From assembly GCA_963775465.1 (NCBI GenBank), contig CAVZIW010000008.1, positions 64,001-128,000 of the forward strand: 64,000 bases of DNA, read 5' to 3'. Below, piece by piece: positions 1 through 64,000 of the stretch; position 1 is the stretch's first letter; each line of letters opens with the position of its first letter. The translations under genes and the position numbers were made by a program. The notes beneath the pieces were generated by a model. The model saw nothing but the letters and a program-made list of their open reading frames with translations. It did not search any database and was not told the origin of the DNA. This DNA is from Candidatus Bathyarchaeota archaeon. GTDB taxonomy: Archaea > Thermoproteota > Bathyarchaeia > Bathyarchaeales > Bathycorpusculaceae.

Positions 1-2
1 CC

Positions 3-824
3 CGTCTTAAAGATTCAATAAAGAATAACCTATCATGTTTGCGAAAAATTCTACAGTTCAATCTTGAACACAGACTATTATTTTTTAGAATTTCTTCAGA
101 TTTGGTGCCCTTTGCCTCTCATCCAATAAGCAAATTCAACTGGCAAACTTATTTTCAAGAAGATTTTGAGGAAATCGGCGCATTTATTATTAAAAATAGA
201 ATGCGTATTTCGATGCATCCAGACCAGTTTACTTTAATTAACTCCATTAAACAAGAAATCTTCGAAAGAAGCAAAAAAGAGCTCATTTATCACGCCGAAA
301 TTTTTGATTTGATGGAACTTGATAAATCAGCCAAAATTCAAATACATGTCGGCGGCGCATACGGAGACAAACAGAAAAGTATAGAGAGGTTCATAAAAAG
401 ATTCAATGAACTCGATGATTCAGTAGTTCAGCGTTTAGTAATTGAGAATGACGATAAGCTGTACGACTTAAACGACTGTCTAAAAATAAATGCGGAAATC
501 CACATTCCCATTCTTTTCGATAACTTTCACAATAAACTTCATAATTCAGCAACCCCGATAAAACATGAGTCTTTTAAGCTTGCTATGAAGACATGGAATG
601 AAAAAACAGATGGGATTCCAATGGTTGATTATAGCTCTAAAAAAGACAACGGGTCGCCCAGGCAACACGCAGAGACAATAAACATTGAAGATTTCGACTT
701 ATTTTTGAAACAAACTATTCCCTTTGATTTTGATGTGATGCTAGAGATTAAAGATAAAGAAAAAAGCGCCATCAAAGCAGTTGAATTGGCAATCAGAGAT
801 GAGCGAGTGAAAAAATTCTTTTAA
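3..824 (+). CDS. uvsE: UV DNA damage endonuclease UvdE/UvsE (5' truncated by the window edge)
   Basis: Motifs FFRISSDLVPFASHP, RISMHPDQF, HVGGAYG, LVIENDD and DVMLEIKDKE. The frame is open back to position 3. Confidence 0.9.
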   Translation, partial: RLKDSIKNNLSCLRKILQFNLEHRLLFFRISSDLVPFASHPISKFNWQTYFQEDFEEIGAFIIKNRMRISMHPDQFTLINSIKQEIFERSKKELIYHAEIFDLMELDKSAKIQIHVGGAYGDKQKSIERFIKRFNELDDSVVQRLVIENDDKLYDLNDCLKINAEIHIPILFDNFHNKLHNSATPIKHESFKLAMKTWNEKTDGIPMVDYSSKKDNGSPRQHAETINIEDFDLFLKQTIPFDFDVMLEIKDKEKSAIKAVELAIRDERVKKFF

Positions 825-1004
825 ACGCAAAAAGTTGTCTGAAGCCAGATCTCAATAAATTTCCGATAGGTTTTACTCATTTCCAATAATTCTTTTCACC
901 AACATCTGAGTAATTAGCCAAAAAAAGTTGGGTTTACAGATTTGTTTTTAAATGGTAATTTATAATTTAGAGTAACATATTTTCACTGAATTTTGGAATA
1001 AACA

Positions 1005-2966
1005 ATGGGCACATGCGAGGAGAAACCAGAAAAAAAGCTGACAATCGGCGAAGAAGAACATAATCAGCAAGTGCTGGTTGGGTTCGCGGTATGGTTGGGT
1101 ATAACAATCCTTGTCAGTGGCTCTTTGGACTTGTTTGCTCAAGGTGTGCCACTTGGATTTACTGTACCTTTACTGAATATTCCTGCAACTTTATCCATGC
1201 TTTTCTATTACGTCGCAATCTTAACTGCGGCAATCTACATAGGAGTTATCGGCTTAAAAGAACTCATAATTGAAAGACAATTTAGCGTTGAGTTCTTGAT
1301 GGCAGTTGCAGGTTTAGGAGCCCTCTACCTAGATTACCGCTTTGAAGCCGCAACGGTACTCTTCCTATACGGTTTAGCTGAATACTTTGAAGGCTATATA
1401 CAAAGCAGAGCAAAAAGAACTGTAGAGAAAATATCCAAAGTAATCCCCGAAAAAGCTCGCGTATTGAGCGCTGGCACCGAAAAAAATGTAGATGTTAACC
1501 AGGTCGAGATAGGTGAGGTTCTGCTTATAAGGCCCGGCGAAAGAATCCCTCTAGACGGCAACGTAATCGAAGGCTTTTCCCACGTTGACCAAGCTTTAGT
1601 CACTGGAGAGTCGGTACCCGTGCCAAAAGTAGTTAACGATTGTGTCTTTGCTGGAACTTTAAATGCAACCGGAGCGATCAAAGTATCTGTTACCAAAAAA
1701 GCCACGGAAACCTTGGTTTCTCGCATTGTTCAACTCGTTGTGGAGTCACAGAAAAGAAAAGCAACAATAGAACGCTTAGTCGACAGATTTGCAAAAGTCT
1801 ATGTTCCCATCGTAATTCTGCTTGCCGTCTTTACGGCCGTTGGTTTGCCCTATCTTTTGGGGGGGAGTTTTCAAACGTGGTTTTACCGCTCTCTGATTCT
1901 GCTGGTTGTTTCTTGTCCAAGCGCCTTTATAATTTCAGTTCCAGCAACCGTTTTTATAGCCATAACCATAGCTGCCAAACGCGGTGTAATCATAAAAGGC
2001 GGAATTTTCATAGAAAAACTAGCCAAAGTCAAAAAAGTTGTTTTCGACAAGACAGGAACATTAACCCTTGGAAGACAAGCAGTACATGAAATTCGAAGAG
2101 TAGACATTTCAAAAGCTGAGGATGAAGCCATAACCTACGCTGCCGCTCTTGACCAGTTTTCCAACCACCCCATCGCCCAAGCTATCGTGCGAAAGGCGGT
2201 CGAACGCAATATTGACCTAAGTAAATTAAAAGTCACAGATGTAGTCGAAGTTCCAGGCAAAGGAATCGCGGGTTCAGTTAATGGCAAACAAGTTGCAATT
2301 GGCAACTTAGCATTCATGCGTGAATTAGGTTGCAACTGTACAGAAGCTTTTGAGATTACTGAAGGAGACGTACACACAGCAGTTTGTGTTTCCGTGGGCA
2401 AAGTTGGGCTGGCGACAGTTTGCGTTGTAGATCAAGTGCGTGAAGATGCACTGCGAGCCGTTCATTCGCTAAAGAAAGAGGGCATTAAAACTGTGATGTT
2501 AACCGGAGACAGAACTGAAATCGCCAATGACACAGCCTCATCACTAGGTATCGAAGAAGTCCATTCGGAGCTGTTTCCTGAAGATAAACTTCAATGTATT
2601 GAGGATATGAAGGGTAAAAACGGCTTAGTAGCAATGGTTGGCGACGGAGTAAATGATGCTCCAGCGTTAGCAGCATCAGATGTTGGAATAGCGATGGGTG
2701 CACACGGAGTAGACGTCGCGTTAGAATCAGCAGATGTGGTGCTTGTGAAAGATGAACTTGCCCAAATTCCGTACCTTCTTAAACTAAGTGAGAAAACTAT
2801 GGTTATCGCAAAACAAAACATCGCCGCATCTTTAATTATTAAACTGCTTTTAGGCGCTTTAGGTTTAATGGGATTAACCCCTCTGTGGTTCACAGTTGCT
2901 TCAGGAGATGATGGAGTAACCATGCTGCTGCTGCTAAACACACTTCGCCTTGAAAGAATAAAGTAG
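1005..2966 (+). CDS. Heavy-metal P1B-type ATPase (Zn/Cd/Co-like), no N-terminal metal-binding domain
   Basis: TGES, DKTGT, HP, TGD and GDGVNDAP motifs. The TM metal motif reads SCPS, with a C-terminal K...DDG. Confidence 0.9.
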   Translation: MGTCEEKPEKKLTIGEEEHNQQVLVGFAVWLGITILVSGSLDLFAQGVPLGFTVPLLNIPATLSMLFYYVAILTAAIYIGVIGLKELIIERQFSVEFLMAVAGLGALYLDYRFEAATVLFLYGLAEYFEGYIQSRAKRTVEKISKVIPEKARVLSAGTEKNVDVNQVEIGEVLLIRPGERIPLDGNVIEGFSHVDQALVTGESVPVPKVVNDCVFAGTLNATGAIKVSVTKKATETLVSRIVQLVVESQKRKATIERLVDRFAKVYVPIVILLAVFTAVGLPYLLGGSFQTWFYRSLILLVVSCPSAFIISVPATVFIAITIAAKRGVIIKGGIFIEKLAKVKKVVFDKTGTLTLGRQAVHEIRRVDISKAEDEAITYAAALDQFSNHPIAQAIVRKAVERNIDLSKLKVTDVVEVPGKGIAGSVNGKQVAIGNLAFMRELGCNCTEAFEITEGDVHTAVCVSVGKVGLATVCVVDQVREDALRAVHSLKKEGIKTVMLTGDRTEIANDTASSLGIEEVHSELFPEDKLQCIEDMKGKNGLVAMVGDGVNDAPALAASDVGIAMGAHGVDVALESADVVLVKDELAQIPYLLKLSEKTMVIAKQNIAASLIIKLLLGALGLMGLTPLWFTVASGDDGVTMLLLLNTLRLERIK

Positions 2967-3154
2967 CCAAAAATTTGAGAAGTTTAGTGATGCCTTATAA
3001 ACCAAAATTACTTTTTGTTGTAGCATTCGAGAGGTATTTTTAACGCACACAACCACAGTTCTGCTTTTAAAGCGGTGCAGGTGCCAATTTATCCCAGAAG
3101 CTTTAAGAGTCTATCATTTAGCATTTTCTAAAGACAAACAAGGAACGACCTACA

Positions 3155-4033
3155 TTGAAATTCGGTATAATGACGCGGAATCCAGAGGCATGGAGTAGCA
3201 CCCAAGTCCGAGAAGCCCTTACAAAACGAGGCATCGCCTATGAATGCTTCACTTTCCCAAGACTTGTTGCCCGCTTATCATACAAACCATACTTCAAAGT
3301 CAACAACATAAGTATCCTTGAAGACTTGGACGCGCTGATCATACGCCCAATCGGACGAGGCTCACTTGAAGAACTCGTTTTTAGAATGGATATGCTCTAC
3401 AAACTCGAACGACAAGGATTCTACATGGTGAACCCGCCAAATGCAATCGAGCACTGCGTAGACAAATACGACATTCTTGCAACACTTGAAGATGTCGGCG
3501 TGCCAGTTCCACGTACACTAGCTACCGAAAGCGTAAACGAAGCCATAAAAGCTTTCCACGAACTCGGCGGCGACGTTGTTGTAAAACCTATCTTTGGATC
3601 CCGTGGACAAGGAGCAACACGCATTAACGACATAGATATTGCCGACACAATCTTCAAAGCCATAACGTTCCATCATGGGGTTATTTATATGCAAGAATTT
3701 GTCGAACATGGATTCTCAGACGTACGTGCATTCGTTTTAGGCGATCGAGTGATTTCTTCGATGCGCCGAGTAGCCCAAGGTTGGAAAACAAATTACAGTC
3801 GAGGAGCAAAACCATCGCCTGCAGAAATAAGCCACGAATTCAAAGAATTAGCGATCAAAGCATCCCAAGCCGTGGGGTGTAAAGTTGCGGGCGTAGACAT
3901 CCTCGAAGGTCCTGATGGACCAAAAATCGTAGACGTGAACAGTCAGCCTGGATGGAAGGGACTGCAAGCCGTTGCACAAGTGAACATTGCCGAAGAAATT
4001 ATAAACTTTATTTTAAAGGAACTCAAAAAATAG
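3155..4033 (+). CDS. RimK-family ATP-grasp alpha-L-glutamate ligase (MptN/CofF-like)
   Basis: DKY, VVKPIFGSRGQG, QEFV, DVRAFV, WKTNYSRG, GVDIL and DVNSQPGW motifs. Confidence 0.85.
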   Translation: MKFGIMTRNPEAWSSTQVREALTKRGIAYECFTFPRLVARLSYKPYFKVNNISILEDLDALIIRPIGRGSLEELVFRMDMLYKLERQGFYMVNPPNAIEHCVDKYDILATLEDVGVPVPRTLATESVNEAIKAFHELGGDVVVKPIFGSRGQGATRINDIDIADTIFKAITFHHGVIYMQEFVEHGFSDVRAFVLGDRVISSMRRVAQGWKTNYSRGAKPSPAEISHEFKELAIKASQAVGCKVAGVDILEGPDGPKIVDVNSQPGWKGLQAVAQVNIAEEIINFILKELKK

Positions 4034-5032
4034 TCATTTGCCCGAAAGAATCGTAGTATATGGGTCCTGAGCTTCAATAGGAAATCGCGTTTCCTTTCCC
4101 TCTCTTATTATGATACGATCTTGATTTTCTGTAAATTGCCCTAGAAAACATGCACTATACCCAAATCTCTTCAAGGCAGCTTCGACTTTTCCTTGAGCTG
4201 AGGGTGAAACGGATGCTAAAATCGTTCCCGTTGAAGACATTGCAAGCAGTTGTTCATCACTTAGATCAAAGTGATTTCGCAAGATTAAGATCTCTTTGGT
4301 CAACGGCAACTTTTCCCAATACAACTTAAAACCCATATTTGATGCCTGCGACAATTCGTTTAGCGCCGCCACAAAACCGCCTTCCGTTGCATCATGCATT
4401 GCATGCACACCTTCTATTTTTGCAAGTTCAGTTGCTTCTTTTACGCAACTTTGCATATAAACTAGTTTAGTAAGCTCTTCTTGTCTGTTAGCGCCGAAGA
4501 GTTCCTGTGCTTTTTCTATGTGGGTAAGAGAGAAGTTTATGATTGTTTCTAAACCAAGCGGTTTAACGCATAAAATCAGGTCGTGTTGTTTTGCGTTTCC
4601 AGGTGTAATCAACTTTTTAGGTTCTACGGTTCCGTAAATGGTGCAGACTCCGAGCATGTCTGTTAGGCTTCCGTACATACCTGTGTGTCCACGAACGATG
4701 GCAATACCCAATTCGTCGGCGGCTTTGCATGTTTGTTCCATGATTTTTTGGAAAACTTCAGGTTTTGTTCTGATTGGTCCAAGGAGGTTGATGGTGCAGA
4801 ATTCTGGTTTAGCACCAAAGAGCGCCACATCGGATGCAGCATAGTTAATCATTAACCATCCAAACCACTCTTCAGGTACCCCAGTGCAAGGGTCTGTTGC
4901 GACAGCTACGTACTTTCCATGTAAGAGATGGACTCCTGCATCATACCCTATTCTGGGTGGAACGATGACTCGGAAATCTATCTTTATGCAATCCAGCATT
5001 TTTTGGAGTTCTTTACCAGCAAGTTTGCCCAA
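4034..5032 (-). CDS. AIR synthase/PurM-like (ThiL/HypE fold) protein, co-transcribed with thiT
   Basis: GYDAG, TDP, NYAASDVA, RGHT and MHDATEGG motifs. It directly abuts the thiT stop codon. Confidence 0.8.
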   Translation of the reverse strand: MGKLAGKELQKMLDCIKIDFRVIVPPRIGYDAGVHLLHGKYVAVATDPCTGVPEEWFGWLMINYAASDVALFGAKPEFCTINLLGPIRTKPEVFQKIMEQTCKAADELGIAIVRGHTGMYGSLTDMLGVCTIYGTVEPKKLITPGNAKQHDLILCVKPLGLETIINFSLTHIEKAQELFGANRQEELTKLVYMQSCVKEATELAKIEGVHAMHDATEGGFVAALNELSQASNMGFKLYWEKLPLTKEILILRNHFDLSDEQLLAMSSTGTILASVSPSAQGKVEAALKRFGYSACFLGQFTENQDRIIIREGKETRFPIEAQDPYTTILSGK

Positions 5033-5584
5033 TTACAAATACGCTCGCAATACTTTGCTTTTCTGCAACAAGTAAATTACGAATCCGCTTATTACCAGTT
5101 CGGGGACTAAGTAACTACCGTTATAAACAGTTGAGTAAATGAATGGGTTCAGGGTTGGAGCTTCTATGGGTGCCCAATAGACTACGCCTGCTATAAAATG
5201 CATCACGAATCGACCAGAAATGCCTACAGCTGCACCTGCAAAGGAGTATTTTTGAAAGAGTCCTGCTAAGCCTAGGGCACCAAAAGCCAAAGGATAGTCG
5301 AGCAGTAACTGCACGGGGTTAATAACGTAGGGCAAAAGGGCGAGTTGGATGAACCCATACAAAACGCCTGCAGCTGCACCTACTTTGGGACCTCTCCTAA
5401 GTGCTAACCAAAGAATCGGTACCATCGAAGCAGCAGTTATGGAACCACCCTGTGGCAGAGTGTAGACAACAATTAAGCTTAAAGCGGTTGCCAACGCAAT
5501 AAAAATTGCGCTTTCAGCTAAAACTTTTGGGTTTCTAAAAGAATTTGGGTGTTTATATTCACTTGTTTTTGTTGCGCTGGACAT
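5033..5584 (-). CDS. thiT: ECF transporter S-component for thiamine, ThiT
   Basis: LPQGGSIT, PVQLLLDYPLAF, HFIAGVVYW and YSTVYNGSY motifs, with a TPP riboswitch upstream. Confidence 0.9.
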   Translation of the reverse strand: MSSATKTSEYKHPNSFRNPKVLAESAIFIALATALSLIVVYTLPQGGSITAASMVPILWLALRRGPKVGAAAGVLYGFIQLALLPYVINPVQLLLDYPLAFGALGLAGLFQKYSFAGAAVGISGRFVMHFIAGVVYWAPIEAPTLNPFIYSTVYNGSYLVPELVISGFVIYLLQKSKVLRAYL

Positions 5585-5587
5585 GTT

Positions 5588-5686
5588 TTTCCCTCCGCCA
5601 GTATTACCTGGTTCAGGTTCCTAAGGGTCGACACCAAAACAGGCGTCCTCTCAGCCAGGTCACCTTTTCCCAGCTCCCCAAGAACT
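5588..5686 (-). promoter_or_regulatory. TPP (THI-box) riboswitch
   Basis: The minus strand reads GGGGAGC...GCTGAGAGG...GACCCTTAGGAACCTGAACCAGGTAATACTGGCGGAGGGAA. This has the conserved CUGAGA, ACCC, GAACCUG and UAAU..GCG.AGGGA elements and ends about 3 nt before the thiT ATG. Confidence 0.93.
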
Positions 5687-5754
5687 AAGGGGATAATGTT
5701 TTTAGGTTATATTTTAGTTTTCCTATCACCATCACTACCGGTTGGATTGATAAC

Positions 5755-8241
5755 ATGCAGCCTATGCCTAAAGATTACAATTTCGCTGAAATCGAGCAGA
5801 AATGGCAGAGTAAATGGGAAGAAATGGGTATATACCGCTATGATTGGAATGACAAGAAACGTGTGCCTTTTAGTATTGACACTCCGCCACCTTACCCTTC
5901 GGGTGAACTTCACATGGGCAACGTGCTAAACTGGGCGTATTTTGACATAGTTGCCCGTTTCAAACGTATGCAAGGATTCAACGTTCTCTTCCCCCAAGGT
6001 TGGGACTGCCATGGCTTAGGCATAGAAATCCAAGTTGAAAAAGCAAAAAATATTCGCAAACGCGATGTTTCCCCAGACCAATTTCGTGCTTGGTGTATCG
6101 AACTTGTCGAGAAATACATCGCAATGATGAAGGAAGGCATCCTCAAGATGGGAGCAAGCATAGATTGGTCCACCGAATACAAAACCATGAACTCAGACTA
6201 TTGGCGTCGCACACAACTTAGCTTCATCTTGCTTCACAAAAAAAACTACATGTATCAAGGAACGCACCCCGTTAACTGGTGTCCGCGTGACGAAACTGCC
6301 ATTGCCGATGCCGAAGTTGACCATGTAAAAAAAGAAGGTACTTTGCACTACATTCGCTTTTATCTAGAAGGCAGCGGAGAATACCTTCTAATAGCTACCT
6401 CTCGACCAGAATTTATCCCCGCATGTGTTGCCGTGGAAGTAAACCCCAAAGACGAACGCTACAACAAATACATCGGCAGAAAAATTGCAGTTCCCCTGAT
6501 GAGCCGAGAAGTCACTATCATAGGCGAAGAATCCGTCGATCCCTGCTTTGGCACGGGTGTTGTCCAAATATGCACTTACGGTGACAAAGAAGACGTAAAA
6601 ACAGTCATCAAACATAAACTCCCTGTAATCCGGCTTCTAACTGAGAGTGGAAGAATAAGTGATGCAGGATGCAAATACGCTGGGTTATATGTCAATCAAG
6701 CTCGTGCGGCAATTGTTGCAGATTTAACTGCAGCTGGTTTGCTGGAGAAGTCAGAGAAGATTCAGCATGAAGTTGGAGTTTGTGACCGATGTAAAGCTCA
6801 AGTTGAAATCTTAGAAGTAAAACAATGGTTCATGAAAACCATGCCTCTCTCTGAAGCAGTAGTGCAGAACGCTGAACAGATTCCGTGGTATCCTGATTAC
6901 ATGAAAAATCGCTTAATTGATTGGACTCGAGCTTTGGATTGGGATTGGGTGGTTAGCCGCCAAAGATTGTTTGCAACCCCAATTCCAGTTTGGTACTGCA
7001 AAAAATGTAATGAAGTCATTGTTGCTCAGGAAGAATGGGTGCCAATCGATCCTCGAATGGAAAAACCCCGAATCGAGAAATGTCCAAAATGCGGTGGAAC
7101 CGAATTTACTGCGGAAACAGACGTCTTAGATACTTGGATGGATTCATCCATCACCTGTGCGGTTCACGCGGGATGGCCTGACCGAAAGGATTGGAGACAT
7201 TTATTCCCTGCAAGTATGCACCCTTCAGGAACTGACATTATCCGAACTTGGGCATACTACCTGATGGTTCGCCACTTGGCGCTGTTTGATCAACGCCCCT
7301 TCAATAGTGTGTTAATAAACGGGATGGTGTTGGGTTCGGATGGCAGAAAAATGAGCAAGTCTCTGAAAAACTATGCTGCTGCACCTGAGGTTCTCAATAA
7401 ATATGGAGCTGACGCAACTAGGCAGTGGGCTGCCGGCGGAGGAGCCACAGGCTCAGATATCCCATATCGCGCTCAAGACGTTGAATACGGCAGACGCTTT
7501 TTAGTTAAGCTATGGAACGTTGCTGGGTTTACAAGCAACCTATTAGCAGATTATGACCCTAAAGACAATGCGGAAGTTGACCTACAACTATTCGACAAAT
7601 GGATTATAAGTAAAACCGAGAACCTGACCAAAAAAGTTACTGACGCTTTTGAAAAATGCCAATTCAACATCGCTGTCGAAGAGATCCGTAACTTCACTTG
7701 GCATGTCTTCTGCGACTACTACATTGAATCAGTGAAGGATAGACTTTATCGCCAAGACAAGATGAGTACATCTAAGAGGCGAGCTGCTCAACAAACTCTC
7801 TACGGTATTCTGTTTAAAATTTTACAGTTGCTATCTCCAATAACCCCCCACTTGACTGAGGAAATCTACCAAAATATTTACGCCGAAGATAAGGGTTTTA
7901 AGAGCTTACAGATCACGCTTTGGCCAAAGGTAGATGAAACCCTCGTCGACAAGACAATAGAAGATGAAGGAGACAAAGTGATGGCTTTGATTGAGAATGT
8001 GCGGAGAAAGAAAGCAGCACAAAAGTTGCCGCTAAATATTCCCATTTTGTCCCTTGAAGTCTATGCGGGCACTCAGACAAACGCAGGCATAATCATTTCA
8101 AGCAAGGAAGATATCGCAGGAACTCTCAAAGTTGCCCTAGACGATTTTCATGTTATTCCCAAAGCAGGTCAAGGACAAGAAGTACCACAATTTCCAGGGG
8201 TAATTCCTGTTGCCATCTTCGGGACGGTAACTAAGAAATGA
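5755..8241 (+). CDS. valS: Valine--tRNA ligase (archaeal type)
   Basis: DTPPPYPSGELHMGN, GWDCHG, WVVSRQ and KMSKS motifs. Confidence 0.97.
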   Translation: MQPMPKDYNFAEIEQKWQSKWEEMGIYRYDWNDKKRVPFSIDTPPPYPSGELHMGNVLNWAYFDIVARFKRMQGFNVLFPQGWDCHGLGIEIQVEKAKNIRKRDVSPDQFRAWCIELVEKYIAMMKEGILKMGASIDWSTEYKTMNSDYWRRTQLSFILLHKKNYMYQGTHPVNWCPRDETAIADAEVDHVKKEGTLHYIRFYLEGSGEYLLIATSRPEFIPACVAVEVNPKDERYNKYIGRKIAVPLMSREVTIIGEESVDPCFGTGVVQICTYGDKEDVKTVIKHKLPVIRLLTESGRISDAGCKYAGLYVNQARAAIVADLTAAGLLEKSEKIQHEVGVCDRCKAQVEILEVKQWFMKTMPLSEAVVQNAEQIPWYPDYMKNRLIDWTRALDWDWVVSRQRLFATPIPVWYCKKCNEVIVAQEEWVPIDPRMEKPRIEKCPKCGGTEFTAETDVLDTWMDSSITCAVHAGWPDRKDWRHLFPASMHPSGTDIIRTWAYYLMVRHLALFDQRPFNSVLINGMVLGSDGRKMSKSLKNYAAAPEVLNKYGADATRQWAAGGGATGSDIPYRAQDVEYGRRFLVKLWNVAGFTSNLLADYDPKDNAEVDLQLFDKWIISKTENLTKKVTDAFEKCQFNIAVEEIRNFTWHVFCDYYIESVKDRLYRQDKMSTSKRRAAQQTLYGILFKILQLLSPITPHLTEEIYQNIYAEDKGFKSLQITLWPKVDETLVDKTIEDEGDKVMALIENVRRKKAAQKLPLNIPILSLEVYAGTQTNAGIIISSKEDIAGTLKVALDDFHVIPKAGQGQEVPQFPGVIPVAIFGTVTKK

Positions 8242-8972
8242 AAAGAGTTGGGCTAATTGGCTGCGGTGCCATAGGAACCGTTCTCGCAGAAGCAATCGAA
8301 CGTAAACTGATCTTATGTGACGAATTAGTAGTTTTTGACATTGACATTCCCAAAGCCCAAAAACTGAAGCAAACTCTAAATTTTCCTATTAAAATTGTTG
8401 GCAATATAGACGAATTATTCGCCGCTAAGCCAAAAGTAATTGTAGAGGCAGCTGGACAACAGGCAGTCCAAGAATACTACGACAAACTTCTGGCGTCAAG
8501 AGCTAATTTCATAATAATGAGTACAGGCGCGCTCCTTGACCTGAACACCTCAAGCCCTAAGCTGCATTTTCCAGCAGGCGCAATAGGTGGACTCGACGCC
8601 CTTTCAGCAGCAGCAAACGCAGGGATTGATGAGCTTACTTTGACTTCTCGCAAAAACCCCATAGCCTTGGGAAAAACCAATACTGAAACAAGCATTATCT
8701 ATGAGGGTTATGCCGAGGAAGCAGCAAAACAGTTTCCACGAGAAATGAATGTTGCTGCAACACTTGCTTTAACTGTAAAACCTACCAAAGTCAAAGTTAA
8801 AGTGATCTCTGACCCAGCCGTTAAACGCAATACACATGAAATCCAAGTAAAGTGGCGTTTTGGTGAAATGACGATGAGGTTTGCTAACGATCCGCATCCA
8901 GACAATCCGCATACAAGTGCTTTAGCAGCTTGGTCTGCAATAAAACTCTTGCAGAAACTTCTAGAAGGATAA
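8238..8972 (+). CDS. nadX: Aspartate dehydrogenase (NadX family)
   Basis: GCGAIG Rossmann motif, VEAAG, GAIGGLD, HEI and PDNPHTSALAAWS. Confidence 0.8.
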   Translation: MKRVGLIGCGAIGTVLAEAIERKLILCDELVVFDIDIPKAQKLKQTLNFPIKIVGNIDELFAAKPKVIVEAAGQQAVQEYYDKLLASRANFIIMSTGALLDLNTSSPKLHFPAGAIGGLDALSAAANAGIDELTLTSRKNPIALGKTNTETSIIYEGYAEEAAKQFPREMNVAATLALTVKPTKVKVKVISDPAVKRNTHEIQVKWRFGEMTMRFANDPHPDNPHTSALAAWSAIKLLQKLLEG

Positions 8973-9150
8973 AAAAATTTTTTGACAGATTTGAGTTCCC
9001 CTAGAATGCTGCTTATTTTAGGGATAATCCGCTTTAAGAAAATATTTTAAACCTCTTTACCTTCTCAATAACTCTTAATTTTATCATGGATTTTTACTAT
9101 TATGGTAATTACGCTGCAGTAATAATCCGAAGCAATACAAGTGTAAAAAT

Positions 9151-10467
9151 TTAGTTTGCACCCTTGTTCTTTTGATAAATTTTATTTTTCCTAAAAACTG
9201 CAAAGACAACAAGACATGCCATTACCACGATAAGAGAGCCAACGAGAACTACCTTAACTTCAGACTCTGAAGACCCATCTGTGTATCCATCGCTTAATAT
9301 TTTCAAGAAAGCTACGATTGCTGTCTCTTCGGTTAAGGTCAAACCCAAGTTTCCCATATTCATTAAATCGAGGTTGACGGAAGCTTCTGGTTCAGGCCAA
9401 ATTCCCACGTCTCTAGTGTTATAAAAATGCACTATATCTTCAAGCGACTTGAAATAACCATTGTGTCCATATGACTTTACGAATTCTGAGGTGGGTCTTA
9501 AATCAACATTCCGGAGTGTTGGAACCTTAAATGTGCCTAATGCAGGTTCATATACAGTTGGAGGGTAACTCGCGTTTTTCAAAAAGCTTCCAAGCCCAAG
9601 ATCTCTAAAATTTGCTCCATCAGGGTTATATTCACTTGATATGTTGTAGAAAGGATTTTCTGGATTTTTGGGTATGCCGAGATTCCAATAAGTGTAATCT
9701 GTGAACACGGGGAGTTCACCTGAAGGTGTTTGTTCGCTAGGATGGCAGCTGGCACACAAACCCTTTCCCTGAAATAGCTTCAGTCCCTGAGCTTCCTCTT
9801 GAGTAAGTTGAGTCTTGTCCGCAAGATACGCATCATACTTAGATGTATAGGGGTTAACCTCAGATGATCTTTCATAAGCAGCTATTGACATCGCTATTTT
9901 ATCGTAAGCTTCATCAACATTGTTTAATGATCCTTTTCCCCAAACTTCTTCAAATAGTTTGGTGTAGTTAGATAAAATGACCTTGAAAACCACGCCCTCT
10001 TTGTTTGGAATATTCTGCTCAAGAGGATTTAGGAATGGACCTTGGGCCTGTTCCGCAAGTGGGTCACCAAGTGTCCAGCCGGTTGCTCTACCATCAAAGA
10101 ACATGCCGCCTATCCATTGGCTTTTTGTTTCATTGAAATATAGCACGGGGCTTTCACCTGCATATGCGGCACTGGGTGGCGCTCGTGCAGTAAATCGGGT
10201 ATCAATGGCACCTTCGTAGACTGCACCGTGGGCGTTGATATCAGAGTTTGGACCTGTAAATCCTGTTTCTGGAGAATGGCATGCCGAACAAGACACACCG
10301 GATGGCGTTGACAAATTCGTGTCAAAGAAAAGATTTTTCCCTAACAATTCTATTGGGGTGAGACTTTCAGATGCTGATGTAGTTTGTATGTTGAGTGGAG
10401 GTAAGACTCCAAAAAGCAGCAGGAAACAAAGTAAGACGCAAAGCAAAAGAGGAGCAGTTTTTTTCAA
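9151..10467 (-). CDS. Di-heme cytochrome c peroxidase / MauG-family protein, secreted and C-terminally membrane anchored
   Basis: LGKNLFFDTNLS, CSACH, FDGRA, EQAQGP, GLKLFQGKGLCASCH and FKVPTLRNV motifs. It has an N-terminal hydrophobic signal, a C-terminal TM helix and a basic tail. Confidence 0.85.
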   Translation of the reverse strand: MKKTAPLLLCVLLCFLLLFGVLPPLNIQTTSASESLTPIELLGKNLFFDTNLSTPSGVSCSACHSPETGFTGPNSDINAHGAVYEGAIDTRFTARAPPSAAYAGESPVLYFNETKSQWIGGMFFDGRATGWTLGDPLAEQAQGPFLNPLEQNIPNKEGVVFKVILSNYTKLFEEVWGKGSLNNVDEAYDKIAMSIAAYERSSEVNPYTSKYDAYLADKTQLTQEEAQGLKLFQGKGLCASCHPSEQTPSGELPVFTDYTYWNLGIPKNPENPFYNISSEYNPDGANFRDLGLGSFLKNASYPPTVYEPALGTFKVPTLRNVDLRPTSEFVKSYGHNGYFKSLEDIVHFYNTRDVGIWPEPEASVNLDLMNMGNLGLTLTEETAIVAFLKILSDGYTDGSSESEVKVVLVGSLIVVMACLVVFAVFRKNKIYQKNKGAN

Positions 10468-10740
10468 AATCAGAGTCCTTCACTTTACCAAATGTAGCAA
10501 TAATAATATAATACTTTCTTGAAGAGCGATAAATGCATGTACTGACGTTTTGTTAAAACTTATAAAAAACTGCAATTCCCCTTAACATAATTCTAATCCA
10601 ATAACTCTTTTTGTTTTAATTCTCTTATTCCAGCGACAATTTCTGAAATAAAAGCCCTACGATGGAAAAATGGGCTTCTTAGAAAATCCTTATTAATTTA
10701 GTTATTAATTGGGAACTTTCTGTGTTTGTGGGGAAGAATT

Positions 10741-12699
10741 GTGCAGTTTGAACTTATTGCTCCATACAAAATGTCGCCTGGACAAGCTGTAGCAGTTGAG
10801 CAGTTAGCAAAGAACTTTTCCACAAAAGATAAACAAACACTTCTTGGCATCACAGGAAGCGGAAAAACCTTTGTCATGGCGAACATAATCAATAAACTAC
10901 AAAAATCAACCTTAATTTTGGCACACAACAAAACGCTTGCCGCCCAACTATATAGTGAATTGAAGGAGCTTTTTCCCCAAAATCGTGTTGAATACTTCAT
11001 CAGTTTCTACGACTATTATCAGCCTGAATCATATTTGCCTGCTCAGGACATGTACATTGAAAAAGACTCAGACGTTAACGAGCAAATAGAAAAAATGCGT
11101 ATGCACGCCGTATCAAGCATAGTTAGCCGAAATGACACAATAATCGTTGCCAGCATAAGCTGCATCTACAGCTTAGGTAACCCCGAAGACTTCAGAACTA
11201 TGGCCGCCAATCTAGAAGTGGGAAAACAAATATCCCGCGGTCAACTCATCCATGACCTAGTAGACATGCAATACGAACGTAACGATATGGTTTTGGAGCC
11301 AGGCAGGTTCCGTGTACGCGGTGAAACCATAGATGTAGTGCCCTCATATGAAAATGAAGTTTTACGCATTGAATTAGAAGGAAACAAAATCAAAAAAATT
11401 AAGGAAGTCAACCTCCTAAACGGGGATGTAAAAGTATCAGTCGATAAACTAACCCTCTATCCTGCACGTCAATACGTTGTTCCAGAAGAAAAGCACGCAA
11501 TGGCACTTGAAGCCATAAAACAGGAATTAGAAAAACGCCTCCCGGAGCTTCCACCCCTTGAAGCTCACCGCCTAAAACAAAGGACAAACTACGATCTCGA
11601 AATGATAAAAGAAATCGGATATTGCAGCGGCATGGAAAACTACAGTCGACATTTTGACGGCCGCAAACCTGGGGTGCCTCCCTTCACTTTGATAGACTAC
11701 TTCCCTAAAGATTATCTGCTCATCATCGACGAAAGCCACCAAACTATTCCACAAGCCCGAGCTATGTACAATGGTGATTATAGCCGTAAAAAGAACCTCG
11801 TAGACTTCGGTTTTAGGCTCCCCAGCGCTCTTGATAATCGCCCCTTAAAGTTTGAAGAGTTCGAGTTAAAAATGGGCAAAGTTCTCTTTGTCTCCGCAAC
11901 TCCAGCTGACTATGAGTTGGAGAAGAGCGGCTCGCCAGTTGAATTAATCACAAGACCAACAGGCCTTCTGGATCCCGAAGTAGAGATGCGCCCAATTGAG
12001 GGTCAGATTCAGGATTTAATGGTTGAAGCAAAGAAAACTATTGACCGAGGCGACAGAATTCTAATTACCACTCTCACAAAACGCATGGCGGAAGACTTGG
12101 CGGAGTACCTTTCCAAAGAGAGTTTTCGAGTTAGATACATGCATTCTGACATCGACAGCCTTGACCGAATAGAACTGGTAAGGCAACTACGGATTGGCGA
12201 ATTCGACATCTTAGTCGGTATCAACCTTCTACGAGAAGGCTTAGACATTCCTGAGGTAGCAACTATTTTCATTTTGGACGCTGACAAAGAAGGGTTCCTA
12301 CGCGACGAACGCAGCCTCATTCAAACTATCGGACGCGCCGCCCGAAACGTCAATGGCAAAGTCATACTCTACGCCGACAACCAGACAAAATCAATCAAGC
12401 ACGCTATGGAAATTACCTATTACAGGCGAAACTTCCAACGACGCTATAACCTGCAACATAATATAACCCCAAAAACGATCATTAAAGGTGTCTCCCAAAA
12501 GGAAAGCGTAATCAAAGGCACAAAGCACTTGCCAAGATCAGACTTGCAACGCCAAATAGTCGAATTAGATGCAAAAATGCATGAAGCCGCTGAGAAACTG
12601 GACTTTGAACGAGCAATTGAACTGAGGGATACGATTGCAGAACTCAACAAAGCGCTTGCTCGTAAGGCAGAAAATCAAGTGTTAAACCCAGAAATTTAA
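10741..12699 (+). CDS. uvrB: Excinuclease ABC subunit B
   Basis: GITGSGKT, HNKTLAAQL, YYQPE, DESH, LREGLD and QTIGRAAR motifs plus a C-terminal UVR domain. GTG start inferred. Confidence 0.97.
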   Translation: MQFELIAPYKMSPGQAVAVEQLAKNFSTKDKQTLLGITGSGKTFVMANIINKLQKSTLILAHNKTLAAQLYSELKELFPQNRVEYFISFYDYYQPESYLPAQDMYIEKDSDVNEQIEKMRMHAVSSIVSRNDTIIVASISCIYSLGNPEDFRTMAANLEVGKQISRGQLIHDLVDMQYERNDMVLEPGRFRVRGETIDVVPSYENEVLRIELEGNKIKKIKEVNLLNGDVKVSVDKLTLYPARQYVVPEEKHAMALEAIKQELEKRLPELPPLEAHRLKQRTNYDLEMIKEIGYCSGMENYSRHFDGRKPGVPPFTLIDYFPKDYLLIIDESHQTIPQARAMYNGDYSRKKNLVDFGFRLPSALDNRPLKFEEFELKMGKVLFVSATPADYELEKSGSPVELITRPTGLLDPEVEMRPIEGQIQDLMVEAKKTIDRGDRILITTLTKRMAEDLAEYLSKESFRVRYMHSDIDSLDRIELVRQLRIGEFDILVGINLLREGLDIPEVATIFILDADKEGFLRDERSLIQTIGRAARNVNGKVILYADNQTKSIKHAMEITYYRRNFQRRYNLQHNITPKTIIKGVSQKESVIKGTKHLPRSDLQRQIVELDAKMHEAAEKLDFERAIELRDTIAELNKALARKAENQVLNPEI

Positions 12700-12781
12700 T
12701 GTTTAATGCAAAAAGGTTCTAATCTTTCAAATTAAGACTGGTTTAAGTTACTAAGTGGAGAAGAAAAAAGGGTTCAGAGTA

Positions 12782-15685
12782 ATGCGCGATAACATTTCAA
12801 TTAAAGGTGCAAGAGAGCACAATCTAAAAAACATCGATTTAGAACTACCCCGAAACAAACTGATAGTTATTACTGGGCTTTCAGGCTCGGGAAAATCGAC
12901 ATTAGCATTTGACACTATTTATGCGGAGGGTCAACGCAGATACGTTGAGAGCCTATCTGCATATGCTCGGCAGTTCTTAGGTTTAATGGATAAACCAGAT
13001 GTTGACTCCATCGAAGGACTATCACCTGCAATATCGATTGAACAGAAAAGCACCAGCAAAAACCCCCGCTCCACAGTCGGAACAGTTACCGAAATCTACG
13101 ACTATTTGAGATTGCTTTTTGCGCGTATCGGAGTTCATCACTGCCCAAAATGCGGAAGTAGCATCCATCCACAGAGTGCAGAAAACATCACCAGTCTCAT
13201 CATGGCAGACAAAGGCAAAAAACTAGTTTTTCTAGCTCCAATTATCCGAGGCATGAAAGGCACACATGAACAGGTTTTCGATGACCTCAAAAAAGAAGGC
13301 TATACAAAAATCCGCGTCGACCAAAAAATCTATGAAACCGACCACATAAAAGAAGAAGTAAAACTCGTTCGATACGAAAAACATTGGATAGAAGCCGTCA
13401 TAGATACTACCTTGGTTTCCGATGAGGAACGCTCTCGAGTAGCTGAAGCCGTCGAGGGAGCCCTAAAAACAGGCAAAGGCACTATGATTGTAATCGCTGC
13501 GGCAAACCAGGATGCTGGCAAGAAAAAAGAATTGGAACGCTTCGAGGGTGAAACCATGTATAGCACATTTGGTGCTTGCCCAAACCACCCCGAAATTGTC
13601 TTTGAAAGCCTTGAACCTCGCATGTTCAGCTTCAACTCACCCTTTGGCGCTTGTCCAACTTGCCACGGACTGGGCGAAATAACCGAAGTTACTGCAGACA
13701 AAGTAATTCCAGATAAAAACCTTACAATTATGGATGGCGCATTAGCAGTCTACAAAGGAACCATGGAACTCAGCTGGCGGGCACAACAAATAGCAACAGT
13801 GGGCAAAAAATACGGTTTCGATATCTTTACTCCAATTAAAGACTTTACAGAAAAACAACTCCAAGTTCTACTTTACGGCGACAAAGAACCCATCGATGGA
13901 ACCTGGTCTAACGGCGCCAGCATGTGGATGCGAGATGGCTGGGAAGGAATAATTCCACAAACCATGAGACTCTACCGCCAAACCGAAAGTGAATGGCGAA
14001 AAGAAGATATCGAAAAATACATGACTTCTCGACCTTGCCAAACATGCAAAGGAAAAAAACTCCAGCCAGTTGTTCTTGCTGTACAAATCTTGGGCAAAAG
14101 CATAATTGACGTCACTGACATGTCGATTGAAGAATCTGTCGACTTTTTCCGCGATCTGCCACCCCAATTGAACGAAAAAGAGACCACAATAGCTAAACAG
14201 GTTCTCAAAGAAATCAACGAACGCCTAGGCTTTCTCAAGAATGTCGGATTAGGTTACCTTTCTCTGTCACGAGCAGCCAAGACTCTTTCCGGCGGAGAAG
14301 CCCAACGTATTCGATTAGCAACGCAGATTGGAAGCAACCTTATGGGCGTTCTCTACATTCTTGATGAACCAAGCATAGGCTTGCACCAACGGGACAATGC
14401 CAAACTCATCCGCACCCTACAACGCCTGCGTGACTTGGGCAATACCCTAATCGTTGTTGAGCACGATGAAGAAACAATGAGGCATGCAGACTGCATTGTC
14501 GACATGGGACCAGGCGCAGGAGTCCATGGCGGACACATAGTTGCAGAAGGTTCGCCCCAAGAAATCATGGAAAACCCCCGAAGCTTAACAGGCAAATATC
14601 TCTCGGGTGAACTCAAGATCGAAATCCCTTCTGAACGACGCAAACCCATCAATTACATGGTAATTAGCGGCGCAGAAGAAAATAACCTTAAGCACCTCAA
14701 CATTCGACTGCCACTTGGCGTTCTATGCGGAGTCACGGGCGTTTCAGGTTCAGGCAAAAGCACCCTGATGAACTTAACAGTTATCCCAGAATTGCGAAAA
14801 ATGTTCGGAGAACAAGTTGACAAAATTGGAAAACACGAAGCGCTGGATGTTCCACCATTTGTACGCAACGTAATAGTTATCGACCAAGACCCAATCGGCA
14901 GAACACCAAGAAGCAACCCAGCAACCTACACAAAACTTTTTGATGAAATTCGTCGCATTTTCGCCTCCACAAAAGAAGCTAAAGCCCGAGGCTACAAAGA
15001 AGGCCGATTTAGCTTCAACGTCAAAGGGGGTAGATGTGAAACTTGCAAAGGTGACGGTGTAATAAGAATCGAAATGAACTTCCTTCCTGACGTATACGTT
15101 CAATGCAGCGAATGCAAAGGCAAACGTTACAACAAAGAAACCCTCTCCATTAGCTACAAAGGCAAAAACATCGCCGAAATCCTTGCTATGACAGTGGAAG
15201 AAGCAGCAAAATTCTTTGAAAACACTCCACGAGTCTCTCGAAAACTCCAGACTCTGCTCGATGTAGGGTTAGGCTACATTAAGTTAGGGCAAAGCTCAAC
15301 GCAACTCTCAGGCGGGGAAAGCCAACGAATCAAAATAACCCGCGAACTCAGTAAACACAAAAAAGGGCATGTCATTTATATGCTGGATGAACCAACAACA
15401 GGTTTACATTTTGACGACACAAAGCGGTTGATTCGTGTTCTAAATCGACTAGTGGATAATGGCAACACAGTATACATCATTGAACACAACCTTGACGTCA
15501 TAAAAAGCTGTGACTACCTAATCGACTTAGGTCCCGAAGGCGGAGCAGCGGGCGGCGAACTCTTAGCTCAAGGTACACCTGAAGAACTAACAAAAATAGA
15601 GCAGTCTTACACTGGAAAGTTCTTGGAAAAGATACTTAACAACGAGCTCCAAGAAATTATGTTAACAGTGAAGCAGTCTCCATGA
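12782..15685 (+). CDS. uvrA: Excinuclease ABC subunit A
   Basis: Two ABC domains (GLSGSGKS and [13 protein letters not shown] twice) and zinc fingers. Confidence 0.97.
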
Positions 15686-17301
15686 TTCAAATTGATTCAC
15701 CCTCTGACTTTAAGAGCTCCGATATACCAACCCAACCAGGCGTCTACCTGTACCGCGACGAAGCAGATGAAATTCTATATGTGGGCAAAGCTAAAAACCT
15801 TCGCAGCCGAGTAAAAAGTTACTTTGCAAGCAAAGATCAGCCCATAAAAACACGGCAGCTTGTGACTCGAATCCGCAAAATCGACTGGGTCATCGTGAAT
15901 AACGAAGTCGAAGCCCTACTTTTAGAGAACAAGCTCATCAAGCAACACACCCCCAAATACAACGTTAACCTCAAAGACGCCAAAACCTTCGCTTACATTG
16001 CATTTACTAGAGAACTTTTTCCTCGAATATTGACCAGCCGAAAAGTTTCGCGCAAACTCGAGTCCTTTGGTCCTTACACCGACGGCTTTACGCGCCAAGA
16101 CCTCCAACGGCTAGTTGTCAGAGTTTTTAAACTGCGCACATGCAAGACAATTCCCAAACGTGCCTGCCTGAACTATCACATTCACCTTTGCACCGCCCCC
16201 TGCATTGGAAAAGTGACCACCGAACAATACTTCGACCAGGTAAACCAAGCACGATCTTTCCTCAACGGTAATTACCAACAAACGGCTGAGCAACTTAAAG
16301 TTCAAATGCTAGCTGCATCTGAAGAGCAGCAATACGAAACTGCTCTTGAACTTCGTAACCAAATCCAATCAATCCGGCTCCTGACCGAGCGACAGATCGT
16401 AGATAACGAACGACGCTTCGACCAAGATGTACTAGTTTTTCGTCGGGTGGGTGAGAAAATGTTAGCTGTTCAGATGGGAGTACGCAAGGGAGTGCTTTTA
16501 GGCAAGAAAGAATTCAGTGTTGAAGTTCAGCCTCAGATTGAAGAAGAATTCTTGAAGGCCTTCTACACCGCCAACCAGATTCCTCGAGAAATCCTACTAA
16601 ACAAACCCTGCTGGCAAAACAACGAAGAAAGGAAAGCATTAGAAGAGTTTCTTGCCGCCAAGCGACTGGCTCCTGTTTCATTACGAATTCCCAGAAAAGC
16701 CGATAAATTGGCACTTTTAAGATTGGCTGAGAAAAATCTCGAATCATCCTTAGATGTCGACTGCGCACTTGTAGATCTGCAAAACAACCTAAACCTGCCC
16801 GTGCTGCCTCAAGTAATAGAATGCTTCGACATATCTAACCTTGGCACAGAACACGTTGTATCAGGTATGGTTGCTTTCAAAGATGCTAAACCTGACAAGA
16901 AAAACTACCGCAAATTCAAAATCAAAACCTTCACTGGACAAGATGACTTTGCCAGCGTCAATGAAGTTGTCGCAAGACGCTACAAACGCCAAATTGAAGA
17001 GAAAAACCAATTGCCCGATCTGGTGGTTATAGATGGCGGACCAGGACAGGTTAGCGCCGCAAAGCATGCATTGCAAACACTTGGACTGCAGCTTCCAATC
17101 ATCGGTTTAGCCAAAGAGCATGAAGAAATTTACTTACCTGGCGAATCTGGACCTCGAAGATTTGACAAGAATAACCGAATGATGCTTCTGCTACGTAAAA
17201 TCCGTGATGCAGCCCACGACTTCTCATTAGGTTACAACCGCAAACGAAGACAGATGAAAATCCGAGAAGAGTTCAAACCAAAAAAACCTCGCCCGAAATA
17301 A
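15682..17301 (+). CDS. uvrC: Excinuclease ABC subunit C (lacks the C-terminal HhH domain)
   Basis: GIY-YIG domain (GVYLY..YVGKAKNLR), Cys cluster, UVR domain and RNase H-like FDIS/IDGG/RDAAH. Confidence 0.93.
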   Translation: MIQIDSPSDFKSSDIPTQPGVYLYRDEADEILYVGKAKNLRSRVKSYFASKDQPIKTRQLVTRIRKIDWVIVNNEVEALLLENKLIKQHTPKYNVNLKDAKTFAYIAFTRELFPRILTSRKVSRKLESFGPYTDGFTRQDLQRLVVRVFKLRTCKTIPKRACLNYHIHLCTAPCIGKVTTEQYFDQVNQARSFLNGNYQQTAEQLKVQMLAASEEQQYETALELRNQIQSIRLLTERQIVDNERRFDQDVLVFRRVGEKMLAVQMGVRKGVLLGKKEFSVEVQPQIEEEFLKAFYTANQIPREILLNKPCWQNNEERKALEEFLAAKRLAPVSLRIPRKADKLALLRLAEKNLESSLDVDCALVDLQNNLNLPVLPQVIECFDISNLGTEHVVSGMVAFKDAKPDKKNYRKFKIKTFTGQDDFASVNEVVARRYKRQIEEKNQLPDLVVIDGGPGQVSAAKHALQTLGLQLPIIGLAKEHEEIYLPGESGPRRFDKNNRMMLLLRKIRDAAHDFSLGYNRKRRQMKIREEFKPKKPRPK

Positions 17302-17387
17302 ACAAAAATTCTATCATGCAGGATTAGAAACAATACGTTTCACGCATATTAGAAATTCAATGTTTAAACTATTAGAGAATGGGTCTG

Positions 17388-17467
17388 TGCCTCAGCATTC
17401 GTATAACCGTCATCATCTCAGGGACTACCAATCCCCTCTCAGACTGACGTGTTAATCGTCATAGGCA
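17388..17467 (-). ncRNA. Box C/D methylation-guide sRNA (candidate)
   Basis: The minus strand reads TGCCT-[C ATGACGA]-13 nt guide-[D' CTGA]-hairpin-[C' ATGATGA]-14 nt guide-[D CTGA]-GGCA. It has a terminal stem and a TTTTTATC TATA-like element about 25 nt upstream. Confidence 0.75.
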
Positions 17468-18044
17468 ATCAATAATGCACACAATGTTAGATAAAAATAA
17501 TCCATTCAAAACTGATTAAGACAACAAAACGATGCCCAAACTCCAGAAGCCCGCCCTCCTCAGGTCTCCTATAAGCAACTGACACCCCGCAGACCGGAGA
17601 CCACTATACTATGCACCTCCCTCCGCACTCAAAGACTCTGTTTTTGAAGTTGAAGCAATAAGGTTTTGCGGGCTAACCTACTAGTGATTTGTTCAATTTC
17701 TATTCCGCACAAAACCTCACTACAAACAATTATAACGGTATTTTATGCTATCTAGCAAATGGCTATTTCTTTCCTTGGGTAAACGCTGAAGGCTGCTTGT
17801 TCTTTCATGACCAATCGAGTTAGAGTTGATTATTGCTGTTCAATTCACAATAACGTTTATCGCGTTCAGTTTTTAAACGATGTCTGAGCGTCAATGTCTG
17901 TGAAGTTAGAATGCTTCAAGAATTAGCCATCATTCCGCGACTGAGACTTCCCGGGAGCCTCAGAAAACTTGCGTAATTGTTGCAGAGGAATAGAAGCAAT
18001 ACCTGGTCCTTGCTTCCTAAACCAAATAAATATCCATATTGCCT

Positions 18045-18452
18045 TTACTGAAACTCTCTCAAAGCTTCCTCAAGCTCGCTAAAACTCTTTATTATAATGT
18101 CTGAATGAAAAACTATCCATGGACTCAGGCAGTTTATTTCTGATACGACAATGATGTGTTTGCCTTTTCGTTTGGCATAGAACATTTCCATACACGCACC
18201 CGCCGAAAGAATAGGCAGGTAAACAACCATTACATCGCATTTATCTGCATCATCTAAGTCTCGCTGGATAAAGTCAAAGACCGGTACCTTATCCCACCAA
18301 CAATCCTCCGTGCCCTGATAAATTACTCTTTCCCTCTTCCAGGGATCAATAACTTCAAACCCAACTTTTTCAGCGATTTTAGTGATGGATTTTCGGTAGT
18401 CCTGGTTTTTTTCCATACCGATAATGGGACCTGAAATGAACAACGACTTCAT
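18045..18452 (-). CDS. Nucleoside 2-deoxyribosyltransferase-like protein
   Basis: FISGP, RDLDD..CD and SAGACMEMFYA pattern of the flavodoxin-like NDT fold. Confidence 0.65.
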   Translation of the reverse strand: MKSLFISGPIIGMEKNQDYRKSITKIAEKVGFEVIDPWKRERVIYQGTEDCWWDKVPVFDFIQRDLDDADKCDVMVVYLPILSAGACMEMFYAKRKGKHIIVVSEINCLSPWIVFHSDIIIKSFSELEEALREFQ

Positions 18453-18514
18453 CGACGTAACCGTACTTCAACAAACACGAAGACTAATATGTTTTATTTT
18501 TAATTGTTGCTGCC

Positions 18515-20008
18515 TCATGGCTTTGTTGATGTTTGGAATTTTTTGCCGTTTTCTTTGCACAATTCTCGGATTAGGTTGCGGCCAGTCAAGCAAACAGTGT
18601 TTAATCCAATTGTGCCGATAGCCCATTGTCCAACCATGTAAAAGTTCTTCAGACCAGGGAGTCTTTTGCTTACGCCATTATTGGTGACTTCTTTGACATA
18701 CTCTTTTGGAGCACCCCACGCTTGGCAACCACGGTAAGCCGCTGTCCAATTCTCAACCGATATTGGTGTAACGATTTCAGTTGCTTCAATATTGCCTTTG
18801 AAGCCTGGAAACCGCTTCTCCAATCGCTCAGCAATTAATTGGGCAACCTCTTGTTTTTCAGCACGGTACATCTCCTTGTTAGCGGAAAGCGCTTTCCAGT
18901 AATCATAATCAGATTCTAATACCACTTTGACGACTGTTTTGCCTTCAGGCGCCAAAGAAGGATCAAAGTTGAAAATTTCAACATCTAACCTGTCTCTTGC
19001 TTTGCCTTCCACCCTTAACGGTTGGTCTTGAAAGAGTACTAACGCGTGCGGTTCACCAGGAAATTCTTTGGCAACACCGTACCAAACTTCTAGCCCAAAC
19101 GGCTGAACTTTCGGATAAGCCTTGTAATAGGCGTCGATAGTTGGATTCACGTATTTGCCTTCCAACATGTTGTAGATTGTACTGTAACCGTCCGCGGCAG
19201 AAACAACGATATCTGCAAAATGCTCAGAGTCATCTCCAAGTTGCACACCCACTGCAACTCCATCTTTGACGATAATACTCTTCACTTTTGAATGGTAAGC
19301 TATTTGACCTCCAAGTCCCAAATAACGTTGCTCAATATTTTTCGACAAAGCCATTGAACCGCCGATTGGCCAGCCGCCATCACCCTGATTCAAAGTAGCT
19401 AAGAAAATCAAGGCAATCACCGTTGGGACTTCTGGGATGTCATATTGTATAGTTGCAAAAGCTTTACGCATGAACGGGTCAGTGAATTTATCTGCAAAAT
19501 CTCTGAGTGTCATCTTACTATATTTCATCAAAGCACTCATCAACGGGAGCATCTTTAGTTTTGTCGCAGCGCCCCCTGACATGGCGGCAAACAAGTCATA
19601 ACCGCTAAATTTGCGCACAGCCTTCACAAATTCCTCTATGACTTTCTGGTCGGCAGGTGCAAGTTCTTTCATATGCGTTTCAAGTTTTTTTAAGTCAGCG
19701 AAAACCGTGAAAGCCTTGCCGTTTGTATCCTCAACCTGAGTGAACTCCTCAAAAGCATGAACTTGCAATTCGTGTAATGCACCCAGTTCTTGCCACATAT
19801 GGTTGTTAACCGAGTTCGGAGTAACACCAAATACGTTATGGACAGCATAATCAAAAAGATACCCCTTTCGCAGCCACGAAACGCAGACGCCGCCAGGCTT
19901 TTCTTGCATTTCGAAAATCTTTGTATTGTAACCATTCATCTGTCCGTAACAGCCAGTAGCTAAACCTGCAAGACCAGCTCCGATTATCATGAGCGACTTA
20001 TTTACCAT
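18515..20008 (-). CDS. FAD-dependent oxidoreductase, phytoene dehydrogenase family
   Basis: IIGAGLAGL, E..PGG, W.RKGY.FD, TP and C-terminal YMVGQW motifs. Confidence 0.85.
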   Translation of the reverse strand: MVNKSLMIIGAGLAGLATGCYGQMNGYNTKIFEMQEKPGGVCVSWLRKGYLFDYAVHNVFGVTPNSVNNHMWQELGALHELQVHAFEEFTQVEDTNGKAFTVFADLKKLETHMKELAPADQKVIEEFVKAVRKFSGYDLFAAMSGGAATKLKMLPLMSALMKYSKMTLRDFADKFTDPFMRKAFATIQYDIPEVPTVIALIFLATLNQGDGGWPIGGSMALSKNIEQRYLGLGGQIAYHSKVKSIIVKDGVAVGVQLGDDSEHFADIVVSAADGYSTIYNMLEGKYVNPTIDAYYKAYPKVQPFGLEVWYGVAKEFPGEPHALVLFQDQPLRVEGKARDRLDVEIFNFDPSLAPEGKTVVKVVLESDYDYWKALSANKEMYRAEKQEVAQLIAERLEKRFPGFKGNIEATEIVTPISVENWTAAYRGCQAWGAPKEYVKEVTNNGVSKRLPGLKNFYMVGQWAIGTIGLNTVCLTGRNLIRELCKENGKKFQTSTKP

Positions 20009-20116
20009 CGAATACCCAACCTGATTTCTAAATTAGAATTATATATCTTTTCGCTCGTCTTGAAAAAAATCCACTGCAAACAATATTTAGGTCAAAACAG
20101 AGTATGTTGATGAAAA

Positions 20117-20980
20117 ATGTCACGAACTAACTTAATACTTGAGCAAGCAGTTCTTTTTGACAAAAATGATTCAGTGAAACATGAAGTCGAAATTGCATTG
20201 GGCGCCCTCAAAGAGTTTAATCAAAAATATCCCTTTGCCGAAAATCTTCAAACAATAGAGTGGCTAGATCCCGATAAACTCTTTAAACTAAATCCTGATG
20301 AAGTCGGAGAATTCTTCCTTTTTCTACAAAGCTATCTTAAACCATTCACTAACACAACTCTAAGTAAATCTAACATCTACCGCAACGCACGCCTCCAAAT
20401 AAAAGAATTCAAAAACCTACTTCGAATAACAGTAGACAACCGAAAATCTTTAGCTCAAAAAATAGATGCTCCCTGGGACAGAATCGGCGGATTTGGACAA
20501 GACAAGCAACTTGCTAAAAAAATCATATACTGCCTCAACTACAAAAACCCAACGATCCTCCCTATTTTTAGCAACCAACACCTGAGATTTTTTGTTAACC
20601 GAGTGGTCGATTCGCCAAATCTGCAACCAAAGTACCTCTCGCCAGGACAAGAATATGAAAATTATACTGCAGACATTTTAAATGCTAAAAATAGTCTGCC
20701 TCTAACTCGAGCATGGAACAATATGTACTTCACACGGTTCCTATACAAAACTTTTCCACCGCCAGACAGCGAATCCTCCTCATTACCTGAACAAAGAAAA
20801 ACAACAATCATCACAGAAGAACAACTAGATCTTCAAGGTTTCATGAAACTGCTCGGTGAACTCCAAACACAGCAAAAAATCACAGGGGAACAATTCCGAG
20901 AAAACCGTACCTTATGGATGAAACAACCCACCGAACGCGAAGCATTAACTAAACGCCTAAAGCAAAAACTTCAAACATAG
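20117..20980 (+). CDS. Hypothetical protein
   Basis: Long ORF with a TATA-like element upstream. No confident family assignment. Confidence 0.7.
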   Translation: MSRTNLILEQAVLFDKNDSVKHEVEIALGALKEFNQKYPFAENLQTIEWLDPDKLFKLNPDEVGEFFLFLQSYLKPFTNTTLSKSNIYRNARLQIKEFKNLLRITVDNRKSLAQKIDAPWDRIGGFGQDKQLAKKIIYCLNYKNPTILPIFSNQHLRFFVNRVVDSPNLQPKYLSPGQEYENYTADILNAKNSLPLTRAWNNMYFTRFLYKTFPPPDSESSSLPEQRKTTIITEEQLDLQGFMKLLGELQTQQKITGEQFRENRTLWMKQPTEREALTKRLKQKLQT

Positions 20981-20988
20981 CTTGAAAT

Positions 20989-21066
20989 TGGCGGGCCCGA
21001 CGGGAATTGAACCCGCGACCTACGGATTAAGAGTCCGCCGCTCTGGCCTGACTGAGCTACGGGCCC
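20989..21066 (-). tRNA. tRNA-Lys(CTT), CCA encoded, no intron
   Basis: GGGCCCGTAGCTCAGTCAGGCCAGAGCGGCGGACT-CTT-AATCCGTAGGTCGCGGGTTCAATTCCCGTCGGGCCCGCCA folds as a cloverleaf. Confidence 0.97.
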
Positions 21067-21187
21067 GCTGATGTCACTTTTGAAAAAGGTTTCATTGAGC
21101 AATATAGATTTTGTGGTTTTGTTGTAGCAGCTTGATGCAGCGAAGCCTAATAACAAAGGTGGATAATTGGTTCTTGGAGAAGTTTTA

Positions 21188-22099
21188 ATGGTCGATTCTC
21201 TGGGTGAAGTTTTTCTTCTGAAAACAACAAATCGAGCGGTTGGAATCCCTGAATTAATCAATCGGATCAGCTTGTCTGATTATTCTAAAAAACAAATAGC
21301 AATTAAAGCAAATTTTAACAGCGCTGACCCATTTCCTGCCTCGACTCATTTGGACACTTTACGAGCGATTATTGGATCATTAAAGAATGCAGAAGTAGGT
21401 ACAATAACTTTGGCGGAACGCAGCGGCATGGGCAACACTGAGCACGTACTGGAGCAAATGGGCGTTTTCGCTTTATCCAAAGAACTGGGTTTTGAAACAC
21501 TTATTCTAGATAATATAGACAAAGACGGCTGGGTAAAATTCAACCGAGACAAAACCCATTGGCTGCACGGCTTCTACATAGCCAAAGTCTTCCATGACGC
21601 AGACAAAATCGTCCAAACCTGCTGCCTAAAAACCCATCGATTCGGCGGGCACTTCACTTTATCCCTGAAAAACTCTGTGGGGATGGTTGCAAAGAAAGTT
21701 CCAGGAGGAATTTACGACTACATGTGGGAGCTGCATGGATCCCCCTTTCAGCGTCAGATGATTGCGGAAATAAACAACAATTACAACTTGGACTTTGTTG
21801 TGATGGACGGCATAAAAGCATTCATCAGTGAAGGACCAGAAAAAGGAACAGTGGTTGAACCAAATCTATTATTGGCAAGCAGAGATCGAGTAGCTATCGA
21901 TGCGGTCGGAGTGGCGATTCTAAAATTGTACGGAGCTAAAGGCAAGATTGGTGAAGAAGAAATTTTTAAACAAGACCAACTCGAAAGAGCAGCAGACTTG
22001 AGCTTCGGAGTCAAATCAGCAGACGAAATAAAACTAACAGCACTCAACGATGAAACCATTGATAATGTTGAGCGAATAGAGCAGATTCTCAAAACATAA
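21188..22099 (+). CDS. DUF362 domain protein
   Basis: IKANFNS, LKTH, TLSLKNSVG, LH and DRVAIDAVG motifs. Confidence 0.8.
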   Translation: MVDSLGEVFLLKTTNRAVGIPELINRISLSDYSKKQIAIKANFNSADPFPASTHLDTLRAIIGSLKNAEVGTITLAERSGMGNTEHVLEQMGVFALSKELGFETLILDNIDKDGWVKFNRDKTHWLHGFYIAKVFHDADKIVQTCCLKTHRFGGHFTLSLKNSVGMVAKKVPGGIYDYMWELHGSPFQRQMIAEINNNYNLDFVVMDGIKAFISEGPEKGTVVEPNLLLASRDRVAIDAVGVAILKLYGAKGKIGEEEIFKQDQLERAADLSFGVKSADEIKLTALNDETIDNVERIEQILKT

Positions 22100-22234
22100 T
22101 TTACGCTCATATGTAAAATTTCACCATTTTCAGATAAATTACAACTATTAATTTTTAAAAAACTAGAAAATTGTTGGAACAAAAAAGAATCCTTATTATG
22201 ATTTTACACTCTTCAATCTTGAGGAGGTTTACTC

Positions 22235-22732
22235 ATGTTTAATGAAAAAATTATTTTAACCCCAATTGGCTATATCAAAACTGATGCGAAGGGTGATGAA
22301 GTTAGAGAAAAATTGCATCATTCAAAAATCATAGTTAACAGAAATTTGGATGCTGCTTTAGATGGGATTTCTGGTTTTTCGCATCTATTTGTGATGTTTT
22401 GGTTAAACCAGATAAAAGAAGAGCAACGTTTAATGTTGAAGGTTCATCCGAGAGGGAGAACCGATTTACCTTTAACAGGTGTTTTCGCTGTAAGAACTAT
22501 GCTTCGTCCAAACCCCATCGGGCTAACTTTGGTGGAGTTAATTGTAGTCGAAGACAATGTTTTGACAATTAAAGGACTAGATGCTTACGATGGTACTCCA
22601 GTATTAGATATTAAGCCTTATGACCCATGGGATACAGCTGAAAATCCAAGGGTTCCGGATTGGTGGCTAAACTTAGAAAAAGACAAAAAATACGCTAAAG
22701 CAAATCGCCAACCCCGTATTTGCCGTCAATAG
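22235..22732 (+). CDS. tsaA: TsaA/TrmO-family tRNA methyltransferase
   Basis: PIG, GVFAVR..RPNPIG and GLDAYDGTPVLDIKPY motifs. Confidence 0.88.
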   Translation: MFNEKIILTPIGYIKTDAKGDEVREKLHHSKIIVNRNLDAALDGISGFSHLFVMFWLNQIKEEQRLMLKVHPRGRTDLPLTGVFAVRTMLRPNPIGLTLVELIVVEDNVLTIKGLDAYDGTPVLDIKPYDPWDTAENPRVPDWWLNLEKDKKYAKANRQPRICRQ

Positions 22733-23195
22733 CTTTCAACATAGCTTTTCTAAGGGGTTCGCCTTTCATTTCCTCGGTTTTCAGTTTTCCAACTGTTTTA
22801 GCCAGCTCTGGATCCTTTAGAGCATCACGCAACCAACTCTCAAAATCGCCTCTGTACAGATGGAATTCTATGGAATCAGTTGTAACCTGCTTTATTTGTC
22901 TATAGAACTCTATCAATGAACTTGCAGAGAAACCTAAGGGTTTATCGACACTTACGTAGAAATTAAAGCTCATTTCACTTGAAATATGTGTGGATATTTT
23001 AAGGGCGTTTTTGCCTTTTTCTGTTAAGCCGTAACCACCGCCGACCTTGCGTAGAAAGCCTTCCGCGGCAAGTTCTTGAACTTGCTCTATGGCTTGGGTT
23101 GGTTCTAGGTTTACCGCTTGTGCAAACATATGTATGTCCATTCGGTTGGTGGCTTCGTTCATCGTTTTTAGAATTTTGATTTGTTCTTCCTTCAA
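22695..23195 (-). CDS. wHTH + DUF5752-like domain protein
   Basis: N-terminal wHTH (Y.LTEKG) and C-terminal SIEFHLYRGDFESWL..L.D.ELA. Confidence 0.65.
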   Translation of the reverse strand: MKEEQIKILKTMNEATNRMDIHMFAQAVNLEPTQAIEQVQELAAEGFLRKVGGGYGLTEKGKNALKISTHISSEMSFNFYVSVDKPLGFSASSLIEFYRQIKQVTTDSIEFHLYRGDFESWLRDALKDPELAKTVGKLKTEEMKGEPLRKAMLKAIDGKYGVGDLL

Positions 23196-23321
23196 GAAGT
23201 TTCGCCTCTTAGTACATTTATTATCTATTATTAGAGAAATTTAAATGTGTTAATGTCATTTCAACAAAAATGAATAGGAATTCTTTTACTTTCAAAAACC
23301 AATATGGGACGGGGTCAATCT

Positions 23322-23642
23322 ATGAGTACTCGTTACGTTTTGGTTTTGGTTACCACAAAAGATAAAATAGAAGCTGAAAAAATCGCGCAGAAACTTTTGA
23401 AAGAAAAACTTGTCGCATGTGCAAATATAATTGATCCTGTTACTTCACATTTCCATTGGTCGGGGAAAATCGACGAATCCAAAGAGTGTTTAATAATCAT
23501 GAAATCTCGAATAGATCTTTTTTCTGAGCTAGCTGGGATTGTAAAGGATTTGCATAGTTACAAGGTTCCCGAAATTCTAGCCATCCCGATTGTAGTTGGT
23601 TCGGATGATTACCTAACTTGGATTAATGAAACTCTCAAATAA
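23322..23642 (+). CDS. cutA: Divalent-cation tolerance protein CutA
   Basis: LVACANI, S.F.W.G, HSYKVPEILAIP and YLTW motifs. Confidence 0.9.
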   Translation: MSTRYVLVLVTTKDKIEAEKIAQKLLKEKLVACANIIDPVTSHFHWSGKIDESKECLIIMKSRIDLFSELAGIVKDLHSYKVPEILAIPIVVGSDDYLTWINETLK

Positions 23643-23650
23643 CGTACACA

Positions 23651-23706
23651 TGTACAAAAATGTGCAAATAAGCCTTAAATAGTACAGTTCTGTATTGATG
23701 TGAACT
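23651..23706 (+). promoter_or_regulatory. trp operon promoter with phased TGTACA-like (TRP-box-like) sites
   Basis: TGTACA 23651, TGTGCA 23661, TATA-like CTTAAATA 23674, AGTACA 23681 and TGTATT 23691 fall in a 10-bp register. Confidence 0.6.
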
Positions 23707-23725
23707 AACACGGAGATCGACTGCA

Positions 23726-25122
23726 ATGGGGAATCGTCTTTGGCACAACCAAACCAAAAAACAAACTACATATTAAAAAAATCAACCTAAGCCAAACCCC
23801 ACTAGAAATATTCTCAAAACTCCAAAAAAAATACCCAACAGTCTACCTCCTCGAGTCTATCGAAGGACCACAAAAACTAGCCCAATACTCCTTCATCGGA
23901 TTTAATCCAAAGACCACAATTCAAATTACTAAAGGCAAAGCAAAAATAACCGACACCCAAACCCAAAAAACCACAACTGAACAGACAAACGATCCTCTAA
24001 AGCTGATCCAAAAACTACTCGAAAAAAATTCTCTTCAACACACTCAACTAAGATTTGTTGGAGGCGCAGTAGGCTACATTTCTTATGACGCTATTCGCTA
24101 CTGGGAAAATCTACCTCATAAAAACAAGAATTGTGATTTTCCAGACATAGAGTTTGGAATTTTCGAGGACGGCCTAATAATAAACCATATCGAAAATCAG
24201 GCTCTATATTATCATCGAAATGAAAATAGGCTTGCAGAAGTTGAAGATCTACTAAAAAAGCCTTATGAGCCCAACTTGCTATCTTGCACTCACCCAAAAG
24301 TTGAAACCACTAAAGAAAAATATGAAAAAGCAGTTGAAAAGGCCAAAGAATACATCAATGCAGGAGACATCTTCCAAGTTGTCCTCTCCAAACGTTTTCA
24401 ATTTAAACTGCAGGGAAGCCTAATTCCCTTCTATGAAGCGCTTAGAACAATCAACCCTTCCCCATACATGTATTACCTCAAGTTTGGTAAACATCAAATC
24501 GTTGGCTCTAGTCCTGAAATGCTTATCCGCGTCGACAATCGCATGGTCGAAACTTTTCCAATTGCTGGCACTAAACCCATTGCCAAGACACATGCAGAAA
24601 ACTCCAAATTAGCTACTGAATTACTCGCTGATCCAAAAGAGTGTGCAGAACATGTTATGCTTGTGGATCTTGCTCGAAATGATCTTGGTCGAATTTCAAA
24701 ATACGGCACAGTTAGCGTACCAGAGTTTATGAAGGTTCACCAATACAGTCACGTTCAGCATATCGTCTCACAAGTTGTTGGAGAACTAAAAGACGAGCTG
24801 CAAAGTTATGATGCAGTTAGAGCAGTGTTTCCCGCAGGAACCGTTTCAGGGGCACCGAAGGTTCGCGCTATGGAAATCATCGATGAACTTGAAACATCTG
24901 CCTAGAGGACCCTACGCCGGAGCGGTCGGGTACTTCTCCTACAATGGCAATGCCGATTTTGCCATAACGATTCGCACATTATTTGCCGACGAAAACAAAG
25001 GCTACCTTCAAGCAGGGGCAGGCATCGTTGCAGACTCTGTCCCAGAACGAGAATGGTTTGAAACAGACTACAAGGCAAAAGCGCTTATAAGCGCTCTTGA
25101 AATAGCTGGGGGCAAAAAACCA
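23726..25122 (+). CDS. trpE: Anthranilate synthase component I; needs a +1 shift near 23740 and another near 24902 as sequenced
   Basis: The open frame 23709-24905 encodes YLLESIEG..LAQYSFIG, GGAVGYISYD, GDIFQVVLS, NPSPY, HVMLVDLARND and FPAGTVSGAPK. The C-terminal RGPYAGAVGY..QAGAGIVADS lies in the next frame. Confidence 0.88.
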
Positions 25123-25707
25123 CTGAAGGTTCTTGTCATTGATAATTATGATTCTTTTGTCTATAACCTTGTACAATACATTGGTGAACTGGGCGCACAA
25201 ACAATCGTTTTTCGAAATAACCAAATAAGCCTCGTAGACGCAGCCAAGCTAAAGCCTGACAGAATCGTTATTTCACCAGGTCCAGGAAACCCTGAAGACG
25301 AAAAATACTTCGGCGTTTGTACCCAAATCCTCCAAACCCTCAGTCCAGTCATCCCCACATTGGGCGTCTGCTTAGGGCACCAAGGAATAATTCACGCTTA
25401 CGGCGGAAAAATAATTCACGCCAAAAAACTCATGCATGGAAAGACCTGCACCATAAAACACAGTCAAAAAGACATATTTGCCGGAGTTCGCAATCCCTTC
25501 AACGCAACAAGATACCACTCCCTCGCGGGCTCAAGAGACTCAATCCCCGACTGTCTTGAAATCACCGCCGAAGCAATTGACGACAACGAAATCATGGCAA
25601 TAAAACACGTCAAATACCCCATTTACGGAGTTCAATTCCACCCAGAATCAATCCTATGCGAAGACGGCAAGCTTATAATCAAAAATTTCTTGGAGCGAAA
25701 ACTATGA
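25123..25707 (+). CDS. trpG: Anthranilate synthase component II (in frame with the TrpE C-terminus; CTG start or fusion)
   Basis: VIDNYDSF, SPGPG, GVCLGHQ, RYHSL and GVQFHPES motifs. Confidence 0.92.
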   Translation: MKVLVIDNYDSFVYNLVQYIGELGAQTIVFRNNQISLVDAAKLKPDRIVISPGPGNPEDEKYFGVCTQILQTLSPVIPTLGVCLGHQGIIHAYGGKIIHAKKLMHGKTCTIKHSQKDIFAGVRNPFNATRYHSLAGSRDSIPDCLEITAEAIDDNEIMAIKHVKYPIYGVQFHPESILCEDGKLIIKNFLERKL

Positions 25708-26762
25708 TGATTCGTGAAGGAATACAAAAAATCGTCGACGGCAACAACCTAAACTCGGATCAATCAAAACAAATAATGAATGAAATCATGACAGGAAAAT
25801 CGACCAACGCACAAACAGCTGCCTTTCTAACCTCCCTTCGCATGAAAGGAGAATCAACAGATGAACTAATCGCTTTCGCGTCAATTATGAGAACTAACTG
25901 CTGCACGATACACCCCAAAGTTCAAGGAAGACTAATTGACACATGCGGAACAGGCGGAGATAAAATCAAGACCTTTAACGTCAGTACAACAGCCGCATTC
26001 GTTATCGCAGGTGCAGGAATCGCAGTAGCCAAACATGGAAATCGAGCAGTTACAAGCAAAAGCGGTAGCGCTGACGTTCTAGAAAAACTAGGCTTAAATC
26101 TAAAAATGGAGCCAAAACAAATCGAAAGAGTAATCGAAAAAGTCGGCGTTGGATTCATGTTTGCCCCTCTTTTTCACCCAGCCATGAAATATGCAGCTGA
26201 AGCCAGAAGAGACATCGGTATCCGAACAGTCTTTAACGTTCTCGGACCGATGACAAACCCAGCATGCGCCGACGCTCAGCTATTGGGCGTTTATGACCAC
26301 AAAATGGTTGCAACAATCGCTTATGCGTTACAGCAACTTGGAAGCAAAGAAGCAATGGTCGTTTATGGTCTCGATGGACTGGATGAGATTTCGACAATAG
26401 GAAAATCACTCATTGCCCACTTGAAAAACGGAAAAGTTACAGAATCAGAATTCACCCCAGAAGACTTTGGAATCAAAAAAGCAAACATTGCCGATTTGCA
26501 GGCATCCACACATGAAGAAAACGCAGAAATTATAGTTAAAATCTTGAAGGGAGATTCGACAGTAAAAACAAAAACTGACATAGTATTGGTGAACAGCGCC
26601 GCCGGAATTATAGTAGGCGGGAAGGCAGATAACTTCAAGGAAGCCATCCAAATGGCAAAAGAATCGATTCAAAACGGATGCGCATATGCTAAACTCAAGG
26701 AATTGGTTGAAATAACTGGCGGAAACCCCCAAATGCTTGAGGAGATGGAAAGAGAAGGATGA
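25704..26762 (+). CDS. trpD: Anthranilate phosphoribosyltransferase
   Basis: DTCGTGGD, NVST, KHGNR..TSKSGSAD and GLDE motifs. Confidence 0.95.
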   Translation: MMIREGIQKIVDGNNLNSDQSKQIMNEIMTGKSTNAQTAAFLTSLRMKGESTDELIAFASIMRTNCCTIHPKVQGRLIDTCGTGGDKIKTFNVSTTAAFVIAGAGIAVAKHGNRAVTSKSGSADVLEKLGLNLKMEPKQIERVIEKVGVGFMFAPLFHPAMKYAAEARRDIGIRTVFNVLGPMTNPACADAQLLGVYDHKMVATIAYALQQLGSKEAMVVYGLDGLDEISTIGKSLIAHLKNGKVTESEFTPEDFGIKKANIADLQASTHEENAEIIVKILKGDSTVKTKTDIVLVNSAAGIIVGGKADNFKEAIQMAKESIQNGCAYAKLKELVEITGGNPQMLEEMEREG

Positions 26763-27535
26763 CCGACTTCCTGGATACCCTTGCAATGGATGCAACTAAG
26801 ACTGTTGACAGTGGATACTACAAAACCGATTCAAAGAAAAAACAGCCAAAAACAAGCCTTAGACAATCAATTCTCAACTGCAAACATAATTCAATCATTT
26901 CCGAAATCAAAGCTGTCTCTCCATCAATAGGAACTATACGAAACAAAATCGATACACCCCAAATCGCTCAAGCAATGGAAAGAGCAGGTTCAGCTGGAAT
27001 CTCAGTTCTAACAGAGCCTAAACACTTCAAAGGCTCCTTAACCGCACTCAAACAAGCAAGAGAAACCACGAAGCTACCAATACTCATGAAAGACATAATA
27101 ATCGTTACCGACCAAATCGAAGTTGGGGCACAAATCGGAGCCAACGCCGTATTGCTAATCCAAGCTCTTTTCGACAGAGACTGCTGTGAAATGAGTGTCG
27201 AAAAAACAATCTCTTTTGCGCACTCAAAAAGTCTTGAAGTATTGCTTGAAACCCACAGCGAATCAGAATTCCAAAAAGCTCTTGAAACAGACGCCGACCT
27301 TATTGGAATCAACAACCGCAACCTCGCGACCCTAAAAATTGACCTGAACACCACAAGACTAATTCTAGAAAAACATAAAGCACCCAATAAGCTGGTCGTA
27401 AGCGAAAGCGGAATAAAGACCCCCCTTGACCTTCAGTTTCTGCGAAGTTGCGGCGCAAACGCTTTCCTCATAGGTTCAAGCATCATGCTCACCGAGAACA
27501 TAGAAGAGAAAGTTACGGAGTTTGTATTGGCATGA
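26759..27535 (+). CDS. trpC: Indole-3-glycerol-phosphate synthase
   Basis: EIK..SPS, ISVLTEP..F.GS, LMKD, GINNRNL and ESGI motifs. Confidence 0.95.
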
Positions 27536-28728
27536 AACTAAGTAACTATCCAGTGGAAGGAAAATTCGGCAAGTTCGGCGGGCGCTTCGTTCCGGAGATC
27601 CTGATGGAAGCCATTACCGAACTCGAGAAAACTTATGGAAAAGTCAAGAAAGATCCAGCGTTCAAAAAAGAACTCAATTACTATTTGGCGGAATTCGTGG
27701 GCAGACCTACACCTCTATACTTTGCTGAGAACCTAACCAAAACTTTGGGCGGAGCAAAAATCTACCTTAAACGAGAAGACCTCGCCCATGGCGGTGCCCA
27801 CAAAATTAACAACACAATAGGTCAAACGCTTCTAGCTAAACGCATGGGTAAAACCCGCGTCATCGCAGAAACGGGAGCGGGGCAACATGGCGTAGCAACC
27901 GCCATCGCATGCGCAGCTTTAGGTCTAAAAGCAGAAGTTTATATGGGAACCGAAGACTGCGAACGGCAACGCCTAAACGTATTTCGAATGAAACTGTTGG
28001 GCGCCAAAGTTCACCCTGTAGATTCAGGCTCCAAAACACTTAAAGACTCCATTAACGAAGCATTTCGCGACTGGGTAACCAACATCGAAACAACCTATTA
28101 CCTGATCGGCTCAGTGGTAGGTCCACATCCTTATCCTTTGATCGTCCGAGACTTCCAAAGTGTAATAGGCAACGAGCTCAAAGCTCAATTTAAACAAAAA
28201 GAAGGCAAACTACCAGATGCGCTAGTAGCCTGTGTAGGCGGCGGAAGCAACGCGATTGGAACCTTCTATTCCTTCGAAGACCACAAACAAGTCGCACTTC
28301 ACGGAGTGGAAGCAGCAGGAGCAGGCATCAAAACCGGAAAACACGCAGCATCACTAGGCGCAGGTTCAGAAGGCGTCTTCCACGGAATGCTAACCTATGT
28401 ACTGCAAGACAAAAACGGCCAAATCGCAAGCACCCACAGCGTTTCCGCAGGCTTAGACTACCCTGGCGTCGGACCCGAGCACAGCTTCCTAAAGATCTCA
28501 AAAAGAGCGCAATATGCATCAATCACTGACAAGGAAGCGGTAGATGCGTTTTTAACATTGTCCAAGCAAGAAGGAATTTTGCCCGCCTTGGAATCATCAC
28601 ATGCAATTGCTTATGCTATGAAGCTAGCGCCAAAAATGAAAAAAACCCAAACTATAGTCGTTACACTATCCGGACGAGGCGACAAAGACGTAGAAACAAT
28701 CGCAAAATTCATCGGTGAAAAAATATGA
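27532..28728 (+). CDS. trpB: Tryptophan synthase beta chain (TrpB1)
   Basis: [35 protein letters not shown] and LSGRGDKD motifs. Confidence 0.97.
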
Positions 28729-29537
28729 ACGCCATAGCCAGAACATTCCAAAAACAAAACCAGCAAGGTAACGCTGTCCTAATCGGCTACATCATGGCAG
28801 GAGACCAAACACCGCAGCAAACACCAGAAATAGCTGATGCCCTTATCCGAGGAGGCGTAGACATTTTAGAATTAGGACTGCCCTTTTCTGACCCAATCGC
28901 TGACGGACCAACAATCCAAGCCGCAAGCATACGCGCTTTAACTTCAAATACAACCCCGCTGAACGTTTTAATAATTGCCAAACAAATAAAACAGAAACAC
29001 AACGACGTTCCGATCGTGATCATGACTTACTTCAATCCAGTTTTCAAAATAGGTCTCAACCTTTTCTGCCAAACAGCCAAAGAAAGCCAAGTTGACGGCT
29101 TTATTATTCCTGATTTGCCCGTTGAAGAAGCAGACGAATACAAGAAAACCGCAGAAACCTACAACATAGACACAATATTTCTAGCTGCCCCATCAACTTC
29201 AAACGAAAGATTATCCAAAATCGTTGCAGCATGTTCAGGCTTTCTGTACCTTATCTCCCATTTTGGCGTGACAGGAACCAAGTCGAACGTTGAAGACTCC
29301 ACAATTCAACTCATTAAACGGGTTAAACCTTTTACCAACGGAAAAGTCCCCTTGGCTGTAGGATTTGGAATATCAAAACCCGAACACATCAGACGAATCG
29401 TAGCAGCAGGAGCTGATGCAACTATCGTCGGAAGTTCCTTCGTAAAAATCATCCAAGAAAATACTAAGACTATGCTTAAAGACCTGCAATCAGCCGCCCG
29501 CGAATTTAAGGATGCCACTAAGATCATAGATTCTTAA
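28725..29537 (+). CDS. trpA: Tryptophan synthase alpha chain
   Basis: [26 protein letters not shown] and VGFGIS motifs. Confidence 0.97.
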
Positions 29538-29585
29538 AGTCCCTTTCAGGGAAAGTATTAATGTCTCCTTAAACCAATAAGTTGC

Positions 29586-29905
29586 GGCGATGGATCTTAA
29601 GCGGTGGGTTAGGGGTCCATTGTATCCGTAAATCCTCTACATGACGGGCTGACATCTGCGGATGAGGCGTCAAAGGCCGTTTGGATCTTCATTTCCGAAA
29701 CGTTGAGTATCCGTCCTTTGAGGCTGGCGGTCAACGGGTGGTTTCCGTAGGGAAACTGCTTCGTTGTTTAGCAGGCGAAACCGGCTAGGCTCGGGAGAGA
29801 GCAACCTAAGTTTGGACGTTATGCGCTCAAGGGGGTGCGGGTATGAGTGTAGGGTTTGGGGTTTCCAGGCGGAGTCTAGGCGTCAAACCGCAGCGGTCCA
29901 TCGCT
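29586..29905 (+). ncRNA. ffs: Archaeal SRP (7S) RNA
   Basis: About 320 nt and G/U-rich. The ends pair (GGCGATGGA / TCCATCGCT, helix 1) and the helix-8 SRP54 motif CTAGGCTC-GGGA-GAGAGCAAC is present. Confidence 0.88.
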
Positions 29906-30078
29906 ACTCCAACTCCACACAAAAGCAAAGGTAAAAATGCTATTCTCGCTGGCAAAACAAAACAGTATTATTCTCGGGAAACACTCTGCAACAGTGAGCA
30001 CTTAAAACTGCATTTTACATCATGGAAGGGTTGGTAGAACAACAACAAGAATTTTTAGGTGTTGTTGTTCTAGCAGAC

Positions 30079-30627
30079 TCACTCTTTTCTATTAGACTCA
30101 TCAGAAGCCTTTCTATAAAACGCCTTTTCGACTACTCGAACATCCAAATTATGCTTAGCTGCAGTCTTCCTCAACGCAACAAGAAAACGCACATAGTTCT
30201 GAGGTGTATACAACCCCGGCGGTGCATTACCTAACACAGGCTTCCACACAGACTTATCAAAGACCCCGTACTGCTTAGGATCAAAGAATGCCAAGATAAC
30301 GCTAGCAAGCACGGGACTTATGCCCTCAAGCGTCGTCAAACAATTAATACGGTACATATCATCAGCGCCAGGTAAACTCAAAATCTGACTTGTTATCCGC
30401 ATAACCTTCTCCTCCGAATTGCGACCAACCAACTCCAAACCACGCGCCAACTTTTCAGAATCACCTTTAAACTTCCACTCAACAACACCAACCAAATCCT
30501 TACAACTAAGAAACTGGTTCTTACGAAACCTTGCACCCAACTCACGTTCACGCTGCGCCTGCCAACCAAACGCCTTGTCATACTTGCGGCTCCAAACTAA
30601 ATAGTCTGATTTATCCACACAATTCAC
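30079..30627 (-). CDS. Hypothetical protein with an HhH-like motif (LEGISPVLASVIL)
   Basis: ORF with a VEWK...L.GI...AS.IL...P..Y..FD pattern seen in HhH-glycosylase-like helical proteins. Confidence 0.6.
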   Translation of the reverse strand: MNCVDKSDYLVWSRKYDKAFGWQAQRERELGARFRKNQFLSCKDLVGVVEWKFKGDSEKLARGLELVGRNSEEKVMRITSQILSLPGADDMYRINCLTTLEGISPVLASVILAFFDPKQYGVFDKSVWKPVLGNAPPGLYTPQNYVRFLVALRKTAAKHNLDVRVVEKAFYRKASDESNRKE

Positions 30628-30705
30628 CCTTAAACCAATACAAAGTAGACGCTGCAGAATTTCACTATTTCTCTAAAAATACAAAATAAGAAAAGGAAGA
30701 TGAAG

Positions 30706-30831
30706 TTAGTTTTGATCAACTAAGTGTGCAGTTCCATCTGGGCAGTAAACTTTTTCGTTTCTTGCCACTCGTCTGTACCGTTCGCTGCACATGTGCAGTA
30801 ATTCGCATCCGTCGCAATCTCTACTCAGCAT
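30706..30831 (-). CDS. 41-aa Cys/His-rich microprotein (not in the ORF track)
   Basis: MLSRDCDGCELLHMCSERYRRVARNEKVYCPDGTAHLVDQN, with a strong SD (AAGGAGG), a TATA-like element upstream and a T-rich tract downstream. Confidence 0.75.
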   Translation of the reverse strand: MLSRDCDGCELLHMCSERYRRVARNEKVYCPDGTAHLVDQN

Positions 30832-31010
30832 TTATTCGCCTCCTTAGGGCTTTTTACAGAGGTTAGTTTTTATTTATAAGGCTATGTAACATGGATGAAT
30901 ATACATTTTTTCTCCTTTTGAATGTAGAGCATTTTTTATAAGCAGAGCAGTCAGATGAGCAGGGGGTGGCTGTTTTGGTTTGGCAATCTAATATTGTGTT
31001 GCTGTGCGTG

Positions 31011-31148
31011 CTATATCACCTTGTCAGCTGCAGTTTTTAACGCGTGGCTAACGCGTGAACGGACGTACCCCCTGAATATGATGGGCAGGGTGAGTAGCCC
31101 CAGCGCCAATATTGTTGTTGCTAAATCCATTATGCAATTTTCCACCAT
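31011..31148 (-). CDS. Small single-TM protein (39-45 aa, not in the ORF track)
   Basis: MVENCIMDLATTILALGLLTLPIIFRGYVRSRVSHALKTAADKVI: a hydrophobic helix followed by basic residues. Confidence 0.45.
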   Translation of the reverse strand: MVENCIMDLATTILALGLLTLPIIFRGYVRSRVSHALKTAADKVI

Positions 31149-31362
31149 GTTTTTTTTGCTCTGAAAGGGGAATGCTATTCGATGGATATAAACGAATTTG
31201 AGAAATGTTCATGACAATTAAGAAAAATCAATCAAATATGACGAAACAATGAAATTACATCCACCTTCGTAGGTATATTCAGTTAAAAGATGGATAAACA
31301 TCCAAAAAATCTGCTCGTGCAATCCTTAAATCATAAAGCCACCATAAACCTAATCGACAACT

Positions 31363-31677
31363 ATGGGCGATCAAACCAAAAAATTCCATTTCCAAGAAAT
31401 CAACAAAATCCTCCAATTCCCTGCCGAAGGCAATCAAGGCAAATACCTTGGATACAAAATCCAAATCAAAAATCCCCCAACCGAAAACCAACCCGTACAA
31501 GACGTAAGCCTTTGCCAATTTCTCGAATCCACTGAAGTTGAACAAAACTACCCTCACACCGTCGGTTACTACAAAGAATCAAGCGAAGGCGCCAACTTCA
31601 ACCCCCAATATCTCGAGATACGAAAAATCGCGAATATTGAAGAGTTCTGGTTATTTCTCAATACCTGCAACCTTTAA
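31363..31677 (+). CDS. Hypothetical protein
   Basis: 104-aa ORF with a TATA-like CTTAAAT upstream. Confidence 0.6.
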   Translation: MGDQTKKFHFQEINKILQFPAEGNQGKYLGYKIQIKNPPTENQPVQDVSLCQFLESTEVEQNYPHTVGYYKESSEGANFNPQYLEIRKIANIEEFWLFLNTCNL

Positions 31678-31755
31678 AAAGACCCGTTTAAAAAAATGCA
31701 GAACAAAAATCTGCACTATCCAATTTTGTTATTCTATCCTTATCAACAGTTCAAG

Positions 31756-32073
31756 CTATATCATTGGAGACCTATGAACAATTAAGCTTTCGATAGTTCG
31801 AAGCAGTTGATACCCGAAAAGAATCGCTGCGAAGTAGGTCGGCCATAAAATCACTGGCCAGTTGCCCGGAGTATAGTTCCATAACCCCGTGGAAACAGCA
31901 AAGAATTCCATGAGCGCCAACGATATCATTCCACCTAAAGCCAACATCACTTGCTCTTTTACCTCATGTTTAGCTTTCCAGTTGCGACGCATAACCATTA
32001 AAATTGCCCATGCTCCAAGGAATGCAAACAGAAGTATATACCAGCTTGAATTAAAATCAAAGAATACGTTCAT
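31756..32073 (-). CDS. Small membrane protein (about 3 TM)
   Basis: Hydrophobic segments and an E....GLWNY motif. Confidence 0.7.
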   Translation of the reverse strand: MNVFFDFNSSWYILLFAFLGAWAILMVMRRNWKAKHEVKEQVMLALGGMISLALMEFFAVSTGLWNYTPGNWPVILWPTYFAAILFGYQLLRTIESLIVHRSPMI

Positions 32074-32088
32074 TTTTTCTCACCAAAT

Positions 32089-32739
32089 TTAATGTTTTAC
32101 TGCTCTTCCTCTACGAGGTCTATGGTTGCCCCAGCATTTTTTGCAGTAGACAGGTTTATCTGCTTTGGGCTGAAAGGGAACTTCACAGTTCGTACCACAT
32201 TCACTGCACATAGCGTTGAAAGTTGGAAGTGTGTGGAATTGCTTGAAGAGTTGGTAATTTTTCAGTCGCGGCCAGCCAGTCTTCGCATACTTGAGCATCT
32301 CAGGTTTGTCTTTTAGCCAACGCATCATATGAAAGAAGCTTTTGCCTCTTTTTTCATCGCGTTCAGCTAGTGGCTCATACCCCAAATTGCGGATCTCATC
32401 CAAATAAGCAATTTCTACTAGCTTCTGCGCCTCGCCGTCAACGTGGACACGCTTAACGCGGGCTTCACCGTAAGTTTTTTGGAGTTCCTCTGCTGCAACA
32501 TCAAAGATGCAGCCTTGACAAATGTGGATTTCCTCTTTGGGAGTCAACTTGAACCGTGATACGAGTTTTGACACTACACGGGATGATTCCTGAAGATACT
32601 CTTTTTCCCGGAAAATTTCCTGATAAAACCTAACGTCAATAAGGTCATACTTGAATTCGCCTGTGGGCTCGTGGTAGGCACCGACTACAACTCCGAAAAG
32701 CAAATCGCCGCTACCAGCATCGTCAACAATAAGAGTCAC
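32089..32739 (-). CDS. RNase HII-like N-terminal domain fused to a C-terminal CxxC-x17-CxxC zinc ribbon
   Basis: IVDDAGSGD..FGVVVG resembles RNase HII GIDEAGRG. The C-terminus is CSECG..CEVPFQP..DKPVYCKKC. Confidence 0.65.
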   Translation of the reverse strand: MTLIVDDAGSGDLLFGVVVGAYHEPTGEFKYDLIDVRFYQEIFREKEYLQESSRVVSKLVSRFKLTPKEEIHICQGCIFDVAAEELQKTYGEARVKRVHVDGEAQKLVEIAYLDEIRNLGYEPLAERDEKRGKSFFHMMRWLKDKPEMLKYAKTGWPRLKNYQLFKQFHTLPTFNAMCSECGTNCEVPFQPKADKPVYCKKCWGNHRPRRGRAVKH

Positions 32740-33016
32740 TCAGATAGTTCCCTCTCTATTCTCCAACCCAATATTACAGTCAACTATAAAAATCGATTTC
32801 TCAAAAAAAGAAAAAACAGGTTAGCAAAAACGAATCCGAAGCTCTTATTTCAGCCAAATTAATTTCCCTGGGCAGAATTATCTATTGAATTCATCAGTTT
32901 TTCAAACTTTCAAATCGGCTGGCATAGAAACAATTGAATCTAAAGAAGACATTTTATGGATTTGATAATAACCTTGTTTTGAAGTAACGAGAATCTGGTG
33001 CATCTGCAAAAATTAG

Positions 33017-33664
33017 TTATCTTATTGAAGCGGTTGCAACTTGTTTAACAGCTTTAGCGTCGAGCACATTCAAGATTCCATTCTTGCCAAGACGCAGCTG
33101 TTTTTCACCTCGGAAAACGCAAACTTGACCATTCCGCAACTCGATATTATCACCAACTGCGATAGATCCAATTTGCCCCTCCCAAAGACACAATTTCATT
33201 TTTCCCGTTTCATCCCCAACTACAGCATTAACAACCATAACATTATTACCAAATTGTGTGTGAACCTGTGCTGGTTTTGGTACTTCAAGAACCTCAGCTT
33301 TCAAATTTACTTTTTTCATGCCTGCTCTTAGGTCCCGAATCACCGAATAGATTGATTCATTGTTTTGTTTGGCAATTTTCTTCTTTATTTTATCGGTGCT
33401 CATCCAGCTTTCAAACGGATTATCTTTCCTTAAAAGGAACTCGTCATCTACACGGAATTGAGCGACTACATCACTATTCTTCGTAATTAGAAAAATGGTT
33501 TCGCCCTTAATTTGTCCACGAAATTCAACGGTGAGGTTGCCACATACGGCTTTCTCATTTTTCCTTGCAGCAACTAACGCTTGGAACATTTCGTTAGGGT
33601 AAATACTGTATTTGACTGAAAGCAAAGCTAAATGTTCGCCTAAAGTTGATTTTTTCTGTCGCAA
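33017..33664 (-). CDS. OB-fold ssDNA-binding (SSB/RPA-like) protein with an extra N-terminal domain
   Basis: C-terminal IRDLRAGMKKVNL...VGDETGKMKLCLW...FRGEKQL is typical of the archaeal SSB OB fold. Confidence 0.8.
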   Translation of the reverse strand: MRQKKSTLGEHLALLSVKYSIYPNEMFQALVAARKNEKAVCGNLTVEFRGQIKGETIFLITKNSDVVAQFRVDDEFLLRKDNPFESWMSTDKIKKKIAKQNNESIYSVIRDLRAGMKKVNLKAEVLEVPKPAQVHTQFGNNVMVVNAVVGDETGKMKLCLWEGQIGSIAVGDNIELRNGQVCVFRGEKQLRLGKNGILNVLDAKAVKQVATASIR

Positions 33665-33936
33665 ATTCCTCTCTCTATCCTTTAAAGTTGCCGAGAAAAA
33701 GCAAAACCTGACTTGCTAATTTTCTCAATCGGTTCAACTATGTCTGGCTACCTATATTAGTTTGACTATGGATCTTTTGAAGTTAATATCCCCTTCGTAA
33801 ATTCATAAATCGAAGTTTACATGTTTGTTTGTCACCTTGCGAGCATTCAATTTATAAGTATGTATGATGTGATAGGTGTAATGTGTAAAAAGCAACTTTT
33901 TTACACATCCAATATAGTAGGAGTTGAAAATAGAAA

Positions 33937-34080
33937 ATGTCATACGGTAACAGAGAGATGCACAAGGCAACCTGCGCTGACTGCGGAAAAGAATGTGATG
34001 TTCCTTTCAAGCCAGACGGCACAAGGCCAGTTTACTGCCGAGAATGCTACTCTAAACGAAGACCACCAAGAAGATACTAA
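33937..34080 (+). CDS. 47-aa stand-alone CxxC-x17-CxxC zinc-ribbon protein (not in the ORF track)
   Basis: MSYGNREMHKATCADCGKECDVPFKPDGTRPVYCRECYSKRRPPRRY, with an SD (AGGAG) and a downstream T-tract. Confidence 0.88.
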   Translation: MSYGNREMHKATCADCGKECDVPFKPDGTRPVYCRECYSKRRPPRRY

Positions 34081-34243
34081 GCTAGCAGCTAAGCATCTTT
34101 CTAACTAGTCTAAAATTTTCTTTTTTATTTTTATAATTTTCATCCACCCAACAATTTGTTTAAGTCGCTTTCATTTGACCCCCTCATAGCAACTATAAAT
34201 TCTTATAATCCGCAAAACAAATAACTGAGCGGAGCCTTCAAAA

Positions 34244-35020
34244 TTGAAGCAATTTCTGATAACACCCGCAGCGGGTAAACGTTTAATCGCCAAGACAATC
34301 GCAAACCACCCATCCATCCGGAAAGCCATCAGAAACAACAGCGTTGTGATCGTGGCTGGAACAACAAACGGTTATGTGGCAGAAGAAATTTTAAAAACAT
34401 ACAAAATAGCAGACGACTTTTCAAGAAAACATTTCTTCCGCGGATTAACTATGCCATCTACGCTGAAAGTTTCTGCTGAAGGCAGATTAAAAGATGAAAG
34501 CCAGTTTCCAGGTGACGTTGTCATTGTTAAGGGCGTTTGGGAAAGAGACAAATCGATAAATGATGTAATCGATGTTCTCAAGGAAGGAGACATCATTCTA
34601 AAAGGTGCAAACGCTTTAAACTTGGCTCGTCGCCAGGCTGCAATTTTGATAGGTCACCCAAAAGCTGGAACTATCGGCCTAGCTCTGCCTGCAGTTGTAG
34701 GACGTCGCGTCAGGCTTATTTTGCCTGTTGGGTTGGAAAAACGGGTAGATTGCGATTTAAATGCTTTAGCTACTAAACTTAATATTCCCGGAGAGGGAGG
34801 ATACCGTTTGCTACCTGTGCCCGGTGAAATTTTCACCGAGATTGACGCTTTGACAGCGCTAACAGCTGCACACGTCGAGTTAATTGCAGCAGGCGGAGTC
34901 TGTGGAGCGGAAGGCGGCTGTTGGATTGCTGTTACAGGTGAGCCTGAACAGGAAGCTTTCGCCGAGCAAGTTCTTATCTCCTTAGCGGATGAACCTCCCT
35001 TTACCGAAGAATACCTTTAA
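34244..35020 (+). CDS. Conserved hypothetical protein
   Basis: [32 protein letters not shown] and GGVCGAEG motifs. Confidence 0.75.
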
Positions 35021-35304
35021 GCTATTTCTAGATAAGCTGCTCCTCAAGACTGCAAATCTTCTAATTTCCTCTCTCCTCCATTCGGGACTTTTGCCAAAAA
35101 AGCTGCATAAAAACGCGGTCAAACTCGACGTCGCCTAAAATTTCCTTTTGAAGTTATTATCACCTGTTTCCATAAATCTAATTCCTCAAAGTCAAATAAA
35201 AAAGATCTAATAAGCAATCTATGGATCAATTTTCTATCGTTTCAAACCTTAAATGGATAAGAGAACACACCAGCAGGTCCTAAAAAATTTAAAATCAATG
35301 CTTA

Positions 35305-35344
35305 GTCAAGAAACTTTGACTTAAGTTAGTCAAGAAAACTTGAC
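35305..35344. promoter_or_regulatory. Tandem palindromic operator-like sites GTCAAG-N4-(C/T)TTGAC upstream of the corrinoid uptake operon
   Basis: GTCAAGaaacTTTGAC (35305-20) and GTCAAGaaaaCTTGAC (35329-44), both preceded by TTA, lie just upstream of a TATA-like CTTAAT. Confidence 0.6.
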
Positions 35345-35529
35345 AAAAACCCTTAATTTGAAAGAATCAACCCATCTTTAAACATGACAAAAACTGCAAA
35401 TGGTTTGATACTGCGTATTGCTATTTTGTTGGTTTCAAGTTTCAGTTCAATAGCTATTGTCTCGTGTATTTTCGTAAGCTTTATAAGATTTTGGTTGGAT
35501 AATCCATCCATTAAATGGACTGAAAGAAT

Positions 35530-36501
35530 ATGAAAAAAAGTTTGCTATCAATAATAGCGATAATAGTAATAGCAACCATCCTGATAGCTGCCTTTATATA
35601 CCTCAACTATACCTCCCCAAACAGTTCAAACAATACCAATCTCTCAGTTGTCGACGATGAAGGATATACTACCACTTTCTCCTCGATTCCGCAAAGAATT
35701 ATTTCTCTTGCCCCAAGCAACACCCAAATCCTCTTTGCCATAGGCTTAGATGACAAAGTTGTGGGAATAACCGATTATGACCATTATCCTTACAACTTTA
35801 CTGCTTGGATAGAAGCTGGAAACATTACCAGTATCGGGGGTTTCTCTACACCTAACAAAGAAACCATCGCCTCGTTAAAACCAGATTTGATTTTGGCTAC
35901 GCCTATTAATGATCCGGATGTTGTGACTTTGCGGGATTTAGGTTACAAGGTTTTGGTTTTGAACCCTAATGATGTTGATGGTGTGTTAGGTGATATTTCT
36001 ATGGTGGGTAAAGCTGCTGGTGTGGATCAGAATGCAGCAACGCTTGTGGATTCTTTAACTAGCCAGATTGACGCTATTGAAGCAAAAATTGCTTCTGCTG
36101 ATTTGCCTAAGCCTAAGGTTTACTATGAGGTGTGGACTCCTCCTTTGATGTCTGCTGGTAATGGCTCGTTTATTAATGATGTGATTTTGAAGGCTGGTGG
36201 GGTTAACATTTTTGGCGGTGAAAGTCAGCAGTATCCTGCGGTTAGTTCTGAAACGGTGGTGCAGAGTGATCCTGATGTTATTATGTTGCCTTCTGAGATG
36301 GCTAATACTGGGGAGGCGCCTTTCTATGGGAGTGTGGCTGATGTTAAGGCTAGGCCGGGTTGGAGTTCGATTAGTGCGGTGGAGAATGATCGGGTGATAG
36401 TTGTTAGTGGGGATTTGTTTGCTGAGGCAGGGCCAAGAATTGCGGAGCAGATTGCGGTGGCAGCTGAAGCGTTTTACCCAGAACTCTTTAATTCAACCTA
36501 A
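35530..36501 (+). CDS. btuF: Cobalamin/corrinoid ABC transporter substrate-binding protein (BtuF-like)
   Basis: N-terminal anchor, PQRIISLAPSNTQILFAIG, LKPDLIL, GGVNIF and GPRI motifs, in a cbiZ context. Confidence 0.82.
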   Translation: MKKSLLSIIAIIVIATILIAAFIYLNYTSPNSSNNTNLSVVDDEGYTTTFSSIPQRIISLAPSNTQILFAIGLDDKVVGITDYDHYPYNFTAWIEAGNITSIGGFSTPNKETIASLKPDLILATPINDPDVVTLRDLGYKVLVLNPNDVDGVLGDISMVGKAAGVDQNAATLVDSLTSQIDAIEAKIASADLPKPKVYYEVWTPPLMSAGNGSFINDVILKAGGVNIFGGESQQYPAVSSETVVQSDPDVIMLPSEMANTGEAPFYGSVADVKARPGWSSISAVENDRVIVVSGDLFAEAGPRIAEQIAVAAEAFYPELFNST

Positions 36502-36521
36502 CCCTTTTTTTGTGTTTACAA

Positions 36522-37604
36522 ATGTCAGTTGATGAAGTCCAAAAAAAATATTCAAAACGACCGTATAGATGGAAACTCATACTACTAACCTTAGTAGCCG
36601 CATTAGTCCTTTTTATTATACTTTGTTTGAACGTTGGGTTTGCTCCCATTAGTTTCTCAGACATAATGACTATTATAGGCAAACAAGTGCCCTTTCTCAA
36701 TCAATACATAAACCCATCATCTGTTTCCGTTGTTAATGAAGCCATAATCCTGCAAATACGATTGCCACGTATTTTAGCGGGAGCAATAGTCGGCGCAGGA
36801 TTAGCCGCAGCAGGAGTAATGTATCAAGGTATATTTAGAAACCCAATGGCCGACTCTTACCTGCTTGGTGCGTCAGCAGGCGCCTCTTTTGGCTACACGT
36901 TAGCTGTCTTATACGGTGGAACTCTAGCCGCTAACATTTTAGGGATGGGACTATTCCAAATAGTTGCTTTTTTGGGAGCGGTACTTACCGTATTTCTTGT
37001 TTACTTCATGTCACGAGTTGGAAACAAAGTTCCCATAACAACGCTCTTGCTTTCAGGCATAGTTGTTAACATTTTCATCTTGTCTCTACAAACAGTATTC
37101 GAGCTACGTTCTGGACAAGCATTAATGGGAATTGTAGCTTGGATCGCCGGAGGATTTACCAACATAACTTGGACTAGCATATACACGGTTTTCCCAGTTG
37201 TATTGATTGGGACGGTTCTTGCATATTTCTTCACCAAAGACCTCAACTTGCTATCGATGGGCGACGACACTGCCCAACATCTAGGAGTGAATACAGAAAG
37301 AGTGCGCCAGATTCTTCTGCTGCTGAGTTCTTTAGTTACCGCCGCAGTAGTGTCAATTAGCGGGATAATAGGGTTTGTAGGACTTATCATTCCTCACATG
37401 ACTCGGCTTATTATAGGACCAGACCATCGCATTCTTCTACCCACATCTGCAATCGTCGGAGCTATATTTTTAATACTATGTGACTCTTTAGCAAGGGTTG
37501 CTACAGGAGCCTCTGAGCTTCCAGTGGGCGTTATAACAGCTTTGGCGGGAACACCCTTCTTCATCTACCTGCTTAGAAAACGAAAAACTAGCTATTCATT
37601 ATAA
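36522..37604 (+). CDS. btuC: FecCD/BtuC-family ABC permease
   Basis: IRLPR, FRNPMAD, SAGAS, GFVGLIIPH and ELPVG motifs. Confidence 0.88.
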   Translation: MSVDEVQKKYSKRPYRWKLILLTLVAALVLFIILCLNVGFAPISFSDIMTIIGKQVPFLNQYINPSSVSVVNEAIILQIRLPRILAGAIVGAGLAAAGVMYQGIFRNPMADSYLLGASAGASFGYTLAVLYGGTLAANILGMGLFQIVAFLGAVLTVFLVYFMSRVGNKVPITTLLLSGIVVNIFILSLQTVFELRSGQALMGIVAWIAGGFTNITWTSIYTVFPVVLIGTVLAYFFTKDLNLLSMGDDTAQHLGVNTERVRQILLLLSSLVTAAVVSISGIIGFVGLIIPHMTRLIIGPDHRILLPTSAIVGAIFLILCDSLARVATGASELPVGVITALAGTPFFIYLLRKRKTSYSL

Positions 37605-37617
37605 TGGAGAAAAAAAC

Positions 37618-38967
37618 ATGGTAATACTGTCAGTCGATGGAGTAGAATGCCGTTACGGCTCGATTAAGATTCTAGAGAACGTTAGCTTAACTTTCAAGGA
37701 AGGAGATTTTGTCGGAATTCTGGGACCCAATGGTTCAGGAAAGAGTACACTTCTCAAAAGCATCAGTCGAACCCTCAAACCAACCAAAGGGACTGTGCTC
37801 CTCGACAAAACTGACATTTACGATATGAAAAGTGTTGATTTAGCTAAGCATATGGCCATAGTGCCCCAGGAAAGTAACATCGGCTTTAGCTTCACAGCTC
37901 TTGACATAGTTCTTATGGGACGTAACCCCCACATGAAACGGTTTCAGATGGAATCTGAAAAGGATATGGTGATTGTCCGTAAAGCTATGAAACAAACCAA
38001 CACTTGGCAATTGGCAGACCGACCAATAAATGAACTGAGCGGAGGTGAAAAACAGCGGGTGGTAATCGCCCGTGCACTTGCACAAGAACCAAGAGTCCTG
38101 TTACTCGATGAACCACTAACCCATTTGGATCTAATTAACCAATTAGAGATCATGGATCTGGTTCAGGGCTTGAGTGCAAGGGATCACTTGATTGTTTTGG
38201 CAGTAATTCACGACTTAAACATAGTAGGTCGCTACTGCACCTCAGCTATTCTGCTTAAGGATTCATGTATTTACGCAGCAGGTCCACTTGATCAAGTCTT
38301 GACAAGTGCGAATATTAAAAACGTTTTTCATGTTGACGCCATCGTCAAAAAGAGTCCAGTCACGAATTCACCCTACGTTATTCCGCTCTCACCTCAAAAG
38401 ACCTCGCTTGAACGCAAATGCGCTATCCACATAATATGTGGCGCCGGAACAGGTACTCTGATAATGAAAGCATTAGTGGATGAGGGCTATGTAGTGACAA
38501 CGGGTGTTCTTAACACGTTAGACACTGATTATGAGACTGCTGAACTCCTGAGAATTCCAACAGTAAGCGAGGCGCCATTTTCACCTATAACAAAAGAAAC
38601 GAAGTTAGCAAACTTGGACATGATAAATCAAGCAGCTATCGTTGTTGTTACATCAGTTCCATTCGGGTTCGGCAACCTCTCTAACCTCGAAGCTGCACTG
38701 CAAGCACTGAAACAAGGCACTCGAACATACGTTATCGACGAGATTCCAATCGAGGTGCGAGATTTTACTAATGGTCGAGCAGTAACAATTTTTGCTGAAC
38801 TGCGAAAACAGGGAGCGATATTCATAAAACATCCTTCTGAACTACCCACTCTTGTAAATGCTACTCACAAATCGATTGAATTGTGTAAACTTGGACAAAC
38901 TGAAATTCCAGGTCACTTAAAAGACGCAGTTAAAGTAATGCATTCAAAGAGAAAGGACGCAAAATAA
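37618..38967 (+). CDS. btuD: ABC ATP-binding protein (BtuD/FecE-like) with an approximately 190-aa C-terminal extension
   Basis: GPNGSGKS, LSGGEKQR, LLDEP and HD motifs, plus an extra domain beginning HIICGAGTG. Confidence 0.85.
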   Translation: MVILSVDGVECRYGSIKILENVSLTFKEGDFVGILGPNGSGKSTLLKSISRTLKPTKGTVLLDKTDIYDMKSVDLAKHMAIVPQESNIGFSFTALDIVLMGRNPHMKRFQMESEKDMVIVRKAMKQTNTWQLADRPINELSGGEKQRVVIARALAQEPRVLLLDEPLTHLDLINQLEIMDLVQGLSARDHLIVLAVIHDLNIVGRYCTSAILLKDSCIYAAGPLDQVLTSANIKNVFHVDAIVKKSPVTNSPYVIPLSPQKTSLERKCAIHIICGAGTGTLIMKALVDEGYVVTTGVLNTLDTDYETAELLRIPTVSEAPFSPITKETKLANLDMINQAAIVVVTSVPFGFGNLSNLEAALQALKQGTRTYVIDEIPIEVRDFTNGRAVTIFAELRKQGAIFIKHPSELPTLVNATHKSIELCKLGQTEIPGHLKDAVKVMHSKRKDAK

Positions 38968-40067
38968 TGCAAAAAGCTGGGACCCCGATTCCATTTGGTG
39001 CAGAAAAACACAACAGAAAACTAAATCACTTCATCTGGTCTTGCACCCGTGCTTACCCGGTTAAACATGTGTTTTCCCTTGGCGATGGCAAGCCTTTGCC
39101 AAATGAACTCAATACCGTTGAAGCTAAATCAATGCTCAAGAAAGTAGCTGATTTCGGGGTCGATAACTTGTTCATTTCGGGCGCAGGTTGGACAGGTGAA
39201 CCGTTGATGCGCAAAGACTTCTCAGAACTTATCCGTTATGCATCTGAGCTTAAGTTGTCGCCTTACGTGAAAGTTACTGGTTGGCACTTTGACCAAAAGG
39301 TAGCTAACGAGTTAAAGGCAGCTGACTGTAAAGCCATCATTTGTTTTGCGGGACTTAAGGAAACTGACACCAAGCTCCGCGGCGAGGGCGCTTTTGAAGG
39401 AAGTACAAACGCCGCGCAACTATGCAAAGAAAACGGCATTCCATTCGCGGTAAGCGTAATCAATACAAAATACATCGCCAACCAAGTTACTGCTTTAGTC
39501 GAATTTGCGATAGGCTTAGAAGCACAAAGCTTCCACTTGGCATCCCTGATTCCGCAGCCCATAGATGTTGAAAATCAACTCGAGATTTTAGCTCCACTAG
39601 AACCAACTCCTCAACAAAGGGAAGACCAACTAGAAGAAGTTTACCACTTAAACAAGAAGAAGCATGGTATAATTTCGATTGTACCTTACGAAATGTTCAA
39701 CAACCGTCTACTCAAGACGAAAGATCCAGCCATTGAACTTAGAAGCACCTGCAGTATGTGTGATAACTTGCACAAGAACGAGTGGCTGGAAATCTTGGAA
39801 GATGGAAAAGCCTACGCATGTGCGCCTCTTAATCTAAAATTTGGCGATATAAGAGTTGACAGCATTGAGCAAATCATGGCTCGGATGAGAACCTCTGAGC
39901 GCCTGAAGTGGCTTGCTGACCGTAGTAACCTTAAGGGTAAATGCGGCATCTGTGATTATCAATCGATCTGTGGTGGTTGTAGAGCTCGAGCCTATATTTA
40001 CACTAAAGACTATCAAAATCAGGATCCTGCATGTGTCTACATACCGAAAAAGGTCGAGAGAACATGA
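38967..40067 (+). CDS. Radical SAM/SPASM-like protein (AhbC/AhbD/NirJ-like) lacking CxxxCxxC
   Basis: ELNT.EA, GEPLMRKD, LRG.GAF and SPASM GKCGICDYQSICGGCRARAY..DPAC motifs. Confidence 0.75.
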   Translation: MQKAGTPIPFGAEKHNRKLNHFIWSCTRAYPVKHVFSLGDGKPLPNELNTVEAKSMLKKVADFGVDNLFISGAGWTGEPLMRKDFSELIRYASELKLSPYVKVTGWHFDQKVANELKAADCKAIICFAGLKETDTKLRGEGAFEGSTNAAQLCKENGIPFAVSVINTKYIANQVTALVEFAIGLEAQSFHLASLIPQPIDVENQLEILAPLEPTPQQREDQLEEVYHLNKKKHGIISIVPYEMFNNRLLKTKDPAIELRSTCSMCDNLHKNEWLEILEDGKAYACAPLNLKFGDIRVDSIEQIMARMRTSERLKWLADRSNLKGKCGICDYQSICGGCRARAYIYTKDYQNQDPACVYIPKKVERT

Positions 40068-40687
40068 CAAAAAATTATACATTTGATTCCCTAAAGAAAA
40101 AAGCCGCAGAGTTAGGTGCTGTTTCTGCAAAGATAATTTCAACAAAGAGTATCGTAATAGAAGACAGGGTTGTCTTAAAATGTAAACTTGGATGCGAAAA
40201 ATACGGAAAAACATTGGCTTGCCCGCCGTATGCTCCAACTCCAGATCAATTCCGAAAAATCGCAAATGAATACCATTATGCTATGTTTTTGAAGTTTAAG
40301 ACAACAGCCCAAGCAAACTCCCAATTGATACCTCACCTAACAAGAACAAACGATCCAACCCTTCCACCAGAGATAAAAAAGAAGGTGGATGCTTTCTGGT
40401 CTAGTTGGAAGATCAATACGCAAAAACTGCTAAGAGCCGTTTTAACACTCGAAAAGGCAGCTGTTAAAGAAGGATACCTTCTGGCTGTTGGCTTTGTTTC
40501 GGGTTCTTGTCAACTTTGTGAAAATTGCAACTTAGAAAAAGGAGTGTGCATTCATCCTGAGACTAGACGCTACTCAGAGGAGGGGGTTGGAGTAAACGTT
40601 AAATCTACAGCGGAGAAAGCTGGAGTAGAATTTACTTTGCCTTTTGAGAAGACCCCGGAAACGTTTGCTCTGCTTTTAATTGATTAG
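40064..40687 (+). CDS. DUF2284 Cys-rich metal-binding protein
   Basis: KCKLGCEKYG..LACPP, GSCQLCENC, C.HP..RYS.EG.GVNV motifs. Confidence 0.85.
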   Translation: MTKNYTFDSLKKKAAELGAVSAKIISTKSIVIEDRVVLKCKLGCEKYGKTLACPPYAPTPDQFRKIANEYHYAMFLKFKTTAQANSQLIPHLTRTNDPTLPPEIKKKVDAFWSSWKINTQKLLRAVLTLEKAAVKEGYLLAVGFVSGSCQLCENCNLEKGVCIHPETRRYSEEGVGVNVKSTAEKAGVEFTLPFEKTPETFALLLID

Positions 40688-40838
40688 ATACTTTGAATGT
40701 GAAAAGACTATTCTTTATTATTGGACGGATCTCGAAATCATTATCATCAATGAACGCAATTAAAATAGAAATGTAATCTAAACCTTAAATAACAAAGACT
40801 CCAAACAAACAACCAGACTTAGCATTGCAGGGGTCAAA

Positions 40839-41924
40839 ATGAGCATTAACCCAAAAATCAAAGGTATACAAGCTCAAGTCAAAGGAAGTGTACTTGTTAT
40901 TCAATCCAAAACTCCTTTGAGGATTCTTAGTTCAGCTATTTTTAACGGAGGTTTAAAATATGCAAACGCTTTGCTCAACATTCAGGTTCCAGAAGGCTTG
41001 GGCAGCGATAAAGACGATGTGCACTGGAGCCCTGAAGGTTTCTTAAACGAACAAGTGCAAATGCTAAATCTCGAAAAAGATAAAACAGTTGCACTTATGA
41101 CAGCTGCCAAAATGCAAAACCTCGCAATCTGTCGTGACAAATGCAATGAAACGGTATTGACTGTTTTTGCTACCGCCGGCAAAACAGTCGCCGTTACAGC
41201 AGGTGAACCTGCAGCTTCGAAAAACGGTTACAGAATTGGGACTATAAATATTATTTTGCTCGTTGACGGAAACTTGACAGAGGGCTGTATGGTTGAAATC
41301 ATTAAAACCATGACTGAGGCAAAAACGGTTGCCCTGCGCGAATTGGATCTTAGAAGCCAATTTTCTGGCGATTTGGCGACTGGAACGTTAACTGATAGTG
41401 TTTTGGTTGGATGCACAAACAGAGGTGAGTTGATCCAATTTGCTGGAACCTTTACCCTTTTAGGAGAATTGATAGGGAAATGTGTGCGGCAAGCAGTTAA
41501 ATTAGCTCTCCAAAAACAGGAGAAACTTATCTCCGCAAGGCCGTTAATGGAGAGATTGGTTGAACGAGGCATATCACATCAGGTCATCATGTCGTTGAAG
41601 CCGGATCTAAAAAACAAAAATGTTAAGTTGATTCAAAAACAACTGGAGCTTCTTTTTATGGATAAAAATGTTGTTTCTCTTATTCTAGCGAGTCTTAGAA
41701 TAGATGAAGATTATAGAAAGGGTTTAATCCCGGAAGGTGCAACCAGAAAAATCGATAAATCAACCTTCGAAGAGATCGCCTTTGCATCTTTAAGATGTCA
41801 GTTAAACGATGACACTTTCCTAGATGTCAAGAGTAAAATGGCAACCGAACCAATGTTTCCGGGTCCCTTCACAAAGTGCCTTTTACTATCTATTCTAGAA
41901 AAAGCTGACTTAGCTGCTGCTTAA
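40839..41924 (+). CDS. cbiZ: Adenosylcobinamide amidohydrolase CbiZ (with C-terminal extension)
   Basis: LSSAIFNGG, LMTAA, GTINI, TEAK and ATGT.TD motifs. Confidence 0.88.
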   Translation: MSINPKIKGIQAQVKGSVLVIQSKTPLRILSSAIFNGGLKYANALLNIQVPEGLGSDKDDVHWSPEGFLNEQVQMLNLEKDKTVALMTAAKMQNLAICRDKCNETVLTVFATAGKTVAVTAGEPAASKNGYRIGTINIILLVDGNLTEGCMVEIIKTMTEAKTVALRELDLRSQFSGDLATGTLTDSVLVGCTNRGELIQFAGTFTLLGELIGKCVRQAVKLALQKQEKLISARPLMERLVERGISHQVIMSLKPDLKNKNVKLIQKQLELLFMDKNVVSLILASLRIDEDYRKGLIPEGATRKIDKSTFEEIAFASLRCQLNDDTFLDVKSKMATEPMFPGPFTKCLLLSILEKADLAAA

Positions 41925-42000
41925 GCCCTTCGCTAAACAGCCCGCTAAAGAAAAACATTACTATTCATACGGAAAAATAACATTCATTGGCTGGTGAATA

Positions 42001-42703
42001 GCCTGGGACCCTTCGATAATCTTTATCCTCTTAACCGGATTAGCGTTAGGTATAGTTCACTCTTTTGACCCTAACCATCTTATTGCTGTTTCAGCCTTGC
42101 TAATGCAATAATAAAAGCCTTCACAAATCAGTTGTCTCAGCCAATGTGTGGGGAATCGGTCATTCCTTTATGCTTTTTTTGTGGGTTTGTTTATATTAAT
42201 TTTCAAAGTGGCAATTCCAGATGCTATTGTTAACATTTTTGCACTTGCTGCTGGCATTCTGTTAATAATTTTAGGTGCCTTTATGCTTGGACCTATAATT
42301 GCCCAAAGACTTGGTCTAATCCACACAAAGAAACAAACTGATTACCCATTATTGCTTGAAAATCAAATTGATTCAACCAAAGCGGTCAACATTCACTCTT
42401 TCACAAATCAGCCTTCACAGGCGCTTAGCAGGGGCTTGGCGGCAGTGCATAATTGATGTTAGTTACATTGGCAACTGTAAGTTCAGCTCAGTAGAGATAG
42501 GCTTGATTTTTATTATCTTATTTGGGTTAGGCTTAATATTTGGTATGGTTTGCATCTCCTGTTTGTTGGGATCTATTATTGCATATGCAGCAAACAACTT
42601 GTCTAAAATTCACTTAATAATTATAGTTGTCACGGGTTCAGTGAGTAGCGGATTTGGCTTATTTATATGCTTGAACATTTTAATATTGAATAGCGATCTA
42701 TGA
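42001..42703 (+). pseudogene. Fragmented UreH/NiCoT-like nickel/cobalt transporter
   Basis: Motifs are spread over different frames: GIVHSFDPNHLIAVS, WGIGHS, GLGGSA and FGLGLIFGM. There are several frameshifts and stops. Confidence 0.7.
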
Positions 42704-42798
42704 TAATAACAACTTTTGAACGTTTAATAGTGATTCGCAATTCAATCGGATTAAAAAAAATGAGAAAGATGTTGGAAGACAACCAACATTTGCGGCTT

Positions 42799-43329
42799 TT
42801 AGGTTTCGTTGAAAGTTGAGGCTGAAATTGTTGGGTTTATAACAATATCGGAGACCACTGCGGATCCGATTGTTGTATCGTCGATTGAGTATGTAGCGTC
42901 TTCTCCGTTCCAATGTGTAAGGTTGTCTAGATAGTCTTGCCATGTTGCGCCCCAAGCAAGCCAATCGTCAGCAAAAACGCCTGCAGTCCATGTGGCTCCA
43001 CTGTCCGTGCTTTCCCAAGCTGTTTGAGTGCCAGCGTTTAATATGTATGCATAGCCTCCTTCGAGGTCAACTCTGAATGTAACCATGTCGGAATGAATAT
43101 CTTTGCCTTGCCACATGTACGTTGTTGTTGTTCCACCGCTTGTTACGTCAGCGCTAAAAGATACGGTTGTTGCATCTGCTATCCCTGAAGGACCAGGCGT
43201 TGGAGTTGGTGTGGCTTCAGTATTGCCACTATTTCCGTAGTAGTACCATGCTGCAACTCCTGCAATGACGATAATGATAATTACGACCGCAACAATAGCA
43301 TAAGTTGATGTTTTACTCATAGTTTTCAC
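42799..43329 (-). CDS. Secreted/membrane-anchored surface protein
   Basis: N-terminal hydrophobic helix, a PT-rich linker and a T/W/D-rich domain. Confidence 0.75.
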   Translation of the reverse strand: MKTMSKTSTYAIVAVVIIIIVIAGVAAWYYYGNSGNTEATPTPTPGPSGIADATTVSFSADVTSGGTTTTYMWQGKDIHSDMVTFRVDLEGGYAYILNAGTQTAWESTDSGATWTAGVFADDWLAWGATWQDYLDNLTHWNGEDATYSIDDTTIGSAVVSDIVINPTISASTFNET

Positions 43330-43516
43330 CGAATTTTTTCCTGATCATCTGTTTTAGCGCTAACTTAATATAAGCTTTTCCAAAGGTTCAAAATATGCCC
43401 CTAAGACAGAAAATTCTTGCAGAATATTTAATCCTGGTAAATACATGGAAACTAAAGAGTTGAAGGGTGCGTGAGAAATATCAATATTTTTTCGGAGAGC
43501 AGAGATGTATAATTGT

Positions 43517-45607
43517 TTATTTTTCGATTGAAATCTTGCTAACTCCAGCGTCTTTGTCGAGGGTAATTACGTGGTCAGCTTTGGCTGCGAAGGCTTCGCT
43601 GTGGGTTACTGCAATTATTTGTTCTATGGCTTTAAAACGGCTAATAGCCTCTGCTAAGCGTTCAATACTGCCATCTTCACTTCCCAAGTTCTCAGTAGGT
43701 TCATCAAGCATAAGCATGCTAAGCCCATGTCCTGTCCTCGATAGCATAATAAGTTGACCTAAACCTAACCGATATGCAAACGCCAGTAATGTGCGTTCTC
43801 CACCCGAGAGGTTACTTACTTCGCGTTCAAAGCCCCTTTCGCTTTTTACATAAGGTGTGTAAGTCTCATCGATAAGTACATTTAGAATTGGGGATTCGTC
43901 GCCCACCAAGCCGTCAAGCACTTGTTGAACAAAATTGCGTAGAACCTTCACAAACTCACTTCGCAATTTAGGTTGAATGCTACGGTAAGCATCACGCATA
44001 GCTCCCAAAATTTCGGTGGTTTTACGGATTTTCTCTATTCGCTCCATCTTTTCCTGTGCTAGGTTGATGCGTTCTTTAACGTCATTTAGGCATCTGGCGA
44101 GATCTCTTTTACGGTTTTCTTTTGTTCGCAAATCAGCCTCTAACATGTAGTATTGACGAAAAGCTTGCTCTCGGTGATTTTTTGCCGCTTCAACATCGGA
44201 AAGATTAAATCTGCTGATTTCAAACTGTAACTCATGCAATTCTGAATGTAAGTCGTTCTCAAGTTTTTGTTTTTCTTCATATTCTCTAAAGAGATTAGTA
44301 AGGTTTTGATCTTCTTCAGCCATTCGCACTTTTAAGTCAGTAACTCGAGTAACGTATTGACTCAAGGTTGAATGTGTCTCTGAGGCAACGTTTTTAGTTT
44401 TTTGGAGGTCTGCTATTTGAAGCCTTAGTTGGTTAATGGTTTTTTCTCGTTCGATATTTTCTTGGTTAATTCTACTCATCAAGTCTGTTTTGTATTTGCC
44501 TGTTAGAGGTTGGATACAAAGTGGACATTTGTCTTCGTTTCCTAAGGAGACTGCTCTTTTTTGATCCTGTTGCATGCTTCGTGAGGTTGCTTCTTGCTCG
44601 GCCTTTAGGGTGCTTATTTTGTCATCGAAGCCTAATAGAATATTGCGTAATTCTTCGATGGATTGATGAGAAGATACTCCTGTTTGCTGGAGCTTTTCAT
44701 AGCATGTTCTTATTTGGGTTTCCAGTGAGGTTTGACGTTGGTGCAAGTTGTCAACGATGGTTTTTTTGCCTTCAATTCGTTGGGCAAGTGACACTAGAGT
44801 GGTTGACATGTTTTGGATGTTGGCGTTGCATCGAGCTTCTTTACGCTTTAGTTCTTCTACTGAGAATTTTTTCTCTTCCAACTGCTTCAGATTTGTGTTA
44901 GCTTCATCGAGAGTTTTTCTAGAAATCGTCAGTTTTTGGGTTGAATTCTCCAAATCCATTTCTATTAATGTAAACTCTTCTGTAGCACGATTATATTCGT
45001 TGCTAAGTTTTTCCATACTATTAACATCTGGATCTTTCTCGTAAAGCCTTTTTTCGGTTTCATAATCTCTTTGATATTGAGCAATATTGCTCCAAGCAAC
45101 TTCATAATCTGAAAGTCCAAATAATTCATCCAACCGTCTTTGTCTATCTCTGGGTGAGGAATCAAGTAGTTCTTTGAGATGTTCTTGTCTGAACCAGACG
45201 ATCTCACGGTAGAGTTCTTTGTCTAACCCCGTTATGGCTTTGATTTGTTCGGCTATAGCGTCATTTTTCATGCTAGCGACTAGTTTGTCATCTTCGTATA
45301 GTTTGAGTTGTTCATTATCTTGAGTGATGTTTTTTCCTTTGCGTTTTAAACCACGTGTAAGCTTGTAGGTTTTGCCATTTTGAGAGAATACCATCGTAAC
45401 TCTGCACCAATCAGCGTCTTCCCGTATTAAATAATCAAAGCTTCTACTTCCAATTGTGTCGCCAAACAAGGAAAAATCAACTGCGTAGAGTACACTTGAT
45501 TTGCCCCGTCCGACACCTCCAACGAGGCAGTTGAATCCTCGTGTAAAAGGCACGGTTGATTTGATGTGGCTGCGGATGTTTTCGAGTTGGACGATTTCTA
45601 TTTTCAA
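43517..45607 (-). CDS. rad50: Rad50/SbcC ATPase
   Basis: NIRSH, GRGKSS, coiled coil with a CPLC zinc hook, LSGGE, LDEPT and VTH motifs. Confidence 0.93.
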   Translation of the reverse strand: MKIEIVQLENIRSHIKSTVPFTRGFNCLVGGVGRGKSSVLYAVDFSLFGDTIGSRSFDYLIREDADWCRVTMVFSQNGKTYKLTRGLKRKGKNITQDNEQLKLYEDDKLVASMKNDAIAEQIKAITGLDKELYREIVWFRQEHLKELLDSSPRDRQRRLDELFGLSDYEVAWSNIAQYQRDYETEKRLYEKDPDVNSMEKLSNEYNRATEEFTLIEMDLENSTQKLTISRKTLDEANTNLKQLEEKKFSVEELKRKEARCNANIQNMSTTLVSLAQRIEGKKTIVDNLHQRQTSLETQIRTCYEKLQQTGVSSHQSIEELRNILLGFDDKISTLKAEQEATSRSMQQDQKRAVSLGNEDKCPLCIQPLTGKYKTDLMSRINQENIEREKTINQLRLQIADLQKTKNVASETHSTLSQYVTRVTDLKVRMAEEDQNLTNLFREYEEKQKLENDLHSELHELQFEISRFNLSDVEAAKNHREQAFRQYYMLEADLRTKENRKRDLARCLNDVKERINLAQEKMERIEKIRKTTEILGAMRDAYRSIQPKLRSEFVKVLRNFVQQVLDGLVGDESPILNVLIDETYTPYVKSERGFEREVSNLSGGERTLLAFAYRLGLGQLIMLSRTGHGLSMLMLDEPTENLGSEDGSIERLAEAISRFKAIEQIIAVTHSEAFAAKADHVITLDKDAGVSKISIEK

Positions 45608-46810
45608 TTCGCCAACTCCTCGATAGCCTGTTTTATTTTTTCATCCTGTCTCTTTGCCAATGGTTCAACGAGATTAATTGCTGTATTAGCAATTTTTTTT
45701 GCGTCTTCTTTTCCAAATCTTTCGTTAAAAATTTGCTCAAAATACTCAAATGCTTTAGTCTTTAGGTCTTTAAATCCGCCCTCAAAGATTGACCTAACGG
45801 TTTCTTCTGAAACAGCCGTTTCTTTAAGTAATACAATTGGGTGGACGATAAGAGCCTTTTTGGCGGCTGCCCGAATTTTTCCTAAATCAATTTCTGTGCG
45901 ACTCGCTTCCGCAGGCAAAGTACCTTTCAATACGGGTACTACAACCGCATCTTGGCAATCAGCTTCTTTTACCATTTGAGTGGCTATCTCGGTAATTCTT
46001 GTTGATGGCATACCCGTGAAGTCATGTTCCAATATAACGAATCTTCTGGGGGAAGTTAATTCTATCACTTCAGGCTGGATTTGGCCTTTTTCATCAACTT
46101 TAACGTGGTAAAAGCCCTTGATTACTGTGGCTTCGTTATAACTAACAGTTTCTGTGCATCCGCTATAAGCTATGATAACCTTCTTTGAATTTAGCCAAGA
46201 ATCGTTCGTGTACATGTCCCGCTGCATAGTAGCAGAAGCCACTGGGCAGTTGTTCGGGTGAAATTTCTGCCTCAATATAGGGTGGCTTTACATTTGGTAG
46301 ATCCACTGCTCCGTGCAAGACAAAGATGTTAGCGATGTCGGCTTCTGGAGTTGGAATGTTTTCAGCCATAAACTTTGGGAGTTCTTGTTGTGTTTTGTGT
46401 CGGTTGTGATAGTTTGGGATGCCGTAAACATAGCAGGATTCGGTCTTTCTCCAACATGCGCCTTGGTGTCTTGGCAGATGAATGATAAGTCCTGCGCTGT
46501 CTAACGGATATAGAATGGTGCTGGTGATGGTATTTGGAGCTGAATCATGTGATCCATCTACAGTTAGAACTGGAATATCTGCATCTTTTAGTAGCTTAAA
46601 GCTTCGTATAGTGTTTTCTAATGTAACATTGGTTGGACGTGCTTGATGGAATATGTCGCCTGCAATAATCATGAAGTCAGGTTTTAACTCGATTGTTTTC
46701 TCTACAAGCTCTCTGAATGCGTTATCAAAGTCTTGCCTTCTAGCCTCTAAGCCATACTGTGAATAGCCTAAATGCAAATCTGATGCGTGAACAAACCTGA
46801 ACGGTTTCAA
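45604..46810 (-). CDS. mre11: Mre11/SbcD nuclease, with a single +1 frameshift near 46175 as sequenced
   Basis: SDLHLG, AGDIF, GSHD, LHG and GHVH lie in one frame. IIAYSGCTE and the capping domain lie in the next. Confidence 0.88.
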
Positions 46811-46964
46811 GCTGGCGACTCCCTGATGTTTCGCTTTTCTTGTTGATTAGTGTCTACTTGTTTTAAAGCGTTTATGCAAGTTTTGGTTTATGGATTTTTA
46901 CGTTTTGAAGGGGAAAAATATAAACCATCATTCATATTTTTAATGGGAAAGGCGCCAAATAGTC

Positions 46965-47795
46965 ATGAACTGCCAAGTATGTCAACAACAAACCCTTCTT
47001 CCGTTTCGCTGTCCCTTCTGCGGTGGACAATACTGCAGTGCACATCGTCTTCCGGAGAACCATAATTGTGTAGGAATCAGTTCAGCTCGGGCGCAACGTA
47101 AAGAACAAGTTATGACCTCTCAAAGCCATGGATCCTATAATTATAGCTACGTTTACGGTCAAGACCCATACAAACGCAGACATTCTATCAGGTTTAGCCA
47201 AAAAGAACTCAAACATATATCCATTGCAGCTGTGCTAGTAATTGGTATCGGTGTTTCTATAGCGTTGTATGGTTTTAATTGGAGCTGGGCTGTTATCGGT
47301 GTCTTTGCTGGTATAATGACTGTTTCATTTCTCGTTCATGAGTTAGCTCATAAAGTGGTTGCACAAAAGAAAGGTATGTGGGCGGAATTTCGTCTAACCA
47401 CGTGGGGGGCTGTTTTAACTTTTGCTTCAGTGTTTTTGCCTTTCAAGATGATTGCACCTGGTGCAATGATGATAGGTGGATCAGTTCCAACCGGAAAAGA
47501 TATCGTTCGGATTTCTCTAGCAGGACCAATAACCAATATAATTCTTTCATCTACGCTATTTGGGGTAGCGTTTGGATTAGCATTTACTTTGAATCAAATT
47601 ATGTTTTCGGGGATGCTGATTTTCGCAGCCTATATCAATGCTTTCATGGCAGTATTTAATTTGATTCCGTTCGGAATTCTAGATGGCTACAAAATTTATA
47701 GTTTTAACAAGAAACTTTGGGCAATAACATTTGTGCCAAGTGCAGTTCTGACCGTGACTTCTTATTTGATTATTACTGGAACAATACCCATTTAG
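46965..47795 (+). CDS. AN1-type zinc finger fused to a site-2 (M50-like) membrane protease
   Basis: CQVC..PFRCPFCG..CSAHRLPENHNC, HELAH, AGP and FNLIPFGILDG motifs. Confidence 0.88.
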   Translation: MNCQVCQQQTLLPFRCPFCGGQYCSAHRLPENHNCVGISSARAQRKEQVMTSQSHGSYNYSYVYGQDPYKRRHSIRFSQKELKHISIAAVLVIGIGVSIALYGFNWSWAVIGVFAGIMTVSFLVHELAHKVVAQKKGMWAEFRLTTWGAVLTFASVFLPFKMIAPGAMMIGGSVPTGKDIVRISLAGPITNIILSSTLFGVAFGLAFTLNQIMFSGMLIFAAYINAFMAVFNLIPFGILDGYKIYSFNKKLWAITFVPSAVLTVTSYLIITGTIPI

Positions 47796-48133
47796 TTTTC
47801 ATTGTTCCCGTTGGTTAAAGAATTTGACAAAATGTCTGTATTTAGTTCGAGTTGTTTCAGCCAACATTTTTGCTTCGTTTTGGCGTAATTTTTTTTCTTT
47901 GAGGATGGGTTATTGTTGAGTGTTCCCATCCAATCTTTTGGTGGCGGGGAGGTTTGCTTTTTTGGTTCTGAATGTTTTTCAGTTGTTGTTGGGATGGGCG
48001 GCGTGTTTTTTTGTTTGTAATCTATGTTGGGTTGGGTCGGATGGGATGAGGACGGGGAAGCCTGTCGTATTTCTATGAAGGGTGAACTATATTTAGAAAC
48101 ATCGGTAAAACTAACCATTAAAGCTAAATACAC
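47792..48133 (-). CDS. Low-complexity hypothetical ORF
   Basis: P/K/T/N-rich ORF whose stop overlaps the neighbouring gene's stop. It may be spurious. Confidence 0.3.
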   Translation of the reverse strand: MYLALMVSFTDVSKYSSPFIEIRQASPSSSHPTQPNIDYKQKNTPPIPTTTEKHSEPKKQTSPPPKDWMGTLNNNPSSKKKNYAKTKQKCWLKQLELNTDILSNSLTNGNNEN

Positions 48134-48172
48134 ACACTAGAAAATGAAATTAAATAAGAAACTAAAAAACAC

Positions 48173-48481
48173 TTAGATGAGTTCGATTGTTACATGTACT
48201 TCTTCTGGTACACGGATACGCATTATTCGACGCATGACCCGTTCCTCAGAGTCGATGTCGATTAAACGTTTGTGTATGCGCATTTCCCATCGGTCCCATG
48301 AGGCTGTGCCTTCGCCTGAAGGACCTTTAAGGACGGGGACACGTAAGCGTTTGGTTGGTAAGGGTACAGGGCCGTTCATTTTCACGCCTGTCTTTTGGGC
48401 AATGCTTCTGAGTTCTCCACATACCTCTTCTAGTTTCTCATAATCGGTGCTTGTGAGGCGTATTCGTGCTTTTCTTACCAT
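48173..48481 (-). CDS. rps10: 30S ribosomal protein uS10
   Basis: [31 protein letters not shown] motifs. Confidence 0.97.
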
Positions 48482-48722
48482 GCTTTGAAGTCAAATCCCG
48501 TTTATTGCAAACCATAGACACAATAGCCCAACATAAAAAGCTTTTGACCCGCAAAAATAAAGGCAATAGCAGAAACCAGCTGTCACATCAAAGAACATTG
48601 CTTAAGACTGTAACTCTTGACTTAGATTCAGAAAAAGCGAAGAATTCATAAATAGCTGGTTCTTTTGGTTGGTCTCCTCTTACTTGTATAGAGAAAATTG
48701 ATAGCGGTTTGTTAACGAGAAA

Positions 48723-48965
48723 TTATCTTGTTTTTGCTGAATTTCCGAGTCTTTTTTCGATATCTTCAAGCTGTTTGGCAGTAAACTGTTCTTCTCTGCA
48801 AGTTGGACAACGGAGAGCTTCTACGTCGTGTAGAATTATCCCGTCTACTTCGAAGTCAAACTTTATTTTTATGTATTCGACGCAGCAGGAAGGGCAAAGG
48901 AACGCGTTTGCTTTTGTGCCTTTATTGAGTGAATTTTTTTCCAAGCTGCTCTGCCCATGCCTCAA
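48723..48965 (-). CDS. Small YgiT/MqsA-type zinc-finger protein
   Basis: CPSC...I.LHDVEALRCPTCREE. The start is uncertain. Confidence 0.6.
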   Translation of the reverse strand: MRHGQSSLEKNSLNKGTKANAFLCPSCCVEYIKIKFDFEVDGIILHDVEALRCPTCREEQFTAKQLEDIEKRLGNSAKTR

Positions 48966-49398
48966 CTTTAGTTAAATCCGTGTTGTCTATCATAGTTTTC
49001 CTAAAATATCTTATGCGTCCACCAAAGGCTTCTGTGCTAACTGTATTGTTCAGGTTGCATTTGGTTAAGGTGTTTTCTACAAATTTCGTTTTAGCGCTTT
49101 GGTAACTTTCAGGAGTAGGCGTGCCTGCCCAAGAGGAACAAACAAAAAAAGCTACTTTCTTTTCGCCAAAATCATTTTTTAGAAATTTAACGGCTTTACC
49201 GTAAACTCTGCCTACCCTAACCCCTCCACCGACAATTACGTTGCTGTACTGTTTTAAATCAGGCATTTCTTGCTTTTTGAGGTTAACTATATCCACTTCT
49301 AAATTAAATTTGGAACGTAAAACTTCGGCAATTTTTCGTGCTGCTTCACCCGTGGCGCCACCCCTTGTTTCATAGGCGATGAGGGTTTTGTCAGGCAA
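48922..49398 (-). CDS. Flavodoxin-domain (HemG-like) protein
   Basis: IAYETRGGATGEAA, IVGGGV, VAFF and FGG motifs. Confidence 0.8.
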   Translation of the reverse strand: MPDKTLIAYETRGGATGEAARKIAEVLRSKFNLEVDIVNLKKQEMPDLKQYSNVIVGGGVRVGRVYGKAVKFLKNDFGEKKVAFFVCSSWAGTPTPESYQSAKTKFVENTLTKCNLNNTVSTEAFGGRIRYFRKTMIDNTDLTKVEAWAEQLGKKFTQ

Positions 49399-49399
49399 A

Positions 49400-49768
49400 T
49401 TAGTCTCTTTCCCGAGTTTCAGATTGGGTTATCCGGCTTCCGCAGTTGTTGCAGAAAATTGACCCAGAAAAATTTTTGGTTCCGCATTTAGGGCAGGTTA
49501 TTGTGCTTTGTGATGAAGCGTTTGGGGCAGTTTTTTCCTGTAGGCCCTCTTTCACCTTCTTAAAGGCAGCATGTGTTTCTTTTGCAGCTATGGTGAATGC
49601 TTTTTCAAGTTCAAGTCCCGCTTGGTAAAATGCATCCCTTATCTCATCTGCTGGATAATTTGCTTTGGCAGCTTTGCCTTTGAGAGTTTTTGTGCCACAT
49701 TTTGGGCAAAAGAAGGCATCTTCATCGATTTTTGAGCCGCAGCTAGAGCAGTAAACCAATATTTTCAC
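49400..49768 (-). CDS. Double zinc-ribbon protein
   Basis: Two CxxCG..FCxxCG units. Confidence 0.8.
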   Translation of the reverse strand: MKILVYCSSCGSKIDEDAFFCPKCGTKTLKGKAAKANYPADEIRDAFYQAGLELEKAFTIAAKETHAAFKKVKEGLQEKTAPNASSQSTITCPKCGTKNFSGSIFCNNCGSRITQSETRERD

Positions 49769-50058
49769 CAGTAATTATGCTGATTGGTTGCGGCTTTTAA
49801 GTCTTTAGGGGTATTCAAAATTAGTTGTATTATTTGTTTTGCATTTTTTTGTCTGCTAAAACAACAACACCTAAAAATTCTTGTTGTTCTTCCAACCCTC
49901 GATGGGCAGAGGGGCAGTGAGCTATTGTTTTGTTGACGAAAAAATACAGCTTCATAGGTTTCCATGAAGATTAAAAGGCGCTAATTAGATTTAAAATTAT
50001 GCACACTTCTAAGTCTTTATTAAAATTGGAATCGAAAAAAGAAAAAGTGAGGGCGTTT

Positions 50059-51420
50059 TCATTCGACGAGTTTTTTCCTTGCGTCTTCAATGAGTTTAAC
50101 TGTCTGTAAGCGCCAAGGCTCAAACTCGTTAGGTGAGGTTGGGTATGTGTTGTAGTGTGCGCTTAAGCCCCTCATCATAGTAACAGTTAAACGTAGTCTG
50201 TTGAGGAAACCTACTCGTCTTAAGCCTCTGAAGACTCGTTTAGCGGTTTCGGTGATGTTTAGGTGGAAGTCGTCGCCCATGCCTGCTTTAAGGACGTCAT
50301 CTTCGGTCATGAGTTTTTCATTCATGCCATAATTTAGGTCTTCGTCACTGCAGGATAGCAGGAACATTTTGAAAATGTCAAGGGTACCTTGCTTCTTGCC
50401 ATATGTGTCGATGTATCTCTTGTTGTATCCCCAAAGTGCCTCTTTTGTCGGTTCACCTTTGCTGAGGGCTTCAACTATTTGTTGCCCAGCGAAGTAGCCG
50501 CTAAGCATTGATGGTCCGATACCGCCGCCGTGAATCGGATTTACTAGTGAAGCCGCATCGCCAACTAACATGATGCCGTTTGAAACCATGTTGTCGAGTG
50601 GTCTGCGGACAGGGTCAAACCATGAGCCTGCAGTCAAGATTAATGAGTCATCAAAGATTGGTTTTTTGAAGGCTGTATTGTATAACTGCTCTTTAGGGTT
50701 AGGGTAGTTGCCTCGCATGCATATGCCTAATCCAACGTTTACGCGTGCGCCGCCTTTGGGGAAAATCCAAATGTAGCCGCCAGGGGATGCTTTTTGGTTA
50801 AGGAAGATTTCGCAGTATCTGGTGTTTTCAGTTTCTTGTTTGAGCTGGCGAATTTCTCTGTAGCATGCTTCAACGTCTTGATTAGCAATTTCGCGGTCTA
50901 TGCCCATTTCCCCGGGGAGTTGTTTACGGACCATGCCGAAGTATCCAGTTGCATCAACAACAACTTTGCTGCGCATCTCTGTAACTTTGCTAGATTTCAT
51001 GTTTTTGGCTGATATTCCTACGACTGTGTTTTTTTCAATGATAGGTGAGCGAAAGTTCATGTTGTCCTGAAGAATTGCGCCTTTGTCGGTGGCTTTCTTG
51101 AGAATCCACTGTCCGAATAAGCGTCTGTTGAGAAGATAGCCGATAAAGTCTTTGTCGGCAATTGTGAAGATGGTGTTTTCGTCTGGGGAGTAGATTTTTA
51201 TGCCGTCTATTTTTGCTTCAAGTTCGCCGCCTGTGGGTTTTTCTAAACCTAAAAATTTTAGGTGATGCTCGCCTAGGGCGTCTCCGCAGACTTTTTCTCC
51301 GATCTCTTCGGTTGGTTTCTTTTCTATTAAGCAGACTTTTAGGCCTTTTTCAGCGATGGTTTTTGCTGCAAGGCAGCCTGCTGTTCCTGCGCCAACAACT
51401 ATGGCATCATATTTTTCCAT
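50059..51420 (-). CDS. Geranylgeranyl reductase family protein (archaeal lipid DGGGPL reductase-like)
   Basis: VVGAGTAG, KVCG, DATG, GYIWIFPK, GDAA..VNPIHGGGI motifs. Confidence 0.9.
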   Translation of the reverse strand: MEKYDAIVVGAGTAGCLAAKTIAEKGLKVCLIEKKPTEEIGEKVCGDALGEHHLKFLGLEKPTGGELEAKIDGIKIYSPDENTIFTIADKDFIGYLLNRRLFGQWILKKATDKGAILQDNMNFRSPIIEKNTVVGISAKNMKSSKVTEMRSKVVVDATGYFGMVRKQLPGEMGIDREIANQDVEACYREIRQLKQETENTRYCEIFLNQKASPGGYIWIFPKGGARVNVGLGICMRGNYPNPKEQLYNTAFKKPIFDDSLILTAGSWFDPVRRPLDNMVSNGIMLVGDAASLVNPIHGGGIGPSMLSGYFAGQQIVEALSKGEPTKEALWGYNKRYIDTYGKKQGTLDIFKMFLLSCSDEDLNYGMNEKLMTEDDVLKAGMGDDFHLNITETAKRVFRGLRRVGFLNRLRLTVTMMRGLSAHYNTYPTSPNEFEPWRLQTVKLIEDARKKLVE

Positions 51421-51492
51421 GAACGTGTTCTCCTAGTTTGTTACTTTACTTTGTATACCTTGTTGTATATGTAAAGCTTAATAAATTATGAA

Positions 51493-51951
51493 GTGAGCAA
51501 AAGCACACTGAGTGTATATCACATGGGTGTCCCGCTGACTTTGAGCGCTGAATTTCGCAAGATTGTTGAAGCTCGAATGGATCAGGTGCTTCATGGTGTT
51601 GAAGAAGTTTTCAATGAAATTATCGAAAAACAAAAAATTACCCCCGCCGAGCTCAAAGTCGAATTGGAGAGCCTTCAAGAGAGTTTTAACCTTTTATTCC
51701 AGAAATGGAGTCTTGAAATTCTCTACACTCTACTTTTAAAAGATACTTTAGGTTTTGGCGGCGTAAAAAAAATCTTGGGTGTAAACTCCCGAACGCTTTC
51801 AGATAAGCTAAAAATGTTACAAACCCGCGGCTACATTACTCGAAATGTTATCAAAGGTCCTCCCCTGCGAGTTGATTACTCATTAACCTCTAAGGGAAAA
51901 AACACTGTGTTGTTGGCTTTGCCATTGTTATATTATTCCAGTTCAACATAA
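51493..51951 (+). CDS. HxlR-family winged-helix regulator
   Basis: KWSLEIL, SRTLSDKLK.L and PPLRVDYSLT.KG motifs. Confidence 0.85.
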   Translation: MSKSTLSVYHMGVPLTLSAEFRKIVEARMDQVLHGVEEVFNEIIEKQKITPAELKVELESLQESFNLLFQKWSLEILYTLLLKDTLGFGGVKKILGVNSRTLSDKLKMLQTRGYITRNVIKGPPLRVDYSLTSKGKNTVLLALPLLYYSSST

Positions 51952-51953
51952 AC

Positions 51954-52457
51954 TTAGGTAGTTGGGTTTTTTCTAATTATTTTAGGCATGCTAGTTGTTT
52001 CCTTAACTGTTTCAAAAACCATGCAAGTTAGCGTTTTGTCTAAGCCATTAATTAACCGTAATTTATCCACTACAAACTTTCCAATAGCTTCCACATTCTC
52101 AGCGCGCAACTTTACAAGCAAATCCCAGTCTCCGGTAATGATGTGAACTTCTTGAACTTCCGGAAAGTGTGCGATTTCTTCTGCGACATCTCTTTGCGAT
52201 ATCGGGTGGTCGTTGTTTTTGGTCCCATAGGAGACTGAGGCTAAGATGAAGGCAGCAGTGCCTAAGTCGAGTTTTTCTGGGTTGAGGATGGCACGGTATT
52301 GTTTTATTATGCCCATTTCTTCCATACGTTTGGTTTTTGCAAATACGGTGGTTAGTGGGGTGTTGATTTTTTTGGCGATTTGGTTGGCTGTGAGTTTGCT
52401 GTTTTCTTGGATGAGGGTGAGGATGGCTATGTCTTTTTCGTCTAGTTTTACGTTCAT
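51954..52457 (-). CDS. Lrp/AsnC-family regulator, divergent from asnA
   Basis: LDEKD..IL, HTH and EVHIITGDWDLL RAM domain. Confidence 0.92.
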   Translation of the reverse strand: MNVKLDEKDIAILTLIQENSKLTANQIAKKINTPLTTVFAKTKRMEEMGIIKQYRAILNPEKLDLGTAAFILASVSYGTKNNDHPISQRDVAEEIAHFPEVQEVHIITGDWDLLVKLRAENVEAIGKFVVDKLRLINGLDKTLTCMVFETVKETTSMPKIIRKNPTT

Positions 52458-52574
52458 ATGTAAAAATTACAGGATTCAGCTATAAAAACATGTAGTATTT
52501 GTAAATTATCCAGGTTTTATTATAAAAAATTTATTACCTGCAAAGTACATTGTACCCAACATACAAACTATCCA

Positions 52575-53549
52575 GTGGTTAAATTGACAAAACAAGAATT
52601 AATAGAAATTCCAAAAGCGTTAGAGCAACTAACGGAAACTGAAATTCAAAGAAAAGCCTGCATAGGCAAAATAATGACTTACACCCTCAAAAGCCTCACA
52701 AACACCTTCGTTAACAAAGGCTTCCAATGGCTCCTTCCCGTTGCATTGAGCCAAAGTACCGATCCCCTCTGGCCAGACCCCGGGGCATCAATCGAAAAAC
52801 GCATCGAGGTCGACATTTACGGCAAACCTGTTCGCACAACTGCAAGCATGATTATCCATAAACTTGTCGCCTCCTCAACTGCATATCCTAAACTCTTCAT
52901 CCTCTCACCTAACATCAGAATTGAAAAGGCAGAACGTGCCAAAACAGGAAAACACATCTACGAATTTACACAATTAGACTTCGAAGTTCGAAACGCCAGC
53001 AGTAAAGAAATCTTCGAGATGGTTGAAGAAGCAATCGTTACTTTAGTTAAGGATTTAAAGAAAGATATGAAAAGTGAATTAACCACTCTCTGTCGTTGCG
53101 ATACCCTCAAAGTTCCCAAAACACCATTTAAAATTTATAACCGCATAGATTTAGAAGCCAAATATGGCACAGATTGGGAAGCAGGGATAGCCAAAGAAAC
53201 AACCGAGCCCGTTTGGGTGATTAACATCCCGCGAGAATTTTACGACTTTGAAGACTTCAAAACAGGTAATTGGGACAACTATGACTTGTTCTTGCCCCAA
53301 TTCGGTGAAGTCCTATCAGGCGCTAAACGTGAATATGAATACGAAAAAATCCTGACAAAGATTGAACGAGACCAGGTCAAAAAAGAAAACTATGCACTTG
53401 TGCTTAAAATGGCAAAAGAAGGTAAACTAAAGCCGACAGCCGGCGGAGGCATAGGAATGGAACGTTTAGTTGGCTGGCTTGCAGGAGTCAAGCACATCGC
53501 AGAATGTCAACCATTTCCACGTGTACCCGGAACCGTTAACGAACTTTAA
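52575..53549 (+). CDS. asnA: Archaeal asparagine synthetase A (AsnRS/AspRS catalytic-core paralog)
   Basis: STDPL, SMIIHK, SPNIRIE, EFTQLD, GEVLSG..RE and GGIGMERL motifs, with no anticodon domain. Confidence 0.9.
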   Translation: MVKLTKQELIEIPKALEQLTETEIQRKACIGKIMTYTLKSLTNTFVNKGFQWLLPVALSQSTDPLWPDPGASIEKRIEVDIYGKPVRTTASMIIHKLVASSTAYPKLFILSPNIRIEKAERAKTGKHIYEFTQLDFEVRNASSKEIFEMVEEAIVTLVKDLKKDMKSELTTLCRCDTLKVPKTPFKIYNRIDLEAKYGTDWEAGIAKETTEPVWVINIPREFYDFEDFKTGNWDNYDLFLPQFGEVLSGAKREYEYEKILTKIERDQVKKENYALVLKMAKEGKLKPTAGGGIGMERLVGWLAGVKHIAECQPFPRVPGTVNEL

Positions 53550-53562
53550 ACGCGTGATAACA

Positions 53563-55458
53563 ATGAATCCTTATCTTGAAGCATTACACCCCAAACTGTC
53601 TGCAGCTGACTTTAAAAAACTCAGCGCGATTGACAATCCAAATGTCCATGAATTCATCGCAAAAGAAAGCGACCTATGTCACCCCGAAAAAATCTTCATT
53701 TGTAGCGATAGCGCAGAAGATCTAGCCCGTGTTCGTAAACAAGCTATAGCTACAGGCGAAGAACAAGCCATCTTAACCATAACAGGACATACTGTTCACT
53801 TCGACGGTGAACACGATCAAGGGCGTGACCGTCAAGCAACCAAATATCTTGTTCCCAAAGGAATTACTTTAAGCAAAGCTCTAAACCAGATGGATCGACA
53901 AGAAGGGTTGGCTGAAGTACGTGGTTTGCTCAGGGACACAATGATGGGCAAAACAATGATTGTGCGTTTTATTGCTCTTGGGCCTCCAAACTCTATGTTT
54001 ACAATTTTAGGTTTGCAAGCAACTGACTCCTGGTATGTTGCCCACTCTGAATCTTTACTCTACCGACCTGGCTACGAACAATTCATTAAAGCAGGTCCAA
54101 AAAGCGATTTTCTACGTGTTATTCATTCTGCGGGACGATTAAACGGCGACATGGTCAGCGAAGATTACACTAAAAAACGAATTTACATTGATCAAATGGA
54201 CAACACTATCTACAGCGTCAATACCCAATACGCGGGTAACTCAGTAGGATTTAAAAAACTGGCTTTTCGCTTAGCCATAAGGAAAGCAAGCAGTGAAGGC
54301 TGGTTAGCAGAACATATGCTCCTTATGGGTGTTTTTGGTCCTGGCGGACGTAAGACCTACTTTGCTGGTGCCTTCCCAAGTGCATGTGGAAAAACTTCAA
54401 CTGCTATGTTGCCTGGAGAAACTATCCTGGGTGATGATATTGCATACATCCGAGATGTCGATTCAGCTGCTCGTGCAGTAAACGTTGAATCGGGCATATT
54501 TGGAATCATTCAAGATGTTAATCCTAAAGATGATGCTTTAATCTGGAGAGTTTTGACTCATCCAGGTGAAATAATCTTCTCAAACATTTTGGTGAAGGAT
54601 GGCAAACCTTATTGGCTTGGTATGGGACAGGAACTGCCCAAAGATGGCTGTAACTTCAGTGGAACATGGTTTGAGGGCAAGAAAGATGAAGTTGGCAATG
54701 AAGTTCAGGCAGCACATAAAAACGCTCGTTATGCAGTAGCTCTTAAAGCACTGGAGAATTGTGATCCCGAACTTAATAACCCGAATGGGGTGGAACTTGG
54801 AGGCATTATGTATGGCGGACGAGACGCGAAAGCTTACGTGCCTGTTCAGCAAAGTTTCAGTTGGGAACATGGCATAATTGCTTATGGTGCGTCTTTGGAA
54901 ACAGAAACAACGTTCGCAACAATCGGCAAAGAAGGTGTACCTGAGATTAACATGATGAGTATTCAAGACTTCATAAGCATCCCTCTGGGCAAAAACGTTC
55001 AAAACAATCTTGACTTTGGAAGCAAACTAAAAAAGCAACCTATAGTGTTCGGCGTTAACTATTTTCTCAAAGAAGTTGAAAACGGCAAATACCTAAACAG
55101 TCCCCAAGACAAGCATGTTTGGATAAAATGGATGGAGCTTCGAGTCCACGGCGAAGTTGAGGCGGTTAAAACACCTACAGGGTATATTCCAAAATATGAA
55201 GATCTGCGTAAAATCTTCAAGCAAGTGCTTAACAAAAACTATACCAGTGAAGAATACATCAAACAATTTACTATAAGGATTCCAGAAAACATAGCTAAGA
55301 TTGACCGAGTATCAAGGTTTTATCAAGAAAATGTATCCGACACTCCGCTGGAGCTCTTTGGTATGCTCTATATGCAGCGCCAACGCTTACTGGAAGCCCA
55401 AGCAAAATATGGCGATTATATTTCCCCTGAAAATTTTGAAAAAGAAGCAGGACCCTAA
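53563..55458 (+). CDS. pckG: Phosphoenolpyruvate carboxykinase (GTP)
   Basis: YAGNS..KK, EHM, FPSACGKT, GDDIA, N.E.GIFG and GGR motifs. Confidence 0.95.
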   Translation: MNPYLEALHPKLSAADFKKLSAIDNPNVHEFIAKESDLCHPEKIFICSDSAEDLARVRKQAIATGEEQAILTITGHTVHFDGEHDQGRDRQATKYLVPKGITLSKALNQMDRQEGLAEVRGLLRDTMMGKTMIVRFIALGPPNSMFTILGLQATDSWYVAHSESLLYRPGYEQFIKAGPKSDFLRVIHSAGRLNGDMVSEDYTKKRIYIDQMDNTIYSVNTQYAGNSVGFKKLAFRLAIRKASSEGWLAEHMLLMGVFGPGGRKTYFAGAFPSACGKTSTAMLPGETILGDDIAYIRDVDSAARAVNVESGIFGIIQDVNPKDDALIWRVLTHPGEIIFSNILVKDGKPYWLGMGQELPKDGCNFSGTWFEGKKDEVGNEVQAAHKNARYAVALKALENCDPELNNPNGVELGGIMYGGRDAKAYVPVQQSFSWEHGIIAYGASLETETTFATIGKEGVPEINMMSIQDFISIPLGKNVQNNLDFGSKLKKQPIVFGVNYFLKEVENGKYLNSPQDKHVWIKWMELRVHGEVEAVKTPTGYIPKYEDLRKIFKQVLNKNYTSEEYIKQFTIRIPENIAKIDRVSRFYQENVSDTPLELFGMLYMQRQRLLEAQAKYGDYISPENFEKEAGP

Positions 55459-55596
55459 ACGGGGAAACTGAAAACAATACTTTCTTTTTTCCTTTTTTAG
55501 GTGAAATTCTTAAATGTAACCTGCATACAGATTGCTAATTCACAATTGTTAAGTAACAACTCAGCCAAATTGGAAATCAAAATGTAGTGAAGAAAA

Positions 55597-55836
55597 ATGA
55601 TGATGAAAACTATGAAGAAACTGGACAAGAAATGTCCGGAATACTCCTTGAACCTTGATACCATTGCTGATGACGGTTCGTTCAAATGCCCCAAATGTGG
55701 CATGCCAATTTCACCTGACGACGAATCAGAAGAAAACTACAAAATCTTGGACACAAAAGTACTTAATAACGAGCTCTCCGAACTTGTTATTTCATGCAAT
55801 AAATGCTGCAGCATCATCAAACTAAACATGCTCTAA
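55597..55836 (+). CDS. Small zinc-finger protein
   Basis: DGSFKCPKCG..ISPDD...CNKC. Confidence 0.7.
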   Translation: MMMKTMKKLDKKCPEYSLNLDTIADDGSFKCPKCGMPISPDDESEENYKILDTKVLNNELSELVISCNKCCSIIKLNML

Positions 55837-55941
55837 TAAGGCTCAGCAACAGTTGACTCTTGGCGTCTTACTTTAACTTCAGTTTTTTTAAGCCTGATGA
55901 ATAGGACAAACCTTTATTCTTCTAATAACACATTTTTCTTG

Positions 55942-56568
55942 ATGATGCAAATGTTGGTTGAAACCTTCACTGTTGGAATGTTATCTACCAATTGTTATGT
56001 TGCGAGTTGCCCCCAAACCAAAGATGCGATTATAATTGACCCCGGTTTGGAGTTGCCCGTTGAAGCTCAACCAATTGTTGATTACATATCTGAAGCTGAG
56101 CTAAACATGAAATTCATTGTTAATACCCATGGTCATTCTGACCACGTTAAGGGCAACGTCTATTTCCAGCAGAAATACAAGGTTCCACTTTGTATTCATC
56201 CTCTTGACGCTCACTTTATAGCGGAATTTACGACAAACAACTACCTCCCAAACAAAATGCTTGAAGAAGGCAACATCCTAAGCTATGGTCAAGAATTGCT
56301 CAAAGTTTTGCATACACCGGGACATACTCCAGGTAGCATTTGTCTTGTAGGAGAAAAACTCATTTTCTCAGGTGACACCTTGTTTGCAGGCAGCATAGGA
56401 CGAACCGATTTTCCCGGCGGCTCAAATAGTGACATGCAACTTTCTCTACAAAAAATAGTTACGTTACCCGACTGTTTGCTGGTTTATCCGGGGCATGGTG
56501 AGACCACAATGATTGGGGAAGAAAAAAGAATCAACCCTTTCATTAGAAACAAAGGTATTCTGTTTTAG
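55942..56568 (+). CDS. MBL-fold metallo-hydrolase (glyoxalase II/YcbL-like)
   Basis: NCY, THGHSDH, HTPGHT, SGD and PGHG motifs. Confidence 0.9.
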   Translation: MMQMLVETFTVGMLSTNCYVASCPQTKDAIIIDPGLELPVEAQPIVDYISEAELNMKFIVNTHGHSDHVKGNVYFQQKYKVPLCIHPLDAHFIAEFTTNNYLPNKMLEEGNILSYGQELLKVLHTPGHTPGSICLVGEKLIFSGDTLFAGSIGRTDFPGGSNSDMQLSLQKIVTLPDCLLVYPGHGETTMIGEEKRINPFIRNKGILF

Positions 56569-57558
56569 TTAGTAGTAACTTGGTTGTTCACTGATTTCTT
56601 TTAATGCTCGTAGTCGTTTGATAATGTTCGGGTGGGTAGAAAAGATTTCTACAAGTTTATCACTTGAAGTAGGCTGCTTTGATAGTGTATCTCGTAGCAA
56701 ATCTTCTTTATTTGCAACGTGATTGGCGTGTAATTCTGCGGAGTCTGCGGTTGCGCGTTCTGGGTCAGCAATGAAGAGTGCTTTGTAGGCTGTTTTACTG
56801 TTTCTTTCCTCTTTTTTGGTCTTGCCCATTTGATGTTTGCTTTCTTCAACTATTGTGACTAAGCCTGTGGAGAGTTTTTGGGCTCCGTTTTCAACGATTT
56901 GGGCACTGTGTCTGTCCGCGTAGTATTCACGCAATCTGCTTAGGTATAATGTGAATAGGGTTAGTATCCATGAGAAGGCCATGAAGGCTATTCCAAAGAG
57001 CGCGTTGTTTCCTCCTTCATTTCTGCGTCCTCCTCCAAAAATCCCTGACAACATAAGTGAGTAACCAATGTAATAGAAGAGTGCGGGAAGGAAAGAGACA
57101 ACCATCATGACTTGGACATCTCTGTGTTTTAGATGACCAAGCTCGTGTCCTATTACTGCTTCAACTTCGCCCTCATCCAGATTCTTGAGTAGTCCTTCGG
57201 TTACCGCAACGCGGCTACCTGAAAGGGGTGAACCATAAGCGAAAGCGTTAGGTAGTTGAATTTGAGATAACATCAGTTTTGGAGTGGATATTTTACTTTT
57301 CTTGCTCAGTTCAGAAACCATTTGGTGCAATTTCGGATTCTCGTCAGATTTCATTTCTTTTACTTTATAGATGGCGCCAACTAAGTATGGGGCTAATAGC
57401 CATTGAACCACATTAAGAGCGACAACGAGAATACCGATAGTTAAGATGCTTAAACCTATTCCAGCCCAAAACAGAACTGCTGTAAATACAAGTGTTGTTA
57501 AACCAAAGATTGCAGCTAAAGTTGCAGCCATAGAAAGACGTAGTTTCCAAGTGTTCAT
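56569..57558 (-). CDS. htpX: Zinc metalloprotease HtpX
   Basis: PNAFAYG, HELGH, SRLREYYAD and STHP motifs. Confidence 0.93.
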   Translation of the reverse strand: MNTWKLRLSMAATLAAIFGLTTLVFTAVLFWAGIGLSILTIGILVVALNVVQWLLAPYLVGAIYKVKEMKSDENPKLHQMVSELSKKSKISTPKLMLSQIQLPNAFAYGSPLSGSRVAVTEGLLKNLDEGEVEAVIGHELGHLKHRDVQVMMVVSFLPALFYYIGYSLMLSGIFGGGRRNEGGNNALFGIAFMAFSWILTLFTLYLSRLREYYADRHSAQIVENGAQKLSTGLVTIVEESKHQMGKTKKEERNSKTAYKALFIADPERATADSAELHANHVANKEDLLRDTLSKQPTSSDKLVEIFSTHPNIIKRLRALKEISEQPSYY

Positions 57559-57658
57559 GCTCTCTCACTATCTATTTCTCATGTTTCTTTACGGGCGCTT
57601 ATAACTTTTATGCGGTAAATCTAACCAAACACAAATGAAAGACAATGAGATGAATTTT

Positions 57659-58378
57659 TTACTTTGCATGAGCGACAATGATGAGTCTGTCAGCCTTAGC
57701 GGTGAACATTTGTTCTTCATAACCGCCAAAAACCTGTTTTACTTCAAAATCTGCCTCCTCCATAATCTTCTTTAAGTGTTTTAATTCATACAATCGTACG
57801 ATATGTGAATACGAATATTTTTTCCCGTTTGTTTTATCGTGAACCGTCCATGAGTCGTAAAGCCACTCTCCATCGAAGCTTACTGTTCTTTTTTGATCGA
57901 GAAAGAAATCGGGGTATTCGATCCGTTTGCTCTTTTCACTTCTATACTTTCTGATTATTTGGTCTTTATTGAATAAATCCAAAACAACTTTTGAATTATC
58001 TTTAACCACTTTTCTAAGCTCTATCAAGACCTTTTTATCATCCTCTTTCGTAGGTAGATACCCCAAACTTGTATCCATGCTGATTGCCGCAAAAAAAGCG
58101 GTGATTTTGAATGGCAAAAAACGGATGTCGGCTCGGATGAGGTGGATTTGTCTATTTTGTTGTTTGGCCACTTGGAGGAGTTTCATGGAAATATCCAACC
58201 CTGCCATTTCAAATCCTAATCTGCTTAGGGCAATCATGTGTCGTCCAGTTCCACAAGCTAGGTCCAAGACGAAACCTTGAGGCTTTAGATGATTTTTTAT
58301 AAAGCTGATTTGGCGCTCCGTCTGGTTTTCTTCTGCGATTTCAGCCCAATATTTTCCCATTTCATCAAATACATTCAT
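57659..58378 (-). CDS. Class I SAM-dependent methyltransferase
   Basis: VLDLACGTGRH, GLDIS and ADIR motifs. Confidence 0.88.
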   Translation of the reverse strand: MNVFDEMGKYWAEIAEENQTERQISFIKNHLKPQGFVLDLACGTGRHMIALSRLGFEMAGLDISMKLLQVAKQQNRQIHLIRADIRFLPFKITAFFAAISMDTSLGYLPTKEDDKKVLIELRKVVKDNSKVVLDLFNKDQIIRKYRSEKSKRIEYPDFFLDQKRTVSFDGEWLYDSWTVHDKTNGKKYSYSHIVRLYELKHLKKIMEEADFEVKQVFGGYEEQMFTAKADRLIIVAHAK

Positions 58379-58603
58379 TTGTATGTCGTCTATATCTTGT
58401 CATCTAATGTTCAATAATTATATTATTGTGACGTAGATAGCGATTTAGTTTTGAGAGCTTCTAATTTAAAGGGAAATAGCAGAATTAGTAGTTCTCGCGA
58501 TTTTGTAATGAGGTTTTAGAGTTATCTAAAGGTATGAAATCTGTGAGACTTCGAGTCGCTTAAATATTTACGATGCTATTTTTCTTCCAATGGAGAAGAA
58601 GTA

Positions 58604-59293
58604 TTGACGGAAAAGCAACAGTGGCAGCACCTTTACATGCTCCTAAAACTTGCCGAAATGGGTGCCTATAAGCGAATTGCGAAAATCTCAACCGATTACT
58701 TAGCTAGAAAACTTGGGATTTCCCAGCAAACCGCTTCACGACATTTGATTGAGCTTGAACGTGAAGGCTGGATTCAACGTAATATAACTCCAGAAGGCAG
58801 CTTGATAATAATCGAAGAGCAAGGTGCTAAAGAACTTCAGAAATTGCGTTCGAGTTTAAATGTATTAATTGAGAAATCTTATCCTCCATCTGTTACATTG
58901 GAAGGAACAGTTTTTACGGGTCTAGGTGAAGGCGCTTACTATATTTGCAAAGAGCATTATCGCAAGCAAATTATGGAGAAACTGGGTTTTGAACCATTTC
59001 CAGGTACTCTAAACATTAGGCTTTCCATGGATTATGATATAAAAACTCGTATGGAACTTGACACTTTCCCTGCCATAGAGCTCAAGGGCTTCAGAAATGA
59101 GGATCGTACATTTGGTTTGGTGAAATGTTATCCTGCGGTTATAGGAGGGACAATTAAAGGTGCATTGATAACTGCTCTTCGAAGCCACTATGATGCTTCG
59201 GTTTTAGAGATAATTGCACCTGTTTGTCTGCGGAGTCATCTAGGGCTTAAAGACGGCAACAAAGTCAAAGTCGAAGTCTACACTATGCCGTGA
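58604..59293 (+). CDS. ribK: HTH + CTP-dependent riboflavin kinase (RbkR/RibK)
   Basis: N-terminal SQQTASR HTH, then GLGEGAYY, PFPGTLN and EIIAP..LR motifs. Confidence 0.92.
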   Translation: MTEKQQWQHLYMLLKLAEMGAYKRIAKISTDYLARKLGISQQTASRHLIELEREGWIQRNITPEGSLIIIEEQGAKELQKLRSSLNVLIEKSYPPSVTLEGTVFTGLGEGAYYICKEHYRKQIMEKLGFEPFPGTLNIRLSMDYDIKTRMELDTFPAIELKGFRNEDRTFGLVKCYPAVIGGTIKGALITALRSHYDASVLEIIAPVCLRSHLGLKDGNKVKVEVYTMP

Positions 59294-59295
59294 CT

Positions 59296-59904
59296 CTAAA
59301 AAGGTGAAGTCCTGTACTTGAATTGTTTATGCTCAGTTGTGGGTTTTCGTCTTGAAGCAATTAAGTAACCAACGAGTAAGCCGAAAACTAATCCACCTAA
59401 ATGCGCCAAAATATTTACTCCTTCCCCGCTGTTAATAAAGAACAAAAAGAATGCGAAAACTAATCCTCCTAAAATCGATTGCCTGACAGAGCGCCTGTCA
59501 TAAATCACGCATGCACCAAAAAGCGAGAAGATTGCACCTGAAGCTCCTACTCCTGCAACATATAGGGGGCCAAACTGCAAGTAAAGAAGGTTACCTGCTA
59601 GTCCGCCTAGAATGTAGATTCCCAAAAATTCAGGTAACGAGAACATTTCTTCGCCACGCAATCCAAAGATTAACAGGAAAAGCAAGTTACCCACTAAATG
59701 GAATATTGAGGCATGGATGAACATAGATGTGAGCAGTTGCCAATAAGCTCCTTCATATAAAACTAAACCGTTTACTTGCCCCCAAGTTACGTAGACTTCT
59801 GGGCTTGTTTGTAGTGCGTTTCCTCCCACTATCGCGCCTGCAATGTAGATGGCCACGTTTATGCCGATTAGAATGTATGTTGGCTTGTACTTTTCGCATC
59901 CCAT
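59296..59904 (-). CDS. Rhomboid intramembrane serine protease
   Basis: WQL.TSMFIH, HL.GN, GASG and AHLGG motifs. Confidence 0.9.
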   Translation of the reverse strand: MGCEKYKPTYILIGINVAIYIAGAIVGGNALQTSPEVYVTWGQVNGLVLYEGAYWQLLTSMFIHASIFHLVGNLLFLLIFGLRGEEMFSLPEFLGIYILGGLAGNLLYLQFGPLYVAGVGASGAIFSLFGACVIYDRRSVRQSILGGLVFAFFLFFINSGEGVNILAHLGGLVFGLLVGYLIASRRKPTTEHKQFKYRTSPF

Positions 59905-59917
59905 AATTGTGCAACCA

Positions 59918-60379
59918 TTATTTGGCGAATTTATCAATTATTTTCTGTCTAATCTTAGATGAACTATCTAAAGCATTCTCCCCAAACTTACCTATCCTAA
60001 CCACAACAATAGGAAGACAATTAGCTTCGATGTACGTTTTAACTTCATCTTCCATTCCTGATTGATCATAGCCCAAAGCGATGATATCCGGCTTTGTTTT
60101 TTCGATAACTTCACCTATATGAAAACGCTCATAGCCAAGGACAACATCATCAACAACCTTCAACGACTTGACCAAAGCGCACCGTTGGTCTTCGGACATT
60201 ATTGGTTTTCTGCCCTTAGTTTTTTCCACAGTTGTATCCCGCGCAACGATGACGACTAACTTCGCTTTTTCTCCACCTGATTTCTTGGCTTCCTCCAGAA
60301 ACCTTACGTGACCTAAGTGCAACAGGTCAAAAACACCTGAAGCTAAAACTACTTTTCTTTTATTTGATTTGTTGGCCAT
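59918..60379 (-). CDS. ribL: FAD synthase RibL
   Basis: ASGVFDLLHLGH, VARD, LGYDQ and SSSKI motifs. Confidence 0.88.
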   Translation of the reverse strand: MANKSNKRKVVLASGVFDLLHLGHVRFLEEAKKSGGEKAKLVVIVARDTTVEKTKGRKPIMSEDQRCALVKSLKVVDDVVLGYERFHIGEVIEKTKPDIIALGYDQSGMEDEVKTYIEANCLPIVVVRIGKFGENALDSSSKIRQKIIDKFAK

Positions 60380-60630
60380 TCGAATTCCACAGCGCCCATT
60401 AATCTTAACGCGTCAAGTATGCCTTCACAGTAAACGACGCTAGCTAAACTGGTTTCAAGCTTTCCTTGAGTTTTATAATATTTTGCATCTTTTAAATAAT
60501 CAGTTGCCCAATGCAGAATTTCCGTTATCTTCTCCTCATTTAGGTTGATAGGCGTTGGGTTAAGAATTATTTTGTTAAGTACTTTTTCAGCCATTGAAAT
60601 GTATTTAGTTGCTAGCGTTTCCAAGCTCAT
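60349..60630 (-). CDS. DUF357 protein
   Basis: YLKDAKYY...YCEGILDA. Confidence 0.85.
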   Translation of the reverse strand: MSLETLATKYISMAEKVLNKIILNPTPINLNEEKITEILHWATDYLKDAKYYKTQGKLETSLASVVYCEGILDALRLMGAVEFEWPTNQIKEK

Positions 60631-61424
60631 TGGGCAGGCCTCTTTAGGGTTGCTGGTGCATCTGCAAAAGCTATCAGAGCTTCAATTTCCATAAAATGCA
60701 ATTCCCCTGGAATGATGAGGCTAAAGGGTGGTTCTCCGAAATCAAAGTCGCTTAAATTCCGAACATAATCAGCCTTCAACTTTGGGCTGATATTTCCTGC
60801 TCTCGCAATTCCTACTGCAACTGTGTCCGGCGTTATAATGTTCATTTTCTTCCTTTGTTCAATTTCGAGCAACATTTTGATTGCTTGGTTGATTGATAAG
60901 TATTCGTTGGAGGTTGCCTTAAGGTCTAGAAGGCAAAGGGTATGCAACTGTGTGCTCTTATTTTGAGCGATTACATTATAGGGTGTTTCAGAAAAATTCT
61001 CTGGGAAGGGTACGGTTACAGTTTTTCCAAACTTGTAATTATGCAAACCTGATAGACTTATAATTGCAGATATTATTGAGATGCCATGAACTATTCGAGT
61101 TTTTATTCGCTGTTTTTTTGCTTCAATTCGTAACGTGATATGGGTAGTTGCTATGAAGGGGTCTCCGGGAACTAAAAAAACTGTTTTGCCCATTTTGGCG
61201 GCTTGCAGGATGACTTTGCCGTTTTCTTCTTCAAGTGTTTGGCGATCAACTAATTGCACTTTTTTTCCTACTGATAACTCAAACCGTTTTAAACTGAAGT
61301 CGGGCATTCGGCTTGTGTAGTTTTCCATGAAAACGTGGTTTGCAGTTTTTGTTTCTTCTAAACCTTTGACAGTGATGCCTTTTTCGTCATTTAATCCTAA
61401 GCCTACGAATACTATTTCATTCAA
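60627..61424 (-). CDS. dph5: Diphthine synthase
   Basis: VGLGL, ENYTS, GDPFIATTH, YKFG and HTLCLLD motifs. Confidence 0.93.
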   Translation of the reverse strand: MNEIVFVGLGLNDEKGITVKGLEETKTANHVFMENYTSRMPDFSLKRFELSVGKKVQLVDRQTLEEENGKVILQAAKMGKTVFLVPGDPFIATTHITLRIEAKKQRIKTRIVHGISIISAIISLSGLHNYKFGKTVTVPFPENFSETPYNVIAQNKSTQLHTLCLLDLKATSNEYLSINQAIKMLLEIEQRKKMNIITPDTVAVGIARAGNISPKLKADYVRNLSDFDFGEPPFSLIIPGELHFMEIEALIAFADAPATLKRPAQ

Positions 61425-61459
61425 AGCCAGCCCTTCCTGAATATTAGGTTTAATGCTTA

Positions 61460-61645
61460 TTATTTTTCCTTAATTTTGTTTTCATTAGCTAAAATATTAT
61501 AGTAGGATCGGCAGGTTTCTGGTGAAAGTGAGTGACGTTCGCAGAATATAGTTAATACTTTCTCGATTGGTGTTTTTGGGTCTTTTTCTTTAATCATTTC
61601 TCTTAGTTCTTCGATATGGTGTTCATCATCTTTTCTGTCGCTCAT
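61460..61645 (-). CDS. Small hypothetical protein
   Basis: 61-aa ORF with FCERH...CR.YY. Confidence 0.6.
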   Translation of the reverse strand: MSDRKDDEHHIEELREMIKEKDPKTPIEKVLTIFCERHSLSPETCRSYYNILANENKIKEK

Positions 61646-61796
61646 GCCATTTTCCTTTTCCTTGTTTATTATCATTCTTTTGCCTGTTCAAAAACCCTTT
61701 CACTAATGATTCCTTTGTGATGAAACATCCAACCAAACGTTTATATGATTTACGTTTGCTGAAACTTCTCGCTTAGCGGCAAATGAAGGTTAACAC

Positions 61797-62928
61797 ATGA
61801 AGTCCATCGAGAGCCTAATTAAAGATAGCGTTAGAAACCTTAAACCATGTATTCATGGTGCAGAGTTATTGGGTGCCGCTGAACAAAGTGGGATTCAACC
61901 AGAAGCAATTAGTGATTTTAGTTCTAGCGTCAATCCACTTGGTCCATCGAAAAAAGCTTTAGAAAGCGCCAAAGAAGCCTTTAGCCAAATCGCGGCTTAT
62001 CCTGATTCAAACTCAAACCAGCTTCGTCGAGTCATAGCCACCCACTTCGGGATAGACAAAGCTCAAATCGTGGTTGGGAATGGCTCCACGGAACTCATGT
62101 ACTTATTCGCTGATGTTTTTCTAAATCAAGGAGACAAAGTGGTTATGCCAGCGCCGACATTTGGAGAGTATGAAAGTGCCGTTTGCAAAACTGGCGAAAC
62201 CCCAATATTCGTTAAACTAAACGATAAATTTGGTATCGATATTCACGCCTTTAAACATGAGATGACTGGTGCAAAAATGGTTTTCCTTTGCAACCCGAAC
62301 AACCCTACAAGCATGCTTATCCCCAAAGAAGCTTTAACTGAAATCGTTGAGACTGGCTTTGGCGCAAAATACATTAGTGTTTCTTGATGAGGATTTCTTG
62401 GAGTTTGTTGAAGGGGAGCGATCTCTCTCGATGATTAGCCAGATCAATAAATTCTCGAACCTGTTTATTTTGCGGTCGTTTACAAAAATTTTTGGTTTAA
62501 CAGGTTTGCGCGTTGGATATGGGATAGCCAACAAGGATATTATTGACATGCTTACGAGGGCCAAGATTCCTTGGAATGTTAATTGTATTGGTCAAGCTGC
62601 TGCAGTTGCTGCTTTGAATGATGACGAGCATCTTCGAGTTACACTTGAAGTCATTAATAAGGAAAAAATTTGGTTAGCAAAAGAACTTTGCAGCCTTACG
62701 GGTTTCAGTTTTTCAATGCCAGATGCCAACTTTTTCTTCATTGATGTTCATAAGTCAGGTTTCACGGCCAAAGAATTGAAAAACGGTATGTTAAAGCAGG
62801 GGTTGTTAATTCGTGATTGTACCTCCTTTAAAGGTTTAGATGAATATTACATTCGAGTTGCGGTTAAAACCCACGACGAAAACCTTCGTCTTATTGAGGC
62901 ATTTAAACGAATAATTAAACCGGTTTGA
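61797..62928 (+). CDS. cobD: Threonine-phosphate decarboxylase CobD (PLP), with a single +1 frameshift near 62355 as sequenced
   Basis: HG, DFSSSVNPLG, YPD, GNGS.E and CNPNNPT lie in one frame. DE.F, RSFTK..GLRVG and IRDC lie in the next. It is adjacent to cbiB. Confidence 0.85.
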
Positions 62929-62935
62929 GCCACCT

Positions 62936-63913
62936 ATGCTTTGGTTTGATGTTTCATGGTTTGTCGATTCCGCGATTATCTTTGCGTTAGCTTTTTTGAT
63001 TGATTTGGTTTTTGGCGAGTACCCTGACAAGATTCATCCAACGATCGGTATAGGAAAACTCATCTCTTACTTAAAATGTAGAATTAGGAATTCAAATCCG
63101 AAAGTGGAGAAGTTAAATGGCGCCCTAATGGCTTTAGCAATCATTCTGGTTTTTGCGTTTCCTGTGTTCTTGTTGCTCTTCTGGCTAAGAGGATTGTTAT
63201 ACCCATTTGGCGAAATCTTCTACATACTTGTTGGTGCCATCCTATTCAAATCAACATTTGCTATTAGTGGAATGGGACAATATACCGCGCCTATCGCGAA
63301 AGCTCTAAAACAAAACGATTTAGCTGGCACCCGCAAATGGTTGCCCTATATTGTGCGCCGTGACCCAAATACTCTAAATGAGCGTCAAATTATTTCGGCT
63401 GCGGTAGAATCCATTGCTGAGAGCACAACTGATGGCATAACAGGGCCTTTCTTTTTTTTTGGTCTTTTTGGGGTTCCAGGCGCTTTTGCATACCGTGTTG
63501 TCAATACTTTGGATTCGATGGTTGGCTACAAAAACTTGGAAAATCGGAACATCGGATGGTTCTCAGCAAAATTGGATACATTGGCTAATTATGTGCCTGC
63601 ACGTGCGACGGCTTATTTGATGATTGTCGCTGCCTTCTTCCTCAAGGAAGATTGGCGTGAATCATGGCGTATCCTTCAACGTGACAAACACAAGACTGCA
63701 AGTCCAAACGCGGGATATACCATTAGCGCGATGGCAGGAGCCTTAAACATACAATTGGAAAAGAAAGGTTGCTACACTTTAGGCGACGATCATGGTATTT
63801 TAGCTGATCACATTCCGAGAGCGTTGAAGATGATGACTTTCACCGCTGCGTTGTTCGGTTTAGCTGTTGTTTTGCCTATTTTGGTTTTACGTATCTATGT
63901 TGTTGGGGTTTAG
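62936..63913 (+). CDS. cbiB: Adenosylcobinamide-phosphate synthase CbiB
   Basis: GE...HP, IVRRD, AVESIAE..DG, NTLDSMVGY, PAR and SPNAG motifs. Confidence 0.93.
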   Translation: MLWFDVSWFVDSAIIFALAFLIDLVFGEYPDKIHPTIGIGKLISYLKCRIRNSNPKVEKLNGALMALAIILVFAFPVFLLLFWLRGLLYPFGEIFYILVGAILFKSTFAISGMGQYTAPIAKALKQNDLAGTRKWLPYIVRRDPNTLNERQIISAAVESIAESTTDGITGPFFFFGLFGVPGAFAYRVVNTLDSMVGYKNLENRNIGWFSAKLDTLANYVPARATAYLMIVAAFFLKEDWRESWRILQRDKHKTASPNAGYTISAMAGALNIQLEKKGCYTLGDDHGILADHIPRALKMMTFTAALFGLAVVLPILVLRIYVVGV

Positions 63914-64000
63914 CTCTCTTTAGTCTGGTTTTGGGGCTGTTAGCTTTTCCTATAACTTGGTGGCAATTGGGTTTAGGCTTATGAAGGAAGAAAAATCTCT

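What the first reader, a model, noticed from the sequence alone, without database searches (positions are those of the whole stretch)
23709..23776. Possible tryptophan-sensing +1 ribosomal frameshift at the start of trpE (CUU-UGG, prfB-like)
Seen: the trpE frame is open from 23709 but has no ATG/GTG/TTG for about 190 codons. The only ATG near the start with a plausible SD (GGAG at 23712, ATG at 23726) reads ATG GGG AAT CGT CTT TGG C and ends as a 16-aa peptide, MGNRLWHNQTKKQTTY, at 23776. A +1 slip of tRNA-Leu from CUU to UUU while the A site holds the Trp codon UGG lands exactly in the TrpE frame (TTT GGC ACA). Known: this mirrors the bacterial prfB site (AGG GGG UAU CUU UGA C), where slow A-site decoding drives a +1 shift. 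Inference: TrpE would be made only when Trp-tRNA is scarce, an attenuation-like control by recoding that I do not know for archaeal trp operons. Strong caveat: deleting one G of GGGG gives an ordinary MGIVFGTT start, three other +1 errors occur in this window, and an in-frame CTG at 23721 is a further alternative.
Basis: partly seen in the sequence, partly recalled or inferred. Interest (0 to 1): 0.72.

Follow-up and report, generated by a model that had tools for sequence, protein, structure and literature searches.

The report
Tryptophan-sensing frameshift starts archaeal trpE
The first gene of this archaeon's tryptophan operon can only be made if the ribosome slips forward one base while waiting at a tryptophan codon, and the same device is conserved in many archaeal lineages, which suggests a previously undescribed way of sensing amino-acid supply.

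Summary
In the window an SD-led ATG (23726) opens a 16-codon frame, ATG GGG AAT CGT CTT TGG C, and trpE lies in the +1 frame with no in-frame start for 189 codons.

The same layout (canonical start, 3 codons, NUU, UGG, trpE in +1) occurs in 88 of 95 distinct trpE loci. A slightly relaxed form occurs in 94 of 114 further loci from 16 of 20 families of the phylum, including ammonia oxidisers.

In several lineages a stop in the trpE frame sits directly before UUU, which pins the shift to NUU-UGG. Natural in-frame variants keep the same ATG and N-terminus. Contigs from four public runs carry the same leader with no indel.

A second gene in the same genome has the same cassette. It is a citramalate/isopropylmalate synthase heading an ilv-leu cluster, and its A-site codon is Ile (AUY) in 43 of 43 orthologs.

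Best reading: a prfB-like programmed +1 frameshift driven by a hungry sense codon, so that TrpE is made when Trp-tRNA is scarce. There is no expression data, and my searches found no paper describing it. A second break in trpE near 24900 is specific to this assembly.

The parts
23651..23666 (.). Two TGTACA-like half-sites (TGTACA 23651-23656, TGTGCA 23661-23666) just upstream of the promoter; a possible operator for a transcription regulator.
   Evidence: Read. TGTACA occurs within 130 nt upstream in 47 of 87 cassette loci, and a paired form in 20 of 87. The link to the TrpY 'TRP box' is recalled, not tested.
23675..23681 (+). TATA-like box TTAAATA, preceded by AAGCC.
   Evidence: In most Bathyarchaeia-type loci a TATA-like heptamer starts 46-51 nt before the start codon, which implies a leader of about 20 nt. 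This is inferred from archaeal promoter geometry.
23712..23715 (+). Shine-Dalgarno GGAG serving the ATG at 23726 (10-nt spacer).
   Evidence: A purine/G-rich block is conserved at -14..-9. Across this genome GGAG peaks 8-11 nt before ATG starts. The 16S 3' end is ...GGAUCACCUCCU.
23726..23776 (+). Zero-frame leader ORF: ATG, 15 sense codons and TAA (MGNRLWHNQTKKQTTY). This is the product when no shift occurs.
   Evidence: In relatives the zero frame ends 2-29 codons after TGG and is not conserved in length or sequence.
23728..23734 (+). Internal SD-like element GGGGAAU (leader nt 3-9; consensus RGG-N-AU), ending 3 nt before the shift codon.
   Evidence: G5 is found in 88 of 88 loci, G6 in 82, A8 in 86 and U9 in 85, while nt 7 and nt 10-13 vary. 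Variants read GGUGAU or GAGGGAU, complementary to the 16S 3' AUCACC(UCC). A stimulatory role is inferred.
23738..23744 (+). Shift site CUU UGG C: P-site CUU re-pairs on UUU (23739-23741) while the A-site UGG (23741-23743) is empty, and GGC (23742-23744) is read next.
   Evidence: P-site codon is CTT in 44, GTT in 31, ATT in 9 and TTT in 4 of 88 loci. The base after TGG is C in 68, T in 9, G in 6 and A in 5. A stop in the trpE frame directly before TTT occurs in 5 of 88 loci and again in families f41 and f30.
23739..24902 (+). trpE (anthranilate synthase component I) in the +1 frame, up to the break specific to this assembly.
   Evidence: TIGR01820 TrpE-arch E 6e-127. Profile position 1 aligns 21 residues after the TTT.
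24900..24902 (+). One surplus base that breaks trpE (TAG at 24903-24905). It is specific to this assembly.
   Evidence: It is the only indel against L021 over 4176 nt. All four public runs lack one base at 24900/24901.
24904..25707 (+). C-terminal part of TrpE fused in frame to TrpG (glutamine amidotransferase).
   Evidence: TIGR01820 positions 385-449 and TIGR00566 trpG_papA. The unbroken fused ORFs are 661 and 664 aa in L021 and L022.
25656..29537 (+). trpD (25656-26762), trpC (26759-27535), trpB (27535-28728) and trpA (28725-29537), with overlapping or abutting ends.
   Evidence: NCBIfam TIGR01245, NF001377, TIGR00263 and TIGR00262; ORF coordinates.

Best explanation
trpE is expressed through a programmed +1 ribosomal frameshift six codons into a short leader.

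The proposed sequence of events is as follows. Ribosomes start at the SD-led ATG at 23726 and read GGG AAU CGU CUU. They then wait with peptidyl-tRNA-Leu on CUU for Trp-tRNA to decode UGG.

- If Trp-tRNA is plentiful, UGG is read and translation ends after 16 codons, so no TrpE is made.
- If Trp-tRNA is scarce, the A site stays empty. The P-site tRNA then re-pairs one base forward on UUU, GGC is read, and the ribosome continues into TrpE-TrpG. The rest of the operon probably follows by translational coupling.

A conserved SD-like element (RGG-N-AU), ending 3 nt before the shift codon, probably pairs with the 16S 3' end and favours the forward move, as in bacterial prfB.

Shown by sequence: the geometry, its conservation, the position of the shift, and the start codon. 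Inferred: the slip itself, the role of the SD-like element, and the dependence on tryptophan.
For: 1. Conservation of geometry. Of 100 loci, 4 were duplicates and 1 was a fragment, leaving 95. Of these, 88 have a canonical start (ATG 76, GTG 7, TTG 5) exactly 4 codons before NTT-TGG, with trpE in +1. The other 7 have ordinary in-frame starts. A second sample gave the strict form in 69 of 114 loci. A form allowing the start 2-7 codons upstream of the NTT codon (seen at 2, 4, 5 and 6) was found in 94 of 114 loci and 16 of 20 families.

2. Position of the shift. A stop in the trpE frame lies directly before TTT in 5 of 88 loci and 3 codons before it (overlapping the start) in 38 of 88. The same is seen in families f41 and f30. 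In 42 of 88 loci there is no canonical in-frame start before the conserved LLES motif.

3. The ATG is the start. L009 (ATG AGG AAC CAC CTT GAC...) and L064 (ATG AGG AAT AAC ATT TGG GCT...) have the same promoter, SD and first five codons, but in frame with trpE. In 23 of 25 ammonia-oxidiser loci a TATA-like box ends 22-23 nt before the ATG, and only 3 of 25 have an SD. This fits a leaderless mRNA beginning at that AUG.

4. Not an error. Contigs from four runs of four studies show the leader with no indel.

5. Sensor logic.
- The six-codon leader holds one Trp codon, whereas the operon's proteins hold 3 Trp in 1948 residues (0.15%, against 1.19% genome-wide).
- The same cassette heads a CimA/LeuA-family gene that is first in an ilvBN-leuCDB-leuA cluster. 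There the A-site codon is Ile AUU/AUC in 43 of 43 orthologs and is tandem AUC AUC in 4 of them.
- AUU/AUC changes are silent in the zero frame but switch Phe and Ser in the +1 frame.
- A genome-wide scan found only these two genes with the cassette.

6. prfB-like context. G5, G6, A8 and U9 are conserved independently of codon phase. The element is complementary to the 16S 3' end. It lies 6-7 nt before the P-site codon, at the lower edge of the spacing used for initiation in this genome (GAGG-to-ATG mode 7, count 44, against count 6 at spacer 6).
Against: - There is no direct evidence of expression. No RNA run was listed, and no proteomic or ribosome-profiling data were available.
- In the ammonia oxidisers an in-frame GTG lies at leader nt 5-7. 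In about a dozen Bathyarchaeia loci an in-frame ATG or GTG lies directly before TTT. TrpE could start there without any shift.
- Within the window's genus the few variable sites between the ATG and TTT fall mostly on third positions of the trpE frame (GGA/GGT, ATC/ATT, GCC/GCG). That would also fit translation of that frame from GGA onward. The wider sample does not show a codon-phase pattern.
- Pairing of GGGGAAU with the anti-SD is imperfect, and the spacing argument depends on which register is assumed.
- TTTGG was my search criterion, so the invariance of UU-UGG among cassette loci is partly by construction. The fixed position of the start codon is not.
- The loci are relatives, not independent trials.
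- The passages I read of a 2021 review name only one experimentally shown frameshift in an archaeal cellular gene, a -1 case.
Confidence: 0.75

Rival explanations
1. A programmed +1 frameshift does occur at NUU-UGG, but it is constitutive. It sets a low, fixed TrpE level or adds an N-terminal tag, and UGG is used only because it is a slowly read single-tRNA codon rather than a tryptophan sensor.
For: All the structural evidence for a frameshift fits this reading equally well. No data show a response to tryptophan.
Against: The A-site codon matches the pathway product in both cassette genes: UGG for trpE, and AUY for the gene heading the ilv-leu cluster in 43 of 43 orthologs. AUY is not a rare single-tRNA codon. 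The operon is about 8-fold depleted in Trp codons.
Confidence: 0.1
2. There is no frameshift. TrpE starts in its own frame at a codon inside the cassette: AUC/AUU/AUA, GUG, or the occasional AUG before UUU. The overlapping zero-frame ORF is a regulatory upstream ORF, or the RTG-RGG-NAU block is simply the SD for that start.
For: An in-frame GTG at nt 5-7 is present in the ammonia oxidisers, and an in-frame ATG/GTG at nt 11-13 in about a dozen loci. Nucleotide 10 is never G (0 of 88). Third-position-like variation occurs in the trpE frame within the genus.
Against: Lineages with a stop directly before TTT leave no in-frame start at all. These are 5 of 88 loci plus f41 and f30. In 42 of 88 loci there is no canonical in-frame start before the conserved domain. 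The SD sits 10 nt before the ATG but 17 nt before the ATC, outside the 8-11 nt GGAG-to-ATG peak. This reading does not explain the fixed NUU-UGG or the in-frame variants L009 and L064.
Confidence: 0.1
3. An assembly or sequencing indel (one G too many in GGGG), or a decaying pseudogene.
For: The same gene carries a genuine assembly-specific one-base surplus at 24900-24902.
Against: The leader is the same, with no indel, in contigs of four independent runs. It is conserved in 88 plus 94 loci from many assemblies, including closed genomes. The rest of the operon is intact.
Confidence: 0.02

Closest known systems
Bacterial prfB (release factor 2) autoregulatory +1 frameshift, AGG GGG UAU CUU UGA C (recalled from established literature)
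   Same: - The P-site CUU re-pairs on UUU.
- A slowly filled A site drives the shift.
- An SD-like element lies a few nucleotides upstream.
- A C follows the A-site codon.
- The zero frame ends early.
- The slow step reports the shortage that the downstream product relieves.
   Different: - The A-site codon is a sense codon (UGG, or AUY in the second gene), not a stop.
- The sensor would be charged tRNA, not a release factor.
- The site is 5 codons from the start, not 25.
- The P-site codon varies (CUU, GUU, AUU, UUU).
- The host is archaeal.
Yeast Ty1 +1 frameshift CUU AGG C (recalled)
   Same: A +1 slip of tRNA-Leu on CUU, caused by slow decoding of a sense codon in the A site, within a seven-base site of the same form.
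   Different: In Ty1 the hungry codon is slow because its tRNA is rare, and the shift sets a fixed Gag:Pol ratio. Here the codon names the end product of the pathway, which would make the shift a feedback sensor. The SD-like stimulator has no counterpart in Ty1.
Bacterial trp operon leader-peptide attenuation (trpL) and T-box leaders (recalled)
   Same: The same logic applies: a short leader ORF with a Trp codon placed before trpE reports the supply of charged tRNA-Trp. An ilv-type leader carries Ile codons, and some lineages have tandem Ile codons.
   Different: There are no terminator/antiterminator hairpins. The 60 nt after the site are G-poor and unstructured. The leader overlaps trpE, and the output is a change of reading frame rather than transcription read-through.
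Antizyme (OAZ) +1 frameshift sensing polyamines (mentioned in the passages read of PMC8211752)
   Same: A programmed +1 frameshift used as a metabolic sensor in a feedback loop.
   Different: The antizyme shift occurs at a stop codon, is stimulated by a small molecule and a downstream pseudoknot, and occurs in eukaryotes.

Membership tests
prfB-type programmed +1 frameshift site | P-site codon that can re-pair one base forward (CUU U) | tested here: met
   CTT T in the window. NTT T in all 88 cassette loci, with N = C 44, G 31, A 9, T 4. TTTGG was the search criterion, so only N was free to vary.
prfB-type programmed +1 frameshift site | A-site codon is the stop codon UGA, read by the gene's own product | tested here: not met
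   The A-site codon is the sense codon TGG. The site therefore works like prfB but is not a member of that family.
prfB-type programmed +1 frameshift site | SD-like element about 3 nt upstream of the shift codon, complementary to the 16S 3' end | tested here: inconclusive
   RGG-N-AU is conserved at nt 4-9, 3 nt before NUU. The 16S 3' end is GGAUCACCUCCU. Some lineages have a perfect GGUGAU, but the window's GGGGAAU pairs imperfectly. Function was not tested.
prfB-type programmed +1 frameshift site | Zero frame terminates soon after the site | tested here: met
   11 codons after TGG in the window and 2-29 codons in relatives.
Leader-peptide transcription attenuator (trpL type) | Alternative terminator/antiterminator hairpins after the leader ORF | tested here: not met
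   The 60 nt after TGG have mean MFE -3.3 kcal/mol and z -0.55 over 88 loci, with 9.6% G. The leader overlaps trpE. I did not run the terminator scan.
Leader-peptide transcription attenuator (trpL type) | Short leader ORF with codons for the regulating amino acid | tested here: met
   There is one Trp codon in the leader. The second gene has Ile codons, tandem in 4 of 21 loci.
Assembly indel or pseudogene | The frame break is absent from independent assemblies and close relatives | tested here: not met
   The leader layout is present in four independent runs and in 88 plus 94 loci. The break at 24900 does meet this feature.
Anthranilate synthase component I (TrpE, TIGR01820) | Full-length match to the family profile | tested here: met
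   Profile positions 1-382 match 23739-24902 (424.6 bits) and positions 385-449 match 24907 onward (92.4 bits). Each piece alone is below the 512-bit cut-off because of the break at 24900.
Ty1-type hungry-sense-codon +1 site | A-site sense codon decoded slowly because its charged tRNA is limiting | not testable with these tools
   This needs tRNA charging or abundance data. tRNA-Leu(GAG) is present. ARAGORN, run without intron search, did not report tRNA-Trp.

The most novel reading that the evidence does not exclude
Archaea have a modular 'frameshift attenuator'. It consists of a start codon, an SD-like RGG-N-AU or GGUGAU element, a 3-nt spacer, NUU, and then a sensor codon naming the pathway's end product (UGG for trpE, AUY for the gene heading the ilv-leu cluster). 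The enzyme is synthesised only when the matching charged tRNA is scarce. It would be the archaeal counterpart of bacterial attenuation and T-box control. It would be old and widespread: Bathyarchaeia, ammonia-oxidising Nitrososphaeria and, by record titles, some Asgard bins. It may extend to other amino-acid operons.
Probability: 0.6. Interest if true: 0.95.

Novelty: new variant of a known kind. Interest (0 to 1): 0.9.

Why it matters
How archaea sense charged-tRNA levels to control amino-acid biosynthesis is largely unknown. They lack the classical attenuators and T-boxes of bacteria.

If this reading is right, it would be the first conserved +1 programmed frameshift in archaeal cellular genes. 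The passages I read of a 2021 review name only one experimentally shown archaeal cellular case, a -1 shift. It would also be the first natural frameshift I know of whose sensor is a sense codon for the pathway's own product.

It has a practical side too. Gene callers will mis-start, truncate or flag trpE and the CimA-like gene as pseudogenes in hundreds of archaeal genomes. That distorts metabolic reconstructions, for example by suggesting false tryptophan auxotrophy.

The idea is directly testable, because the cassette is present in amoA-bearing ammonia oxidisers, a group that includes cultured strains.

Tried and rejected
- **Single-G assembly error.** Rejected on conservation and on four independent runs.
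- **In-frame CTG at 23721 as the start.** Rejected: it reads CTA in L021 and in all four runs.
- **Shift at codon 2 (GGG-A or AGG-A), or an AUH start.** Considered because variation within the genus looked like trpE-frame third positions. Rejected as a general explanation because some lineages have a stop directly before TTT.
- **Downstream stimulatory structure.** None found.
- **Other cassette genes in this genome.** Motif and generic scans found only trpE and the CimA-like gene. The generic scan gave 7 candidates for +1 and 9 for the -1 control, so it has no power without the motif.
- **Other cassette genes in ammonia oxidisers.** The pattern ATGGGTGRNNNNNTT gave 62 hits in 5 genomes. I read 30 loci, and only trpE has a short zero frame with a long +1 ORF. 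One small ORF (L260) is unresolved.
- **ORF at window 37537.** It was flagged by the scan but has an ordinary ATG.
- **RNA evidence.** No RNA holder was listed.
- **Literature.** Nine searches, plus passages from two reviews, gave nothing on a trpE, anthranilate synthase or isopropylmalate synthase frameshift. The search for the TrpY box sequence gave nothing relevant, so that link rests on recall.
- **Not used.** Structure prediction, complex prediction and the large protein searches would not bear on the question.
Full report
**What is in the window**

The trp operon runs from about 23700 to 29537. It comprises trpE fused to trpG, then trpD, trpC, trpB and trpA (NCBIfam). Upstream lie two TGTACA-like half-sites (23651-23666), a TATA-like box (23675-23681) and GGAG (23712-23715).

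The ATG at 23726 opens ATG GGG AAT CGT CTT TGG CAC..., which ends at the TAA at 23774-23776. The TrpE frame is open from 23709, after a TAA. It is +1 relative to that ATG, and its first in-frame ATG/GTG/TTG is at 24276, 189 codons in. The TrpE family profile begins 21 residues after the TTT at 23739, so the frame change lies before the conserved domain.

**Not an error**

The window comes from a Bathyarchaeia metagenome-assembled genome (record titles of relatives). I collected 100 trpE loci:
- 20 from related genomes (21 of 31 genomes had a match);
- 80 from GenBank contigs (432 stretches encode a relative, and the best 80 were kept).

Four loci were duplicates and one was a fragment, leaving 95. 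Of these, 88 have TTT GG early in the trpE frame. All 88 also have a canonical start codon (ATG 76, GTG 7, TTG 5) exactly four codons before the NTT codon, in the frame that reads NTT TGG. The other 7 have ordinary in-frame starts.

Contigs of four public runs from four studies, 90-99% alike, cover 23600-23841 with no indel.

**Where the shift must be**

- In 38 of 88 loci a TGA in the trpE frame overlaps the start codon (A TGA GG).
- In 5 of 88 loci a TAG lies directly before TTT (TTG GGT GAT TTA GTT TGG), so the trpE frame opens only at TTT.
- The same is seen in families f41 and f30 of a second sample.
- 42 of 88 loci have no canonical in-frame start before the conserved LLES motif.

The change of frame must therefore happen at NUU-UGG. 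The P-site codon is CTT in 44 loci, GTT in 31, ATT in 9 and TTT in 4. The last two bases always allow re-pairing on UUU. The base after TGG takes all four values, as expected for the third base of a Gly codon read in +1.

One caveat applies. TTTGG was my detection criterion, so its invariance is partly by construction. The fixed start position is not.

**The ATG is the start**

Two loci are natural in-frame versions with the same upstream region and first five codons:
- L009: ATG AGG AAC CAC CTT GAC AAC...
- L064: ATG AGG AAT AAC ATT TGG GCT...

In this genome GGAG peaks 8-11 nt before ATG starts. The window's GGAG is 10 nt before the ATG and 17 nt before the in-frame ATC.

**Breadth**

A draw of 301 genomes of the phylum gave 120 with TrpE at E <= 1e-70. 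I fetched 114 5' regions. I left out four genomes already held and two partial matches.

- The strict cassette is present in 69 of 114 loci.
- Allowing the start 2-7 codons upstream of the NTT codon (seen at 2, 4, 5 and 6) gives 94 of 114 loci, in 16 of 20 families.
- In the variant lineages the spacing from the GGUG/GAGG block to NTT is kept, while the position of the start moves.
- The 20 loci without the cassette are: f23 (8), f33 (8), f42 (1), f56 (1), one of f30, and one f19 locus cut by a contig end.

Family f19 carries archaeal amoA in 5 of 5 genomes tested, so it consists of ammonia oxidisers. It has 43 cassette loci, and many of its genomes are closed. Its cassette reads ATG GGT GGA CAC CTT TGG AAA. 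An in-frame GTG at nt 5-7 makes this clade ambiguous on its own. However, a TATA-like heptamer ends 22-23 nt before the ATG in 23 of 25 loci examined, and only 3 of 25 have an SD-like motif. This fits a leaderless mRNA starting at that AUG, which is an inference from archaeal promoter geometry.

Record titles also place the cassette on contigs labelled Jordarchaeia and Odinarchaeia. Binning errors cannot be excluded there.

**A stimulator**

Across the 88 loci the conserved core is RTG RGG NAU NNN NUU UGG C. G5 is found in 88 loci, G6 in 82, A8 in 86 and U9 in 85, while nt 7 and nt 10-13 are free. This is a nucleotide pattern, not a codon-phase pattern.

The 16S rRNA of this genome ends GGAUCACCUCCU. 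Some lineages carry a perfect GGUGAU or GAGGUGG at this place. The element ends 3 nt before the shift codon. Read as GAGG at nt 3-6, it is 6 nt from the P-site codon and 7 nt from the +1 codon. In this genome the GAGG-to-ATG spacer has its mode at 7 (count 44) and is rare at 6 (count 6). This resembles the SD-driven push at prfB. It remains an inference, because the register is uncertain and the window's GGGGAAU pairs imperfectly.

No downstream structure was found. The 60 nt after TGG have mean MFE -3.3 kcal/mol and z -0.55. They contain 9.6% G, against 21.9% in the gene body.

**Why it looks like an amino-acid sensor**

First, the operon's proteins contain 3 Trp in 1948 residues (0.15%), against 1.19% genome-wide. 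The Trp codon in the leader is therefore exceptional.

Second, a scan of the whole genome for a start, three codons and NTT, followed by a long +1 ORF with no in-frame start, returned only two genes: trpE and a gene on contig C2. A wider generic scan had no power without the motif, giving 7 candidates for +1 and 9 for the -1 control.

The second leader reads ATG GGG TAT TGC TTT ATT CAA CCG CTT CCC TAA. Its +1 ORF is a 513-aa LeuA/CimA-family synthase. It heads a cluster with ilvB, ilvN, leuC, leuD, leuB, a LeuA paralog and pheA.

The paralog passes the isopropylmalate synthase equivalog cut-off (537 bits against 532) and has an ordinary ATG. The cassette gene does not pass it (508.6 bits), so it is plausibly the citramalate synthase of isoleucine synthesis. 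That identification is an inference.

The cassette is present in 22 of 22 orthologs in the order. It is also present in 21 of 21 further orthologs from eight families. The sixth zero-frame codon is always Ile (AUU or AUC). These changes are silent in the zero frame but switch Phe and Ser in +1. Four loci have tandem AUC AUC, and two have a tandemly duplicated cassette.

So there are two operons and two sensor codons, and each codon names the pathway's product.

**Mechanism proposed**

Initiation occurs at the AUG, and four codons are read. With NUU in the P site, the ribosome waits for the charged tRNA of the sensor codon. If that tRNA is scarce, the P-site tRNA re-pairs on UUU, helped by the anti-SD interaction. 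Translation then continues into the enzyme. Otherwise a short peptide is made and released.

- Shown here: the anatomy, its conservation, the shift position and the start codon.
- Inferred: the slip, the stimulator and the regulation.

**What counts against it**

- There are no expression data of any kind. No RNA run was listed.
- In-frame starts exist within the cassette in the ammonia oxidisers and in about a dozen Bathyarchaeia loci.
- Within the genus, variation between the ATG and TTT looks like third positions of the trpE frame.
- The loci are relatives, not independent trials.

**Comparison with what is known**

The site works like prfB and like yeast Ty1 (CUU AGG C), both recalled. It is a member of neither, because the A-site codon is a sense codon tied to the pathway. 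Its logic is that of bacterial leader-peptide attenuation, but without hairpins.

I read passages of two reviews and found no mention of tryptophan, anthranilate or isopropylmalate in connection with frameshifting:
- PMC8211752 (2021), which states that only one -1 case has been reported for archaeal cellular genes, and mentions a predicted case in magnesium chelatase;
- PMC5009743 (2016).

Nine full-text searches gave nothing on this. Subscription journals are not covered by the library.

**The second break**

The TAG at 24903-24905 results from one surplus base at 24900-24902. It is the only indel against L021, which is 94.4% identical over 4176 nt. All four runs lack it. It is either an assembly error or a very recent mutation, and it is unrelated to the cassette. 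The TrpE-TrpG fusion is real in this lineage: the unbroken ORFs are 661 and 664 aa in L021 and L022.

**Verdict**

It remains untested at the bench.

Noticed in passing
G000 contig C2, minus strand, 71766-73317 (loci L102, L103, L133); outside the window: The same frameshift cassette (ATG GGG TAT TGC TTT ATT...) heads a CimA/LeuA-family synthase, the first gene of an ilvBN-leuCDB-leuA-pheA cluster. The A-site codon is Ile in 43 of 43 orthologs.
   Followed up: yes
window 24900-24905: A one-base surplus breaks trpE (TAG at 24903-24905). It is absent from the closest relative and from four public runs, so it is specific to this assembly.
   Followed up: yes
window 24904-25707; L021, L022: TrpE and TrpG are fused into one ORF in this lineage (661 and 664 aa in the unbroken relatives). 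Most relatives have a separate TrpE of 470-490 aa.
   Followed up: partly
window 23651-23666: TGTACA / TGTGCA half-sites lie just upstream of the TATA box. They resemble, from recall, the TrpY operator of methanogens. TGTACA is found upstream in 47 of 87 cassette loci.
   Followed up: partly
window 23745-23805 and the same region in 88 loci: The 60 nt after the shift site are G-poor (9.6% against 21.9% in the gene body). They are A/C-rich and unstructured, and they encode a variable Thr/Gln/Lys/Pro linker.
   Followed up: partly
window 23739-29537: The trp operon's proteins contain only 3 Trp in 1948 residues, about 8-fold fewer than the genome average.
   Followed up: yes
L296, L297 (G046, G053); L284, L287-L289: In the Ile cassette some lineages carry two cassettes in tandem in one zero frame. 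Others carry tandem AUC AUC sensor codons.
   Followed up: no
L260 (G230:C1:398950-398964, minus strand): An ammonia-oxidiser locus reads ATG GGT GGA CGA TTT CGA, with a 10-codon zero frame and a 122-codon +1 ORF of unknown function. That ORF also has an in-frame GTG. Whether this is a cassette or chance is unresolved.
   Followed up: partly
L029, L076: Contigs whose record titles name bacteria (Acidoferrum, Sulfotelmatobacter) carry the archaeal trpE cassette and promoter. They are probably mis-binned.
   Followed up: no
window 37537-38967: An ABC-transporter ATPase ORF with a long open stretch before its ATG was flagged by my scan. It has an ordinary start and is not a frameshift.
   Followed up: yes
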